From contig CAVQUB010000015.1 of NCBI GenBank assembly GCA_963716725.1, positions 64,001 to 128,000 on the forward strand: a DNA stretch of 64,000 nucleotides. The letters are read 5' to 3'. Positions within the stretch are counted from its first letter, which is position 1; each line of letters starts with the position of its first letter. Below are positions 1 to 64,000 of the stretch, in pieces. The DNA comes from an uncultured delta proteobacterium (GTDB taxonomy: Bacteria > Myxococcota_A > Polyangia > Polyangiales > Polyangiaceae). Below the pieces are notes generated by a model. That model did not search any database. It had not been told where the DNA came from and was given only the letters and a program-made list of their open reading frames with translations. Both the position numbers and the translations under genes were made by a program.

Positions 1-287
1 CGGAGCGACTCGGCGCAACTTCCGGGCCCGACACGCTTCGCGATGGCATCAGCCCGCCGGTCGCCGCCTTCTTGGCCCTGCGCCTGCGGGCCGTCGCGGG
101 TGAGATCCCCGACGCCGAGCTGGTGACCCAGGCGCTGCTCGGCATGTGGATCCGGATCGGGCTGCGATACGTGTTCGGCCCCCGCATCCCGAAGAAGACC
201 GCCGCGGCGCTCCTCGCGCGGCTCTCCCTGGGCGCGCTCGGAGCGGTCGTGCCCGCTCTCGCGCCGATCCAACGAAGTGAGAGGTGA
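1..287 (+). CDS. 3' end of a helical protein, possibly the C-terminal domain of a TetR-family regulator (truncated by window start)
   Basis: Frame is open from position 3 to TGA 285-287. Amphipathic helices ...ELVTQALLGMWIRIGLRY... No diagnostic motif visible. Confidence 0.4.
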   Translation, partial: ERLGATSGPDTLRDGISPPVAAFLALRLRAVAGEIPDAELVTQALLGMWIRIGLRYVFGPRIPKKTAAALLARLSLGALGAVVPALAPIQRSER

Positions 288-290
288 GCC

Positions 291-419
291 ATGAACCAGG
301 CCCAAATGATCGACGCCCACAGCCTGATCCGAGACCCGTGCGAACCGTGCAGAGCGTACCTGGCCAATGAGCCGCGCAGGCTGCCGGAGTTTTCGACCGG
401 TGGGGCCTCGCGGCGCTGA
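291..419 (+). CDS. Putative 42-aa small protein with CxxC, or a gene remnant
   Basis: ATG 291 follows GAGAGGTG (SD-like) and ends at TGA 417-419: MNQAQMIDAHSLIRDPCEPCRAYLANEPRRLPEFSTGGASRR. Confidence 0.3.
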   Translation: MNQAQMIDAHSLIRDPCEPCRAYLANEPRRLPEFSTGGASRR

Positions 420-445
420 TTTGGGACGATCTGGGCAGAGCCGGA

Positions 446-1591
446 TCATGGACCTGATCGAAGGTCTGCTCTCGGCGCCGCCAGTGGCCTCGGCGCGGTC
501 GTGAGGCGATCGGCGATGCGACGGTGCACTGCCGGCATCGCGAGGGCGTCGAGGTCGCCCTTGCGTCGGAAACCGAAGGCAGCGCCGTCGGGCTTCGACC
601 GGGTGGTGCAGCGGAATACGTCGAGGGTGATGCGATAGCGGGTGATGGAGTGCTTCAGGCTTCGCTCGAGCTCGTAGCTGAGCGCGCGCGTGCCGAGCGC
701 GCGGGCCAACCCCGCTTCGGGGGCCTCGCCGGGACGGAGCTCCGCGTGCGGGAAGCACCACAGGCCTGGCCAGCGTGCTGCGTCTTCGGGGAGCTGCATC
801 ACGAGGACTTGCCCGCGCTGCTCGACGATGGCCGCGACGCCGTGCACGCGGAGCGTCTGCGCCCGGGCGGCCGCCTCCGGCAGCTCGGTTTGACGGCTCG
901 TCGCTCGGGCGACGCAGCGCGCCCGCCAGGGGCAGCGCTCGCAGCTCGGGCTCTTGGGCGTGCAGACCGTGGCGCCGAGCTCCATCAACGCCTGGTTGAA
1001 GTCGCCGGCCCGAGCGCCCGGGACCAAGCGTTCGGCGAGCCGCCAGAGCTCCGCCCGCAGCGGGTTCTTCTTGGGATCGCCCCCGAGCCCGAAGCGCCGG
1101 CAGAGCACCCGCTCGACGTTGCCGTCGACGATGGCCGCGCGCCGGCCGTGCGCGATGCTCGCGATGGCGCCGGCGGTGTAGGGCCCCACGCCCGGCAACG
1201 CGGCGAGCTCGGGGACGCTCGCCGGGATCTGCCCGGCGTGGCTCTCGACCACCACGCGCGCGGCAGCCAACAGGCTCTTCGCGCGCGAGTAGTAGCCGAG
1301 CCCCTGCCAGGCGTGCAGCACGTCGTCCGGATCCGCGCTCGCCAAGCGTTGCACGTCGGGAAAGCGTCGCATCCAGCGCTGGTAGTAAGGAATGGCGGTG
1401 GCGACCTGGGTCTGCTGGAGCATGACCTCGCTGACCCAGATCGCGTAGGGATCCCGGGTGCGTCGCCAGGGCAGGTCGCGCGCGTGTTTGGCGTACCAGC
1501 CGAGCAGGCCGCGCCTCAGTCCCGCGACCTCAGCGGATGAGAGCGAGGTTGGCTTGTCGGGTTTTGCGTCGTGCCAGTCGGTGTCGCTCAC
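446..1591 (-). CDS. mutY: A/G-specific adenine glycosylase MutY
   Basis: WVSEVMLQQTQV, WQGLGYYSRA, HhH LPGVGPYTAGAI, VDGNVERV, 4Fe-4S C-x6-C-x2-C-x5-C, C-terminal NUDIX-like domain. GTG start overlaps the upstream TGA. Confidence 0.95.
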   Translation of the reverse strand: MSDTDWHDAKPDKPTSLSSAEVAGLRRGLLGWYAKHARDLPWRRTRDPYAIWVSEVMLQQTQVATAIPYYQRWMRRFPDVQRLASADPDDVLHAWQGLGYYSRAKSLLAAARVVVESHAGQIPASVPELAALPGVGPYTAGAIASIAHGRRAAIVDGNVERVLCRRFGLGGDPKKNPLRAELWRLAERLVPGARAGDFNQALMELGATVCTPKSPSCERCPWRARCVARATSRQTELPEAAARAQTLRVHGVAAIVEQRGQVLVMQLPEDAARWPGLWCFPHAELRPGEAPEAGLARALGTRALSYELERSLKHSITRYRITLDVFRCTTRSKPDGAAFGFRRKGDLDALAMPAVHRRIADRLTTAPRPLAAPRADLRSGP

Positions 1592-2421
1592 GTCGCGCGC
1601 TCTCGACAGCGCTCGAGTTCGACGGGATCGTGGGCCGAAAATACCCTCACCTCGTCGGAGTTCTCGCGCACCAGGGTGCGAAGGCGCATCTGATTTCTGA
1701 GGCGCGCCTGGCCGTCGATCTCGACGATGCGTTGGAACACGTCGAGCAAGGGCGGGCAGCGTCGACGATCCGGCGCCATCTCCAGCCGGTGGAAGTAGGC
1801 GTCGCCCGCGTGCAGCAGCCACCCGCTCTTGCTCTGCACCGCGACTCCGGAGTGCCCTCGCGTGTGGCCGTGCAGCGGGATCAGCAAGATCTCGGGTGGC
1901 AGCCCGTCGAGATCGCGGACGCACTCGAAGCCGAACCATGGCTCGCCCTTGGCTTGGTACACCGCCCAATTCGGACCGTGCGCGAAGTGGGCCTTCGCGT
2001 AGCGGGTCCGTTCGATGCGGGTCTTCGGGTGCAAGACCGCCTCCTTCTCCAGCGCGTGCACGTGCAGCGTCGCCTGGGGAAAGTCGACGATGCCGCCCGA
2101 GTGATCGAGATCGCAGTGAGTGAGTACGATGTGGCGGACGTCGTCGCGGGAGAAGCCCAAGCCCTCGACCTGGCAGAGCGCGGTCTCGGCGGGGTCGCGC
2201 ACCGGCTGCGCGAACAGGAGGAACTCGCGTCCGAGCGTGCGCTCTGGGCTCTCGACGTCGCGGGTGCCGAGCCCCGCATCCACCAACACGAGCCCCTCGG
2301 AGGTCTCGATCAGCAGGCAATGGCAGACGAGCTTGGTCGGCGCGAAGAGCGACCCAGAGCCGCTGAGCAGCCGGCCCCCGTAGGGACACATGGTGGCGCA
2401 GTTCAGGTGATGGACCTTCAT
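1588..2421 (-). CDS. MBL-fold metallo-hydrolase
   Basis: MKVHHLNCATMCP start, THCDLDHSGG (HxxxDH), GHTRGH, HAGDAY, FSAHD. Confidence 0.9.
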   Translation of the reverse strand: MKVHHLNCATMCPYGGRLLSGSGSLFAPTKLVCHCLLIETSEGLVLVDAGLGTRDVESPERTLGREFLLFAQPVRDPAETALCQVEGLGFSRDDVRHIVLTHCDLDHSGGIVDFPQATLHVHALEKEAVLHPKTRIERTRYAKAHFAHGPNWAVYQAKGEPWFGFECVRDLDGLPPEILLIPLHGHTRGHSGVAVQSKSGWLLHAGDAYFHRLEMAPDRRRCPPLLDVFQRIVEIDGQARLRNQMRLRTLVRENSDEVRVFSAHDPVELERCRERAT

Positions 2422-2488
2422 GGTGACGACTCGGGTCGCCGTACCACCGGAGGCCGCCCATCGGCAATGGATGCGCCGAAGATTTCCC

Positions 2489-3508
2489 TCAGGGCTGCGT
2501 GCAGGAGGCGCTGTTCGAGACCACGACGTCGTCGATGTTCCAGCCGCCGCCGCTGTACGCGCTGCTCGATGCGACGCGGTAACAAAAGCGGACCTGGAAC
2601 GTCGAACTCTTGTAGCTGGACACGTCGAACTTCTGCTGCATCCAGCTGCTGTCGTCCACCTTGCCGGTGGATGGCGCGGAGTAGACCGTGCTCCAGGTCG
2701 AGCCGTTGCTCGAGACCTCGACCTTGCTGTAGACGTAGCTCGGGTAGTCCGAGTGCAGGTGTCGCCAGTACGACAGGTGCAGCGTCGATGCGCTGCCGGC
2801 GTTGATGGTCGGGCTCGTGATGCAGTAATCCGTGGTGCTGGTGGTGAGCGGATAGCAGCCGCCGAGCACGACGCCGGCGATCTTTCCGTCGCCACTGTGG
2901 TCCGTCGCAGGATCTTGGCCTCCGGATCCGCATGCGGTGGACGCCTTCGCGGTCCCGACTTCCCAGTTCGTGCCGAGCTGCCAGGCGCCGGTCCCGCTCG
3001 CAAAGGTCTCGCTGAAATAGTTGGTGCAGCCGCCGCCGCCGGAGCCTCCGCTGCCTCCCGTCGCGCCGGAGCCTCCGCTGCCTCCCGTCGCGCCGGAGCC
3101 TCCGCTGCCTCCCGTCGCGCCGGAGCCTCCGCTGCCTCCCGTCGCGCCGGAGCCTCCGCTGCCTCCCGTCGCGCCGGAGCCTCCGCTGCCTCCCGTCGCG
3201 CCGGAGCCTCCGCTGCCTCCCGTTGCGCCGCTGCCTCCCATCGCGCCGGAGCCGCCGCTGCCTCCCGAGCCGGCCGCGCCGCCGGCCCCGGCCGCGCCTC
3301 CGAACCCGCCGCCGGCCCCGGCCGCGCCCCCGGACCCGCCGCCGGCCCCGGAGCCCCCGCTGCCGCCGGACCCTCCAAAAGCCCCGGATCCCCCGGTGGC
3401 TCCACCGCCATCGGGCGCCCCGCCGCCGCCGCCGCCACCCGCGCCCCCGCAGGCGGCAATCAGTGCGATGGAAAACAACCCCAAACTCGAAACCGCGCGC
3501 GTGCTCAT
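2489..3508 (-). CDS. Lipoprotein with Gly/Ser/Thr linker and C-terminal beta-sandwich (MAM/immune-inhibitor-A-like) domain
   Basis: Lipobox LIAAC, then long GGSG repeats, then ITSPTINAG...VEVSSNGSTW...GWNIDDVVV. Confidence 0.75.
   Translation of the reverse strand: MSTRAVSSLGLFSIALIAACGGAGGGGGGGAPDGGGATGGSGAFGGSGGSGGSGAGGGSGGAAGAGGGFGGAAGAGGAAGSGGSGGSGAMGGSGATGGSGGSGATGGSGGSGATGGSGGSGATGGSGGSGATGGSGGSGATGGSGGSGATGGSGGSGGGGCTNYFSETFASGTGAWQLGTNWEVGTAKASTACGSGGQDPATDHSGDGKIAGVVLGGCYPLTTSTTDYCITSPTINAGSASTLHLSYWRHLHSDYPSYVYSKVEVSSNGSTWSTVYSAPSTGKVDDSSWMQQKFDVSSYKSSTFQVRFCYRVASSSAYSGGGWNIDDVVVSNSASCTQP
3038..3226. repeat. 27-bp coding tandem repeat x7, encoding (ATGGSGGSG)n on the minus strand
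   Basis: Unit gccggagcctccgctgcctcccgtcgc starts at 3038, 3065, 3092, 3119, 3146, 3173 and 3200. Confidence 0.95.
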
Positions 3509-3596
3509 GGCGGCCATCATACGCCGGCTCCGGCCAAGGGCTTCCCGCCGTCCGTTGCTCTTCGTTCTTCCGGCCGGCCGCGCTAGGCTGCGGCCG

Positions 3597-4709
3597 ATGT
3601 CCGTTCCCACCGAAATCCCGCTCGAGTCCATCCGCACCGACGGATGGTTCGAGCGCATCGGGGAGAGCATCGGCAGCTTCCAGGCGCTCTGCGACATCAT
3701 CGGCGCTCGGTTCTTCGCGTTCGCGATGATCACGGGCGCGCGGATCACCGCGCTGACGGTCGATCGGCGCAATCCGGACAACACCCTCGTGGACTTCGTG
3801 GTCGGTGCGCCGGACGCGGAGGTGACCGACGCGGACACTCAGCGGCTGACCTTGGCCGACTTCCGGCGCAGGCTGGTGGCCGCTTTGGTGACCGAGGAGC
3901 CCATTGCGGCTCCCCCGACGCGACCGACCGACACCGAGGCCGTGCAGCTTCACGTCGGGGTGCGCTACCTGCTCTTGGCGCCGCTCTACGGCTACAGCCT
4001 CACCAAGCTGAGCATCGCGGACGGCGACTCGTTCGTGGACCTCTCCCACGATGGCATCGACGAGCGCTACGGCCTCGGGGAGCTGCGCGCGAGGATCCGG
4101 ACTCACGTTCGCGAAGAGCTCGACCGCATTCAGCGCGGGGGACGCAGCGCCATCGATCTCGGGCGCATCACCGAGGCGGAGGCCGCAGAGAAGCGCGGCG
4201 AGCCCCTGCGCGTGATCGAGCTTTTGGGCGCGTGGCCCGCGCCGCTGGCGATCTTCCTCAGGACCCCCGAGGGGCAGCTCCTGGCCCCCGACACCCGGGC
4301 GCTGATCGCTCGGGGCCTCGGCTACCTCGGCTCGGCATGCATCGTCTTGGGGGAGGTTCAAAAGGGCGAGGAGATCCTCCGTCTCGGTGTGCAATACGCG
4401 GGCGACGGACCCGCGGCCTCCGAGATCTACGCGCGCCTCGGCGAGTCCATGGTCCGCAGCGAGCGCCACGGCGAGGCCATCGGACCGCTCCGCCGCGCGA
4501 TGAACCTCGGGGCCGACGGTGCGCGGATTTGGCCGCTCTTGGCCCGAGCGCTCACCGAACGGGGCAGGTTCATGGCCGCCTATGGCGCGGTCCTCGAGGC
4601 CCGCGCGGCCGGGGCCGAGGGACCCACCCTCGATGCCAGCGTCGAGCGGATCAGGCGGGGTCTGGGACCCGGGTTCGACTCCTGGCAGAGCCTCGTCGGC
4701 GGCAATTGA
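3597..4709 (+). CDS. Hypothetical protein with C-terminal TPR-like repeats
   Basis: MSVPTEIPLESIRTDGWF start. TPR-like helices YARLGESMVRSERHGEAIGPLRRAMNL. Confidence 0.8.
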   Translation: MSVPTEIPLESIRTDGWFERIGESIGSFQALCDIIGARFFAFAMITGARITALTVDRRNPDNTLVDFVVGAPDAEVTDADTQRLTLADFRRRLVAALVTEEPIAAPPTRPTDTEAVQLHVGVRYLLLAPLYGYSLTKLSIADGDSFVDLSHDGIDERYGLGELRARIRTHVREELDRIQRGGRSAIDLGRITEAEAAEKRGEPLRVIELLGAWPAPLAIFLRTPEGQLLAPDTRALIARGLGYLGSACIVLGEVQKGEEILRLGVQYAGDGPAASEIYARLGESMVRSERHGEAIGPLRRAMNLGADGARIWPLLARALTERGRFMAAYGAVLEARAAGAEGPTLDASVERIRRGLGPGFDSWQSLVGGN

Positions 4710-4863
4710 CAGCCGAAAACCCCCGCAGGACCAGCCCCACTGGGCCGCGAGCCTGGGGCTAGGCTGAGGGCCGATCACTGTGGTACACGCTCCGAGCGTT
4801 CATGCGGGATTTCCGCGGGTTACAACCGCCGAACCCCCACGAGCCGCTTGCACGGATTGAGAG

Positions 4864-5223
4864 ATGACCGAGCTCTACTTGCCGATGTTCATCATGTTCG
4901 CCATCGCCGCGGGGATCTGCGCGGTGATGTTCTTGGGCGGCCAGTACCTTGGGCCCAAGAACCCGACGGCCGAGAAGCTCCTGCCCTTCGAGTGCGGCAA
5001 CGACACTTCCGGGACGCGCGGGGTGAAGCTCAGCGTGAAATTCTACCTGACCGCGATCCTGTTCGTGGTCTTCGACATCGAAGCGGTGTTCATCTACCCC
5101 TGGGCGGTCTTGTTCAAGGGGCTCGGCTGGACCGGCTTCCTCACGATGCTCGCGTTCATCGTCGCGTTGCTCGTGGCACTGGCTTACTGCTGGAAGAAAG
5201 GCGCACTCGAATGGGAGAGCTGA
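4864..5223 (+). CDS. nuoA: NADH-quinone oxidoreductase subunit A
   Basis: PFECG, FYLTAILFVVFDIEAVFIYPWA, WKKGALEW. Three TM helices. Confidence 0.96.
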   Translation: MTELYLPMFIMFAIAAGICAVMFLGGQYLGPKNPTAEKLLPFECGNDTSGTRGVKLSVKFYLTAILFVVFDIEAVFIYPWAVLFKGLGWTGFLTMLAFIVALLVALAYCWKKGALEWES

Positions 5224-5793
5224 GGCAGCCGACGACTCAAGAAGTGCTCGAGACCGGGCAAGGACAGGGCTTCGCCACCACGAAGTTCGAGGATCTGCTG
5301 TCGTGGGCCCAGAAGTACTCGCTGTTCATGTACCCCTTTGTCACGGCCTGCTGCGGCATGGAGTTCATGTCCGTCTCGGGCCCGCGCTTCGATCACTCGC
5401 GCTTTGGAGCGGAGGTCCCCCGCTTCACACCTCGACAGAGCGACCTGCTCTGGGTGGTGGGCACCATCGTGCAGCGGCAAGCGCCGATCCTGAAGCGGAT
5501 TTACGAGCAGATGGCGGATCCGAAGTGGGTGCTCGCCTTCGGCACCTGCGCGTCGGTCGGCGGGTTTTACGACAACTACGCCTGCGTCGCGGGCATCGAC
5601 AAGATCATCCCCTGCGACGTGTACATCCCGGGCTGTCCTCCGCGTCCCGAAGCCGTGCATCGACGGGCTGATGTTGCTCCAGGACAAGATCCAGTCGGGT
5701 GATCGGCGACCGGGGATCGTGAAGCCTCGGCTCGATCCAGTGACCCGCCCCGACATGGGAGTGGTGCAGCTTCGTCACTCCAAGCACGGGTGA
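5211..5793 (+). CDS. nuoB: NADH-quinone oxidoreductase subunit B (one +1 frameshift near 5658)
   Basis: TACCGMEF, TPRQSDLL, FGTCASVGG, VYIPGCPPRPEA. Continues in +1 frame as IDGLMLLQDKI... to TGA 5791-5793. Confidence 0.92.
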
Positions 5794-5831
5794 TCCCTTC
5801 GCCGCCGCCGGCATCATCTCAGGACCCTTCG

Positions 5832-6405
5832 ATGGCCAAAGCCCTGCTCCAGCTCATCAAGCTCGAATTTCCCGACGCCGTCCTCGAGACGCACTCGCAG
5901 CACGGAGACGATACACTCGTGGTGGACGCGGCCGCGTGGAAGCCCGTGGCGCACTTCTGTAAAGAACAGCTCGCCATGGAGATGTTGGTCGACCTGACCT
6001 GCGTGGACTTTCCGCACCGCGAGCCGCGCTTCGACGTCGTGGCGCACCTGCACTCCTTGTCCAAGGGTCAGCGCCTGCGCCTCAAGGCCCGGGTCGGGGA
6101 CGTCGAGGGCGAGCAGGCGGAGATCGACTCGCTCACGGAGCTGTGGGCGTCTGCCAATTGGGCCGAGCGCGAGGCTTGGGACATGTTCGGCGTGGTCTTC
6201 AAGGATCACCCCGATCTGCGACGGATCCTGACCTATCCGGAGTTCGTCGGGCACGCCACTGCGCAAGGACTATCCGGCCGATCGCATCCAGCCGCTGGTG
6301 CCCTACCGCGAGGTGGACAACGTCGAGAAGCTGCCGCCCTTCGATCACGACGAGGGCATGAGCTTCGGTCGTCAGAGCCATCTCTTCCCCGGGGGAGACG
6401 ACTGA
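5832..6405 (+). CDS. nuoC: NADH-quinone oxidoreductase subunit C (one +1 frameshift near 6255)
   Basis: ANWAEREAWDMFGVVF, HPDLRRIL, GH/PLRKDYP. TGA 6403-6405 overlaps the nuoD ATG. Confidence 0.92.
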
Positions 6406-7621
6406 TGGAACCTCTGGATCGAGACCTCGACGAGAGCGAGATCGAGCTCGCCGCCGAGCCCATGCTGATCAACGTCGGACCGTCGCATCCGGCCATGCAC
6501 GGCACCGTGCGAGTGGTGATGGAGCTGTCGGGTGAGACCATCGAGCGCTGCGACGTGCAGGTCGGCTACCTGCACCGCGGCTTCGAGAAAATGTGCGAGC
6601 GCGGCACCTGGACCCAGGTCTTCCCCTACGTCGACCGCTGCAACTACGTTTCGCCGATGTTCAACAACGTGGGCTTCTCGCTGGCCTGCGAGAAGATGCT
6701 CGGCATCGAGGTGCCCGAGCGCTGCCAGTGGTACCGCATGATCCTCGGTGAGCTGGCGCGCATCTCCGACCACCTGACCTGCGATGGCGCCATGGCCATG
6801 GAACTCGGCGCGTTCACCCCGTTCTTGTGGATGGTGAAGGCCCGCGAGATGGTTTGGGACATCATGGAGGAAGAGACCGGCGCGCGTCTCACCCACAGCT
6901 TCGGCCGCGTGGGCGGCATGGCGGCGCCGCCGACCCCGGGTTTCAAGGAGCACACCCGGGCCGTGGTGCAGCAGATCCGCCAAGTGGTCGACGAGGTGAA
7001 ACGCCTCTTGCTCGGCAACCGCATCTTCCTCGATCGGCTCGAGGGGGTCGGGGTGATCAGCGTCGAAGATGCGCTCTGCTCTGGGCTGGACCGGGCCGGC
7101 GCTGCGCGCCGCGGGCGTGGCCTACGACGTGCGCAAGGCGCACCCGTACCTCAAGTACGGCGAGGTTGACTTCGACGTGCCCGTGGGCAGCACCAGCGAC
7201 TGCTACGATCGCTTCATGGTCCGCATCGAGGAGATGCGAGCAGAGCGCGCGCATCATCGACCAGTGCCTCGAACGCATGCCCGACGAGGGCCCGATCAAC
7301 GTCGACGATCCGCGGGTCGTCCTGCCCCCGAAGGACGAGGTCTACTCGACCATCGAGGGCACCATCCGGCACTTCAAGATCGTGATGGAGGGCCTGAAGA
7401 TCCCGGCCGGCGAGGTGTACAGCTACACCGAAGGCGGCAACGGCGAGCTCGGCTTCTACCTGGTGAGCGACGGCAGCGGCACACCGTGGCGGGTCCGCAT
7501 CCGGCCACCGTGCTTCTACGTGACCGGCGGACTGGAACGGATCATCACTGGCCAGATGGTGGCCGACGTGGTGCCGTGCTTCGGGACCCTGAACATGATC
7601 GGCGGCGAGTGCGACCGCTAG
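6405..7621 (+). CDS. nuoD: NADH-quinone oxidoreductase subunit D (two +1 frameshifts, near 7078 and 7238)
   Basis: [55 protein letters not shown] across three frames. Confidence 0.93.
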
Positions 7622-7633
7622 CGATGACTGGGA

Positions 7634-9236
7634 ATGCCTACGTTCAAGCTCGACGGACAAGAAATCCCCTTCGAACAGGGGGAAACGCATCATCGCCGCG
7701 GCGCACCGCGCGGGAGTGGACATCCCCCACTACTGCTGGCACCCCGGGCTCAGCGTCGCGGCCAACTGTCGCATGTGCCTGGTGGAGGTCCTGCCACCGC
7801 CCGGTCGCAAGGCGCATGATGCTCGATGTCCTGGAGTGGGACGCCGACAAGCAAGACTACGTGCCCGCCAAGAAGCCCAAGCTCCAGCCCTCGTGCCAGC
7901 AGGCCGCCGGCGACGGCATGGAGGTGGCGAGCTCTTCCAGCGAGCACGTGGCCCAGGCGCGCAGCGCGGTGCAGGAGTTGCTGCTGCTCAATCACCCGGT
8001 CGACTGCCCGATCTGCGATCAGGCCGGCGAGTGCCGGCTGCAGGACTACTGGCTCGAGCATCAGGGCACCAAGAAGCGCATGCACCGACGAGATCGTGCA
8101 CAAGCCCAAGGGCGTCGTGTTCGGTCCCACCATCGTGTACGACGCCGAGCGCTGCATCGTCTGCACCCGCTGCGTCCGCTTCTGCGAGGAGGTAGCCAAG
8201 GATCCGGTGCTCGAGAAACGCGAGCGCGGCACACTCAACGAGATCGTCCTGGCGCCGGGTCGCGAGCTCGATCACGGCTACACTCTGATGACCGAGTACG
8301 TGTGCCCGGTCGGCGCGCTCACCGCTCGGGACTTCCGCTTCAAGGCGCGGGTCTGGTTCCTGCGCAGCGCGCCCGAGCGTCTGCACGGGCTGCGCCACGG
8401 GCTGCAACGCGTTCACGGACTTCGATCCCCGCGACAACACCGTGTATCGCTACCGCCCGCGGGAGAACATGGCGGTCAACCAGTACTGGATGTGTGACGA
8501 GGGCATGCTCGACTACCGGCGCGTCCACGAGCACCGCATCCTGGTCTCGCGGGTGCGCGGCAAGAAGACGTCGTTCTCGGACGCAGTGGAGAAGGCCGCG
8601 GCGGTGCTGACTGGAGTCGATCCCGATCGCCTCGGGGTCGTGCTCTCGGCCCAACACAGCAACGAGGACAACTTCGCGCTCTTACGCCTGCTACGGGACT
8701 ACCTGGGCACGGGTCACATCTATCTGAGCGGGCGGGCCGAGGGGCTCGGCGATTCGGTGCTCAAACACGCGGACAAGAACCCGAACACGGCTGGAGTGAC
8801 GGCGCTCTGTACGAGCTCCCCGCCCAAGTCGTTCGCGGAGATGGCCAAGGACATCGTCGACGGTCGCATCACCCACGTGGTTGCGCTCGGCTCGTATTCA
8901 TCCGATGCCACCAGGACCGACGCGCTGTCGAAGCTTCAGGGTCTGGTGACGTTCGCGACGCGGGAAGGCCCAATGGCCAAGCACGCGACCGTGGTGCTGC
9001 CGGTCTCGAGCTGGGCAGAGTGCGACGGGACCTTCGTCAACGCCAAGGGCATGGCGCAGGAGAGCGAGAAGGCCATCGCTCCGCGCGGCGACAGCCTGCC
9101 GGCGTGGAGGCTCGTGGCCGTGCTGGCGAAGGCGCTCGGGCTTCCCATGGCCTGGACCAAGCTCGCTCAGGTTAGAAAAGCCATGGCGCCCGAAGCGGGC
9201 GCGACCGTGGCGCAATCGACGGGAGCTGAGGCATGA
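7634..9236 (+). CDS. nuoG: NADH-quinone oxidoreductase subunit G (four +1 frameshifts, near 7688, 7815, 8083, 8372)
   Basis: [63 protein letters not shown]...WMCDEG, GTFVN. Confidence 0.9.
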
Positions 9237-11011
9237 CCTGGGAAGTGATCGCTTTGGCGGCCGGCAAGGCCCTGTTCATGGTGATGTTCGGCATGAACCT
9301 GGCCGTGATCATGACCTGGGCCGATCGGCGCCAGGGCGCCATGATCAACGATCGCGTCGGACCGAACCGCGCGGTGGCGTGGCTGCCCAGGCGTGTTGCC
9401 CAGGGCATGGTGCTCGTTCCCGCTCTGATCATCGCGGCCGCGGTGGTCGGCTGGGTCTTCACTCACAAGGTCGAGGGCGCCGCGCGCCTCGGGCGCGCGC
9501 TGCTGTTCAGTCAGCTGGCAGTGTTCGCGCTCTGGGCGACCTTGCTCGCCATCGGCGGAAGCGTCGCTCGCCGCGGCGTCACCAACAGCTTCGATCGCTG
9601 GGTCGCGACCATCGGTGATCCGCGGAACTTCCTCTGGCTCGGCCTCGGCGCCCACGGCGTCACGCTCATCGCCGCGGTGCTGCTTCGCGGAACGGGCCTG
9701 GGGCGCAGCTTGCGCGAGGTAGCCTACGGCGCCGGGCCAGCCGTGTTCGCCGCGGCGGTGTTCGGAGCCGGTCTGTACGCCGCCTACTCCTTCGAGAAGG
9801 TCGATCGGGTCGGGCTGCGGCTCTTTGGCCTGCTCCACCCGGCTGCGGACGGGCTGAAGACGATCTGGAAAGAGGACTTCGTCCCGCCGAACGCCGACAA
9901 GTTCCTGCACGGCCTGGCGCCCATCGTCTCGTTCTTCCCGGCGTTGGTGGTGATGGCGGTGGTGCCCTTCGGCGATACGCTCTGCTTCGGCAGCAAGGCC
10001 GGCCGCATCGACCTGACCCAGATCAGCCGAGTCGTCCCCCGCGAGGGGCTCTGCACCGACGGCGCGGTTCAGCTGCAGGTGCTCGACGTGAACGTCGGTC
10101 TGCTCTACTTCTTTGCGATCGCCGGCACCGGCATCGTCGGCGCCGCGCTGGCGGGGTGGGCGAGCGACAACAAGTACAGCCTGCTCGGTGGCCTGCGCGC
10201 CGCCAGCCAGATGGTCTCCTATGAGGTCACGCTGGGCCTGACTTTGGTCGGCGTGATGATGGTCTACGGCACGCTGCGCATCGACGAGATGGTGCGCTGG
10301 CAGGCCGCGAACACCTGGGGCATCTTCGTGCAGCCGCTGGCGTTCATCCTGTTTTTCACCGCCTCCGTGGCCGAAGCCAAGCGCATCCCCTTCGATCTGC
10401 CAGAGGGCGAGAGCGAGCTCGTCGCCGGGTATTTCACTGAGTACTCGGGCATGAAGTTCGCGATGTTCTACTTCTCCGAGTACGTCGCGGTGGTCGCATC
10501 GAGCGTGCTCTTGACCGTGCTCTTCCTGGGCGGCTGGCACCTGCCGTTCATGGACCGCTCGGGCTTGCACATTCAAATCGGCGACACGGTGCTCCTGCAC
10601 CAGACCCTGGCTCACGTCGCGGTGATCGTGCTCGGGGTGCTGGCCTTCATCGGAAAGGTCGTCGCGCTCTGCTGGCTGCAACTCATGATCCGCTGGACCC
10701 TGCCGCGCTTCCGCTACGACCAGCTCATGCGGCTCAGCTGGCGCAAGCTCCTGCCGGCTTCGCTCTTGAACATCCTGGTGACCGGGCTCCTGATCCTGCT
10801 CGTCGCGGGCGCCAGCACCAACGTGCAAGCGGGCCTGAAGATCGCAGCCGACGTCACCCAGTTGGTGGTCCTGGTCGCGGGGCTCTCGTTGGCGGTTTGG
10901 TTCGTGTCGTTCGTGACCAGCCCGGTGAAGAAGAAGCGCATCCTGGCTTCAACCGCCGCGCAGTTTGCGGCTCACCTGGGCGGTACGCGCACCGCCCGCA
11001 TGGGAGCTTGA
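9233..11011 (+). CDS. nuoH: NADH-quinone oxidoreductase subunit H, enlarged (592 aa)
   Basis: DRVGPNR, ADGLKTIWKED, GWASDNKYSLLGGLRAASQMVSYE, RIPFDLPEGESELVAGYFTEYSG, RWTLPRFRYDQL. Confidence 0.93.
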   Translation: MTWEVIALAAGKALFMVMFGMNLAVIMTWADRRQGAMINDRVGPNRAVAWLPRRVAQGMVLVPALIIAAAVVGWVFTHKVEGAARLGRALLFSQLAVFALWATLLAIGGSVARRGVTNSFDRWVATIGDPRNFLWLGLGAHGVTLIAAVLLRGTGLGRSLREVAYGAGPAVFAAAVFGAGLYAAYSFEKVDRVGLRLFGLLHPAADGLKTIWKEDFVPPNADKFLHGLAPIVSFFPALVVMAVVPFGDTLCFGSKAGRIDLTQISRVVPREGLCTDGAVQLQVLDVNVGLLYFFAIAGTGIVGAALAGWASDNKYSLLGGLRAASQMVSYEVTLGLTLVGVMMVYGTLRIDEMVRWQAANTWGIFVQPLAFILFFTASVAEAKRIPFDLPEGESELVAGYFTEYSGMKFAMFYFSEYVAVVASSVLLTVLFLGGWHLPFMDRSGLHIQIGDTVLLHQTLAHVAVIVLGVLAFIGKVVALCWLQLMIRWTLPRFRYDQLMRLSWRKLLPASLLNILVTGLLILLVAGASTNVQAGLKIAADVTQLVVLVAGLSLAVWFVSFVTSPVKKKRILASTAAQFAAHLGGTRTARMGA

Positions 11012-11021
11012 GGAAGACAGC

Positions 11022-11681
11022 ATGGCCATTTTGCCCAACGCCCCCCTCGGACCCAATAGGGTCGCCGGCAAGGCCATCCCAAGGCCGAATCGCAACCTCG
11101 CGGTGCAGTCGTACGTCCCGGAGATCGTCAAGGGTCTGGGAATCACCATGAAGCACTTCTTCGTCAACACGAAGGAGGTGGCCCTCGGCCAGCGCAACGA
11201 TCCCGTGCTCGAGTCCATCGACGACGGCATCAACTGCATCAGCTACCCCGAGCAGAAGCGGCCGTACCCGGCCCGCTTTCGCGGGCTGCACCGCCTGACT
11301 CATCGCGCCGACGGCTCGCCGCGTTGCGTCGCGTGCTTGTGCTGTTCGACTGCGTGTCCAGCGCAGTGCATCCACATCGAAGCGGGGGAGTATCCCGAGG
11401 GCGATCCGCGACGCGGCTACGAGCGCTATCCCAAGCGCTTCGTGATCGACGAGCTGCGCTGCGTCTTCTGCGGCTTTTGCGTCGAGGCCTGCCCCTGCGA
11501 CGCGATCCGCATGGACACCGGCATGCACGCGGCGCCCTACGATTCCCGTGATCAGTTCATCTTCGAGCGGGAGCGGTTGATGTCGTTCCCCGGCCGCGAC
11601 GGGACCTTCGAGACCGCAAACCCACGCAAAGAGCCGGGCGATCCGGGCCACCCCGGCGTCGATCGCGAAAAGGGCCACTGA
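11022..11681 (+). CDS. nuoI: NADH-quinone oxidoreductase subunit I
   Basis: YPEQK, RFRGLH, CVACLCCSTACP and CVFCGFCVEACP (2x 4Fe-4S). Confidence 0.95.
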   Translation: MAILPNAPLGPNRVAGKAIPRPNRNLAVQSYVPEIVKGLGITMKHFFVNTKEVALGQRNDPVLESIDDGINCISYPEQKRPYPARFRGLHRLTHRADGSPRCVACLCCSTACPAQCIHIEAGEYPEGDPRRGYERYPKRFVIDELRCVFCGFCVEACPCDAIRMDTGMHAAPYDSRDQFIFERERLMSFPGRDGTFETANPRKEPGDPGHPGVDREKGH

Positions 11682-11711
11682 CCTGAGCCCGCCGACGCCC
11701 GGCGCTCAGGT
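11681..11711 (+). terminator. Stem-loop immediately after nuoI (possible terminator or stabiliser, no U-tract)
   Basis: acctgagc...gctcaggt inverted repeat with inner gccg/cggc. Confidence 0.4.
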
Positions 11712-11766
11712 GCGGCGGGTGCCCCTGGCAGTGCATCGCTTCGCAGTTTTGGTACTCTGAGCGGCG

Positions 11767-13023
11767 GTGCGCACGAGATCTGCCTGGGCCCTCTGCGCCG
11801 CGGCTGCGGTTGCCTACGCGTGCGCCGCCTTCGACGGCGCCGAGGCCCTGGTCGAAGCTCCCGATGGCGGGGCGGGGGCGGGCGACGCCAGCACCGAAGG
11901 CATCGCCGGGGGCGCCGGATTTCCCAGCGGCGGCGGTGGCGTGCCGAGCGGCGGTGGCGTGCCGAGCGGCGGCGGAGCGCCGAGCGGCGGTGGCGTGCCG
12001 AGTGGCGGCGGCGTGCCGAGCGGCGGCGGCGTGCCGAGTGGCGGCGGCGTGCCGAGCGGCGGCGGCGTGCCGAGCGGCGGTGGCGTGCCGAGCGGCGGTG
12101 GCGTGCCGAGCGGCGGCGGCGTGCCGAGCGGCGGCGGCGTGCCGAGCGGCGGCGGCGGCAGCGGTGGCACGACGCCCCAGTGCGCCAGCGACGCGACTTG
12201 CAGCGACGGCAACTGGTGCAACGGCGACGAGAAGTGCCAGAGCGGGAGCTGCGTCAGCGGATCGGCGCCGGGCAGCTTCCCCCAGTGTTCAGCGGTCTGC
12301 CCCCCGAACTACTACGCGAGCTCCGTGTCCTGTTCGTCGCTCTGCGGCCCACCGAGCGGTCCGCGCGCCAACTGCAGCCCCGGCTGCGGCTCGTCCTTCA
12401 ATGCCTGCGGGGGCTGCCCCAGCGGCTACTACCAGAGCGGCGCGTCGTGCAGCACGAGCTGCGCGAGCTGCGGCACCTCGAGCGGCCAGCGCTACTCGTG
12501 CAATCAGATTGGCGGCTCGTCGTTCAACGCCTGCGACGGCTGTCCGAGCGGGTATCACCCGTCGAGCAAAGCGTGCAGCACGAGCTGTGCGAGCTGCGGC
12601 ACCTCGAGCGGCCAGCGCTACACCTGCGGCCAAGTGAGCGGATCGAGCTTCAACTCCTGCGCTCCGTGCCCGGCCGGGTACCACCCTTCGAGCAAAGCGT
12701 GCAGCACGAGCTGTGCGAGCTGCGGCACCTCGAGCGGCCAGCGCTACACCTGCGATCAGACGGGCGGATCGAGCTTCAATTCCTGCGCTCCGTGCCCGGC
12801 TGGGTACTACGTGTCGAGCCAGGCGTGCAGCACGAGCTGCGCGAGCTGCGGCACGTCGAGCGGTCAGCGCTACACCTGCAACCAATTCCCGACCGGAGGC
12901 AGCTTCAACGCATGCGGCAGTTCGTGCCCCACGGGTTTTCACGTCACCTCGCAGACGAACAGTACGAGCTGCGCGAGCTGCGGCACCTCGAGCGGCACGC
13001 GGGTGACCTGCGCGCCGAATTGA
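11767..13023 (+). CDS. Secreted/lipoprotein with (VPSGGG)n linker and 42-aa six-Cys repeats
   Basis: Signal/lipobox AVAYAC, CSDGNWCNGDEKC module, five repeats with core (C)STSCASCGTSSG. Confidence 0.8.
   Translation: MRTRSAWALCAAAAVAYACAAFDGAEALVEAPDGGAGAGDASTEGIAGGAGFPSGGGGVPSGGGVPSGGGAPSGGGVPSGGGVPSGGGVPSGGGVPSGGGVPSGGGVPSGGGVPSGGGVPSGGGVPSGGGGSGGTTPQCASDATCSDGNWCNGDEKCQSGSCVSGSAPGSFPQCSAVCPPNYYASSVSCSSLCGPPSGPRANCSPGCGSSFNACGGCPSGYYQSGASCSTSCASCGTSSGQRYSCNQIGGSSFNACDGCPSGYHPSSKACSTSCASCGTSSGQRYTCGQVSGSSFNSCAPCPAGYHPSSKACSTSCASCGTSSGQRYTCDQTGGSSFNSCAPCPAGYYVSSQACSTSCASCGTSSGQRYTCNQFPTGGSFNACGSSCPTGFHVTSQTNSTSCASCGTSSGTRVTCAPN
11941..12156. repeat. 18-bp coding tandem repeat x12 (VPSGGG)
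   Basis: gtgccgagcggcggcggc unit with period 18, from 11941 to the last unit at 12139. Confidence 0.95.
12391..13012. repeat. ~126-bp coding tandem repeat x5 (42-aa Cys-rich unit)
   Basis: agcacgagctg...ggcacctcgagcggccagcgctac recurs at 12451, 12577 and onward, period 126. Confidence 0.9.
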
Positions 13024-13026
13024 CGA

Positions 13027-13977
13027 TCACTTGTCGACGCTGGAGTCCCAGCAGCAGCGGAAGCCGATCCCTGGGAGCTGGCTGCTTCGGTCAACGGTCT
13101 TGGACGCTGCGCAGGGTACGGCGCTGCCGGCTTGGAGCGCGGAGCCACCGCGCGTGCCGCAGTCGCTGGTGGCAGATTGCGGGTTTGCGCAGGAATCCTC
13201 CCACTCCGCGACGTTGCCGAGCATGTCCGTCAGGCCGGGGTACAAGAAGCTCTCGCATCCGGCGCCACCGCTCAGCGTCGAGCCGACCGCCGCCACCGGC
13301 GGGGCATCGACGCAGCGTCCTCCCTCGTGGGACGAGCCGTAGAAGTAGGTCTCCTCTGCCTTCGGACCCGCGCAGGCCGAATACCACTGATTCGTCGAAG
13401 CGTCCGGCGGGCCTGCCGCGCCTCCGCTGATCTTCCCGCACAGACGCTTGCCCGCCCATTTGCAGTAGGCGTAGGCGCCGCACCAATCGACGCAGCGCAC
13501 GGGGTAGTTCTGGTCGACTCCGGACCCGAAGCTCGGGCAGCCACCCGTGGTATCCGGGGCGTAGTCGAGCACGCCCTGGCAGGCCGAGAGTCCCGTGAGA
13601 TTGGTGCCTGCGTCGCCGGGATCGGCGAGGAAATTTTGGTAATCGTGGTTGGTGACCTCCGTGGCGTCGATGCAGAAGTTCGAGCCAACCGCGATCAGGG
13701 CAGGTCCTTTCTTGCCCGTCGGACAGAGGATGCCCCCGTCGGCCGAGGTCCCGCCGCTGCCTCCGCTGCCGCCGCCGTCGCTCGTTCCCCCGGTGCTCGT
13801 GCCTCCGCTGCCGCCGCCGTCGCTCGTTCCACCGGTGCTCGCGCCTCCAGTGCTCGTTCCACCGGTGCTCGTTCCGCCGGTGCCGCCGCTCGCGGGCCCT
13901 TCGTTGGTGGTCGACGACGAACAGGCGCCAAACGAAAGGGTCGAGCCGAGGACCAGGGAGAGGATCAGGCGTCGCAC
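13027..13977 (-). CDS. Lipoprotein with FGE-sulfatase (SUMF1-like, C-type-lectin fold) domain
   Basis: Lipobox FGAC, Gly linker, FCIDATEVTN, PVRCVDW, AYCKWAGKRLC, DMLGNVAEW, RGGS, GFRCC. Confidence 0.88.
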   Translation of the reverse strand: MRRLILSLVLGSTLSFGACSSSTTNEGPASGGTGGTSTGGTSTGGASTGGTSDGGGSGGTSTGGTSDGGGSGGSGGTSADGGILCPTGKKGPALIAVGSNFCIDATEVTNHDYQNFLADPGDAGTNLTGLSACQGVLDYAPDTTGGCPSFGSGVDQNYPVRCVDWCGAYAYCKWAGKRLCGKISGGAAGPPDASTNQWYSACAGPKAEETYFYGSSHEGGRCVDAPPVAAVGSTLSGGAGCESFLYPGLTDMLGNVAEWEDSCANPQSATSDCGTRGGSALQAGSAVPCAASKTVDRSSQLPGIGFRCCWDSSVDK

Positions 13978-14064
13978 GGCAGTGGATCCTAGCAGTTTCA
14001 GCCCACACCCGCGAAATCCAGGCGTTTTCCCAGCGGGCCCGTCGTGCTACCCGACCGGCGCGAG

Positions 14065-15492
14065 ATGCTCGATCGCTGGGAACCCGTCATCGGACTCGAG
14101 GTCCACGCCCAGCTCCTGACGGAGACGAAGCTGTTCTGCGGCTGCGCGATGCGCTTCGGCGAGGAGCCGAACCGAAACGTGTGTCCCGTCTGCTTGGGTT
14201 TGCCGGGCGCGCTGCCCGTGCTCAACCGTCGGGCGGTCGAGCTGGCCGTGCGCGCGGCGTCGGCCCTCGACTGCACGGTGCACGAGCGCAGCGTCTTCGA
14301 GCGCAAGAACTACTTCTACCCGGATCTGCCCAAGGGGTACCAGCTGAGCCAGTACGCGGCGCCCCTCGCGACCCGCGGACACCTGGATGTCGAGCTGGAC
14401 GGCGTCCTGAAGCGAGCGGGCATCACCCGGGTGCACATGGAAGAGGACGCCGGCAAGAACGTGCACGGCGTGGGGGGTGACTCGCTGGTCGATCTGAATC
14501 GCGCCGGGACGCCCTTGATCGAGATCGTGGGCGATCCGGATCTCGGCAGCGCCGCCGAAGCATCGGCCTACCTCCGCGCCCTGCGCGACGTGTTGATCTT
14601 CATCCGCGTGAACGACGGAAACCTGGAGGAGGGTAGCTTTCGCTGCGACGCGAACGTCTCGGTGCGTCGGGTGGGGGAGTCGCAACTGGGGACGCGGACC
14701 GAGATCAAGAACGTCAACAGCTTTCGCTTCGTGCAGCGAGCCATCGAGCTCGAGATCAGTCGGCAGGTTGCGATCCTCGAGAGCGGCGGGCGCATCGTGC
14801 AGGAGACTCGCGGCTTCGATCACGAGGCAGGTCGCACCTATTCGCTGCGCTCGAAAGGAGATGCGCACGACTACCGCTACTTCCCAGATCCGGATCTGCC
14901 GCCCTTGTTCGTGGACGCCGCCCTCCGCACCCAAACACTGCCGGAGCTGCCGGCGGCGAAGCGCCTGCGCTACCAGGCCCTGGGACTTCCGACCCAGGCG
15001 GCCCAGACCCTGACAAGTCACCCGGAAATCGCGCGCTTCTTCGAGGACACCTCGAGTCGCTATCCGGACGCGGTGAAGGCCGCGAACTTCATCCAGACCG
15101 AGGTGCTCCGGGACGCGAAGCTCCGGGGCCTCCGCGCGAGCTTCAGCGTCACGCCCGAGCAAGTCGCGGAGCTGCTTGCGCTGACTGACGCCGGCAAGAT
15201 CAGCGGCAAGCAGGCCAAGGAGGTCCTGGCCGTCATGATCGAGAGCGGCAGCATGCCGAGCGCCATCGTGGCCGAGCGCGGCCTGGCGGTGGTCTCCGAC
15301 GAGAGCCAGCTGTTGCCGATCTGCCAGCGGCTGATCGCGGATCACCCCAAGCAGGTCGAGCAGGTGCGTCAGGGCAAGAAGGGCATGATCGGATTCTTCG
15401 TCGGGCAGGTCATGAAACAGACCGGCGGCGCCGCGGATCCCAAGCTGGTCAACGCCCTGCTCGAGAAGCTGATGGCCGAGGAGAAGAGCTGA
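14065..15492 (+). CDS. gatB: Asp/Glu-tRNA amidotransferase subunit B
   Basis: [54 protein letters not shown]. Confidence 0.97.
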
Positions 15493-16533
15493 TGCCCGTC
15501 CCGCATGCCGAACCCCTGTCTGGCGCGAGCTACTCCGCCGTCGAGCTCTGCCCTGACAACGACGCCGTGCTGATGCTCGATCAGCGCCGTCTGCCGGGCG
15601 AGGAGATCTACGAGCGGCTCACGACCTCGTCCGAGGTGGCGCGGGGGATCACCGACATGGTGGTCCGCGGCGCTCCGGCCATCGGCGTCGCGGCGGCGTA
15701 TGGCATGGTGCTTGCGGCCCGGAGGTCCGCGAGCATCGACGAGCTGCGCGCGTTGGCGGGCGAGCTCCGGCGGGCGCGCCCCACTGCGGTGAACCTGATG
15801 TGGGCCGTGGATCGCATGCTGGCCCTGGCGGAGCTTGGCGCCGACGCCACCGCGCTGGCGGCCGAAGCCCGGGCCATCCATCGAGACGACGTCGCCGCGT
15901 GTCGACGCATGGGCGCGCTGGGAGCCGAGCGCGTGCCCGACGGCGCGACCATCCTCACGCACTGCAACGCCGGAGCGCTCGCCACCGGCGGCTTTGGCTC
16001 GGCCCTCGGCGTGATCCGCGCCGCGGTCGAGGCGGGCAAGAGCGTGCGCGTGCTCGCCGACGAGACCCGGCCCTACCTCCAGGGCCTGCGGCTCACGGCG
16101 TGGGAGCTCCATCAGGACGACATCCCGGTGGAGATCCTGACTGACGGGATGGCTGGCTGGTTCTTCTCCAAAGGCGCCATCGATCTGGTGGTGGTCGGCT
16201 CGGACCGCATCGCGAGGAACGGCGACGTCGCCAACAAGATCGGGACGTACTCGGTGGCCTGCCTCGCCCGCCTACACGATCGCCCCTTCTACGTGGCGGC
16301 GCCGTGGTCCACCGTCGATCTCGAGCTGCCCGACCGGCGACGAGATCCCGATCGAAGAGCGCAGCATCACGGAGATCACGCACTTCGGCGGTCGTCGCAT
16401 CGCGCCCGAGGGCGTTGGCGCAAGGAACCCCGGCTTCGACGTCACGCCGGCGCGACTGGTCAGCGCCATCTTCACCGAGCGCGGCGTGATCGATCCGGTG
16501 GGCGAGGTCGGCGTGGCGGCGCTCGCCCGCTGA
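15492..16533 (+). CDS. mtnA: S-methyl-5-thioribose-1-phosphate isomerase (one +1 frameshift near 16332)
   Basis: [49 protein letters not shown]. The +1 frame gives IPIEER...NPGFDVTP...TERG to TGA 16531-16533. Confidence 0.93.
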
Positions 16534-16613
16534 GAGGTCGGCGCTCGCTGCTCAGCCCGCGCCCCGAGGCCCCGAATTGCGAGGGCTGGCGGCTTGATGT
16601 ATCAGGTGGAGGC

Positions 16614-17291
16614 ATGCCGCCTCGCGCCGCCTTCGTGACCCTGCCCGCGTTGATCGGGCTCGGGGTGCTGTTCGCCGCGGGCTGTGAGCCCAAGCGATCC
16701 GCCGACGGACAGAGGGCGTCAGCCTCCCCGTCCTCGCTTGCGGCCCCGTCGGCCAGCGCGGTCGCGAAGTCGCCCTTCCCACCGGAGGCGCGGCGCGACT
16801 CGCCTCCGAAGGCCATCGCGGAGAGTGCGCTCGCTTTGGGTCGGGTGGCTCCGCCGCTCGCTGGGCTGCCGTCAACAGCGGGAACTTGGAGCCGCGCTTC
16901 GAAAGTGACGGCGCTGGTCTTTTACCGGGGTCACTGGTGACCCTACTGTCGCCGGCAGCTCGGGGAGCTGCAGAGTCAACGCGGAGAGTTCGAGAAGCGC
17001 GGCGCTGAGTTGGTCGCGCTCAGCGTGGATCCGGTCGACGTCAGCAAGGAGCTGGCGGAGCGGGAGAAGCTCTCTCTGACGCTGCTCTCCGATCCGGACC
17101 GCAGAGTGATCAAGGCATTCGGGCTCGACGATCCGGGCAACGAGGTCTCATGGCCCGCGGTGTACGTGATCGGCGCCGACGGAACCGTGGTCTATCGTGC
17201 GTTTCTCGAGTCGTACAAACAACGCCCTGCCGTGGCCGAGATCCTGGCCGCCGTCGATCGTGCGGCGCCGAGCGAAGGCGGCCCACGCTGA
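16614..17291 (+). CDS. Peroxiredoxin-like (AhpC/TSA, thioredoxin fold) lipoprotein with in-frame UGA at 16938-16940, probable selenoprotein
   Basis: GGAGG SD, lipobox [13 protein letters not shown]-[TGA][10 protein letters not shown]. The same frame continues ALSVD...[14 protein letters not shown]...[12 protein letters not shown]. Confidence 0.82.
16955..16971 (+). promoter_or_regulatory. Candidate bacterial SECIS hairpin
   Basis: gcagct-cgggg-agctgc: 6-7 bp stem with a G-rich loop about 20 nt 3' of the in-frame UGA. Confidence 0.6.
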
Positions 17292-17308
17292 ACGCGCAGC
17301 CATGAGCT

Positions 17309-18451
17309 TCAGCGCGTCGGGGGCGGGCGGCAGCTGAAGCCATTTTCCAGCGACAGCGACTCGACAGCACCGGCCGGTCTTTCGGCCGTCGCGCCTTCGC
17401 GAGGCACCCACACTCGCGCGTCGGCCCAGCGCAGGTCGAGCTCGCGCCAGGCTGCCATGTCGCCGATCTCGACGTGCACCGTCCTGTTGAGAGCGTGTCG
17501 CAGCACGCCAATGACCTCTCCCCAGGGCTCGCTGTACAGGCACGCGCCGCGCGGGAAAGTCAGGGTCTCCTCGGGTGGATTCTTGCGGGCACCGTAGCCG
17601 AAGCCGCCACTGCCCCAACCCATCGATTGGGGTTGGGATAGCGCGGACTTGGGCACGAACCCCCGCACCGACAGCGTCGACGAGCCGTAGGCGATCTCCA
17701 CGAACCAAGCCGCGCTCTTCGCCACGGTCCCGACTCGCACCTGGGGTGGCGCAGTGTCGACGAGCTTTCCGAGCGCGGATCCCCCGGGGCGCTCGAGCAC
17801 ATTCGAGAGGGGCGCCAATACCCACTCCTCGGTTCCCGGCGCTTCGGGGATTGGAGAGGGCAAGTAGGCGTGGCCGATCGCGCTGATGGGCAGCCAGCCG
17901 ACGGCCTCGAAGGTGCGGTCGCTGGCGGAGACCCGAGCCAAGTCACCCTTGTCGTTCAGGCGTTGGAGGAAAGCGCCGGGACCCACGCGCACGCGCTCGT
18001 TCGGCCCTGCTTTGACCGGTTGGCGCGTGAGCGGCGTCACGCGGAGCGGGGTCGGCCAGAGCTTGGTGTTCTCGGTCCAGAGCAAGACCCGCAGTGAAGG
18101 GTCGTCGAAGATGATGCGGGTGCGTCCTGGGGACTGGTCCACGACCACTCGAGGGGGCGCGCGGCCGAGCCCGGCGTACGGGAGCGCGCGTTCGACGAAG
18201 CGGGCCTCGAAGCCGTCGCGGAGCAGCGCTGCGGCAGGCGGAACGTTCGATGCAGGTGCGCGGTCGGCCGCGCTCGCGTCAACCACCGTCGCCGACGCTG
18301 ACGCCGCGATTGACGACGCGGTTGCCACCGTCGGCTCCGGTCGGGGGGCGGTTGGCCCGGGAGCGGCGGTCCCGCAGGCCCACAGACCCGAGCTGGACGC
18401 GACGAGAGCCGAGACCACGGCCCGCCAGCTCGCAGCGCGAGTTTGCAGCAT
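17309..18451 (-). CDS. Hypothetical lipoprotein with tandem SH3-like beta domains
   Basis: Lipobox-like LWAC, Pro/Ala linker, repeated beta motifs FEAVGWLP, SVRGFVPKSAL, ARVWVP. Confidence 0.65.
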   Translation of the reverse strand: MLQTRAASWRAVVSALVASSSGLWACGTAAPGPTAPRPEPTVATASSIAASASATVVDASAADRAPASNVPPAAALLRDGFEARFVERALPYAGLGRAPPRVVVDQSPGRTRIIFDDPSLRVLLWTENTKLWPTPLRVTPLTRQPVKAGPNERVRVGPGAFLQRLNDKGDLARVSASDRTFEAVGWLPISAIGHAYLPSPIPEAPGTEEWVLAPLSNVLERPGGSALGKLVDTAPPQVRVGTVAKSAAWFVEIAYGSSTLSVRGFVPKSALSQPQSMGWGSGGFGYGARKNPPEETLTFPRGACLYSEPWGEVIGVLRHALNRTVHVEIGDMAAWRELDLRWADARVWVPREGATAERPAGAVESLSLENGFSCRPPPTR

Positions 18452-18554
18452 GCGCGTCACCCTAGCTCATCTTGCGCGGGTCCGAGCCGAGACAGCGACG
18501 CCACGGTCGTGGTCCTCGACACCCTACCGATTGCCAAGCTATCTTCGAAAGTGG

Positions 18555-20396
18555 ATGCTCAGGCTTCTTCGCCTCGTCGGGTTGCTCGTCGTCGGCGTTC
18601 CGCCGCTGTGGCTCGGGGGAGCTTGTTCGTTGCTGTCGGATCTGACACTCTACGGGACGACACCGGCGGCGCCGCAGACTCTGGGAGCAGCGACAGCGGC
18701 ACGAACGACGGTGGCGGGTGCAAGCCGAAGACCTGGCAGCGCGCTGGGTGCGCTGTGCGGAGAAGCGCTGGATGGTTGTGGCGGCAAGCTCAGCTGCGGC
18801 GAGTGCCCCGGCGGGCTGTTCTGCGGCGGAGCCGGGCCCAACAAATGCGGGCAGACGCCCTGCCTCTCCAAGAGCTGCCAAGACTTGTCCGCCGAGTGCG
18901 GCCTCGCGTCGGATGGATGTGGCAAGGTGCAAGAGTGCGGTGGCTGCACCTCCCCGCAGACCTGCGGGGGCAGTGGGACGGCCAACGTCTGCGGCTGCAC
19001 GCCTGTCGCCTGCGAGAGCGTCAAGGCCAACTGCGGCGAACTCTCGGACGGCTGCGGGGTCAAGCTGAACTGTGGGACCTGTCAGCCGCCAAACACCTGC
19101 GGCGGCGGGGGCCCGGCCAACCACTGCGGTTGCACGCCGAAGTCCTGCTCTAGCCTCGGCGCGAACTGCGGCAAGCTGCCCGACGGTTGTGGCGGGCTCG
19201 TCGACTGCGGCAGCTGTCCGACCGGCGAACTCTGCGGCGGAGGCGGCGCCAACAAGTGCGGGACGGCGCCCTGCCAAGGGAAGAGCTGCGCGGATCAGGG
19301 CAAGAACTGCGGTCAGATCTCGGACGGCTGCGGCAAGACGCTGAGCTGCGGGTCTTGCTCGGGATCGCAGCTCTGCGGCGGCTCCGGGAGCGCGAACGTT
19401 TGCGGGTGCACGCCCACGACCTGTGCTGCTGAAGGCAAGAACTGCGGTGACATCAGCGACAAATGCGGTGGATCCCTGAGTTGCGGCGGGTGCAGCCCTC
19501 CCAATAGCTGCGGAGGCGGCGGAGCTCCCAATGTCTGCGGTTGTTCCCCGCAGAGCTGCAACTCGCAGGGCAAGGACTGCGGCACTATCAACAATGGCTG
19601 CGGTGGTACGGTCAACTGCGGCGCCTGCAGCGCCCCGCAGAGCTGCGGGGGAGGCGGGACCCCGAACGTATGCGGGTGCTCGGCGACCACTTGCGCGGCT
19701 CAGGGCTACGCGTGCGGAAGTATCGGCAACGGTTGCGGTGGAACGCTCAACTGCGGCAGCTGCGGAGCGAACCAGCAGTGCGTCGGAGGCAGCTGTCAGA
19801 CCACCTGTCACAGCTGTGCTTCCCTGGGTAAGAATTGCGGGACAGTCTCGGATGGCTGCTCCGGTGTGCTGGACTGCGGCAACTGCCAAGGCCCGGAATG
19901 GTGCGGCGGCGGCGGTTCCGCCAATGTCTGCGGTTGTTCCGCGCCGAGCTGCGCGGGCAAGTGCGGCGTCATCCCGAACCCCTGCGGCGGCAGCGTGAAC
20001 TGCGGTAGCTGCCCGGGCGGGCAGAGCTGTTACAACGGCTCGTGTTGCGCGCCGACCAGCTGCGGCGCTCAGGGCAAGAACTGCGGCACCATTGCCGACG
20101 GCTGCGGCGGCCAGCTCAACTGCGGCACCTGCTACGGCAATCAGGGCTGCTCGTACACCAACACCTGCGGTTTCGCTGGGCTCGGCGCCTGCGATGGCTG
20201 CCCTCCGACCTGGGACACCGTGTTTGTCGAGTCCTGCGCGTCCGGCTGCACCAGCGGACAGGAATCGCTCTGCGTCCAAGCAGGATACGACTCCTGGGCT
20301 GGCTGCGGCAGTTGCCCTGGCGGATACCACGAGGCCGCCTCGAGCTACGCGCCCTGCAGTTGCGGTGGGTACGCGGTGCTCTGCTTGCGGGACTGA
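18555..20396 (+). CDS. Secreted/lipoprotein with many CG-x3-(D/N)GCG-x2-L-x-CG-x-C Cys-rich repeats (compensating -1/+1 frameshifts near 18644 and 18735)
   Basis: Signal ending LGGAC. About 11 repeats such as NCGQISDGCGKTLSCGSC. Confidence 0.8.
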   Translation: MLRLLRLVGLLVVGVPPLWLGGACSLLSDLTLYGTTPAAPQTLGAATAARTTVAGASRRPGSALGALCGEALDGCGGKLSCGECPGGLFCGGAGPNKCGQTPCLSKSCQDLSAECGLASDGCGKVQECGGCTSPQTCGGSGTANVCGCTPVACESVKANCGELSDGCGVKLNCGTCQPPNTCGGGGPANHCGCTPKSCSSLGANCGKLPDGCGGLVDCGSCPTGELCGGGGANKCGTAPCQGKSCADQGKNCGQISDGCGKTLSCGSCSGSQLCGGSGSANVCGCTPTTCAAEGKNCGDISDKCGGSLSCGGCSPPNSCGGGGAPNVCGCSPQSCNSQGKDCGTINNGCGGTVNCGACSAPQSCGGGGTPNVCGCSATTCAAQGYACGSIGNGCGGTLNCGSCGANQQCVGGSCQTTCHSCASLGKNCGTVSDGCSGVLDCGNCQGPEWCGGGGSANVCGCSAPSCAGKCGVIPNPCGGSVNCGSCPGGQSCYNGSCCAPTSCGAQGKNCGTIADGCGGQLNCGTCYGNQGCSYTNTCGFAGLGACDGCPPTWDTVFVESCASGCTSGQESLCVQAGYDSWAGCGSCPGGYHEAASSYAPCSCGGYAVLCLRD

Positions 20397-20431
20397 GCGG
20401 CCGCGCGGGCCGCGCCTGGCTCCCGGCTGCT

Positions 20432-22039
20432 TCAGCGCAGGGCAGGTTCCGAGGGCCGAGGCTCTGGCGAGTCGCTGCGGATCGCCTCCACGGTGCGCGC
20501 CAGCGTTGGATCCGCGTCGTCGATGGGGCGGCGACGGAGCTCGACTCCGCGGGTCTGCCACCAGTTCCGAGCTTGCTCCTCGCTCCAGGGTTCGACGGCA
20601 CACGCGGCCAGCGCCTCGCGGAACGCCGCCGCGCTCGCCGGCCGATCCGCGGGCGTCTTGGCGAGCCCTTGCATGATGACCGCCTCCAACGCCGGCGGGA
20701 CCGGTCGCCCCACCCGCTGATGAACTGGAACGGGCGTGGTGTGCAGGTGGTCTGCGCAGACCTCCAGCACGGACTTGCCCTCGAACACGTGCTTGCCGGT
20801 CAGCATGAAGTAGCCGACGGCGGCCACCGCGTAGATGTCGCTGCGAGGTTCGGCGCCATCCGCCCTCGCGATGCACTCGGGCGCCATGTAGAGCGGCGTA
20901 CCCGTGAGTTCGTTGGACTGGGACTCGGTCGTACCCAATTCGGCCGCAAGGGCCTTGACCAAGCCGAAGTCCAAGACCTTGACGTGGTCGTAGGCGGCGG
21001 TGTGTCCGATGACCATGATGTTTGCCGGCTTGATGTCGCGGTGGACGAGTCCGAGACTGTGGGCTTCGTCCAGAGATGCGCAAACCTGCGACAAGAGCCA
21101 GATGGCGCGACCGGCCGGCAGTGGACCCTCGTGCTCGACCAGCTCGTCGACGGTCAGCCCGTCGAGGTATTCCATCGCGTAGTAGAAGACCCCGTCGGGC
21201 GCGCGACCGTAGTCGAAGATCGCGACCGTGTTCGGGTGTTGCAGGCGCGCAGTCGCGACGACTTCGCGCTCGAAGCGGCGCACCGACTGGGCGTCGATCC
21301 GGTCTGGAGGCAGCAGCTTGAGCGCGGTCTCGCGGCGCAGCATGCCGTGGGTCGCGCGGTACACGACGCCCATGCCGCCCTCGCCGATCTTCGCGCCCAG
21401 GGTGTATTGGCCTAGCTTCCGCGCTTCGTGCACCTCCCGGCGCAGTCCGTAGATGATCCGCGAGGCCACGGTGGCTGTCGCGAGCAACGAGCCGAGCCAC
21501 ATGACGAGGCTGATCAGCTGATACTCGAGGGGCCAATCCGCGGGACCCGCCTGGCGGACCGGCCAGCTGGGATGAAGCCCAGAGGCGAGGAAGACGACCA
21601 CCGCCGACGAGCCCGCGATCACTCCGAGGCTGAGCGTGCGCCGAGCCGTACTGGGCACGAGCACGGCTCGCAGGACGGCGGCGGTGCCCGTGGTGAGAAC
21701 GAGGTTGAACACCGCGACGGTTCGGATCGGGAAGAGCGAGCTGTTCAGGTGCAAGAGCAGCGAGAGCCCGAGGATGCCTGCCGAATCGAAGGTCTCGAGG
21801 GTCCCATGGCGCAGCGGCTTGCCGCGCAAGACGAGCCAGATGCCGCCTGTGATCAGGGTGGCGACGAAGTGAAACCAGCGGGATGGGGAGCGAAGCTCGG
21901 CGAGCAGAGTTCCGGTCAAGAGCCCGCGCACGCCGACGACCCCGACCAGGAACGCCAGGCACAGCAGGAAGCCGATCCAGTGCATCAGCGCCAGGCGCCT
22001 TTGCAGGAAATTGCGAGTGCTCTCCGAGGTCGAGGTCAC
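20432..22039 (-). CDS. Ser/Thr protein kinase with N-terminal multi-TM (about 5-6) domain
   Basis: IGEGGMGVVY, TALK, HRDIKPAN, DFG, GTPLYMAPE. Hydrophobic helices in the first ~210 aa. Confidence 0.93.
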   Translation of the reverse strand: MTSTSESTRNFLQRRLALMHWIGFLLCLAFLVGVVGVRGLLTGTLLAELRSPSRWFHFVATLITGGIWLVLRGKPLRHGTLETFDSAGILGLSLLLHLNSSLFPIRTVAVFNLVLTTGTAAVLRAVLVPSTARRTLSLGVIAGSSAVVVFLASGLHPSWPVRQAGPADWPLEYQLISLVMWLGSLLATATVASRIIYGLRREVHEARKLGQYTLGAKIGEGGMGVVYRATHGMLRRETALKLLPPDRIDAQSVRRFEREVVATARLQHPNTVAIFDYGRAPDGVFYYAMEYLDGLTVDELVEHEGPLPAGRAIWLLSQVCASLDEAHSLGLVHRDIKPANIMVIGHTAAYDHVKVLDFGLVKALAAELGTTESQSNELTGTPLYMAPECIARADGAEPRSDIYAVAAVGYFMLTGKHVFEGKSVLEVCADHLHTTPVPVHQRVGRPVPPALEAVIMQGLAKTPADRPASAAAFREALAACAVEPWSEEQARNWWQTRGVELRRRPIDDADPTLARTVEAIRSDSPEPRPSEPALR

Positions 22040-22116
22040 CCTCGTGGATCAGCACGGAGGCGGCGCGGCGGAAATGACTTCAGCCAAGGGAGCGCTTCGC
22101 GTGGGGCTTCCCGGCT

Positions 22117-25100
22117 CTAGCGCACGCTGACCCGCACGGGCCCGGTCTTGGCCCGCGCTTCGGGCTCGTAATAGGCATAGGCAACCGACGCCGGCGCCAG
22201 CGCACTGACCCGCGTCGTTGCCCGCAGCCCGAAGGCGAAGCGCCTGGATGAGGCCGCCGGGAGACGATCCAGGTACACGATCACCGCGCTCGGCTCGAGG
22301 GAGTAGCGGTGCAGCCTGCCGTCCCTCACCAGCCGGTCGAGATCGCTCGTTTCCACGTCGAAGCCCGGCGGAACGCCGATCTCGAGAGTCGGCATGTTCA
22401 TGGCGTCGTTGCGCTTCCAGCCCAACTCCACCCGACACTCCAGCCTTTGGCCGACGGCCACGCTGGCGGAGGAGTAGGCGACCCGGAGGGAGAGCGCGTC
22501 GCTCTCGCCGGCGCGCCCCTTTCCGGCCCACGGAAGATGATGAACGGAAGCGAGCTGGTAGGAAATGTCGGCGCCCGCTTTGCCATCGAGCTCCACCAGG
22601 TTTTCACCGGGGCGGACGTTTTCGGTCAATTCGAGAACCTGATACACGTCGCGCTTGCCTTGCTTCAAACGGAGCTGCCCGGCATCAGCTCCGTTCACGC
22701 GCACCTTGACGAGTTGGTCCCCGCTCTCGACGCGCTTCGCCCCGTCGAGCAAGGCGCGCAGCGCCGCCACGGTGGCCCCAGAGCTGGCCCACGCACCCGC
22801 GCCATTGCGGCGCAAGAGCAGCCAGGCGTGCGCCTCGGCGCGCAGTTCGGGCTCTCGATCGAGCTTCGCGAAGAGGTGGGCGACGAGCGCGGTGACCTCG
22901 ACCCGGAGCGCTTCGCCGTAGCTGAACATCACGCCTTGGCGCTCGGACTTCCAATGGGCCCGCCCGTCTCCGCGCTCCACGAGGGTCGCCAGCCGCGCCG
23001 CGACCTTCGACGCGGCGTCGCGATGACCGCCGCTCCACAGCGCGTTGCCGAAGAGCGCGAGATCGTAGGCATCTGTCGCGGCCTCTTGGCCCTCCAGTAT
23101 GGCCAGCGCACGCTCGAGGCCCTCGCCTTTGGCTCCCGACTCCGCGAGCGCCCATGCCACGTAGGCCGTGGTGGCCAGCGCGCTCGAAGGGGACGCCGAT
23201 CGGGTGGGGCTGGGGGAGGGCCAGCTCCCGTCGTCACGCTGGCTCGCCAGCAAGAACCGTCGGGTTCGTTCGATGAGCTGTGGGTCCACCGGTCGCACCT
23301 TGGACATGTCGGACAGTCCGACCAACCCGTAAGCGCTGAGGGTCACGTCGCCGCTTTCCGTACCAAACCAGCTGAACCCGCCGCTCGGGACCTCGAAGGT
23401 GAGCAGGCGTTGGTACCCGTCGTCGATGAAGGCGCGGGCCTTCGCTTCGATCTCGGGGCTCTGCAGCTTGGCTCGCCGGAGGAAGTCGAGCACGAGCACG
23501 TTCGGGTAGGTCGCCGACGAGGTCTGCTCGAAGCAGCCATGGGGTCGTTGAAGCACTCCGTCGAGGGACTCCGACAGTTGGCTGAGCACACCGCCGTACA
23601 CCTTCAGCCTGACCTGGGTGCCGCCGGCGACGGCGTTTGGGGGCACCGTCAGCGCGAGGCGAGTGGCCTGGCTCAGCGTGCCGCTCGCGATCTGCTCTAC
23701 CGGTTGCCCATCGGGCTTGACGCTGATCTTCTTCTCGACGGCGTCCGCGAGGGAGGTCCCCGAAGCGTGAACGCGCACAATGCGCTCACCGGCGCTCGCG
23801 GCGCGCACGGCGAAAGGCACGCCGCGCACGGCACCGGGACCGAGTTCGAGGCTGAGTTCGCTTTTGCCGGTGACGGCGAAGCCCTCGGCATCGAGGCGAA
23901 GCTTCACCGTCTGAGCTCGATCGGCGTAGTTGAAAACCGTCACGGGTAGTGCGATTTCGTCACCCTGGGTCAAGACGGCGGGCGCGCTCAGGTCGACGAA
24001 GAAATCCTGTCTCACCACGAGGGGCAGCGTGACGCTGCCCAGATTGCCGGCCTCGGTCACGGCGGAGATCCCGAGCCGGTAGGTGGCGATGGCGTCCGCC
24101 AGCGGCAGATCGATCTGCGCCCTGCCGCTGCCGTCGGTCACCAACTCCGGAACCCACGCCAGCGTTTCGGGGAAATAGCTGCGCACCCGAGTGGCCTGGA
24201 TGAACTTGGGGTTGTCCGCTGGGCCGCTCACCGCGTGGCGCCCGCCGCCGGGGCTGCTGGAGCCCTCTTCGCCCTTGGCCCGCACGCCGATTCCGCCTTC
24301 CCGCTGGGCAGAGGCGTCGCGGATGTTGCCGTAGTGCTCGCCCTCCTGATGGATCTGGCGTGCGTCTTCACGGATCACCAGCCCCAAGGCGACGAGCGTC
24401 ACGGGCAGACCAAACAGTGCCGATCGGCTGGCAAAGACCCAGGCAAAGTGACGGGGAGTGCCCATGAACAGCGCCGCCTGCCGCGCCACGCTCAGCGCGC
24501 CGAGAGCGACTTGCCACAGGGCCAGGACTCCGAGACACAGCTCGGGGAATCGCCCAGGCTCGCGGAACCAGCCTGCGGTCCAGAGTCCGTCCGAACCGAG
24601 GACTGCCGCGGCCGCGAGGTGCGCAAACAAGAATCCCACCGGTAGAAACCAGAGCACGCGCGCGAGGGCGGGTTGCGCTTGGCCGACATACGAGCGCGCG
24701 ACTCGACGCAGGGTGAACCATTGCCACCCGGTCGCTCCGAGGGCGCAGGCCATGAAGATCAGAGCGGAGGTCCACTCGGCGTTCAGCCTCCCGAGGGTCG
24801 GTCGCGGATAGAGACTGCGGGAGATGCCCAGTGCAAACACGGGGAGCAGGGCTCCGGCGCCCAGCGCCACCAAAGCGTGGGCGGTGACCGCGAGCCAGGC
24901 GTCGTGATCGAGGGAACCCACACCGACGACTTCGGGCGCGCGCGTGCGGCGCACTCCGTAGGCGATGAAGCCGAGCAAGAACGCAGCGCCAATACCGAGC
25001 GAGGTGACGGCAGCCACGCCCCCCAACCCGTGTGCGCGTCGCTGGGCTTGCCTGGCCACGCGCTCCACCTTCCATTCCACCCTGCGTGGAGTCGAGGTCG

Positions 25101-27012
25101 CGAACGCCTTGGAGAGCGCCGCTAGCGCGACGGCTTTGACGTCCTTCGGCGTCTCGCCGGTGTCGAGAACTCCGGGCTCCTCGGGCGAGACGCGAAGGGT
25201 GTCGACGAAGCCAACTGAGCGCCCGTAGCCCCGGCGACCGATTTGGAAATAGCGGCGCTCCAGATCCGGCCTGAGGTCGGCTAACGCGAAGAAAGCCTCG
25301 TCCACCGCCGACACCGCGAGGGTGGCGCTCACCGGCTCACCGCTCGCCGTTCGCACCGCAAATTCGAGCTTTGCGCTGGTCGCGGGGGCGTAGGCGGCTC
25401 GGTCCAGCTTGGCCTCGATGTTCAGATCTGCCCCGGCGATCAGCGCGACGCGACCGCCCTCGAGCAACTCTCCGCGGCCGAATGCCAGCGCTTCGATCTG
25501 GACTAGCCCGCGGGCCGTCGCGGGGACGTCGAGCGAGGTGACCGCCACGCCGCCCTGGAGGCGCCCCTGGGACGTGGCGAGCGGTCGGCCGTTTCGCCAG
25601 AGCCCCACCACGACGTCCGCGTCGTGCTCCGGTGCCGCGAGGACCGTCACTGTCGCGCGCTGTCCCGCGCGGAGCTCCGGGCCTTCCGTTCGAACCAGGA
25701 GCTGCGCGGGGTCTCGCTGAGACTGCGGGTTCCTGAGCACGAAACTGTCTCCGCGGGCCCCCTTCCAGTCGGTGGTCGAAAACACCCACTCGGGTGTCCC
25801 GAGGCTGAAACGCAGGGGGATCGTGGCGATACCGAGCTGGTTCGTCGTTACGGACTTGCCACCGGGTTCGACGGTGACCTCGCTGCTCACCGGCCGCCCG
25901 GCGCTGTCGCTGGTCACCACGAATATGTCGTTGTCCACCCCGGACACCCAATCGCCGTTCTCCGGCAACGCCTCGACACGCACGCTGCGCGCGTCTTCGG
26001 CGACGTGCGCCTTGCCCTCCAGCACCATCCCGTCGTGCGTTACGCGGGCCGAGAGGGGTCCCCGCGCGCGCTTGGGGAGCTCGAAATCGAGCTTGCCCCG
26101 CGCGTCGGTCTTGCCTCGGAGAAGCGCCGGCGAATCCGGGCTGCCCAGGTGCAGGGTCACGTCGGCCCCCACCAGTGGCGCGCCGAACGACCAGGTCGCC
26201 GCCACCGTGCCGCGGGGAGCCGTCGGCTCGCCCTCGGGCATCGGCTCCAACTCGATGGCGACCTTCGCCTTGGGTAGCGCGTAGCGCTTGACCTCGACGG
26301 TGCGTTGTTCGAGCACGCGATCACCGCTGGCCTTGATCACGTAGGCTCCGAGCTTGACCTCGCTTGCGAGCGCGAAGCTGGCGTGGGCGACGCCATGGGC
26401 GGATCGCCCCACGCTCTGGCGGAACACCGTCGCTCCCGATGGCTCGGCCACTTCAAAAGTAATTTGACCGCCGCCGACGGGACGATCGTCGCCGCCCAGC
26501 GTCAGCGTGCGAAAGCGCAACGTCTGACCCGGTTGGTACCAGGGCTTGTCGGTCGAAAGGAACGTGGCGGCCAGCGAGTCTTCCGAAAAGTAGAGCTCGA
26601 CCCGGGTGCCTTCGCCGCGATCCGGCAGCCATGCGACGATCTGCCTCGAGCCTTCCGCGAACTCGGTGGGGAGCTTCGCTTCTGCGAGCCACTGACCGCT
26701 GGCGTCGGTTCGACCCTCCGAGAGCGGCCGCTCCGCCTTGCCTACGGCGAAGAGCAGTTGGACGCGCTCATTCGCAAGCCCGGATCTGGTCGTGAGATCG
26801 CGAGCATGGATCCGGAGGTGGACCTTCCCTCCCGGAAACCCCGTCGCGGCGCCATCCACTGCGAGAACGGGCACGACACCCGGCTCGCCGCGGAGTGGAC
26901 CGCGCAGCGCAGCGAAGAACCACGCGCCGAGGGCGACGAGGCCGACCGCAGCCAGACCCCAAAACCGGCTATCCAACCACGGCAGGTCCCGCTCCACCGG
27001 ACGTGGCCCCAT
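22117..27012 (-). CDS. Alpha-2-macroglobulin family protein with N-terminal TM anchor and internal multi-TM insertion
   Basis: LSTDKPWYQPGQ (MG2), AVDEA, RVRSYFPETLAW, thioester GCFEQ (23524-23538), GYQRLL, GGFSWFG, QRDDGSW, YAYYEPE. Confidence 0.9.
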   Translation of the reverse strand: MGPRPVERDLPWLDSRFWGLAAVGLVALGAWFFAALRGPLRGEPGVVPVLAVDGAATGFPGGKVHLRIHARDLTTRSGLANERVQLLFAVGKAERPLSEGRTDASGQWLAEAKLPTEFAEGSRQIVAWLPDRGEGTRVELYFSEDSLAATFLSTDKPWYQPGQTLRFRTLTLGGDDRPVGGGQITFEVAEPSGATVFRQSVGRSAHGVAHASFALASEVKLGAYVIKASGDRVLEQRTVEVKRYALPKAKVAIELEPMPEGEPTAPRGTVAATWSFGAPLVGADVTLHLGSPDSPALLRGKTDARGKLDFELPKRARGPLSARVTHDGMVLEGKAHVAEDARSVRVEALPENGDWVSGVDNDIFVVTSDSAGRPVSSEVTVEPGGKSVTTNQLGIATIPLRFSLGTPEWVFSTTDWKGARGDSFVLRNPQSQRDPAQLLVRTEGPELRAGQRATVTVLAAPEHDADVVVGLWRNGRPLATSQGRLQGGVAVTSLDVPATARGLVQIEALAFGRGELLEGGRVALIAGADLNIEAKLDRAAYAPATSAKLEFAVRTASGEPVSATLAVSAVDEAFFALADLRPDLERRYFQIGRRGYGRSVGFVDTLRVSPEEPGVLDTGETPKDVKAVALAALSKAFATSTPRRVEWKVERVARQAQRRAHGLGGVAAVTSLGIGAAFLLGFIAYGVRRTRAPEVVGVGSLDHDAWLAVTAHALVALGAGALLPVFALGISRSLYPRPTLGRLNAEWTSALIFMACALGATGWQWFTLRRVARSYVGQAQPALARVLWFLPVGFLFAHLAAAAVLGSDGLWTAGWFREPGRFPELCLGVLALWQVALGALSVARQAALFMGTPRHFAWVFASRSALFGLPVTLVALGLVIREDARQIHQEGEHYGNIRDASAQREGGIGVRAKGEEGSSSPGGGRHAVSGPADNPKFIQATRVRSYFPETLAWVPELVTDGSGRAQIDLPLADAIATYRLGISAVTEAGNLGSVTLPLVVRQDFFVDLSAPAVLTQGDEIALPVTVFNYADRAQTVKLRLDAEGFAVTGKSELSLELGPGAVRGVPFAVRAASAGERIVRVHASGTSLADAVEKKISVKPDGQPVEQIASGTLSQATRLALTVPPNAVAGGTQVRLKVYGGVLSQLSESLDGVLQRPHGCFEQTSSATYPNVLVLDFLRRAKLQSPEIEAKARAFIDDGYQRLLTFEVPSGGFSWFGTESGDVTLSAYGLVGLSDMSKVRPVDPQLIERTRRFLLASQRDDGSWPSPSPTRSASPSSALATTAYVAWALAESGAKGEGLERALAILEGQEAATDAYDLALFGNALWSGGHRDAASKVAARLATLVERGDGRAHWKSERQGVMFSYGEALRVEVTALVAHLFAKLDREPELRAEAHAWLLLRRNGAGAWASSGATVAALRALLDGAKRVESGDQLVKVRVNGADAGQLRLKQGKRDVYQVLELTENVRPGENLVELDGKAGADISYQLASVHHLPWAGKGRAGESDALSLRVAYSSASVAVGQRLECRVELGWKRNDAMNMPTLEIGVPPGFDVETSDLDRLVRDGRLHRYSLEPSAVIVYLDRLPAASSRRFAFGLRATTRVSALAPASVAYAYYEPEARAKTGPVRVSVR

Positions 27013-27195
27013 GACCCGGCATCATGCACGCGGCGGGACGTTGCGAGCAACAGGTCCAGCGGGAGTTCGGGTAGGTTGGATGCTTGGCACGAGGCCCCCG
27101 GACGCGAGGGGGCGTGCTGGATGTCGTGGGCGTATGCGTGGGCTACTTGACCGATGCCGAGGCGTGAGAAAGGCTTCTGCGCGGGTGAGGTGACC

Positions 27196-28119
27196 ATGGA
27201 CCCTTGGAAGCTCGTCTCGTGTGCGGTGGTGTTGGCCGGGTTCGGCATTGCGGCTTGCAGCGGCGCCAACGACTCCGGCGGCGGCGGGGGCAGTGGCGGC
27301 GGCGGCGGCAGTGGCGGCACCAGCGGCGGCGGGGGCAGCGGCGGTCTCGCCCTGGGCGGCAGCGGCGGCGGCATCAACATCGATGGCGGTGCGGGCTCGG
27401 GCGACGGCTCCGCCGGAGCGTGCAACCAAGCCGTCGACATCGTGTTCTCGATGGACGTATCGACCAGCATGGGCGCGTTCTTGAACAAGCTCGCGGATGA
27501 GATCGAGAGCGTGGACAAGGCGGTCAAAGCCCTGAACCTGACGGTCGAGCCGCACTACGGCCTGGTGGTGTTCGTGGACGATACGCTGTTCGCAAACTCG
27601 TCGAAGCCCTACGCCGACGTCACGATCCTGAAGAGCGACTTCAAATCGTGGGCGAGCTTCACCTCGAGCAACAACCAGACCTCCGGGGGCAACCAGAACA
27701 CGACATGGCCCGAGAACAGCATCGACTCGCTGCATCGAGCGGCCAAAGAGTTTGCGTGGCGGCCCAAGGCCTCGACCCTGAGGCTCGTCATCCACACCAC
27801 CGACGACACCTTCGTGCAAGGGCCCACGACCCACAACGGCGTACAGATCCTGCACAACTACGCGGACAGCGTGAAGGCGTTGCAGGAGGAGCAGGTGAGG
27901 GTCTTCGGCTTCGCGTCCAAGCTCGGCGGGCCGCTCGAGGGCGACGACGTGAGCGCGGGCTGGTTTTCGCCGGTCGCCGGCAGCGCCACGATCCCCGACG
28001 CCACCGGCGGCGGGATCTACCAACTCGACGACGTGATGTCGGGCAAGGTGTCACTCTCGGATGCGATCCCGGCGGCGGTGAAAGACACCCAGTGCAAGCC
28101 GTACCCGACGCCGAAGTGA
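27196..28119 (+). CDS. Lipoprotein with von Willebrand factor A domain
   Basis: Lipobox IAAC, Gly linker, VDIVFSMDVSTSM (MIDAS DxSxS), PENSIDSL, VIHTTD. Confidence 0.85.
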   Translation: MDPWKLVSCAVVLAGFGIAACSGANDSGGGGGSGGGGGSGGTSGGGGSGGLALGGSGGGINIDGGAGSGDGSAGACNQAVDIVFSMDVSTSMGAFLNKLADEIESVDKAVKALNLTVEPHYGLVVFVDDTLFANSSKPYADVTILKSDFKSWASFTSSNNQTSGGNQNTTWPENSIDSLHRAAKEFAWRPKASTLRLVIHTTDDTFVQGPTTHNGVQILHNYADSVKALQEEQVRVFGFASKLGGPLEGDDVSAGWFSPVAGSATIPDATGGGIYQLDDVMSGKVSLSDAIPAAVKDTQCKPYPTPK

Positions 28120-28158
28120 GCGCTCGCCTGTGAGTTGGCGCTGAACTAGACTCGCGGC

Positions 28159-29469
28159 ATGCGCTTCGTCGTGCTCGCTGCTCTGGTCGTCGGCCTCTTC
28201 ATCGCGTGCTCGGCCAACAGCGGCGGCGACTCGAGTCCGGGCGGCGGCGGCGGCGCGGGGGTTGGCGGCAGCGGCGGCAGCGGCGGCAGCGGCGGCAGCG
28301 GGATCAACCTGGACTCGAGCTTCGACGGTGACGAACCGCCGCCGGCGGTCGCGACGCTGATCGGAACCGTGCTGGCTCCCGAGGGCACGATCCCGATTTC
28401 GGGCGCGCTCGTGTACCTGACCAAGAGCGCGCCCAAGCCGATCCCCGCCGGCCTGTACTGCGACAAGTGCGTCAAGCTCGACTACGGCACGCCGCACACC
28501 TTCACGGCTGCCGACGGTGGATTCCATCTGGGCGTGCCCGCCACGGGCAGCTACCAGCTCGTCGTGCAGAAGGGTCAGTTCCAGCGCGTGCGCCCGATCG
28601 AGGTGACGGCTGGCAACGTCTCGGTGCCGCTCTCGTCCACCCTCTTGCCTGCCAAGACCGACGGTGCGCAGGGCGACACCATCCCAAAAATGGCCATTGT
28701 CCAGGGAACCTGGGACGCGATCGACATCTCGTTGGCTCGGCTCGGACTCGGCAGCATCGGTCCGACCGGCCCCTTTGGCATGTTGCAGGTCGACCGAGCC
28801 ACCGCCCCCTACGACTACTACGACGGAGGGCCCGGTTCGAAGGGTGGGCACGACTCGATCTTGAAGAACTGGTCCACGCTCTCGCAGTATCACATCGTGT
28901 TTTTGCCCTGCTCTTGGAGCGACGCGACGGTATGCGACACGAACTCGCCGGCCCTCGACCCGACGGTGCAGAAGAACCTCAGGGACTTCGTCGCGCAGGG
29001 CGGCAAGCTCTACACCACGGACTACTCCTACGAGTTCGTGCGGCAGGTCTTTCCGGGCTACGTGGACTGGAAGGATCAATCATCCGCGCTCGGCTCGGCC
29101 TGCCTCTCGGGATCCTGGGACGCGCCGGCCAGCTCGCCAGATCCGGGCCTCACGGCCTGGCTGGCGACGCAGGGCATCACGGCCTTCGAGGTGAAAGAGA
29201 ACTGGACCGCGATTTCCGGGGTGAAGGCCGGGAACACCACCGATCCCGACGGCAAGCCGATCCAGGTGACGCCGAAGGTCTGGGTCGACGCCAACACCCA
29301 ATGGGGAAAGCTGCCGGCCACCATCAGCTTCGAGCAAGCCTGCGGGCGCGTGCTCTTCAGCAGCTACCACACCGAGGGTTCGTCCTCGACGATGCTGCCG
29401 CAGGAGCGCGCGCTGCTCTACATCTTGCTCGAGGTCGCCGTGTGCGTCGCTCCGGCCCAGGTGAACTAG
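28159..29469 (+). CDS. Lipoprotein with carboxypeptidase-regulatory-like domain and C-terminal alpha/beta (GATase-like) domain
   Basis: Lipobox FIAC. GTVLAPEGTIPISGALVY, CDKC, YQLVVQKGQF, YHIVFLPC, LRDFVAQGGKLY, GRVLFSSYH. Confidence 0.7.
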   Translation: MRFVVLAALVVGLFIACSANSGGDSSPGGGGGAGVGGSGGSGGSGGSGINLDSSFDGDEPPPAVATLIGTVLAPEGTIPISGALVYLTKSAPKPIPAGLYCDKCVKLDYGTPHTFTAADGGFHLGVPATGSYQLVVQKGQFQRVRPIEVTAGNVSVPLSSTLLPAKTDGAQGDTIPKMAIVQGTWDAIDISLARLGLGSIGPTGPFGMLQVDRATAPYDYYDGGPGSKGGHDSILKNWSTLSQYHIVFLPCSWSDATVCDTNSPALDPTVQKNLRDFVAQGGKLYTTDYSYEFVRQVFPGYVDWKDQSSALGSACLSGSWDAPASSPDPGLTAWLATQGITAFEVKENWTAISGVKAGNTTDPDGKPIQVTPKVWVDANTQWGKLPATISFEQACGRVLFSSYHTEGSSSTMLPQERALLYILLEVAVCVAPAQVN

Positions 29470-29509
29470 CGTGCGCCGACCGCTTTCAGCCTGCTAGATT
29501 GCCGCCGGC

Positions 29510-30511
29510 GTGAGCATCAGCGACGACGACAGCCGGGTCCCACTCGTGGGGCTCCGCGATCCGAAGCCCGCGTGGCTGAAGGTCAAGGCGCCGAGCGGCG
29601 AGCGCTACACTTCGCTCAAGCAGACGTTTCGGAGTCTCGAGCTCAACACGGTGTGCGAAGAGGCACGCTGCCCCAACGTCGGCGAGTGTTGGGGCTCCGG
29701 AACCGCGACCGTGATGATCCTCGGCCACACCTGCACCCGGGGATGCCGCTTCTGCGCGGTGACCACGGGCAACCCCCGGGGCGCCGTCGATCCGCGGGAA
29801 CCCGAGCACGTCGGTCGCGCGCTGGCGAGCATTGGTCTGCGCTACGTGGTGCTCACCATGGTCGATCGCGACGATCTGCTGGACGGCGGCGCAGCGCACG
29901 TTGGCGACACCGTTCGCTCGCTTCGTCGGCACCAGCCCGAGCTCCTGGTCGAGGCGCTGGTCGGAGACTTTGGCGGACGAACCCGCGACATCGATGTCGT
30001 GCTCGCCGCCACGCCCGACGTGTTCGCGCACAACATCGAGGTCGTTCGTCGCTTGACGCCATCGATTCGCGATCAACGCTGCGACTACGACCGTTCGCTC
30101 GAGGTGCTCCGGCATGCGAAGGAGCGCGCTCCCGAGCGATTCGTGAAGAGCTCGATCATGGTCGGCATCGGCGAGGGCGACGACGAGGTGGAGCGAACCC
30201 TGACAGACCTGCGTGCCGCCGGCGTCGACGTGGTCACGCTCGGCCAGTACCTCCGCCCGACGCCGAAACACGCGCCGGTCCACCGCTACGTGGAGCCGAG
30301 GCGTTTCGAGGCGTGGGCCGAGCTGGGACGAGAGCTGGGTTTCGCGCACGTGGCCTCGGGGCCTCTGGTGCGTTCGAGCTACCACGCCGCCGAGGCCTTC
30401 ATTTCGGCCCTAGTTCGGCCCTCCGCTCCCGCTCCGCAGGCGTCTTCGGGCGCCTCACCCGCGGGGTTCGTGCCGGCCGGGCGCCTCAGGCGTCGGACCG
30501 CTGACGGCTGA
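29510..30511 (+). CDS. lipA: Lipoyl synthase
   Basis: KPAWLK, TVCEEARCPNVGEC, CTRGCRFC, GQYLRP, SGPLVRSSY. Confidence 0.97.
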   Translation: MSISDDDSRVPLVGLRDPKPAWLKVKAPSGERYTSLKQTFRSLELNTVCEEARCPNVGECWGSGTATVMILGHTCTRGCRFCAVTTGNPRGAVDPREPEHVGRALASIGLRYVVLTMVDRDDLLDGGAAHVGDTVRSLRRHQPELLVEALVGDFGGRTRDIDVVLAATPDVFAHNIEVVRRLTPSIRDQRCDYDRSLEVLRHAKERAPERFVKSSIMVGIGEGDDEVERTLTDLRAAGVDVVTLGQYLRPTPKHAPVHRYVEPRRFEAWAELGRELGFAHVASGPLVRSSYHAAEAFISALVRPSAPAPQASSGASPAGFVPAGRLRRRTADG

Positions 30512-30540
30512 GCGGGTTTCGGCTAGGCTCCCGCCCGACA

Positions 30541-31104
30541 ATGACCGACGAAAGCCTGCTCGGACGGGTCGCAATCAAGCTCAGCGAGCCCCCCTCCTAC
30601 GCCGAGGCCGGGCAGAAGGGATCCATCCTCACGGTGGCGGCCGCCTCCTTCGGCAGCAAGCCCACCGAAGACGAGAGCACGCAGCCGACGGGCTTCGACC
30701 CCGAGGCCGCGGCGCTCTTCGAGGCGGTGGTCGAGAGCGCGTACCTGGTCGCAAACTCCGACGGTCACTTCGACGAGACCGAGCGCGCTGCTTTCGAGCA
30801 CGTCGTGGTGACAGCGTGTCAGGGCGCAGTCGTAGACGGTCAGATCCATGCGCTGATCGAGGACCTCGCGGATCTGCTCGGCGAGGACGGTGTCGACAAG
30901 CGCGTCGAGATGGTGGCGAAGAGCATCTCCAGAGCCGATCACCAGCAAGAAGTCCTGCGCGTAGCGGCCTTGCTCGCGCACGTGTCGGGCGGCGTGAGCG
31001 ACGAGGAGCGCGAGTTGCTCTCGAAGCTGCAGCGAGCCTTCGGTCTCGATGAGAGCGCGCTTGCCCGCGCGCTCGCGGAAGCCGAGAGCGCCGTCGCCCC
31101 TTGA
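30541..31104 (+). CDS. TerB-family (tellurite resistance-like) protein
   Basis: AYLVANSDGHFDETE and AHVSGGVSDEERELL motifs. Confidence 0.8.
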   Translation: MTDESLLGRVAIKLSEPPSYAEAGQKGSILTVAAASFGSKPTEDESTQPTGFDPEAAALFEAVVESAYLVANSDGHFDETERAAFEHVVVTACQGAVVDGQIHALIEDLADLLGEDGVDKRVEMVAKSISRADHQQEVLRVAALLAHVSGGVSDEERELLSKLQRAFGLDESALARALAEAESAVAP

Positions 31105-31910
31105 GCTCGGTAGTCCTGCGTCGCTTCTGCGAGCAATGCGCGGCCTATCGAGATCCTCAGGAGACGCGCAGAGTCGGTCCCGAGCGCTCGCCGATGGTCG
31201 TCTGCGGGACCTGCGGTGGCGCGCTCAGGACGGAAGAACAGCGCGTCGCCCAGCCCCTCCCACGTGCGCTCGTCCGAGCGCATCTCTACCCCTTCGCACC
31301 AGCGATCGCCGTGTCGATCGTGGTCACGGGGCTGGTGAGCGCATTCGCGGCCTACGTTCCTCTGATCGGCGCCCTCCTGTCCGCAACCATCGCTATCGGC
31401 TTCGTATTTCTGGTGCTGCGTGCGAGCGCCGAAGGGCGCGACGACCTGGCCATGGACACGGAGGTCGCCGAGAGCGCTGCGGACTGGTTTGCGCCGCTCA
31501 TCCGATACCTGCTGACCTGGCTCGTCTCCTTCGCTGCCGCCGGATTTGCGCTGTTGTTGCTCGGTTGGCCGACAGGTGCGTTGCCGGCGGCGGTGCTCGG
31601 GATCCTGGGACTCGTGTACTTCCCCGCCGGCATCATCGTCGCGGCACACGGCGGTGGCTGTCTCGGGCCGCTGAACCCAGTGCCGGGCGTGCAACTCATC
31701 GCCCGCATTCCGGGGGCCTACTTCATGACCCTCGCGTTTCTCGTGCTCACGCTCGCACTGGGGTACGGCGTGGTGGCGGTGGCGCAGCGACTGTTCGGCG
31801 GCATCCCGTTCTTGGGACCGGCGCTGGTGCGCGTGCTCGGGCTCGTCGCGCCGGTGATCATGGCTCGCCAACTCGGCATCCTGGTGCACGAACATCGCGA
31901 GCTGCTCTGA
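31101..31910 (+). CDS. Membrane protein with N-terminal Zn-ribbon
   Basis: CEQC...CGTCG followed by about 6 TM helices. Start overlaps the terB stop. Confidence 0.7.
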   Translation: MSSVVLRRFCEQCAAYRDPQETRRVGPERSPMVVCGTCGGALRTEEQRVAQPLPRALVRAHLYPFAPAIAVSIVVTGLVSAFAAYVPLIGALLSATIAIGFVFLVLRASAEGRDDLAMDTEVAESAADWFAPLIRYLLTWLVSFAAAGFALLLLGWPTGALPAAVLGILGLVYFPAGIIVAAHGGGCLGPLNPVPGVQLIARIPGAYFMTLAFLVLTLALGYGVVAVAQRLFGGIPFLGPALVRVLGLVAPVIMARQLGILVHEHRELL

Positions 31911-32067
31911 GGTGACGCGACGCGTTGGCCATTTGTCCAAGAATTCCCCCGGACCCGGCGCACCCCGAAGCGGGCTTGGGCCAATCGGCTCCATGGACTA
32001 GGCTCGCGCCGCCCTGATTCTGCTCCGCCCGCGCTCGCGCGGCGGATCCCCAATCGTGAGAGGTTCG

Positions 32068-33207
32068 ATGACGTCAGCAGCACACGAGAGCATCTACAGA
32101 GCGGCGGAAAGCGACGGCGACGGCGACGTCGTGCGCGTCCTCGGCCCCGATGGGAGCTTGGACGCGGAAAACGACCCGAGGCTCAGCGCCGAAGAGGTCG
32201 TGCATCTGTACCGACACATGCTCCTGACGCGCCTGATCGACGAGCGCCTGGTGATGCTGCAGCGTCAGGGACGCATCGGCTTCCACATCGGCTCATTGGG
32301 CGAAGAAGCCTCGATCATTGGCTCGGCTTACGCGGTCCGAACGCAGGACTGGCTCTTCCCCTGCTATCGCGAGTTCGGCGCGGCGTTGCTGCGCGGCATG
32401 CCGCTCCAGGGCTACTTCGACAACATGTTCGGCAACGCCAACGATCCGGCGAAGGGTCGCCAGATGCCGGATCACTACACCTGCAGGGCGGCTCAGTTCG
32501 GCAGCGTGAGTTCGCCGATCGGCACCCAGATCACGCAGGCGGTGGGTTTTGCGTGGGCCGCCAAGATCCAGAAGAAAGACCTGGTGGCGCTCACTTACTT
32601 CGGCGAGGGCGCGACCAGCTCGAACGAGTTCCACAACGGTCTGAACTTCGCCGGTGTCTTCAAGACGCCCACCGTGTTCCTGTGCCGCAACAACGGCTGG
32701 GCCATCAGCGTGCCTGCCGAGCGCCAGACGGCGAGCCGTACCTTCGCCGAGAAGGGCGTCGCCTACGGGGTGCCCGCCGTGCGGGTGGACGGCAACGATA
32801 TCTTCGCGATGATCGCGGTGACTCGCGACGCGGTTCGGCGGGCGGCCGCCGGCGAGGGACCCACGCTGATCGAAGCCATCACCTATCGAATGGGAGGCCA
32901 CTCGACCAGCGACGACCCCACGCGCTACCGCGACCAGAGCGTGCTCAGCCCCTGGACCAGCCGCGACCCGCTGGCCCGCCTCCGAGGCTACTTGGACAAG
33001 CAGGGCTGGTTTTCCGATGAGGAAGAGCAGAAGGCCAAGGTCGAAATCGATGCGCGCCTGAAGCAGGCCGTCGAGACCGCGGAGAGCACCCCGCCCCCGA
33101 CGCTCGAGTCGATGTTCGACGACGTGTTCGAAGAGTTGCCCTGGCACCTCCGTGAGCAACGAGACGAGTTGCTCCAAGGCCCCCGCGCCCCTGCGGCACA
33201 TCACTGA
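32068..33207 (+). CDS. 2-oxoacid dehydrogenase E1 alpha (probably branched-chain type)
   Basis: LQRQGRIGF, KGRQMPDH, YFGEGATS...CRNNGWAIS (ThDP motif), YRMGGHSTSDDP. Confidence 0.93.
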   Translation: MTSAAHESIYRAAESDGDGDVVRVLGPDGSLDAENDPRLSAEEVVHLYRHMLLTRLIDERLVMLQRQGRIGFHIGSLGEEASIIGSAYAVRTQDWLFPCYREFGAALLRGMPLQGYFDNMFGNANDPAKGRQMPDHYTCRAAQFGSVSSPIGTQITQAVGFAWAAKIQKKDLVALTYFGEGATSSNEFHNGLNFAGVFKTPTVFLCRNNGWAISVPAERQTASRTFAEKGVAYGVPAVRVDGNDIFAMIAVTRDAVRRAAAGEGPTLIEAITYRMGGHSTSDDPTRYRDQSVLSPWTSRDPLARLRGYLDKQGWFSDEEEQKAKVEIDARLKQAVETAESTPPPTLESMFDDVFEELPWHLREQRDELLQGPRAPAAHH

Positions 33208-33276
33208 ATCACGCCGGCGCGGGCTCGCCTGCGCCGGTCAGCGCTCACCCAGATCCGGTCGAGGAATAGAATCGTC

Positions 33277-34253
33277 ATGACTCAGATGAACATGGTGCAG
33301 GCCATCAACGACGCGCTTCGCCTCGAGATGCGCAAAGACGAGCGCGTGGTGGTCCTGGGCGAGGACGTCGGCAAGGTCGGCGGCGTGTTCCGCGTCACCA
33401 GCGGGCTCTACGACGAGTTCGGTGACGCGCGCGTCGTCGACACGCCGCTCTCCGAGGGCGGCATCATCGGCGCTGCCGTCGGCATGGCGCTGTACGGCCT
33501 GATCCCGGTGCCCGAGATCCAGTTCTCGGACTTCATCTGGCCCGCCTACGACCAGATCGTGAGCGAGGTTGCGAAGCTCCGTTACCGCTCCGGCGGCGAG
33601 TACCCCTCGAAGATGGTGATCCGGACGCCGGTGGGCGGCGGCATCCGTGGCGGGCACTACCACTCGCAGCACCCGAGGCGCAGTTCATCCACGTCGCGGG
33701 GCTCAAGGTCGTCTGTCCCTCGAACCCCTACGACGCCAAGGGCCTGCTCCTGGCGTCTATCGCCGACCCGGATCCGGTGCTGTTCTTCGAGCCCAAGCGC
33801 ATCTACCGCGCGGCGAAGGGCGACGTGCCCGAGGGCGAGTACACCGTGCCGCTCGAGAGCGCTGCGGTCGTGCGCGAGGGAACTCACGTCACCCTCTTCG
33901 CCTATGGCGCCATGCTCTACGAGGCGCTCGACGCTGCGCAGAAGGCCGCCGAGCAGGGCGTCGAGACCGAGGTCGTCGATCTGCGCACGCTCTGGCCGGT
34001 GGACATCGAGACCATCATCGGCAGCGTGAAGAAGACCGGGCGCCTGATCATCGTTCACGAGGCGCCCAAGACCTGCGGCTTCGGATCGGAGCTCGTGAGC
34101 CTGGTCTGCGAGAAGGCCTTCTACCACCTCGAGGCGCCGCCGGTTCGGGTGACCGGCTACGACACTCCCTTCCCCTACACGCTCGAGATGGAATACCTGC
34201 CGCTCTCGCACCGTATCCTGCCTGCCATCCTCGACACGGCCCGCGCCGTCTGA
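33277..34253 (+). CDS. 2-oxoacid dehydrogenase E1 beta (one -1 frameshift near 33670)
   Basis: [56 protein letters not shown]. Confidence 0.92.
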
Positions 34254-34269
34254 AATTCGGAGCCGACCC

Positions 34270-35658
34270 ATGAGCAATTTCGAGTTCAAGCTGCCGGACA
34301 TCGGCGAAGGCGTGACCGAGGGCGAGATCGTCAGTTGGCTGATCAAGGAGGGCGACATCGTCCGCGAAGATCAGGAGATGGTCGAGGTGATGACCGACAA
34401 GGCGACGGTCACCATCGGCGCGCCGAAGGCGGGCACCGTCCTCCGGCTCGGCGGCAAGGTCGGCGAGATCGTTCCGGTGGGGCAGGTCCTGGTGGTGCTG
34501 GCGGTCGGGGGAGCGGCCGCGCCGGCGGTGGCGCCGCACGCTGCGCAGGCCGCGCCGACGTCCCCGAGCCAGGACGGTCCCGCTGCCACGGCGGTGGGCG
34601 ACATCCGGGAGGTGCTCCCGGGCATGGGCGCGCTGGCCGCCAAGAAGCCGGCTCCGGTCATCGCGCCCAGCGGCAGCGGCGGTGGCTACTTCCACGACAA
34701 GCCGCTGGCCGCGCCTGCCACTCGCAAGCTCGCACGGGAGATGGGCGTGGACCTCCGTCACGTTCCGCCGACCGGGTCAGCGAGCCGCGTCACCCGGGAC
34801 GACGTCGAGAGCTTCGCGGTCCGCGGCAAGGTCTCCGCGCCCATCATTCATATGCCTGCCTCGGACGTCTCGGTGCACCACGCCGTCACGGTCGTTCCGC
34901 AGGCGCCGCCCGCCTCGGCAAAGCGGCCCGAGATTGCCGCGCCGCAGCGCGTGGTCGGCGACCAACGGGTGCCGCTGCGCGGTATGCGCAAGCGCATCTA
35001 CGAGAACATGGCTCGCAGCAAGCACACTGCGGCCCACTTCACCTACGTGGACGAGTGCGACGTTGGGGCGCTCAAGGCGTTGCGCGATCGCACGCGTAGC
35101 TTTGCCGAACGCGACGGAGTCAAGCTCACCTTCTTGCCCTTCATCGTCAAGGCGGTGGTCGCGGCGCTCAAGCGACATCCGGCGCTCAACTGTCTGGTCG
35201 ACGACGCCGCGGGTGAGATCATCCTCAAGGGCAGCTACGACATCGGAGTCGCCGCGGCGACCGAGGCCGGACTCATCGTTCCGGTGGTGCGCGGTGCCGA
35301 TCGACTGAGCATCTTGGAGATCGCAGCAGAGCTCGATCGGCTCGCGCAGGACGCGCGCGTGGGCAAGAGCCGGATGGAAGACCTCGGCGGGTCTTCGTTC
35401 ACCATCACCTCGCTGGGCAAAATGGGCGGGCTGTTCGCCACGCCCATCGTGAACTACCCCGAGGTGGCCATCGTGGGCATTCACGAGATGAAGCGACGGC
35501 CCGTCGTCAAGGGTGACCAGATCGTAATCGGCGACGTGATGCTGCTCAGCCTGAGCTTCGACCATCGCATCATCGACGGCCATGTCGGTGCGGCCTTCGC
35601 CCAGGAGCTCATCGGGCTGCTCGAGGAGCCGGACCGCTTGCTGGTCAGCATGGCGTGA
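34270..35658 (+). CDS. 2-oxoacid dehydrogenase E2 (dihydrolipoamide acyltransferase)
   Basis: Lipoyl domain EVMTDKA, E3-binding AAPATRKLARE, catalytic SFDHRIIDG. Confidence 0.95.
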   Translation: MSNFEFKLPDIGEGVTEGEIVSWLIKEGDIVREDQEMVEVMTDKATVTIGAPKAGTVLRLGGKVGEIVPVGQVLVVLAVGGAAAPAVAPHAAQAAPTSPSQDGPAATAVGDIREVLPGMGALAAKKPAPVIAPSGSGGGYFHDKPLAAPATRKLAREMGVDLRHVPPTGSASRVTRDDVESFAVRGKVSAPIIHMPASDVSVHHAVTVVPQAPPASAKRPEIAAPQRVVGDQRVPLRGMRKRIYENMARSKHTAAHFTYVDECDVGALKALRDRTRSFAERDGVKLTFLPFIVKAVVAALKRHPALNCLVDDAAGEIILKGSYDIGVAAATEAGLIVPVVRGADRLSILEIAAELDRLAQDARVGKSRMEDLGGSSFTITSLGKMGGLFATPIVNYPEVAIVGIHEMKRRPVVKGDQIVIGDVMLLSLSFDHRIIDGHVGAAFAQELIGLLEEPDRLLVSMA

Positions 35659-35741
35659 CTCGCACCCTGTGGGTGCGGGTGTGCGGCCGCCCACAGGTCG
35701 CCGCTGCGGGTGATTGAGTGTAGGCTTGGCGCTTGATTCGC

Positions 35742-36755
35742 ATGAGGGGACTCGTCGACTCAAGAGCACGCCTTGGCCAGATGGCCATGGCCGTGCTGTT
35801 GCTGTCGAGTCCCGTCGCCCGCGCTGCGCCGACCGCGGACGACGTCAAGGCCGCCGCAGTGGCCTTCGATCTCGGCAAGGCGGCCTACAAGAAGCAGAAC
35901 TGGGTCGAGGCCGCCGAACAATTCGAAGCTGCGGACTCCCGCGCGCCCAGCGCGGCGGCGCTCGAACTGGCGTTGCGCTCCCGGGACAAGGCCGGACAGA
36001 TCGATCGCGCGGCAATCTTGGCCGAGTTGGGGCTCGAACGTCACTCGGGCGAGCCTGCGCTGAAGAAGCTCGCGACGTCGGTGATCGCGCGGGCAAAGAG
36101 GGAACTCTACACCCTGCACGTGAGCTGTCGGCCCGCGTGTGATCTCGTGCTCGGGACCATCCTGGTTCATGGCGAGGCGTCGACCGCGCGCACGGTCTAC
36201 CTCGTGCCGGGCGAGGTACGGGTCAGCGCGAGCTGGTCGGGACGACGCGCCCGCGCGGCGCCCATCCAAGCGGTCGCTGGAGGCAGCAGCCAGAGCGCCT
36301 TCACGCCGCCGGAGCCGGCGCCGGAGCCGAGGGACGAGCAGCAGAAGTCCGAGGGGCCCGCGCCCACACCGGCGGTGGTGAAGGTCACGCCGGCGCGCGA
36401 CCCCGGCGCCGACGCGGGCGGCGGGCTGCCTCCGGTGTTGTTCTTCGTCGGTGCGGGACTCACCGCCGTCGCCGCGGGCGTGACGGTCTGGAGCGGCATC
36501 GACACACAGAACAACCCTGGCGCCGACACGGTGCGAACGGAGTGTACCGGGCAGGGCACCAGCTGTCCGGCGTATCAGGACGGCCTCGATCGGCAGCGGC
36601 GCACCAACATCTTGCTGGGAGTGACCGCGGGGCTCGCGGTGACGACCGGCGTGATCGGTGCGCTGCTGACGGACTGGTCTGGAAAGCCGGCGCAGAGCGC
36701 CCGGCTCGAGCCCTGGTTGGGCGTCGGCTCGGTTGGCGCTCGGGGGAGGTTCTAG
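35742..36755 (+). CDS. Exported TPR/PEGA-like protein with C-terminal TM segments
   Basis: Signal peptide, AFDLGKAAYKKQNWVEAAEQFEAA, Pro-rich linker, two TMs flanking a Cys pair. Start uncertain. Confidence 0.7.
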   Translation: MRGLVDSRARLGQMAMAVLLLSSPVARAAPTADDVKAAAVAFDLGKAAYKKQNWVEAAEQFEAADSRAPSAAALELALRSRDKAGQIDRAAILAELGLERHSGEPALKKLATSVIARAKRELYTLHVSCRPACDLVLGTILVHGEASTARTVYLVPGEVRVSASWSGRRARAAPIQAVAGGSSQSAFTPPEPAPEPRDEQQKSEGPAPTPAVVKVTPARDPGADAGGGLPPVLFFVGAGLTAVAAGVTVWSGIDTQNNPGADTVRTECTGQGTSCPAYQDGLDRQRRTNILLGVTAGLAVTTGVIGALLTDWSGKPAQSARLEPWLGVGSVGARGRF

Positions 36756-36759
36756 CGTC

Positions 36760-38223
<1,464 letters not shown>

Positions 38224-38227
38224 CCCG

Positions 38228-38428
38228 TCAGGGGTGCTCCTTGGCCCACGAGTAGGCGGTGTACGCGGCGGCGAGGTGACAGACCCAGCCCACCAGGCCG
38301 CCGGTCCCGATCCAGAGCCCCGGCGTGACGATCAACCAAAACAGGCCGCGCAGGAACTTGCCGTTGTAGAACTGCCCGACCCCCGGGATCACGAACGACA
38401 GCACGGCGGCGATGCCCGGTTTGCTCAT
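38228..38428 (-). CDS. Small membrane protein (TM2-like)
   Basis: MSKPGIAAVLSFVIPGVGQFYNGK..., 66 aa. Confidence 0.75.
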   Translation of the reverse strand: MSKPGIAAVLSFVIPGVGQFYNGKFLRGLFWLIVTPGLWIGTGGLVGWVCHLAAAYTAYSWAKEHP

Positions 38429-38496
38429 TTGGCCCAAGATGGGAGTGGCGCCCGAGGTGTCAACCAGCGCGGCATTCCGGGCCACCGGTCTCCGCG

Positions 38497-38525
38497 TTGA
38501 CACCCGGGGGGTTGGCTGCTAGTTC
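38497..38525 (+). promoter_or_regulatory. Candidate sigma70-type promoter of the prs-rplY operon
   Basis: TTGACA (38497-38502), 17-nt spacer ending TGc, then TAGTTC (imperfect -10). Confidence 0.45.
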
Positions 38526-38594
38526 TCGCCACCCGTTTCTCCCCGGACCAGGGTTTGTTCGTCCTTTCGCGGGGTTAGCGGGCGGGTACGAGCC

Positions 38595-39542
38595 GTGGCC
38601 GTCAAGCGAATTTGTCTGTTCACCGGGAACGCGAATCCCGAGCTGGCGCAAGAGATCTCTCGGGTCTTGGGCTCGCCCATGGGTGAAGCTCGCGTCTCGC
38701 GCTTCAGCGACGGCGAGACCTTCTGCGAGATCCGCGAGAACGTCCGCGGGCTCGACACCTACGTCGTCCAGCCCACGAGCTCGCCGGTCAACGACAACGT
38801 GATGGAGTTGCTCATTCTCTGCGACGCGCTTCGACGCGCCTCAGCGGCATCCATCACCGCGGTCATCCCTTACTACGGCTACGCCCGGCAAGACCGCAAG
38901 GTCGCGCCGCGCACGCCGATCACGAGCAAACTCGTCGCCGACGTGCTGGTGACCGCAGGCGTCAACCGCGTCGTCTGCGTCGACCTGCACGCCGGTCAGA
39001 TCCAGGGTTTCTTCAACATCCCCTCCGATCATTTGTACGCATTGCCGGTGTTTCTCGACGACTACCTGAAGCACCGCTTCGACGAAAACGCCGTGGTCAT
39101 CTCGCCGGACGCCGGCGGCGTCGAGCGTGCGCGGGCCTACAGCAAACGCCTTGGCGCGTCGCTGGCCATCGTCGACAAGCGTCGCGAGCACGCCAACGTC
39201 AGCGAGGTCATGAACATCATCGGTGACGTCGAGGGTCTCGACTGCATCATCATCGACGACATCATCGATACCGCAGGCACGTTGTGCAACGCCGCTCGCG
39301 CGCTCATGGACCACGGCGCCAAGAGCGTTGTCGCCTGCGCTACCCACGGCGTGCTCAGCGGCCCGGCCATTCAGCGCATCCAGGAGTCGGCCCTCAAAGA
39401 GGTGGTCGTGACCAACTCCATCGCGCCCTCGGAAGAGGCGCGCGCCTGCAGCAAGATCAAGGTGCTCAGCATCGGGCGCCTGCTCGGCGAAGCGATTCGC
39501 CGCATCCACAACAGTGATTCCGTGAGCTCGCTCTTCGTCTGA
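38595..39542 (+). CDS. prs: Ribose-phosphate pyrophosphokinase
   Basis: [42 protein letters not shown]. Confidence 0.98.
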
Positions 39543-39569
39543 GCTCGCCGAGGTTCGAAGGAAATCGTC

Positions 39570-40244
39570 ATGCAGCTCGCCAAAGTCACCGCATCTCACC
39601 GCCAGATCTCCGGAAAGAACGTCTCGCGTCGCATGCGCGCCGCGGGCTCCATCCCCGCCGTTGCCTATGGCAAGGGCGAACCCGCCCTGAACATCGCGGT
39701 GTCGCCCAAGGACTTGATCGGGGTGCTCGCCCAGCCGCTGGGACGCAACTCGCCCATCGAACTCGACGTGGACGGCAAAGAGAAGCTGACCGTGCTTCTG
39801 GCCGACTACCAGTACCACCCCGTGTCTCGCGCCCTCTTGCACGCGGACTTCCTGAAGATCGCCCTCGACGCCGCCGTCGACGTCGAGGTGCCCTTCGAAC
39901 TCACCGGCAAGGCCAAGGGCGTGGTGGCCGGTGGCGAGCAGCGCCAGGTCTTCCGCAAGCTCCCGGTGCGTTGTCTGCCCAAGGACATCCCCGTCAAGCT
40001 GGTCCACGACATCACCGAGCTCGAACTCGACGAGTCGTTGCCGGTCAGCGCGCTCGCGCTGCCGGAAGGCGTCAGCATCCGCCTACCCGCGGAGCAGACC
40101 ATCGCCGCCGTCGTGACCATGAAGAAGATCGTCGAAGAAGAAACGGCTGCGACTCCGGCGGCAGGAGCTGGCGCGGCGGCCGGTGCCACCCCGGCAGCCG
40201 GCGCTGCGCCGGCCAAGGCCGAAGGCAAGTCCGAGAAGAAGTGA
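39570..40244 (+). CDS. rplY: 50S ribosomal protein L25/Ctc
   Basis: IPAVAYG, QYHPV, HADF, C-terminal Ctc domain. Lies between prs and pth. Confidence 0.95.
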   Translation: MQLAKVTASHRQISGKNVSRRMRAAGSIPAVAYGKGEPALNIAVSPKDLIGVLAQPLGRNSPIELDVDGKEKLTVLLADYQYHPVSRALLHADFLKIALDAAVDVEVPFELTGKAKGVVAGGEQRQVFRKLPVRCLPKDIPVKLVHDITELELDESLPVSALALPEGVSIRLPAEQTIAAVVTMKKIVEEETAATPAAGAGAAAGATPAAGAAPAKAEGKSEKK

Positions 40245-40816
40245 TCCTGGTCGTTGGCCTGGGCAACCCGGGCCCGCGCTACGAATCGACTCGACACAAC
40301 GTCGGCGTGATGGTCGTCGAGCGCGCGGTTGTCCGCGCGCGCGGCGGCCCGTGGCGCGAGCGGTTCAGCGGTCGAGTCGCGCCGCTGTGCCTCGACGACG
40401 CCCCGCTGCTGGCGCTACTGCCTCAGACCTTCATGAACGAGTCGGGGCGCAGCGTTCAGCCTTGCGCAGCGTTCCACCGGATCGAGCCGGGCTCCGTGCT
40501 CTTGGTCCACGACGAACTCGACCTGCCCCTCGGCCAGCTCCGCCTCAAGCAGGGTGGGGGAGACGCCGGCCACCGCGGGATCCGCTCGATCAGCGCCCAC
40601 CTGGGGCCGGAGACGATGCGCCTGCGCGTCGGGATTGGGCGCCCGCCGCCAGAATTTGGGGGTGACGTGGCAGATTTCGTGTTACAGGCGTTCGCCCCTC
40701 AGGAACGGGCGGCCCTCGATGAGGTGCTCGAACGGTCCGTCGAGGCAATTTCGCTCCTCGCCAGCCGGGGTCTTCCGGCAGCGATGAACGAAAGCCATCA
40801 GCGCAACCCGCGTTGA
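40241..40816 (+). CDS. pth: Peptidyl-tRNA hydrolase
   Basis: LVVGLGNPG, TRHNVG, PQTFMNESG, VHDELD, GHRG, RLRVGIGRP. Confidence 0.96.
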   Translation: MILVVGLGNPGPRYESTRHNVGVMVVERAVVRARGGPWRERFSGRVAPLCLDDAPLLALLPQTFMNESGRSVQPCAAFHRIEPGSVLLVHDELDLPLGQLRLKQGGGDAGHRGIRSISAHLGPETMRLRVGIGRPPPEFGGDVADFVLQAFAPQERAALDEVLERSVEAISLLASRGLPAAMNESHQRNPR

Positions 40817-40867
40817 TGGCTCCTTGCTCCCGATTTGCTCGGGGGCCGAAGTCCAGAAGGAGAAAAC

Positions 40868-41389
40868 ATGGTCGAGACCAGCACGGCGAGCCCAAGAGCT
40901 CGCGAATACGAAACCATCTACATCATGCGACCGAGCGTGGTGAAAGAGGCCGCGGAGAAGGTCGCGACCCGCGTCGAGGAAGTCGTCGGACGTGAGGGCG
41001 GCAAGCTGACCCAGGTCGAGACCTGGGGGCGGCGGGCGCTCGCGTATCCGGTAGCCAAGCAGCGTCGTGGCGTCTACGTCTACGTGAAGTACTGGGGCGG
41101 CGGCGCGCTCGTCAGCGAGCTCGAGCGAAACCTTCGGATGCTCGACGACGTGATCAAGTACCAAACCGTGCAGACCGGGTCCGAGACCGAGCTCGCGGGC
41201 GTCGCGGTGGACCCCGAAGCCGTGAAGTTCGAGGCCATCGAGGCTCCGGGTGAAGAGGAACAAGAGTACTCGCTGGAGCGGGAGCTCGGGCTGGTCGACA
41301 GCCCGGATGCACATTCGATGCGAGACGACAGCTACGATGACGAGGCCGAGGTTTTGGCGGCCGTCGGTGACGACGAGGAGGAAAAGTGA
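40868..41389 (+). CDS. rpsF: 30S ribosomal protein S6 with acidic tail
   Basis: [21 protein letters not shown]. Confidence 0.95.
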
Positions 41390-41658
41390 GAGACAAAGAC
41401 CGAGGCTCGGTTCCGCCGCCTCCCGGCGGAGAGATGGGCGGTTTCCGCCGCACTCGCCGCCGTGGATGCACCTACTGTTCCGACGAAACGCAGAAGATCG
41501 ACTACAAGGATCCGCAGTCGCTTCGCTATTTCGTCACGGAACGCGGCAAGATCGTGCCGCGCCGCATCTCGGGCGCGTGTGCCAAGCACCAGCGCGAGAT
41601 CCAGATAGCTGTCAAGCGCGCGCGCAACATCGCGCTCTTGCCCTTCACCTCCAACTGA
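41386..41658 (+). CDS. rpsR: 30S ribosomal protein S18 (Zn-binding form)
   Basis: [33 protein letters not shown]. Confidence 0.97.
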
Positions 41659-41668
41659 CGAGGCGACC

Positions 41669-42130
41669 ATGGCTACTCCCATCAAAGTCGTGCTCAGCGA
41701 GGACGTGGACAGCCTCGGCTCGAGCGGTGACGTCGTCCGGGTCCGCCCGGGCTACGCACGCAACTACTTGATCCCGCGCGGCCTCGCCGTTCCGGCAACG
41801 GAGTCGAACTTGGCGCGTGTGGGAGACCTCAAGCGCGCGGCAGCCGCGCGAGCTCAGAGCGAGCTCGTGGCCGCCGAAGAAGTGGCGAAGAAGATCGGCG
41901 GCGTCAGTGTGAAGATCGCGCGGGCCGTGGGTGAAGAGAACAAGATGTACGGTTCCGTCACCACTCGCGATATCGAAGAAGCGTTCGCAAGCGCGGGCGT
42001 CGAGATCGATCGCAAGCGGCTCGTGCTCCCCGAGCCGATCAAGCTCCTCGGTCTGCACGACGTGACGCTCAAGCTGCACCCGAGCGTCAGCGTGCAACTC
42101 AAGGTGGAGGTCGTGAAAGAAGGCGCCTGA
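41669..42130 (+). CDS. rplI: 50S ribosomal protein L9
   Basis: LGSSGDVVRVRPGYARNYLIP, KMYGSVT, PIKLLG. Confidence 0.97.
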   Translation: MATPIKVVLSEDVDSLGSSGDVVRVRPGYARNYLIPRGLAVPATESNLARVGDLKRAAAARAQSELVAAEEVAKKIGGVSVKIARAVGEENKMYGSVTTRDIEEAFASAGVEIDRKRLVLPEPIKLLGLHDVTLKLHPSVSVQLKVEVVKEGA

Positions 42131-42358
42131 GCCTTTGGCGACTTTCAAGCTTGAATTGCGTCACCGCTTCTGAGAGAAGCGGACACGGTCACCCCGGCTG
42201 CCTCGTGCACGCCGGGGTGTCGTGCATTTGGCAACCTGGGGACAACTCGTGGAACTCATCTGGAGAACCTCGGGATTGCCCCGGTTACGAAGCGGGGTTC
42301 GAGCCCCGGAACTTTCCTGACCGATCTGGCGGCGGGAATTGCGCTAGGCGAACGAAGC

Positions 42359-43867
42359 ATGCAGGCAGAACGACACGGGCAACGGGATCTGGCTCACGAG
42401 CTCCGCCCGGCAGGGGGGCGGGTACCGCCGCACGATCTCGACGCCGAAGCCGCGGTGCTGTCGGCGGTGCTGCTCGCCGCAGAGGCCTTCGACCGCGTGC
42501 AGGAGACGCTGTCGCCCGAGCACTTCTACGCCGAGGCGCACCGTCGCATCTACGAGGCCGTGCTCGATCTGCACACCTCGGGCAAGCAGGTCGATCTCGT
42601 CACCGTCGCGGCCTGGCTGCGCGATCGTGAGCGCATCGGGCAGGTGGGCGGCATGGAGTACCTCGCTCAGCTGTCGGACGCGACGCCGGCCGTGGCCCAT
42701 GTTGGGGCTCACGCCACGTTGATCCGCGAGAAGTGGCGCATGCGCCAGCTCATCGCCACCTGCCAGCGGGTGGCCGCCGAGGGCTACACCAACTCCGAGG
42801 AGGTCCAGGCCTTCATCGACCAGGCCGAACAGTCGGTGTTCGACATCGCTCGGATCGCGGAGGGGTCCTCCATCGTGACCGTCAAGGACGCCATCCACGG
42901 GGCGTTCCAGATCTTGGCGGAAGCGGCCAAGCGCGGCGGCGGCATCACCGGCACGCCCACCGGCTTTCGGCAGCTCGACCGCAAGATCGCCGGGCTCCAC
43001 CCGGGCGACCTCTACATCGTGGCCGGTCGCCCGGGCATGGGTAAGACCTCGCTGGTGCTCAACATGGCGGTGAACGTGGCGATGCCGCGACGGAAGGCCG
43101 TGGCCGAGAACTCCGAACCCTACGGCGAAGGCGACATCGAAGAGCCGGGGGACGGCGTTGCCTTCTTCTCTCTCGAAATGCCCCGCGAGCAACTCGCGGC
43201 GCGGCTTTTGTCGGTCGAAGCACGCGTGGACGTCTCGCGCATTCGCAGTGGCGAGATCCGCCGCGAAGACTGGAACAAGCTGACGGACGCGGCGGCGCGG
43301 CTCGGGCGTCTCCCGATCTGGCTCGACGACACTCCGGCGCTCACTCTGCTCGATCTCCGAGCCAAGGTCCGACGGCTGCAAGCCGACGTGAAGCGCGGGG
43401 ATGCCCCCGGGGGCGCGACCAAAATCGGCATGGTCTGCATCGACTACCTGCAGCTGATGCAGGGGCGTCGCGATGCAGGCAGCCGCGAGCAAGAGATCAG
43501 CGAGCTGTCGCGTGGGCTCAAGCAGCTCGCCAAGGAGATGGGTGTGCCCGTGATGGCGCTCTCACAGCTCAACCGATCGGTGGAGACACGGACGACCAAG
43601 GACAAACGCCCGCAGCTCAGTGATCTGCGTGAGTCGGGCGCCATCGAGCAGGACGCCGACGCCATCTTCTTCATCTACCGCGACGAATACTACTTCAAGG
43701 ACAGCCCCGACCGTGGCATCGCCGAGATCATCGTGGCCAAGCAGAGGAACGGTCCGACCGGATCGATAAAGGTGAAGTTCACCTCGGAATTCACCCGTTT
43801 CGACGACCTGGCACCCGACGAGTACGACTTCGACGAGCTGGACGAGTTCGACGCCGGGGCGGCCTAG
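42359..43867 (+). CDS. dnaB: Replicative DNA helicase
   Basis: PPHDLDAEAAVL, AGRPGMGKT, FSLEM, IDYLQL, LSQLNR, DLRESGAIEQDAD, KQRNGP. No intein. Confidence 0.98.
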   Translation: MQAERHGQRDLAHELRPAGGRVPPHDLDAEAAVLSAVLLAAEAFDRVQETLSPEHFYAEAHRRIYEAVLDLHTSGKQVDLVTVAAWLRDRERIGQVGGMEYLAQLSDATPAVAHVGAHATLIREKWRMRQLIATCQRVAAEGYTNSEEVQAFIDQAEQSVFDIARIAEGSSIVTVKDAIHGAFQILAEAAKRGGGITGTPTGFRQLDRKIAGLHPGDLYIVAGRPGMGKTSLVLNMAVNVAMPRRKAVAENSEPYGEGDIEEPGDGVAFFSLEMPREQLAARLLSVEARVDVSRIRSGEIRREDWNKLTDAAARLGRLPIWLDDTPALTLLDLRAKVRRLQADVKRGDAPGGATKIGMVCIDYLQLMQGRRDAGSREQEISELSRGLKQLAKEMGVPVMALSQLNRSVETRTTKDKRPQLSDLRESGAIEQDADAIFFIYRDEYYFKDSPDRGIAEIIVAKQRNGPTGSIKVKFTSEFTRFDDLAPDEYDFDELDEFDAGAA

Positions 43868-43947
43868 CCCCGGGCCGTGGCGCGAGGCCCAGTCGCCCGC
43901 GCCGGGCTTGGGCTCGGAACCGTCGCCCGTGCTACGCTGCCCGCGCG

Positions 43948-44838
43948 ATGCAAGCCCGGGTGATTGTCACGGCCCTCACGCTTTGTTCCTTGCCCTTCGT
44001 CGCTTGCGGGCGGTCGGACATGGAAGATGACCTCGGGCCGCCCGGCATCGGTGCGGTCGGTGGCACGGGCACCGTCGACGGTGGCGGTTCCGGTGGCAGC
44101 GGCGGTTTTGGCGGCGTTGCCGGCTCCGGTGCCTTTGGCGGTGCTGGCGGATCGGGCGGGTTTGGCGGCGTCGCGGGTTCGGGGGCGTTTGGTGGCGTCG
44201 CGGGTTCGGGAGCGTTTGGTGGCACGGGTGGAATCGGTGGCACGGGTGGAATCGGTGGCACGGGTGGAATCGGTGGCACGGGTGGAATCGGTGGCACGGG
44301 TGGAACCGGCGGCACGGGTGGAACCGGCGGCACGGGTGGAACCGGCGGCATCAAGGACGGCGGCAACTTCTTCGACGCCTTCCCGTTCCCCGACAGCGGG
44401 CCGATTGCGGACTGCGTCACGTGCGCGGCGCAGAGCTGTCAGAACCAAGTGAACGCCTGCTACAACGATGCGGCCTGCGCTCAGGGGATCGTCTGCGCCG
44501 TGACCAGCTGCGGCGGCTTCAGCCTGCAGTGCGTGCTCCAGTGTTTCCAGGGTAAGTTCCAAGCGGCCATCAAGGCCTTCCAGGCCTTCACCTGTCTGGC
44601 GCAGAACTGCGGGCAGGACTGCGTCGGCGTCGTGACCGGGGGCCCCGGTGGGCCTCCACCCGGGCCCGGCGGCGGGAACGGGAGCGGGAACGGCGCTCCG
44701 ATGTCCCAGGTCCCGCCCCGCGCGGGAGGCTTCTACGGCGTGGTCACGCCCGAGCTCGCGGCCAGCAGCGGGTTGCCCGCGGGCCCCGTGTACCTGCCGT
44801 CGCTGGAGGTATTCGAGAGCGTCGGTCGAGCGCAGTGA
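43948..44838 (+). CDS. Lipoprotein with Gly-rich linker and Cys-rich helical domain
   Basis: Lipobox FVAC, GGTGGI/GGTGGT repeats, CVTCAAQSC...CLAQNCGQDC. Confidence 0.75.
   Translation: MQARVIVTALTLCSLPFVACGRSDMEDDLGPPGIGAVGGTGTVDGGGSGGSGGFGGVAGSGAFGGAGGSGGFGGVAGSGAFGGVAGSGAFGGTGGIGGTGGIGGTGGIGGTGGIGGTGGTGGTGGTGGTGGTGGIKDGGNFFDAFPFPDSGPIADCVTCAAQSCQNQVNACYNDAACAQGIVCAVTSCGGFSLQCVLQCFQGKFQAAIKAFQAFTCLAQNCGQDCVGVVTGGPGGPPPGPGGGNGSGNGAPMSQVPPRAGGFYGVVTPELAASSGLPAGPVYLPSLEVFESVGRAQ
44218..44349. repeat. 18-bp coding tandem repeat (GGTGGI/GGTGGT) x~7
   Basis: ggtggcacgggtggaatc and ggcggcacgggtggaacc units. Confidence 0.85.
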
Positions 44839-44845
44839 GCTGCGT

Positions 44846-45858
44846 TCAGAGCAGAAGTTGCTCGGCGAGCTCACGCATCAAGTCCTGAGTGCCTTCGTGG
44901 GTGGCGGCGCTGATGAGGCGCAGGTCCTTGCCCAGCTTCGAGAACTCGGCCTTCAGCTCGGGGTAGGCTTCGCGTACGTCCGGTAAATCGGCCTTGCTCA
45001 TGGCGATGAGCTCCGGGCGCGCGAGCATTTCGGGGTTGAAAGCGCCCAGCTCCTGCCGGAGGGAGTGATAGTCCGCGAGGGGGAGCGGCCTGGCTCCTCG
45101 CAGAGCGTGATCAAGTGCAGCAACACGCGAGTGCGTTCGACGTGTTTCAAGAACCGGATGCCGAGGCCCGCACCCTGGCTGGCGCCGGGGATGAGGCCCG
45201 GGATGTCGGCGAGCACGAAGCTCTTGCCCAGTCCGCCGCGGTGATCGCCGACGCTGACGACGCCGAGGTGCGGAACCAGGGTGGTGAAGGGGTAGTCGGC
45301 GATCTTCGGGTGCGCGCGGCTCACGGTGCTGATCAGCGTGCTCTTGCCGACGTTCGGGTAGCCGAGGATCCCGACATCGGCCATCACCTTGAGCTCGAGC
45401 CGGAGGTTTCGCTGTTCACCGGGCTCACCGGGCTCGGCACGACGCGGTGCTCGTTCGACGCTACTGGTGAAATGCTTGTTGCCGCGGCCGCCCTTGCCGC
45501 CTTTCGCCACGATGAAGCGCTCGCCGGGCCGAGTCAGCTCGGTGAGTCGTTCCTGCCGATCCACGTCCACCACGATGGTGCCGAGGGGGACTCGGAGCTC
45601 GGCGTCGGCGCCGGATCTGCCATACATGTCTTTGCCACCGCCGGGATCGCCGGTGTGGGCTCGGAGAACGCGGAGGTGGGCCAGGTCGTACAGGGTGCCG
45701 AGGCCCGAGTCGGCGACGAACACGACGTCGCCGCCGCGGCCGCCGTCGCCGCCCGACGGACCGCCGAACGGCAGGAACTTCTCGCGGCGAAACGCGATGG
45801 CGCCGCGGCCGCCGTCGCCGGCCTCGACGCGCAAATTGCATTCGTCGACGAAACGCAT
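44846..45858 (-). CDS. obgE: Obg GTPase (one -1 frameshift in a homopolymer run near 45080)
   Basis: [35 protein letters not shown]. The alternative frame supplies the G4 SKAD and ISAA motifs. Confidence 0.95.
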
Positions 45859-45900
45859 TGGATCACGCCTGGGGGCGTGGGCGGGGGGAGGCCTCGGGGC

Positions 45901-46533
45901 TCACTTCCGACCGGTTGGTGGCTTGAGCGGAAGCGCCGCCGCTTGTTGAGCGCGGGCCGCCGCCGGGCGCTGACCTGACTGCACGGCGTCGATGGCTTCG
46001 ACTGCGGCGAGCACGGCTTCGACACCGAGCTCGCGCGCCGGTGCCTCGTGAAACAGCCGCGGCACGCGCTCGAGCCGGAGCGTCGTCGCCTTGCTCAGAT
46101 CGATCTCGCGCTCCACGAAGGCCTCGAACGAGGCGAAGCCCTTGGCCTCGTACAGGCGCCCGTCCCTGATCATGCCGAGCACCTGTCCGAGCTCGAAGAA
46201 CTTGTCGTTGGCGTGCTTGCGCAGGGCGCGGATCCGGACCATCGCGTTGTGCAACTCGGCGATCTTCGCCTTGATGAGCTCGGCCTTCTCGGGGGTGCGC
46301 AGGGTCGCGCGGGCGCTCCCAGGGGGTGGAGGAGAGGCGTTGCGGGCCCGGGCCTCCGCGGCGTGTTTGGCGGCGTGGCGGGCCGCCCAGGGGGCAGCGC
46401 CACGAAGTCCGCTCCGCTTGCCGTCGACGTCGGCGTCGGCACCCTTCTTGGACCCAGCCTTGGAGGCGGCCTTCTTCGCCCCCTTGGTGGCCGAAGGCGC
46501 CGATTTCTCTTTGGTTTTCGGTTTCTTCCCCAT
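45901..46533 (-). CDS. Hypothetical basic protein: Lys/Ala-rich N-terminus plus DUF3102-like helical domain
   Basis: MGKKPKTKEK...KKAASKAGSKK, FFELGQVLGMIRDGRLYEAKGFASFEAFVEREIDLSKATTLRL. Confidence 0.65.
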   Translation of the reverse strand: MGKKPKTKEKSAPSATKGAKKAASKAGSKKGADADVDGKRSGLRGAAPWAARHAAKHAAEARARNASPPPPGSARATLRTPEKAELIKAKIAELHNAMVRIRALRKHANDKFFELGQVLGMIRDGRLYEAKGFASFEAFVEREIDLSKATTLRLERVPRLFHEAPARELGVEAVLAAVEAIDAVQSGQRPAAARAQQAAALPLKPPTGRK

Positions 46534-46676
46534 CGTGACTTCCCCCGGGGCCCCGCCGAACTCGGCGCGCTTCGGGGCTCATGAGCGCTGCTGGCTCGGA
46601 GCGTAGTCCAAGCCGTGCCCGCGCGCCAAATTCCCCTTTTCGGAATCGCAGGGTGGGACGTGCTAGACGCCGGCGG

Positions 46677-47720
46677 GTGACGGATCCGAGCGTGCCACCG
46701 CCGAGCGAACGCATCGCGGTCGTGGTGAACGGAAACGCCAAGAGCGTCACCGCCGAGGTGATCTCGACTCTCGACCAAATCCTGCTCGGCGGCGACCTGT
46801 TTGTCTCGCGACGCCTCGAGGACGCCACGGAGATCGCTCGAACGCTGGTCAGTCGCGGCTACGGGACGGTGCTCACGGGAGGGGGCGATGGGACCTTCAC
46901 GGTGATGGTCACCGAAGTAGTTCGCGAAGCGACCGCGGCCGGCAAGCCGGTGCCGCGCTTCGGGCTCTTGAAGCTGGGCACCGGAAACGCGCTCGCGTGG
47001 GTCGCAGGGGCGAGTCGGGCCAAGGGGCGAGGGCTCTCAGCAGACATCCAGCGACTGCAGGAAGACGCCGGAAGCCGCTGGCTGCGCTTGGTCGACGTCG
47101 AGGGATTCCTCGCGCCATTCGCGGGGTTCGGCGTCGATGCTGTGGTTCTGGACGACTACTCGCAGGTCCGAGCCATGCTCGCCCGTACCCCGCTCAAGCG
47201 CTACGCGCCGGGTGGGCTCAGCTACCTGGTCTCGTCGGTGACGCGCTCGCTACCCAAGTTCTTGATCCGGCCCGTTCCTCACTGCCGGGTGCGCAACGAC
47301 GGCGCCGAAGCCTACCGGATCGGCGAAAAGGGCGGGCGGGTCGGCCAGCCCATCGCCCAAGGCGAGATCATCTACGAAGGCCCCGCGCGCATCGCCGGCC
47401 TGTCGACCATTCCGTACTACGGCTTCGGCTTTCGGATGTTCCCCTTCGCGGACGAGCACCCGGGGAGGATGCAGCTCCGGGTATCCACCATCAGTTCCCT
47501 GGGATTCGTGCGGAATTTCCCGGGAATTTGGCGGGGCGACTATCACGACCCAAACGTGGTCTTCGACTACTTGGTGGAGGCCGTGACCCTGGAGATGGAT
47601 CCGCCCACGGAGTTCCAGATCGGTGGGGATCCTCGCGGCGAACGGGTCCGGGTGCGAGCGCGGGTGTCGCGTGAGCCCATTCGCCTCGTCGACTTCTACG
47701 CTCCGCCCAGCGCCACCTGA
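46677..47720 (+). CDS. Diacylglycerol kinase family lipid kinase
   Basis: VVVNGNA, GGGDGT, LGTGNA, GFGVDA, YYGFGF, QIGGD. Start uncertain (alternative ATG 46581). Confidence 0.85.
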   Translation: MTDPSVPPPSERIAVVVNGNAKSVTAEVISTLDQILLGGDLFVSRRLEDATEIARTLVSRGYGTVLTGGGDGTFTVMVTEVVREATAAGKPVPRFGLLKLGTGNALAWVAGASRAKGRGLSADIQRLQEDAGSRWLRLVDVEGFLAPFAGFGVDAVVLDDYSQVRAMLARTPLKRYAPGGLSYLVSSVTRSLPKFLIRPVPHCRVRNDGAEAYRIGEKGGRVGQPIAQGEIIYEGPARIAGLSTIPYYGFGFRMFPFADEHPGRMQLRVSTISSLGFVRNFPGIWRGDYHDPNVVFDYLVEAVTLEMDPPTEFQIGGDPRGERVRVRARVSREPIRLVDFYAPPSAT

Positions 47721-47770
47721 GGCGCGATTTCGGTGGGATTGTCCAAGACTTGTACGGCATCATGGACGTG

Positions 47771-48203
47771 ATGCGGAAGCTGGCATTCGCGATCGTGGCG
47801 GCGGCCGGCGTTTGGGCGGAGAGTGTCGCGGCCGAGCCGCCGTCGGACGAGGCCCGCCTCGCGTGTCGACGCGAAGCGGCGCCGGGGCGAGTGCTCTGCG
47901 AACTCGAAGTGGAGGTCGCGCGGGGTCGCCTCGCGTGGGCGGACGCGCTGGTCGAGCGCACGCCGGAGTTCGCTCGCGCCCTCCGATTCTCGGGTCGGTC
48001 CTCGGAGCGCCACCGGGGGCACCGCTCGCCGCTTGCGGCTCCCCCTGGCCCTCGCCGCCACGTCCACCGGACAAGGTGAACTCGGGGTACGCGCCCGATG
48101 GGTCGCCTGCGCTCCCCTCGCTACCGGACGCGAGTTGTGTTCACCGCGGACCCGAATGCTCAGCGCCCGCGTGGAAGTCGGGTCCGACTCCGCCGGGCGA
48201 TGA
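47771..48203 (+). CDS. Small exported beta-rich protein (one +1 frameshift near 47987)
   Basis: Signal peptide MRKLAFAIVAAAG. Joins to SRVGPRSA...ARVEVG in the next frame. Two Cys pairs. Confidence 0.6.
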
Positions 48204-49630
48204 TGGCGCGGCGGTTCATGCGCATGGCGGAGCTCGAACGCCTCTCCGGAGTGCCGCGCGAGACCATCCACTACTACCTGCGGGAGGGGCTGCTGCCGGC
48301 GCCGAGCCGCCAGGGAAAGACCCAGGCGCTGTACGACGACGGGCACCTCGAGCGCCTCCGGCTCGTGCGCCAGTTGCGCGAGGAAAAGTACCTACCAGTC
48401 GCGGTGATACGCTCGATCCTTCGAGCAGGGCTCGAGGGTCCGACGGGGCGCGATTTGGACACCCTGGCGGACGTGCTGCGCATCGATCCGCATTTGGGCG
48501 CAGCGGCCGCGCCGGCGGTCGTCGCCGACGAAGAGGTCCACCGCGTCGCCCACGAACTCGGGGTGCTGGCGCCCGGCGAGAGCGCCGACGACCCGACGGT
48601 CGCGCGGGTGCTCGCGACCGTGGCCGAGGTCGTCGGGCTCGAGGGAGTGGCGCGGGATCTCACCCTCGATGATCTTCGGGTCTGCGCGCCCAAGGTAGGG
48701 GCGCTGGTCGAAGCCGAGGCAGCGGTGTTCTTCGACTTGGTGATCCGGCGCGGCGAGATGGCCGAGCCGGTGGCGGCGCTCCGAGCCGGGCGCTCGGCGG
48801 TGGCGCGATTCATCGCCGCATATCGCGATCTGACCCTGCGGCGCATCGTGGAGGAGCTGATCTCGGCGGTCCAGAACGCGGCATCCGAGGTCGAGGGCGC
48901 GAGCCCGCTTCCGCTCGGCGTGGAGCTCGTGGAGCGCCTGGGGGCCGACGATCGCCGCGCCCAGCTCGCGGCGGGCGCGCGGCGCGGAGATCCGGCCAAC
49001 GCCAACGATCTGGTGTGGCACCTGTTTGCGGTGGGCCCCACCCGGGAGCTCGCGAGGCTTTCGGGTTCGATCCGCGCGCTGCTCCGACCGCGGGCAGAGC
49101 TGCTGGTGGCCGCCAGCAAGGATCCACGGGGACTCGACGGCATCTTGTCCCGGGCGGGCAGCTTTCCGCTGGGCGAGATCCTCGCGGCGGAGATCGCCTT
49201 GAGCAGCGCGCTTCGGGATGAACACGCCGGTGAGGGGCTGCTCGAGCGCGTGGTTCCGGCGCTCCGCCGCTTGTTCGACGCTGATCCCGGGCGCGACGCC
49301 GATCCGCTGGCGTCAGCCCTCGGGTTTCTTCGGCGCGGTCTGGTGGGGGTCGCGCTGCCGAGGGCGCTGGGGCGCGGACCCCAGGCCGCACGCGATCTTC
49401 AAGCAGCGCTCGGCGTCGCCCTGGGCTCGCCGGGGCACCTCCACCCCGCCGCCCACGCCTGCATCGAGGCCAACGCGCGGCTGGCCCTCGGTCGATACCT
49501 GCTCGCGCGAGGCGGTCGCGCCGACGCGCGGGTGCAGATCTCGCGCGCCGCGGCCATCGACCCCACCGGTCCGGTGGGGCGTACGGCGGAGAGCCTCGAG
49601 ATCTTGGCCACCGGTGAGCCCGCGGGGTAA
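48200..49630 (+). CDS. MerR-family transcriptional regulator with long helical/TPR-like C-terminus
   Basis: MRMAELERLSGVPRETIHYYLREGLLP...YDDGHLERLRLVRQLR. Confidence 0.85.
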   Translation: MMARRFMRMAELERLSGVPRETIHYYLREGLLPAPSRQGKTQALYDDGHLERLRLVRQLREEKYLPVAVIRSILRAGLEGPTGRDLDTLADVLRIDPHLGAAAAPAVVADEEVHRVAHELGVLAPGESADDPTVARVLATVAEVVGLEGVARDLTLDDLRVCAPKVGALVEAEAAVFFDLVIRRGEMAEPVAALRAGRSAVARFIAAYRDLTLRRIVEELISAVQNAASEVEGASPLPLGVELVERLGADDRRAQLAAGARRGDPANANDLVWHLFAVGPTRELARLSGSIRALLRPRAELLVAASKDPRGLDGILSRAGSFPLGEILAAEIALSSALRDEHAGEGLLERVVPALRRLFDADPGRDADPLASALGFLRRGLVGVALPRALGRGPQAARDLQAALGVALGSPGHLHPAAHACIEANARLALGRYLLARGGRADARVQISRAAAIDPTGPVGRTAESLEILATGEPAG

Positions 49631-49639
49631 TGCCCGAGC

Positions 49640-50356
49640 ATGCGGCTTCCCGGTCGACTGTCGGCCACCACCCTCGGCGATCTGATCGGAAGCGCCCACC
49701 GCGATCGGACGAGCGGAGTGCTCGAGCTGATCGAGGTGGACGGCCCTTCGCGGGGACGCGTGCATCGGATCCACTTCCGAGCCGGCCTGGTGTCGAGAGT
49801 CGAAACGGCGCTCCGGGTGCCGCGCGTCGGGGCGATCCTCGAGGAGCAAGGGTTCATCGGCAACGAGGCGCTCCGGCACCTCGACCGCGAGCTCAGGCGA
49901 TCACCGCAGCGCAGAGCCGGCGAGATCTTGGTCGACGACGCGCGGCTGTCCCCCAACGCCCTCAGCGCTGCGCTCCGGCGCCAACTCAGGCAGAAGCTCG
50001 ACGCTCTGTTCACGCTCAAAGACGCGGAGATCAGGTTCCGGGTGGCTCGACCCGAGGCGGAGCGCTCGATCCCGCTGTCGCCGCGGGAGTTTTTGCATGG
50101 CCGGGCGCGCAAGCGCGACGGCGAGGCGGCTCCAAGCGCTCGGCCGCGCACGGGGCGGGAGCAGGCGAGGGCTCGGGCGCTCGCGGTGCTCGGCCTCGGT
50201 CCCGACGCGAGCGCCGTCTCGGTTCAGCGAGCCTTCCGCGCCCAGGCCTCGGCGGTGCACCCGGACCGCCACCCGAAGGCCTCGAACGCCGAGCGCGCGT
50301 CGTTGCTCGAGCGCTTTGCCCTTCTCAGCGCGGCGTATCACTCCTTGGTGGCCTGA
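49640..50356 (+). CDS. DUF4388-like domain plus C-terminal J domain protein
   Basis: LPGRLSATTLGDLI...SGVLEL, RVGAIL, VLGLGP...VQRAFR...HPD. Confidence 0.8.
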   Translation: MRLPGRLSATTLGDLIGSAHRDRTSGVLELIEVDGPSRGRVHRIHFRAGLVSRVETALRVPRVGAILEEQGFIGNEALRHLDRELRRSPQRRAGEILVDDARLSPNALSAALRRQLRQKLDALFTLKDAEIRFRVARPEAERSIPLSPREFLHGRARKRDGEAAPSARPRTGREQARARALAVLGLGPDASAVSVQRAFRAQASAVHPDRHPKASNAERASLLERFALLSAAYHSLVA

Positions 50357-51006
50357 GCCCTGCGCCAGCGGTAAAGCAGGGGCCCGAGATCGCCGATGCG
50401 GTCGAGCAGCGCGTCGGGAGCTCTCTCCGCGAGCGCGGCTCGAGGTACGATGTTCCCGACGATGCCGACGGTGCGCGCTCCCGCACGCCGTCCGCAGTCG
50501 ACGTCTTGCGGCCCGTCTCCGACCATGACCGTCGACGCGGGCGCGATGCCCACGCGCGAGCAGAGCCCGAGTAGCGGCGCGGGGTGCGGCTTCTTCTCGG
50601 CCGCGTCGTCACCGGCACTCACGGCTTGGAAGAACGACCTCATGCCCAGCGCTCGAAGCACGCGTTCAGTCGTGCGTCGGGGCTTGTTCGTGCACAGCGC
50701 GAGGGGGAGGCGCCGGTGGAGCGTCACCAGCAGCGCGAGCGCTCCCGTCATGGGGCGAGTCTGGTCCGTGGCGTGTGCCGAGTAGTAGTCGAGGAATACG
50801 CGGAGGGCGGGCTCCAGATCCGGGTCGGACTCGGAGATGCCCGTCGCTCGCGCCATCAGCGTGCGCGCTCCGTCGCCCACGTAGCTCGTGACGACCTGAT
50901 CGGGCAGCGGCGCTCTCCCTCCGGCAGCCAGCGCGAAATTCGTCGCGCGCACGATATCCGCCCGGGAATCGACCAGCGTTCCGTCCAGATCGAAGACGAC
51001 GAACAC
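50338..51006 (-). CDS. gph: HAD hydrolase, phosphoglycolate phosphatase-like
   Basis: FDLDGTLVDS, CTNK, KPHPAPL, MVGD...DV..GRRAG. Confidence 0.85.
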   Translation of the reverse strand: MFVVFDLDGTLVDSRADIVRATNFALAAGGRAPLPDQVVTSYVGDGARTLMARATGISESDPDLEPALRVFLDYYSAHATDQTRPMTGALALLVTLHRRLPLALCTNKPRRTTERVLRALGMRSFFQAVSAGDDAAEKKPHPAPLLGLCSRVGIAPASTVMVGDGPQDVDCGRRAGARTVGIVGNIVPRAALAERAPDALLDRIGDLGPLLYRWRRAQATKE

Positions 51007-51010
51007 TGCT

Positions 51011-51757
51011 TCAGCGCCCGGCGTGTCGCCACACCGCGCGGCCCACGAAGAAGGGGCCCATCTTTTCCATGTATTCGGCGGTTTGGCGAGTGCGCCGCAT
51101 CGACTGCACGACGTGGGAAAGCGGATACAGTTCCTTGCCGACGAGTCCGATCACGAAGTCGTTGTCGTTCTGATCGAGCCCGTGGCATGCGAGGCGAATG
51201 TCGTGCGCGAGATCCGCGTCGCCGTACGATCGCCCAATGCCACCATGCTCGCGCATGATGCCGCCGCGGTCCTTGGCGTCGAGGCGCTCGAAGGCGCCGG
51301 TGCGGCGCAGCGGGTACCAAATCGCCCACGGCCAGGCTTCGTTCAGCGCCGTCGCGCGCGGGCGCTCGAGGACCCAAAACGGCAGATCTTGCTCGAACCC
51401 CGTCGAGTAGGTGCGCCCGAGCATGCTCATCTCCGGCCGCGGCGTGAGTCCGATCAGCTCCTCGCCGTTGGTGGCGGGCCGCAGTTTGCTCAAGAAGTCG
51501 GCAGGCTCCTCCGAGAAGCCCAGCAGGCCGATGCCATGGGGGTGGTGCACGTCCTCGTAAATGACGGAGGGCATGCCGGCCTTCTCGAGGCGAGCAGCGA
51601 GCAACTCGGTGGCGCGCGCGGGCGGCAGCGTCGGACCGCACTCGAAGCAGGTGAGCTGCATGAAGAGTCGGCGGTCGAGAAACTGTGGCACGCCATCTTT
51701 GGGCGCGCCGCGCTCGCGCACGTCCACGGGTTGGGATTCGGGGGCGCCGTGGCTCAT
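51011..51757 (-). CDS. Chlorite dismutase family protein (coproheme decarboxylase-like)
   Basis: WYPLRR, MREHGGIG, HGLD, MR, MGPFFVG. Confidence 0.85.
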   Translation of the reverse strand: MSHGAPESQPVDVRERGAPKDGVPQFLDRRLFMQLTCFECGPTLPPARATELLAARLEKAGMPSVIYEDVHHPHGIGLLGFSEEPADFLSKLRPATNGEELIGLTPRPEMSMLGRTYSTGFEQDLPFWVLERPRATALNEAWPWAIWYPLRRTGAFERLDAKDRGGIMREHGGIGRSYGDADLAHDIRLACHGLDQNDNDFVIGLVGKELYPLSHVVQSMRRTRQTAEYMEKMGPFFVGRAVWRHAGR

Positions 51758-51883
51758 GGGCGCTTCGTAGCTCAAAAGGGCGGCTGGTGGCAGCCCTCCG
51801 CGGCGCTGGGCGGGGACTTCTCGACGCTTCCACGCGGTTGCGGTTCCCTCGGGATGAAAGATGGCCTATCGGAAACGCTGAGC

Positions 51884-53146
51884 ATGCGACCGGGTGAAGA
51901 CAGCCTGACGCACCCGCTTCCCGCGGGCATGCGCGACTTGCTGCCGGCCGAGAGCCGAGCGCTCTCGGCGCTGGGCCGTGGCCTGCTCGGGAGCTTCGAG
52001 CTGTTCGGCTACCAACGCGTGACGGTGCCCGTGTTCGAGTACGCGGCGGTGCTCGAGCGAGGTCTCGGCGCCCTCGACCCGCGCGAGGTGCTGCGCTTCG
52101 TGGAGCCGGAGTCCGGCGAGGTCGTCGCGCTGCGGCCCGACATGACGCCGCAGATTGCGCGTCTGGTCGCCACGCGACTGCGGGACGTGCCGGGGCCGGC
52201 GCGCCTGGCCTACGAAGGCTCGGTGGTGCGGCTTCGTCGCGAGCGCGCGCGGCGACATCGTCAGATCCCGCAGGCCGGCATCGAGCTCATCGGCAGCGCC
52301 GCGCCAGCCGGCGACTTCGAGGTGCTCGAGGTCGCGTGCTCGGCGCTTCGGCGATCCGGCCTCGACCGTTTCGTCCTCGACCTCGGTCACGCGCGCATCG
52401 CGGGCGCGTTGCTCGAGACTCTGCCGGAAGCAGCGCAGGCGGAGCTCGTGGAGGCGCTGGCGCAGAAGGACCACTTCGAGCTCGAACGCCGAGCTCGCGC
52501 CGCAAGCCTCGACGCCGAGATGGTGCGAGCATTGGTCGCGTTGACGGAGCTGCACGGTGGAGCGGAGATCTGGCCCGAGGCGCGGCGCCGGCTCGGGGCA
52601 ACGCCGGCGCGGACGGGCCTCGAGGAGCTCGAGCGGACGTGGGAGCGAGCGACGAGCCTCGCGATGGCGCCGGTGGTCAGCGTCGATCTCGGAGAGGTTC
52701 GAGATCTCGGCTACTACACCGGCGTGACTTTTCAGATGTTGGCAGAGGGCCCCGGTGCGCCGGTGGGGTCCGGAGGCCGCTACGACCGACTCCTGGAGTC
52801 CTTCGGCGCCCCGCGCCCCGCGGCCGGGTTCGCGGTCGCGCTCGATCATCTGAGCTGGGCCCTCGGCCAAGCGCCGGGGGCAGCCGCGCGGGTCCTGGTG
52901 AACGGACGCGATGTCGGAGCCGTGATCGCGGCGCTGCACGCCGACGGTGTGGCCGCAGCCGCGGCCCCAGAGCAGGTCTGGGAGCACGCGCGAGCTTGGC
53001 AGTTCAGCCACGTGCTCGAGCTCGAGCAAGGCCGGACGCTGCTCATTCGTGTCGCCGATGGACGGCAAAGCGAAATCCCGATGGCCGAGTCCGGTCCCAT
53101 TTCACGCGCTGTCGCGCAAGCCCTCGAGAAGGAGCAAAGTCAATGA
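51884..53146 (+). CDS. hisZ: ATP phosphoribosyltransferase regulatory subunit
   Basis: LPAGMRDLLP, LRPDMTPQIAR, QAGIELIG, YYTG, GGRYD. Directly upstream of purA. Confidence 0.92.
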   Translation: MRPGEDSLTHPLPAGMRDLLPAESRALSALGRGLLGSFELFGYQRVTVPVFEYAAVLERGLGALDPREVLRFVEPESGEVVALRPDMTPQIARLVATRLRDVPGPARLAYEGSVVRLRRERARRHRQIPQAGIELIGSAAPAGDFEVLEVACSALRRSGLDRFVLDLGHARIAGALLETLPEAAQAELVEALAQKDHFELERRARAASLDAEMVRALVALTELHGGAEIWPEARRRLGATPARTGLEELERTWERATSLAMAPVVSVDLGEVRDLGYYTGVTFQMLAEGPGAPVGSGGRYDRLLESFGAPRPAAGFAVALDHLSWALGQAPGAAARVLVNGRDVGAVIAALHADGVAAAAAPEQVWEHARAWQFSHVLELEQGRTLLIRVADGRQSEIPMAESGPISRAVAQALEKEQSQ

Positions 53147-54444
53147 CCGCCGTCGTGATCGTGGGTGCGCAGTGGGGCGACGAAGGCAAGGGCAAGATCG
53201 TCGACTACTACACCGAGTCTGCCCAGGTCGTCGTACGCTACGCCGGTGGCCCCAACGCCGGACACACGCTGGTGGTCGGCGACGACAAGCTCGTGGTGCG
53301 CCTGTTGCCGAGCGGCATCTTGCGGCCCACGACCAAGTGTATTCTCGGTCAGGGCATGGTGATCGACGCCAAGGTGCTCCTGGGCGAGATCGATCAGCTC
53401 ACCGAGCGCGGGTTCGGTGACCTGGGCAGCCGCCTGATGCTCTCGGATCGGGCGCACATGATTTTTCCGTACCATCTGACCATCGACGCGCTGCGCGAGA
53501 CCGCGCTCGGCCAGAGCAAAGCCATCGGCACCACCAAGAAGGGCATCGGGCCCGCCTACGAAGACAAAGCTCGCCGAACCGGGATCCGCGCCGGCGATCT
53601 GGCGGATCTGAACCGCCTCACCGAGCTGATCGAGGCAGCCCTCGAGGCGTGGCGCCCGACGCTCATGGCGCTCGGCGGCGACAGCCCCAGCGCTCGGGCC
53701 ATCGTGGACGAACTGGCCCCGCTGGCGGCGCGCTTGGTCCCCTTGCTGGGCAACGCTTCGCGCGCAGCCGACGAGGCAGTGACCAGTGGAAAGAACGTGA
53801 TGTTCGAAGGCGCGCAGGGGACGCTGCTCGACATCGATCATGGCACCTATCCCTTCGTGACCTCCAGCTCCGCGGTGGCGGGAGGCGCTACCATCGGCGC
53901 GGGCATCGGTCCCAGCCGCATCGACTGTGTCGTCGGTATCACCAAGGCGTATACGACTCGCGTCGGTTCCGGGCCATTCCCCACCGAGCAGGACGACGCC
54001 GCAGGCAAACACCTGCGCGACGTGGGTGTCGAATTCGGTTCGGTCACCGGCCGGCCTCGGCGGACCGGCTGGCTCGATCTGCCGGCGTTGCGCTACGCGC
54101 GGCGGGTCAACGGCCTCGACGGGCTGGCGTTGACCAAGCTCGACGTGCTCACCGGCCTCGATCGCGTGCGTATCTGCGTCGCCTACGACACGCCTGCGGG
54201 ACGGGTGGACGAGTTGCCCATCGATTTGATCGACCGACCCGGGTTGGCTACGCCCGTGTATCGGGACTTCGACGGATGGACCGAGCCGCTGTCGGGCGCT
54301 CGCCGGCTCGACGATCTGCCCCCGGCCGCGCGGCGCTATCTCGATTTCCTCGAATCGGGCGCGGAAGTTCCGCTGTATCTGGTCAGCGTGGGCCCACGTC
54401 GCGCCGAGACCATCGAGCTCCGGCATCCCTTCGCGGGAAACTGA
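53143..54444 (+). CDS. purA: Adenylosuccinate synthetase
   Basis: GAQWGDEGKGK, GPNAGHT, EGAQG, TGRPRRTGW, TKLDVL. Confidence 0.98.
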   Translation: MTAVVIVGAQWGDEGKGKIVDYYTESAQVVVRYAGGPNAGHTLVVGDDKLVVRLLPSGILRPTTKCILGQGMVIDAKVLLGEIDQLTERGFGDLGSRLMLSDRAHMIFPYHLTIDALRETALGQSKAIGTTKKGIGPAYEDKARRTGIRAGDLADLNRLTELIEAALEAWRPTLMALGGDSPSARAIVDELAPLAARLVPLLGNASRAADEAVTSGKNVMFEGAQGTLLDIDHGTYPFVTSSSAVAGGATIGAGIGPSRIDCVVGITKAYTTRVGSGPFPTEQDDAAGKHLRDVGVEFGSVTGRPRRTGWLDLPALRYARRVNGLDGLALTKLDVLTGLDRVRICVAYDTPAGRVDELPIDLIDRPGLATPVYRDFDGWTEPLSGARRLDDLPPAARRYLDFLESGAEVPLYLVSVGPRRAETIELRHPFAGN

Positions 54445-54472
54445 CCGGACTTCGGTGTACGCTTCGTTCGCC

Positions 54473-55472
54473 GTGCCCAAGATTCGATCACTGCTGGCGG
54501 CGTGTTTGCTGTCCGGAACCGCGGCCGCCCAGGCCGTGCCGGCAGGCCTGAGCGACGCCGCCGTCGCGGCGGACTTGTCCGCTGCCCGGGCCGCGAGTCC
54601 GCGACCCAGCGAGTGTTCGCCCGACGGTGTGGGCCGCACGCTGTGGACGCATTGGGAGCGCGCACGTCGCCCGCAGGTTGCTCGGTACTGCGACGCGCTG
54701 GCGCTGGGCTACGCGGAGCTTGGCGCCACGCCCCAGCGGGCGCTGGCGACCGCCAAGCGGGCAGCGACGCTAGCGCCGGGGCGCGCCGCGCCGGTGGTGC
54801 TCGAGGCACGCGCCCTCGTCGGCGCCGGACGTGCGCGAGAAGCCTTCACGGTGTTTGCCCGGGCTCGGGCCATCGACAAGCGCGGCCTGGCGGAATCCCG
54901 CGGCGTTGCACGACCTGGCCATTGCAGCCCTCGCGAGCGGCGAACACCTCGAAGCCGTCGCGGCTTACCGGGCACTGGTGCCGCGTGCCGGCATGCTCGC
55001 GGACGCGCGGGTTCGGCAGCGAGTCTATCTCGAGGCCGCGATGACCGTCATGCGCCGGGACCCAAAGGCGCTGGACGAGGCCCTCGGTTACCTGGGAGAA
55101 GCCCGGCGGCTGCGGGGCCTCCCGGGTCTCTCCGACGTGGTGCTCGGCGCCACGGCCCTCACGCTCGACCGGCAGGGGCGGCACGAGGAAGCGCGCGGCG
55201 TGGCCGCTGAGGCTCGCGGCCCCTTGGGCGTTGCCGGGCTGGCGACGACGCCGGCGGCCGCGGGCGGTCCCCTGGTCACGCTGCCCGACGGCGAGCTGGC
55301 GGCCATCGCTGCGGTGCTCACGGAGCGAACTCACCCGGAGCTGGCAAAGAAGCTGTGGCGGACGTTCGAGGCCAGCGCTGCGACCGCGGGTTCGCCGTGG
55401 CAAGCGCAGGCGAAGCGGCGCGCCGAGTCCCAGGCAGCGCCTGTCCGCCGCTGGGGCAGGCCGCCACGATGA
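54473..55472 (+). CDS. Exported TPR-like hypothetical protein (one +1 frameshift near 54891)
   Basis: Signal peptide. Helical repeats continue as NPAALHDLAIAALASGE in the next frame. Stop overlaps the next ATG. Confidence 0.65.
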
Positions 55473-56434
55473 GAGTGTCGATGGCGATTGCCTGCTCGTT
55501 GCTCGCCGGCATCGCTCAGGCCAAGCCCTCCATCTGGGACGTCGCCCGGGAGCCCAGCGTCGAGCGTGACTACCAGACGCTGGTCGCCGTCGAGCGCATG
55601 GTGGCTCGCGACGACAGCGGAGATCCGACGCTGCCCGGGCGCTTCATGCGCGCGGCATTGGCGGTGATCGAGCTGGCGGGCGGTACCCGGAGCGCCGACG
55701 CTCGCCTGCTCTTCGTCGCCGGAGATCTGCTGTCGGATCCCATGGTCGGGCGTGACAAGGAAGCTCGCGCCCTGCTCGTTCGCGCGCTTCGCGTCGCTCC
55801 CGACTCACCCTTGGCGGGTCGCGCTTGGTTCAACCTCGCCATCGCTTCCGCCCGGATGCGGGATCCAGCGAGCGAGCGCAAGGCCTACGGCAACGCGCTC
55901 GAGCGGGTTTGGGAGCCCGGTTTCCGCTCCAACATCCTGGCCAATCGCGCCGAATCGAACATGGTTCTGGGCGACCTCGAAGCCGCCGTCGTGGACTACC
56001 GCAAGGCCATCGCGCTCTCGGATCGACCGGATCTCGCGGCTCTGGGCCACTACGGCCTGGGCGTCGCCCTCGAGCGCAACGGAGATCTGCCCCGTGCCCT
56101 GGACGCGATGGACGTCGCGCGCGCGATCCAAATCCCGGGCGTCGGTTCGGCGCTCGATCTGCCGAGCGTGTTCTTCGTCCCGGCCTACGACATTCACTAC
56201 TACAAAGCTCTCGCTGCCCTGGCCGCGGCGCGCGGTCCCAAGAAGCCCGAGGTCGTTGCGGCTCATTTGCTCGACGCTGGCGAAGAGTGGCAGCGCTATC
56301 TGGAGCAAGCGGTGCCCGAGAAACACCGTTGGATCGATCACGCGCGACGTCACCAGGCCACGACCCTGGCGCGTCTCGAGAAGCTCGCACCGGTGATCAG
56401 GCGGCGTGCGGCAACGATTCGTCGCGAGCGTTGA
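55469..56434 (+). CDS. Exported TPR protein
   Basis: Signal peptide. AWFNLAIA, NRAESNMVLGDLEAAVVDYRKAI, HYGLGVALERNGD. Confidence 0.8.
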   Translation: MRVSMAIACSLLAGIAQAKPSIWDVAREPSVERDYQTLVAVERMVARDDSGDPTLPGRFMRAALAVIELAGGTRSADARLLFVAGDLLSDPMVGRDKEARALLVRALRVAPDSPLAGRAWFNLAIASARMRDPASERKAYGNALERVWEPGFRSNILANRAESNMVLGDLEAAVVDYRKAIALSDRPDLAALGHYGLGVALERNGDLPRALDAMDVARAIQIPGVGSALDLPSVFFVPAYDIHYYKALAALAAARGPKKPEVVAAHLLDAGEEWQRYLEQAVPEKHRWIDHARRHQATTLARLEKLAPVIRRRAATIRRER

Positions 56435-57512
56435 GCGCCCGGCTCAGCCCCTCGACGTCTTCGACGCGCTCGAGCACCGGACGGAGCCCCGGCATGGCTT
56501 CGTCGTCGCGAAACGCGCCGCTCGCCGCCAGCGCACGCGCGCGCGGTCCGTCGAGCACCAAGAACACGTCCCGCAGGCCGTTTCTCGCCGGAGCGTCGAT
56601 CAAGTCGACGATCTTGCTGCGGTCCAGGTGCAGCTCCTCTTTGCCGCGCTGGATCAGCACCCGGCGGTTCGTCACGAGGTAACGGGTCGAGCCCGCGAGG
56701 CGGCCGGGTTGGATGACGGCCCGGTGAAACAGCACGAACGCCGTCGCGAGCACCGTCAGCGTGGCCAGCCCCAGGCCGGTCACCAGCGCCTCGAAGGCCA
56801 GAGCTTCGGTGGAGATGCCCGCCGCCAACACTTTGCGCAAGGTTGGCACAGCAGTGGACGCCATGCGCACACCGACGCCGAGCAGGATCAGCGAGAGCGC
56901 GACGGTGGACCAGCCGCGCTGGCGGGGCAGGTACGAGCGCCACGTCGGTCGCGGGGCGGCGGCCCAGAGCACGCGCTCTCCGAGCTGGAGTCGCTGGGCC
57001 AGGAGTCGGTCGTCGCGTCCTGCAAGCACGACGTCCTCGTGCCCCGCGATGATGGCGGCGACACGATCGGGCGCCTTCAGCCCATACAATCGCAGCATCA
57101 GCCTGCGGCGAAGCGCGCCCGTTGGAACCGCGCGCACCAGCTCGATGTCACCCACCCCCGGAGCGAGCCAGTGGATCCGGGCGAAACTGACCGCGCGGCG
57201 CTCGATGCTGCGGCGGAAGGGGCCGCGGATGAACACCACGTGGTGTTCGGTGACCTGGTAGCTGACGCGAGCGAGCCACACCCGTGGACCGTGCAGCAGC
57301 GCGAAGCCGAGGGTGGTCGCCCAAGCGCCAAACAAGAGCGTCGGCGCCGGCGACGTGCCCAGCGAGCGGGACAAGACGAAGGCGAAACAGACCGAGACGA
57401 ACGCCGTCGCGAACATCACCAGGGCCGAGGCTCGAAGAAAGGCTGGCGTCTCGAGCCGCTCGGGACGGCCCGTCCAGACGATCTGCTCTCCGTACCGTGA
57501 GTCTCTGGCCAC
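56397..57512 (-). CDS. Membrane protein with two bacterial PH-like (bPH) modules
   Basis: GEQIVWTGRP / GERVLWAAAP and YQVTEHHV / YLVTNRRVLI internal duplication, with TM pairs. Confidence 0.75.
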   Translation of the reverse strand: MARDSRYGEQIVWTGRPERLETPAFLRASALVMFATAFVSVCFAFVLSRSLGTSPAPTLLFGAWATTLGFALLHGPRVWLARVSYQVTEHHVVFIRGPFRRSIERRAVSFARIHWLAPGVGDIELVRAVPTGALRRRLMLRLYGLKAPDRVAAIIAGHEDVVLAGRDDRLLAQRLQLGERVLWAAAPRPTWRSYLPRQRGWSTVALSLILLGVGVRMASTAVPTLRKVLAAGISTEALAFEALVTGLGLATLTVLATAFVLFHRAVIQPGRLAGSTRYLVTNRRVLIQRGKEELHLDRSKIVDLIDAPARNGLRDVFLVLDGPRARALAASGAFRDDEAMPGLRPVLERVEDVEGLSRALNARDESLPHAA

Positions 57513-57635
57513 GTGTCTCGAGGCTTGGACGTTCCTGCCTCTGAGAAAGTCTGATGGAGCGCCGCGCCTCCGTCGAGCCGGTCGCGGTCGTTTTCGAGCG
57601 TTGCAGCCGGACCGGAATGGGTCAGCGGGCCGGCG

Positions 57636-58718
57636 TCAGTGGGTCGGAGCGACGAATACGATCTCGATCCGCTCGTTGCGCGGCCTAGAACCCGGTCGCG
57701 CCGGGTCGACCACGGGCTCTGCGCTGCCGGCGGAGGCTCCGTCGACGCGGCTTGCCCCGGCGCTGCCGAGCGCGTCCGCGATGACTTTCTTGCGCGCCTC
57801 GTCGCTGCCCCGGCCGTGAAACACGACCAGCAGGGGAAAGCTCGGGTGCGCCTTTGCCACGCGCCCCAACGACTCGAGCACGCGCTTGCCCTCGGCCCCG
57901 AGCGCGCCCTTGGCGTCGAACACCCCACGCAGCGTGATGACGACACCGCGATCGTCGCGAAACGGGTGGAGGGATCCGACTCGGCTCAGCTCGGCCAAGA
58001 GCGCGTCGGTGACGCCTGCGGCGGGAGCGGCGCTCGCGGCGGGCCGGCGTGCTTCCGTCAGCAGGCGCAGGCAGCTCGATCGCGCCGCCACGGCAGCGTC
58101 GATGGGCGCCGCCTTCGGGCTCGATGCCAGCGCGCGATCGAGCTGGGCGAGCTTGTCGAGCTCGGCGCCGACGGCCGCGAGCTTGGGATCCAAGAGCCGC
58201 GTCGCGACACACAAGAGGCGGGCCTGCGATGCCAGCGCGCGGGCGGCGTCGAGGCGCGCTTTCTCACGCTCGGGTCCGGCCGGAGCGTTGGGCACTAGCG
58301 GAAGCGCGTCTTCGGCGACCCGGATCCGAAGTTCGAGATCGCTTGCTTCGGCGGCGACACGTCGGTGCTTTTCGTCGATATCGGCCAGCGTACTCTTGGC
58401 CTGCGCAAGATCGCGATTGGCGACCCCGAGCTCGCGTTCGGCACGCGCCAGCCGCGCCAGGACGAAGGCTCGCGAGTACGCCGCGAGGGCGTGTTCGCTG
58501 GCGATCTGAGCGGAAGCCGTGTCGCCCTCGCGGTGCGCGTCCTCGGCGCGGGCTCGGAGCGCCTCGGCGGCGGCGTGGGCTTGGGGGGCGAGCTGCTTGG
58601 ATTCCGCGGCCTGCGCGCCGCTCGATGCCGCGTCCACGTCGAACATGATGCGCGGCCTCGGCGCCGACGCGCAGGCCAGCAAGAGCGCCGATCCCAGCAA
58701 CAAAGCCAGGCGTCTCAC
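57636..58718 (-). CDS. Coiled-coil lipoprotein with degenerate OmpA-like C-terminal domain
   Basis: Lipobox LLAC, DUF4398-like helices, DDRGVVITLRGVF...RNERIEIVFV. Confidence 0.72.
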   Translation of the reverse strand: MRRLALLLGSALLLACASAPRPRIMFDVDAASSGAQAAESKQLAPQAHAAAEALRARAEDAHREGDTASAQIASEHALAAYSRAFVLARLARAERELGVANRDLAQAKSTLADIDEKHRRVAAEASDLELRIRVAEDALPLVPNAPAGPEREKARLDAARALASQARLLCVATRLLDPKLAAVGAELDKLAQLDRALASSPKAAPIDAAVAARSSCLRLLTEARRPAASAAPAAGVTDALLAELSRVGSLHPFRDDRGVVITLRGVFDAKGALGAEGKRVLESLGRVAKAHPSFPLLVVFHGRGSDEARKKVIADALGSAGASRVDGASAGSAEPVVDPARPGSRPRNERIEIVFVAPTH

Positions 58719-59236
58719 TTCTGAGCCTTTCCGGCTTTGGCCGGTGGCTTCTTCGGCGGTTTCGTCTCCAGTGGCGGCTGCGCGGGGGGGGCCTTGGGTC
58801 GCTCGAGGTCGTCGAGCTTGGCCTGAGCGCGACCGCGGCGTGCCAAAGCCTCTTCGAGCAAGGCGCGAGCGCGCGAGAGCTTCGTCTCGACGTCCGACAG
58901 ATCTTTCTGCACGTCGCGCTGCTTCTTCTCGGCCTCCGCGGCCCGCACCAGATCGGTACCGGTCTCGGCGTGCTCGCGCGCCAACGCCTCGAGTTCCGGG
59001 GCGTGCTTGGCGTCTCCGGCTCCAAGCGCGTCGTTGGCACGGTCCAGCGCACGGCGAGCCGCGGTCATGGGCTCGCGCGCGAGGCGAGCGTGGGCGGGGA
59101 TCCGAGTCAGGGCGCCGAGGGCGGCTTCGGCGCGGTTCCGATCGCTGCCGGAGCGGTTCGCCAGCGCGACGCCCCCGATGCAGGTCAAGACCGCGAGCGC
59201 GGCCGCCGACGAGGCCCAGCGGGACGAGCGTTTCAC
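58715..59236 (-). CDS. Exported coiled-coil hypothetical protein
   Basis: Signal/TM followed by a coiled coil. Stop overlaps the next start (GTGA). Confidence 0.7.
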   Translation of the reverse strand: MKRSSRWASSAAALAVLTCIGGVALANRSGSDRNRAEAALGALTRIPAHARLAREPMTAARRALDRANDALGAGDAKHAPELEALAREHAETGTDLVRAAEAEKKQRDVQKDLSDVETKLSRARALLEEALARRGRAQAKLDDLERPKAPPAQPPLETKPPKKPPAKAGKAQK

Positions 59237-59329
59237 GCGCGAAACAAGCCACGAGCCTCGCGCCGGGTCAAGTGTCGTGCTTGCGGTCGATGATCCGGGT
59301 TATAGGCCTGCGCCGGAGTCGAGACGACC

Positions 59330-59761
59330 ATGCGCAAGAGCTGGGACGAATACTTCATGGCGATTGCCGGCGAGGTGGCGACGCGCTCGACCTGCGACCG
59401 CAAGCATGTCGGCGCGGTGATCGTCCGGGACAAGATGATCGTCGCAACGGGCTACAACGGGTCGATCCGCGGGCTGCCGCACTGCGACGAAGCGGGTCAC
59501 CTGATGGAAGACGGCCACTGCGTGCGGACCGTGCATGCGGAGGCCAACGCCATCGTTCAGGCCGCACGCAATGGCATGCGCGTGGAGGACGCCAGCATCT
59601 ACGTGACCGCGTCACCCTGCTTCGGTTGCTTCAAGCTGGTGGCCAACTCGGGGATCCGTCGCATCGTCTTCGCGGAGTTCTACCGCGATCACCGCATCTT
59701 CGAGTTCAGTCAGCTGCTCGGCGTCGAGTTGGTGCACCTCGAGGGTGCGGCGCCGGCATGA
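59330..59761 (+). CDS. dCMP deaminase family protein
   Basis: WDEYFM, RSTC, TGYNG, HAEANA, PCFGC. Confidence 0.93.
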   Translation: MRKSWDEYFMAIAGEVATRSTCDRKHVGAVIVRDKMIVATGYNGSIRGLPHCDEAGHLMEDGHCVRTVHAEANAIVQAARNGMRVEDASIYVTASPCFGCFKLVANSGIRRIVFAEFYRDHRIFEFSQLLGVELVHLEGAAPA

Positions 59762-60750
59762 GCGCCCTCGCCGTCGCGGTCGTCGCCGGCGGACCTTCGG
59801 CCGAAGCGAACGTGAGTCGCACGTCGGCACGGGCCGTGCGGGCTGCCCTCGAAGAGGCGGGGCATCGCCCGCTGGTGCTCGAGCTCGACGCTGCGCTCGC
59901 CGGGCGACTCGTGAGCGCCAGCGTCGACGTCGTGTTTCCGGTGACGCATGGGCCCTTGGGTGAGGATGGCTGCCTGCAAGGTCTGCTCGAGGTGCTGGGC
60001 CTGCCTTACGTCGGCTCGGGGGTCTTGGCCAGCGCGCTGGCCGCGTCCAAGCCCCACGCCAAAGCGCTATTTCGCAAGGCTTCACTGCCCGTCGCCGACG
60101 AGCTCTTGCTGCGCTGTGACGACGCGCTGCCGGAGGCTGCGACGCGCGCCCGGGCCGAACTCGGTGGGGCGGTGGTGATCAAGCCTGCCTCCGGCGGATC
60201 CGCCATTGGCACGACGCGGCTCCGGGCCGACGCTGAGGTGGACCACTGGGTGGCGGCGCTCCGCGCCGCGTTTGCGGTGGATGACACCGCGCTCGTCGAG
60301 CGCTTCGTGCCCGGCTTCGAGGTGACCTGCGGCGTGATCGAGGACGGCTCCGGGCTGCGCGCTCTGCCGCCGACGCTGATCACGTCGAAGGCCGCCGAGT
60401 GGTACGACTTCCGGTCGCGCTACGCAGCCGGGGGCAGCGAGCACCAGTGCCCGGCGCCTCTGCCCGAGCGAATCACGGCGCGGGTGCAAGAGGTCGCCGA
60501 GTTGGCGTTCCGCGCCCTCGGGTGTCGCAATCTCGGACGGGTCGATTTCGTGGTGGGGGAAGGGGACGACCCGAGGGCAGTGACCTTGCTGGAGGTCAAC
60601 ACCCTTCCCGGCATGACGAGCACGAGCTTGTTTCCCGAGGCCGCGGCGGTCGCTGGCATTGGTTTTCCGTCGCTGTGCGCGGGGCTCGCGGAGCGTGCGG
60701 AGGCACGACCTCGCCGGGCGCGGCCCGTCGAAATCCCGATGCCGGATTGA
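59758..60750 (+). CDS. ddl: D-alanine--D-alanine ligase
   Basis: GGPSAE, HGPLGEDG, PYVGSG, KPASGGSAIG, RVDF, LEVNTLPGMT. Confidence 0.95.
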   Translation: MSALAVAVVAGGPSAEANVSRTSARAVRAALEEAGHRPLVLELDAALAGRLVSASVDVVFPVTHGPLGEDGCLQGLLEVLGLPYVGSGVLASALAASKPHAKALFRKASLPVADELLLRCDDALPEAATRARAELGGAVVIKPASGGSAIGTTRLRADAEVDHWVAALRAAFAVDDTALVERFVPGFEVTCGVIEDGSGLRALPPTLITSKAAEWYDFRSRYAAGGSEHQCPAPLPERITARVQEVAELAFRALGCRNLGRVDFVVGEGDDPRAVTLLEVNTLPGMTSTSLFPEAAAVAGIGFPSLCAGLAERAEARPRRARPVEIPMPD

Positions 60751-60751
60751 G

Positions 60752-61351
60752 CTACTTTCTGCGAGCCCGAAGCCGATCGAGCAAATCGTCCCGATTGGCG
60801 GGTGCGGCGACGGTGCGGGGACCGGGCCGTGCGGGCGGGGCCGAAAGCGACGGCGAGACGACGTCCGGCGTGCTCTGCTCCGGCGTGCTCTGCTCCGGCG
60901 TGCTCTGCTCCGGCGTGCTCTGCTCCGGCGTGCTCTGCTCCGGCGTGCTCTGCTCCACGATGGTCGGTGATTCGACTTCGGCCTCGAGCACCAGCGGCTT
61001 CTGCGGCGGGCGGCGGGAGCGGCGCTCCTTGCGTCGGGCCTCGAGGACGCGGTCGATGAAGCGCTTGGTCGCGGCGTCGAATCGTCGGAAGCGCACCCGC
61101 AGGCCACCGGGTCGGTTGCCGTCGGCCGCTACGACCTTGTGCGCTTTTCCCTCGGCGCGGATGGGCCTGGTGCCATCGTCGAGCACAATCTCGAAGCGCA
61201 CCACGGTGTCTTTGGGCAGCGCGGGCTGGTCGATGAGCATCACGGCCTTGTCGTCGATGGTCCACGCCTCGGCCTCGAGGTAGTCGTCCTCGTTGGCGTA
61301 CGGGCGGTGAACACGCAGAACGACGGGGTCGGTCACGGCGGATTTTGCCAT
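60752..61351 (-). CDS. Degenerate PilZ/TIGR02266-like domain protein with (EQSTP)6 tail
   Basis: VRFEIVLDDG..IRAEG...GLRVRFRRFD...FIDRVL pattern. Confidence 0.65.
   Translation of the reverse strand: MAKSAVTDPVVLRVHRPYANEDDYLEAEAWTIDDKAVMLIDQPALPKDTVVRFEIVLDDGTRPIRAEGKAHKVVAADGNRPGGLRVRFRRFDAATKRFIDRVLEARRKERRSRRPPQKPLVLEAEVESPTIVEQSTPEQSTPEQSTPEQSTPEQSTPEQSTPDVVSPSLSAPPARPGPRTVAAPANRDDLLDRLRARRK
60864..60953. repeat. Perfect 15-bp coding tandem repeat x6
   Basis: tccggcgtgctctgc x6. Confidence 0.95.
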
Positions 61352-61420
61352 TATTAGCGGGACCGCTGCCGCGACGCAATCGATCACGGGGGACTCCATG
61401 CTACGCTCCGCGTCCGCCAC

Positions 61421-62710
61421 ATGACCGGACGGAATGTGCTCGTGTTGGGTGGAGGCGGACGCGAGCACGCGCTGGCCGACGCGCTCCTGGCTTCGGAGTC
61501 GGTGAGCCGAGTCGTGGTGGCGCCCGGCAACGCCGGAACGGCGGAGCGACCACGCTGGATTCCGGACCGCAAAGTGCTCGAGAATCGCGCAGGCCAGGCC
61601 CTCGAAGTCGCTCGCGCTGAGCGGCCCGATCTGGTGGTGGTCGGACCGGAGGGCCCGCTGACGGAAGGCCTCATCGACAATCTAAGGAGCGAGGGGTTCC
61701 TTGCCTACGGACCGTCGCGTCGGGCGGCCGCGCTGGAGGGCTCCAAGTCGTTCATGAAGGAGTTTGCAGCGCGGCACGGGCTCCGGACGGCTCGCTTCGA
61801 GCGCGTGGCCGCGGCCTCGGAAGTCGAGCGGGTGGTCGCCGCATTCGACCTGCCGCCGGTGGTGAAAGCAGACGGCCTCTGCGCAGGCAAGGGTGTGGTG
61901 GTGGCGCGCGATCACGCGGAGGCCGCGCGCGCCGCCCGGGAGATGCTCGCGGGGCGCTTCGGTGAGGCGGGCAGCAGCGTCGTGATCGAAGAGCAGCTGG
62001 TCGGGCAAGAAGCCAGCGTGCACGCCATCTGCGACGGCGAGCGTGCCTTTGTCTTGCCCGCCGCCCGCGATCACAAGCGCATCTTCGACGGCGACGTCGG
62101 ACCGAACACCGGCGGCATGGGCACCTACGCCCCCGCGCCGCTGGTGACTCCCGCCCTCGCCGAGCGCATCGACAAGGAGATCATCCAGCGCGCCCTGGCC
62201 GGCATGGCCGCCGACGGCAATGCCTTCCAAGGCACGCTCTTCGCTGGACTGATGATCACGGCGGCGGGCGAGCCCTACCTGCTCGAGTTCAACGTCCGCT
62301 TCGGTGATCCCGAGACCCAGGTCTTGATGAACGTGCTCGACGGCGATCTGGCGGAGCTGCTCAGCAGCGCGGCCGAGGGCAAGCTTCGTCCTGGTGTCGT
62401 GGCCGTCGCCCCGCGCCACGCGGTGTGTATCGTGCTGGCAGCGCCGGGATATCCTGGCACTCCCGCGACGGGCTCCGTGATCACCGGGCTCGACCGCGCC
62501 GCCGAGATCGAGGGAGTGCGGGTGTATCACGCCGGCACTCGACTCGACCCCGCCGGTTGCGTCACCAGCGGAGGTCGCGTGCTGGGCGTGACCGCGCGCG
62601 GAGCGACGCTGAGCGAGGCGCACGAGCGAGCGTACCGCGCGGCGGATGCCATCGACTTTGCAGGCAAGCAGCTGCGGCGCGACATCGCGGCGCACGCGCT
62701 GGCGCCATGA
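61421..62710 (+). CDS. purD: Phosphoribosylamine--glycine ligase
   Basis: GGGGREHAL, VGPE, KADGLCAGKGV, GPNTGGMG, EFNVRFGDPE, SGGRVL. Confidence 0.97.
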   Translation: MTGRNVLVLGGGGREHALADALLASESVSRVVVAPGNAGTAERPRWIPDRKVLENRAGQALEVARAERPDLVVVGPEGPLTEGLIDNLRSEGFLAYGPSRRAAALEGSKSFMKEFAARHGLRTARFERVAAASEVERVVAAFDLPPVVKADGLCAGKGVVVARDHAEAARAAREMLAGRFGEAGSSVVIEEQLVGQEASVHAICDGERAFVLPAARDHKRIFDGDVGPNTGGMGTYAPAPLVTPALAERIDKEIIQRALAGMAADGNAFQGTLFAGLMITAAGEPYLLEFNVRFGDPETQVLMNVLDGDLAELLSSAAEGKLRPGVVAVAPRHAVCIVLAAPGYPGTPATGSVITGLDRAAEIEGVRVYHAGTRLDPAGCVTSGGRVLGVTARGATLSEAHERAYRAADAIDFAGKQLRRDIAAHALAP

Positions 62711-63318
62711 GCGGCGATTTCGACGCAGCGCTCGCGGCGCTCGCCCGCGGCGGCGTCGTGGCTGCCGCCACCGAGACCTTGTTCGGTCTCTTGGCGGACG
62801 CGACCTCGAGCGACGCCGTGAGGCGCGTCGCGGAGCTCAAGCCGCGGGACGACAAGGCGTTCCCATTGATCTTGCCCACCCGCGCGAGCTGGCCAGACGT
62901 CGCCGAAGAAATACCGGAGGCCGCTCGGGCGCTCGCCGACGAGCTGTGGCCCGGGCCACTCACGATCGCGGTGCAGGCTCGGCCCGGACTCGACGCGCGG
63001 CTGGTCAGTGAGGGCACGGTCGCCGTCCGGTTGCCCGCTGCATCTCCGGCAGCGCGCCTCGCGGCGCGTTTCGGCCGCCCGCTGACGGCCACCAGCGCCA
63101 ACCCGACAGGGCTGCCGCCCACCTTCGACCCAGCGGTAGTGCGCGGGTACTTCGCAGCGCAGATCTCCTCCGGTGAGCTGTTCGTGCTGGGTGACCCGGC
63201 GCCGGGCGGGGCGCCATCGACGGTTGTGGTCGTTCGCGGCAGCGTGGTCGAGGTGGCGCGTGAAGGCGCCATCAGCGGCGAACGGGTGCGAGAGGTGGCG
63301 CGCCGAAAATGCTCTAGC
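62707..63318 (+). CDS. tsaC: L-threonylcarbamoyladenylate synthase (Sua5/YrdC/TsaC); no stop codon before the next gene in this sequence
   Basis: Manual translation: ATETLFGL, LKPR, WPGPLT, AVRLP, ATSAN, PSTVV, REGAI. Absent from the ORF track because the frame runs off the window. Confidence 0.88.
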
Positions 63319-63327
63319 ATGACCCAC

Positions 63328-64000
63328 ATGGTCGACGTCGCTCCGCTAGCTCCGCTCGCCTACGCCCCCGAACTGCTCCCGCTCGTGGTGGCGCCGCCCT
63401 ACGACGTGATCGACGCCGAGCTTCGCGGCACGCTCCAAGCGCGGCATCCGGAGAACGTCGTTCACATCGACTTGCCCAGGGGGGAGGGCGCGGAAAGATA
63501 TGCCGAAGCCCGGCGGCTCTTGAGCAAGTGGCAAGAGCGCGGCGTCCTCCGTCGCGAGCGCCAACCGGCCTTCTGGCGCTACGAGCAGACCTTCGATCCG
63601 CCGGGCGGCGGGCCTCGCCGGACTCGCTGCGGCTTCTTCGCGCTGGTCCGAGTCGAGCCCTACGCGTCCCGAATCATCTTGCCCCACGAGCGGACACTGA
63701 CCGGACCCAAGCTCGATCGCCTCGAACTGGGGCGCGCGACGCGGACGGCAATCTCGCCAGGCTTCATGCTCTACTCGGACCCCGAACGCGTGCTCGATGC
63801 CCACCTGGATGACGGCGACACCTTTGCCGATTTCACCACCGACGACGGCGTGCGACACCGGATTTCTCGCGTCAGCCGCGCGACCTCGGTCGTACGCATT
63901 GCCACGGCGCTCGCCGACGCACGCCTGCTCATTGCCGATGGACACCATCGGTACGAGACCGCGCTGGCGCTATCCGCGGAGATCGATGCCGAGGCGCTGG
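63328..64000 (+). CDS. DUF1015 family protein (truncated by window end), same frame as tsaC
   Basis: Manual translation: VVAPPYDVI, ILPHERT, KLDRLEL, IADGHHRYETA. Confidence 0.88.
   Translation, partial: MVDVAPLAPLAYAPELLPLVVAPPYDVIDAELRGTLQARHPENVVHIDLPRGEGAERYAEARRLLSKWQERGVLRRERQPAFWRYEQTFDPPGGGPRRTRCGFFALVRVEPYASRIILPHERTLTGPKLDRLELGRATRTAISPGFMLYSDPERVLDAHLDDGDTFADFTTDDGVRHRISRVSRATSVVRIATALADARLLIADGHHRYETALALSAEIDAEAL

Follow-up and report, generated by a model that had tools for sequence, protein, structure and literature searches.

UxxC selenoproteins on a peroxiredoxin-like domain do exist, as the original prediction for this locus had stated, and they have been catalogued several times (PMC1088965, PMC2398784, PMC9312934, PMC13188914). 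The Sargasso Sea study of 2005 assigned 22 selenoprotein sequences to a family named 'Prx-like protein', which has a UXXC motif, and its description of that family amounts to a thioredoxin-like UxxC site on a peroxiredoxin scaffold (PMC1088965). A bacterial survey of 2006 reported a 'Prx-like thiol:disulfide oxidoreductase' in several Geobacter, Syntrophus and Desulfotalea genomes (PMC1794560), and the GOS study of 2008 counted 225 selenoproteins and 2,740 Cys homologues of 'Prx-like 1' (pfam00578, UxxC; PMC2398784). Reviews of 2022 (PMC9312934) and 2026 (PMC13188914) both name WP_010940744.1 as the reference protein of the Prx-like thiol:disulfide oxidoreductase family and list the family as predicted, not verified. 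The family descriptions in these two reviews say nothing on export, lipoproteins, Polyangia or Acidobacteriota; the supplementary tables may list such members. The word 'lipoprotein' is absent from the 2026 review, and 'peroxiredoxin', 'thiol', 'Myxococc' and 'Acidobacteri' have zero occurrences in the BSepDB paper (PMC13326102). Among the matches listed by our literature search there was no relevant paper on the selenoproteomes of Myxococcota or Acidobacteriota, and none on exported Prx-like selenoproteins.

The locus described here lies at positions 16614-17291 on the forward strand of the window, by which we mean the whole stretch of 64,000 nucleotides that was analysed; its source is a metagenome-assembled genome of 35 contigs, 84% complete. 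The locus comprises 225 codons in one frame, with the TGA at 16938-16940 (residue 109) as the sole internal stop. In the ORF list, one ORF closes at 16940 (...ALVFYRGHW) and the next opens at 17010 in the identical frame. Reading the sequence bore out the starting observation that the two pieces share a frame, are split only by this TGA and form a W-[UGA]-P-Y-C motif: translated with TGA as U, the locus encodes 225 residues with W-U-P-Y-C in the context FYRGHW-U-PYC, the U being residue 109. The terminal stop of the gene, at 17289-17291, is TGA too. We consider 16614-17291 very probably a genuine selenoprotein gene that gene callers have mis-split. The best explanation overall, to which we give a probability of about 0.87, is a host-decoded, exported, 225-residue selenocysteine (Sec) redox protein of the known Prx-like family; the conservation of the TGA, its presence in contigs of several studies and the Sec machinery of the genome all speak for the 225-residue selenoprotein first proposed, and they point to Sec insertion. 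The features of the locus are as follows.

16614..17291, + strand: complete selenoprotein coding sequence, with one internal TGA, a PF00578 domain and full-length alignment to orthologues
16614..16685, + strand: predicted signal peptide, ending in the lipobox L-F-A-A-G-C (residues 19-24, 16668-16685), from sequence reading and regular expression
16686..16799, + strand: Ser/Pro/Ala-rich linker, residues 25-62, probably disordered, from composition and a pLDDT of 57-62 without secondary structure
16800..17273, + strand: peroxiredoxin/BCP-fold redox domain, residues ~63-220, from AlphaFold2, Foldseek and phmmer
16938..16940, + strand: in-frame TGA, most likely read as selenocysteine, residue 109, position 1 of U-P-Y-C, from contigs and the homologue column
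16947..16949, + strand: codon of Cys112, the Cys of UxxC, from sequence reading
16955..16971, + strand: SECIS-like hairpin GCAGCU(C)-GGG-(G)AGCUGC, with a 6-7 bp stem and a G-rich apical loop
17154..17156, + strand: Pro181, at the peroxiredoxin catalytic-Arg position in the 2cx3 alignment and nearly invariant in 60 sequences

The redox domain was assigned by both sequence and structure. Pfam places AhpC-TSA (PF00578) at residues 97-194 with an E value of 7.2e-26 and 91 bits against a cut-off of 26, and Redoxin matches too. An AlphaFold2 model built on a 60-sequence alignment has a pLDDT of 87-98 for residues ~63-220 and a low pLDDT, about 58, over the N-terminal residues 1-60 (about 58-60 at the signal peptide). 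Foldseek groups the domain with BCP/AhpE/Prx6-type peroxiredoxins, the matches to Bcp4 (3hjp; TMt 0.86, rmsd 1.6) and AhpE (5c04; TMt 0.88) each having a probability of 1.00. By phmmer, the best PDB sequence match is BCP 2cx3 (1.6e-11), and ResA entries are matched at E values of 1e-5 to 7e-4.

Peroxiredoxins share the active-site motif Pro-x3-Thr/Ser-x2-Cys and a conserved catalytic Arg before a beta-strand. In the phmmer alignment to 2cx3, which sets FFPAAF-S-PVC against FYRGHW-C-PYC and K-R against W-P181, the Cys alone of this motif is kept: Cys112 occupies the peroxidatic-Cys position, Sec109 occupies the Thr/Ser position, Arg105 replaces the active-site Pro, and Pro181 is found in place of the catalytic Arg. 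Across the 60-sequence alignment, F103, R105, W108, C/U109 and C112 are invariant, and P110, P181, Y201 and R204 are nearly so. Because Sec stands at the Thr position and both the Pro and the Arg are replaced, the protein is read as a thioredoxin-like UxxC oxidoreductase and not as a true peroxiredoxin: the UxxC site is thioredoxin-like, the scaffold is that of a peroxiredoxin, and the function is predicted. The earlier label 'peroxiredoxin-like' thus holds for the Prx/BCP fold and the UxxC motif, but it does not extend to peroxiredoxins proper, whose Pro, Thr and Arg are replaced here.

Five features expected of a member of the Prx-like thiol:disulfide oxidoreductase family were found at this locus or in its host: a PF00578 domain, Sec in a UxxC motif at the thioredoxin-like position rather than in TxxU, Cys homologues, a SECIS-like stem-loop, and host SelA, SelB, SelD and tRNA-Sec. 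Since the AhpC-TSA domain and the Sec motif are those authors' own criteria, the gene belongs, by domain and motif, to this catalogued, predicted family. The likeness covers the AhpC-TSA domain, UxxC, the many Cys homologues, the SECIS-like hairpin after the UGA and a function that is predicted only. It follows that the locus represents a known kind of selenoprotein, described since 2005, rather than a new system, and what is known of selenocysteine decoding is unchanged. The clade of the window protein (FYRGxW-U-PxC ... DYKxRP) differs from the published members in two respects. It consists of Polyangia (Myxococcota) and Acidobacteriota of soil, wastewater and groundwater, whereas the family members in the published descriptions come from marine samples and anaerobic Deltaproteobacteria; and it bears a signal peptide, in the window protein with a lipobox, whereas those descriptions make no mention of export.

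The window protein was also compared with other thioredoxin-fold proteins. With the BCP/PrxQ and AhpE peroxiredoxins (2cx3, 3hjp, 5c04) it shares the fold (TMt 0.86-0.88), the best PDB sequence matches and the Cys at the peroxidatic position; it differs in having Arg105, Sec109 and Pro181 for Pro, Thr/Ser and Arg, in a further redox residue placed three positions ahead of the Cys, and in its predicted export, those peroxiredoxins being cytoplasmic. ResA, TlpA and CcmG resemble it as membrane-tethered, outward-facing thioredoxin folds with W-C-x-x-C and a conserved Pro, reduced via CcdA/DsbD, and are the closest analogy for how the protein may work, although their sequence similarity is weaker than that of BCP (E 1e-5 against 1.6e-11) and they carry Cys, not Sec. 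Two named families were tried and rejected as assignments. The SelL-related redox proteins (NF040769) are Prx-like with a CxxC/UxxU-type motif and gave the best NCBIfam hit, but at 48.7 bits against a cut-off of 120 the window protein is not a member; the NCBIfam ResA model scored 33.1 bits against a cut-off of 170.

At the N-terminus, a lipobox regular expression after PROSITE PS51257 matches ...GVLFAAGC at residues 17-24. The lipobox (FAAGC) and the Ser/Pro/Ala linker named in the original prediction are both present, as seen by sequence reading, regular expression and model. The window protein is probably a lipoprotein, with Cys24 as the predicted lipidated first mature residue, and it is probably tethered to the membrane and facing the periplasm. 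The same expression matches 17 of 79 family members, including the window protein, L022, L032 and L034; L033 comes close to having a lipobox, and in the genus-mate L024 the residue ahead of the Cys is Asp. With so few matches, and with Asp at this place in L024, the family as a whole is not characterised by lipid anchoring. Among the 62 members that the expression does not match, 21 N-termini were inspected by eye and show ordinary hydrophobic signal peptides, so that lipoboxes and hydrophobic signal peptides together suggest that the family is extracytoplasmic as a rule.

The mechanism that we propose begins with decoding: the UGA at 16938-16940 would most likely be read as selenocysteine by the organism's own SelA, SelB, SelD and tRNA-Sec, with the hairpin at 16955-16971 directing the insertion. 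The signal peptide and lipobox would most likely lead to export and to lipidation at Cys24, after which the flexible Ser/Pro/Ala linker would hold the protein at the membrane, facing the periplasm. There, the selenolate of Sec109 would attack an oxidised substrate, for which our guess is a protein disulfide, a sulfenic acid or possibly a peroxide, and Cys112 would resolve the Sec109 adduct, giving a selenenylsulfide. Electrons carried across the membrane would re-reduce this selenenylsulfide; a candidate donor, again a guess, is the single DsbD/CcdA-type transporter (DsbD_TM) whose gene lies elsewhere in the genome.

A different substrate would make the protein an extracytoplasmic peroxidase in which Sec109 reduces H2O2 or organic hydroperoxides directly, in the manner of glutathione peroxidase, with Cys112 resolving; the two readings differ in substrate alone. 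Selenols react quickly with peroxides, the fold is that of Prx/BCP proteins, the top sequence and structure matches are peroxidases, and Cys112 sits where their peroxidatic Cys does. We nevertheless regard direct peroxide reduction as rather unlikely, because Pro, Thr and Arg, three of the four defining residues of a peroxiredoxin active site, are replaced, and because W-U/C-P-x-C together with a conserved Pro ahead of a beta-strand follows the thioredoxin/ResA-type layout; ResA structures were matched as well, at E 1e-5. The literature likewise classes the family as thiol:disulfide oxidoreductases, by prediction only (PMC1088965, PMC9312934).

Homologues were sought in 40 related genomes at a threshold of E<=1e-10, which yielded nine hits in seven genomes. 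TGA stands at the same column in three of the nine: in G003 (73% identity, FYRGHW*PYC), in G015 (41% identity, FYRGAW*PDC) and in G006 (41% identity, FYRGHW*PWC). These TGA-form loci (L022, L023, L024) are the three closest of the nine. At the Sec column, three more distant hits (two from G007, one from G026) carry TGC or TGT, and the remaining three hits are ordinary BCP-type proteins. Similarity at the protein level persists downstream of the TGA, and the orthologues align over their full length. Chance falls far short of explaining the in-frame TGA, since orthologues at 41-73% identity share it and others have a Cys codon in its place. One of the three BCP-type hits is a separate selenoprotein: L026 (G014:C11:62011-62493, - strand) is a BCP/PrxQ-type peroxiredoxin with TGA at the peroxidatic position (...YPVADTPG*T...), a classical TxxU Sec-peroxiredoxin that is distinct from the W-U-P-Y-C protein.

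A species-wide scan, with one genome per species and 185,579 species, returned at least 574 relatives. Among the best 80 of these at least 574 loci, the codon at the Sec column is TGA in 38 and TGC or TGT in 38, and four lack the motif by regular expression; these proportions are not unbiased, since one of the two scan patterns demanded Cys and only the top 80 were kept. The alignment of homologues that had been proposed as a check thus returned UGA or Cys at this column. In all, TGA occupies the Sec column in 41 sequences from two phyla, with the downstream protein sequence conserved. The Sec forms fall into two groups, the window protein and six others from Myxococcota, and 34 sequences from Acidobacteriota. 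The latter (within L040-L110) are mostly from Pyrinomonadaceae and are signal-peptide-bearing Sec forms with FYRGYW-U-P[YF]C. The Sec and Cys forms are intermingled in a quick maximum-likelihood tree of 82 rows, on which parsimony counts seven Sec/Cys changes; well-supported branches force at least three. Cys forms in the protein database reach 46% identity (P0002, which bears a lipobox), and P0002 and P0004-P0011 all have Cys at the Sec column. P0003, a 142-residue fragment from a relative, ends in ...FYRGHW and is a truncated gene call.

The original prediction had also proposed looking for the Sec machinery, and all four components were found in the genome. The genes selA (467 bits), selB (281 bits) and selD (302 bits) scored above their curated cut-offs, and tRNA-Sec, with anticodon TCA, scored 70 bits, above its cut-off. 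On contig 32, selA, selB and tRNA-Sec lie within about 12 kb (G000:C32:262008-273859; L001, L002, L014), the tRNA-Sec gene being on the strand opposite to selB and some 300 bases away from it. The selD gene (G000:C6:227368-228291, L010) contains one in-frame TGA, which implies that the selenophosphate synthetase is itself a selenoprotein and a second use of Sec in this genome. Among relatives, selA was found in all three TGA-form genomes checked (G003, G006 and G015) and was not found in two genomes with Cys forms only, G007 (80% complete) and G026 (95% complete).

The hairpin of the original prediction, with six-base arms around CGGGG and a G-rich loop about 20 nt downstream, was found at 16955-16971 (GCAGCU-CGGGG-AGCUGC), starting 14 nt past the UGA and with its loop 20-21 nt past it. 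ViennaRNA adds one C-G pair, giving a 7 bp stem with a GGG triloop, and the energy ranges from -9.0 to -11.5 kcal/mol according to which stretch and which pairing are evaluated. The bSECIS model of the 2026 review, as given in its Fig. 2 legend, has a loop of 3-9 nt, a stem of at least 4 bp, a G in the first two loop positions, a UGA-to-loop spacing of 16-37 nt and an energy of at most -7.5 kcal/mol (PMC13188914). The window hairpin lies within all of these bounds, with a loop of 3-5 nt that is G-rich, a stem of 6-7 bp and a spacing of 20-21 nt; the 7 bp version has a 3 nt loop, a spacing of 21 and an energy of -10.1 kcal/mol. The fold of the 71-nt region is no more stable than that of shuffled versions (z = 0.61; 141 of 200 shuffles are at least as stable), and 677 of 5000 positions drawn at random from the window, as well as 76 of 614 TGA triplets, also fall within these bounds. 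With 12-14% of random positions in this GC-rich DNA also fitting, the hairpin in a single sequence is weak evidence. The SECIS check therefore had a divided outcome: the element fits the bacterial consensus, but taken alone it says little against such a chance rate. A permissive Rfam search over 16500-17400 returned zero matches. To our knowledge Rfam holds no model for general bacterial SECIS elements, so this result carries little information.

The weight of the hairpin accordingly comes from comparison across sequences rather than from a single fold. The hairpin is retained in all seven Myxococcota Sec forms, where its columns are paired in 95.2% of cells, with zero double changes and one change from G-C to G-U, and a hairpin passing the strict criteria was found in none of the five Myxococcota Cys forms. 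Over the whole set, 22 of 41 Sec forms pass the strict script, against 3 of 38 Cys forms; the 19 Sec forms that fail include two of the seven from Myxococcota. Among the 34 Acidobacteriota Sec forms, the conserved hairpin is shifted upstream by three bases, to +15 to +29 after the UGA, with columns 15-19 paired to columns 25-29 in 97.6% of cells; remnants of this hairpin persist in some close Cys forms (e.g. L059 and L052). The outer pair of the Acidobacteriota hairpin covaries (UA in 19, CG in 6, GC in 4, UG in 1 and unpaired in 4), a covariation score reached by 0 of 500 shuffles, and this pair ties a synonymous position of an Ala codon to a downstream residue (Glu/Gly/Ala). A common register for both phyla, with columns 18-23 paired to 29-34, was tried and rejected in favour of columns 15-19 with 25-29, because it gave 81.9% pairing and no covariation in the 34 Acidobacteriota sequences. 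Since the SECIS hairpins stand in different registers in the two phyla, Sec may have been gained or kept separately in Myxococcota and Acidobacteriota.

These data also bear on whether the UGA could be read through by a near-cognate tRNA (Trp or Cys) or recoded in some other way, without Sec. Such a reading could appeal to the fact that Sec is deduced here from sequence, and to a hairpin that is short and, on its own, statistically unexceptional. It is nonetheless very improbable. The gene's own stop codon is also TGA, from which it follows that the organism does not read TGA as sense generally; the column alternates with Cys only, as is typical of Sec positions; the TGA form co-occurs with selA; and the hairpin is associated with the Sec forms.

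Whether the TGA is genuine, a further check named at the outset, was assessed on the contigs, as distinct from the raw reads, of four public runs from four studies, compared over 16300-17600. Run X1 has a single contig that spans this whole interval and may be the window's own source. The contig of run X6 covers 16559-17600 with zero differences from the window, and run X10 covers 16871-17311 and represents a strain that differs slightly, by substitutions at 16912, 17009 and 17026. In run X5 there are only short pieces from other organisms (16330-16519 and 17305-17325) that leave the gene uncovered, so three of the four runs are informative. The codon at 16938-16940 is identical to the window in the contigs of X1, X6 and X10, and as these come from three separate studies, the TGA is not an assembly error. 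The window assembly itself is not free of errors. The upstream gene mtnA (15492-16533, + strand), a methylthioribose-1-phosphate isomerase of the IF-2B family, is frameshifted in the window: at position 16322, the window carries one base more than the X1 and X6 contigs, and removing it restores the mtnA frame. This extra base, about 600 bases upstream of the selenoprotein gene, is probably an assembly indel error, and the TGA is not among the errors. At position 16476, all three covering runs have T instead of C.

A nonsense mutation or assembly error, which would make the locus a pseudogene or two unrelated short ORFs, can draw on the stop that gene callers place at the TGA, on the relative's fragment P0003 ending in FYRGHW and on the probable one-base error at 16322, but it is extremely improbable given a TGA shared by contigs from three studies and by 41 sequences in two phyla with conserved downstream protein, and given Sec machinery that is present and co-occurs with the TGA form.

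Reading the locus as a host-decoded, exported selenoprotein has a direct consequence for annotation. Standard callers split or truncate the gene here and probably in dozens of Polyangia and Acidobacteriota genomes, P0003 being one example, so that public annotation would conceal an entire clade of exported selenoproteins. The sequence evidence further suggests that mostly aerobic lineages of soil and wastewater keep a working Sec system and would use it outside the cytoplasm, and the paired Sec and Cys forms would be well suited to comparisons that probe the function of the family. More speculatively, the clade could be an uncharacterised extracytoplasmic selenoenzyme class of aerobic soil and wastewater Polyangia and Acidobacteriota, a lipid- or signal-anchored Sec/Cys enzyme on a Prx scaffold, fed by DsbD/CcdA, that removes peroxides or repairs oxidised envelope proteins. 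We hold this wider proposal to be unlikely; if true, it would provide a first worked-out case of redox defence in the cell envelope that depends on selenium.

The gene neighbourhood was compared with that of the closest orthologue. Upstream of the selenoprotein gene lie gatB (14044-15492) and then mtnA (15492-16533); downstream, a convergent ORF of 383 residues at 17309-18460 (- strand), which has no Pfam match, ends 18 bases past the selenoprotein stop. The closest orthologue, L022, has different neighbours: its flanks have no Pfam hits, and its downstream convergent ORF is unrelated to that at 17309-18460 (best E 1.9). The neighbours in the window, gatB and mtnA, have housekeeping roles and are not shared by the closest orthologue; as no operon is conserved, the gene context gives no hint of function. 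A promoter and terminator scan over 16300-17500 found zero sites of either kind, a result that is uninformative in GC-rich DNA. Further downstream, a long ORF at 17886-20396 (+ strand) encodes many tandem Cys-rich repeats of about 45 residues with the pattern C..C..DGCG....CG.C, with no Pfam match over 18600-20393. On the opposite strand, an ORF of 1197 codons at 18462-22055 resembles an antisense shadow of this Cys-rich repeat ORF.
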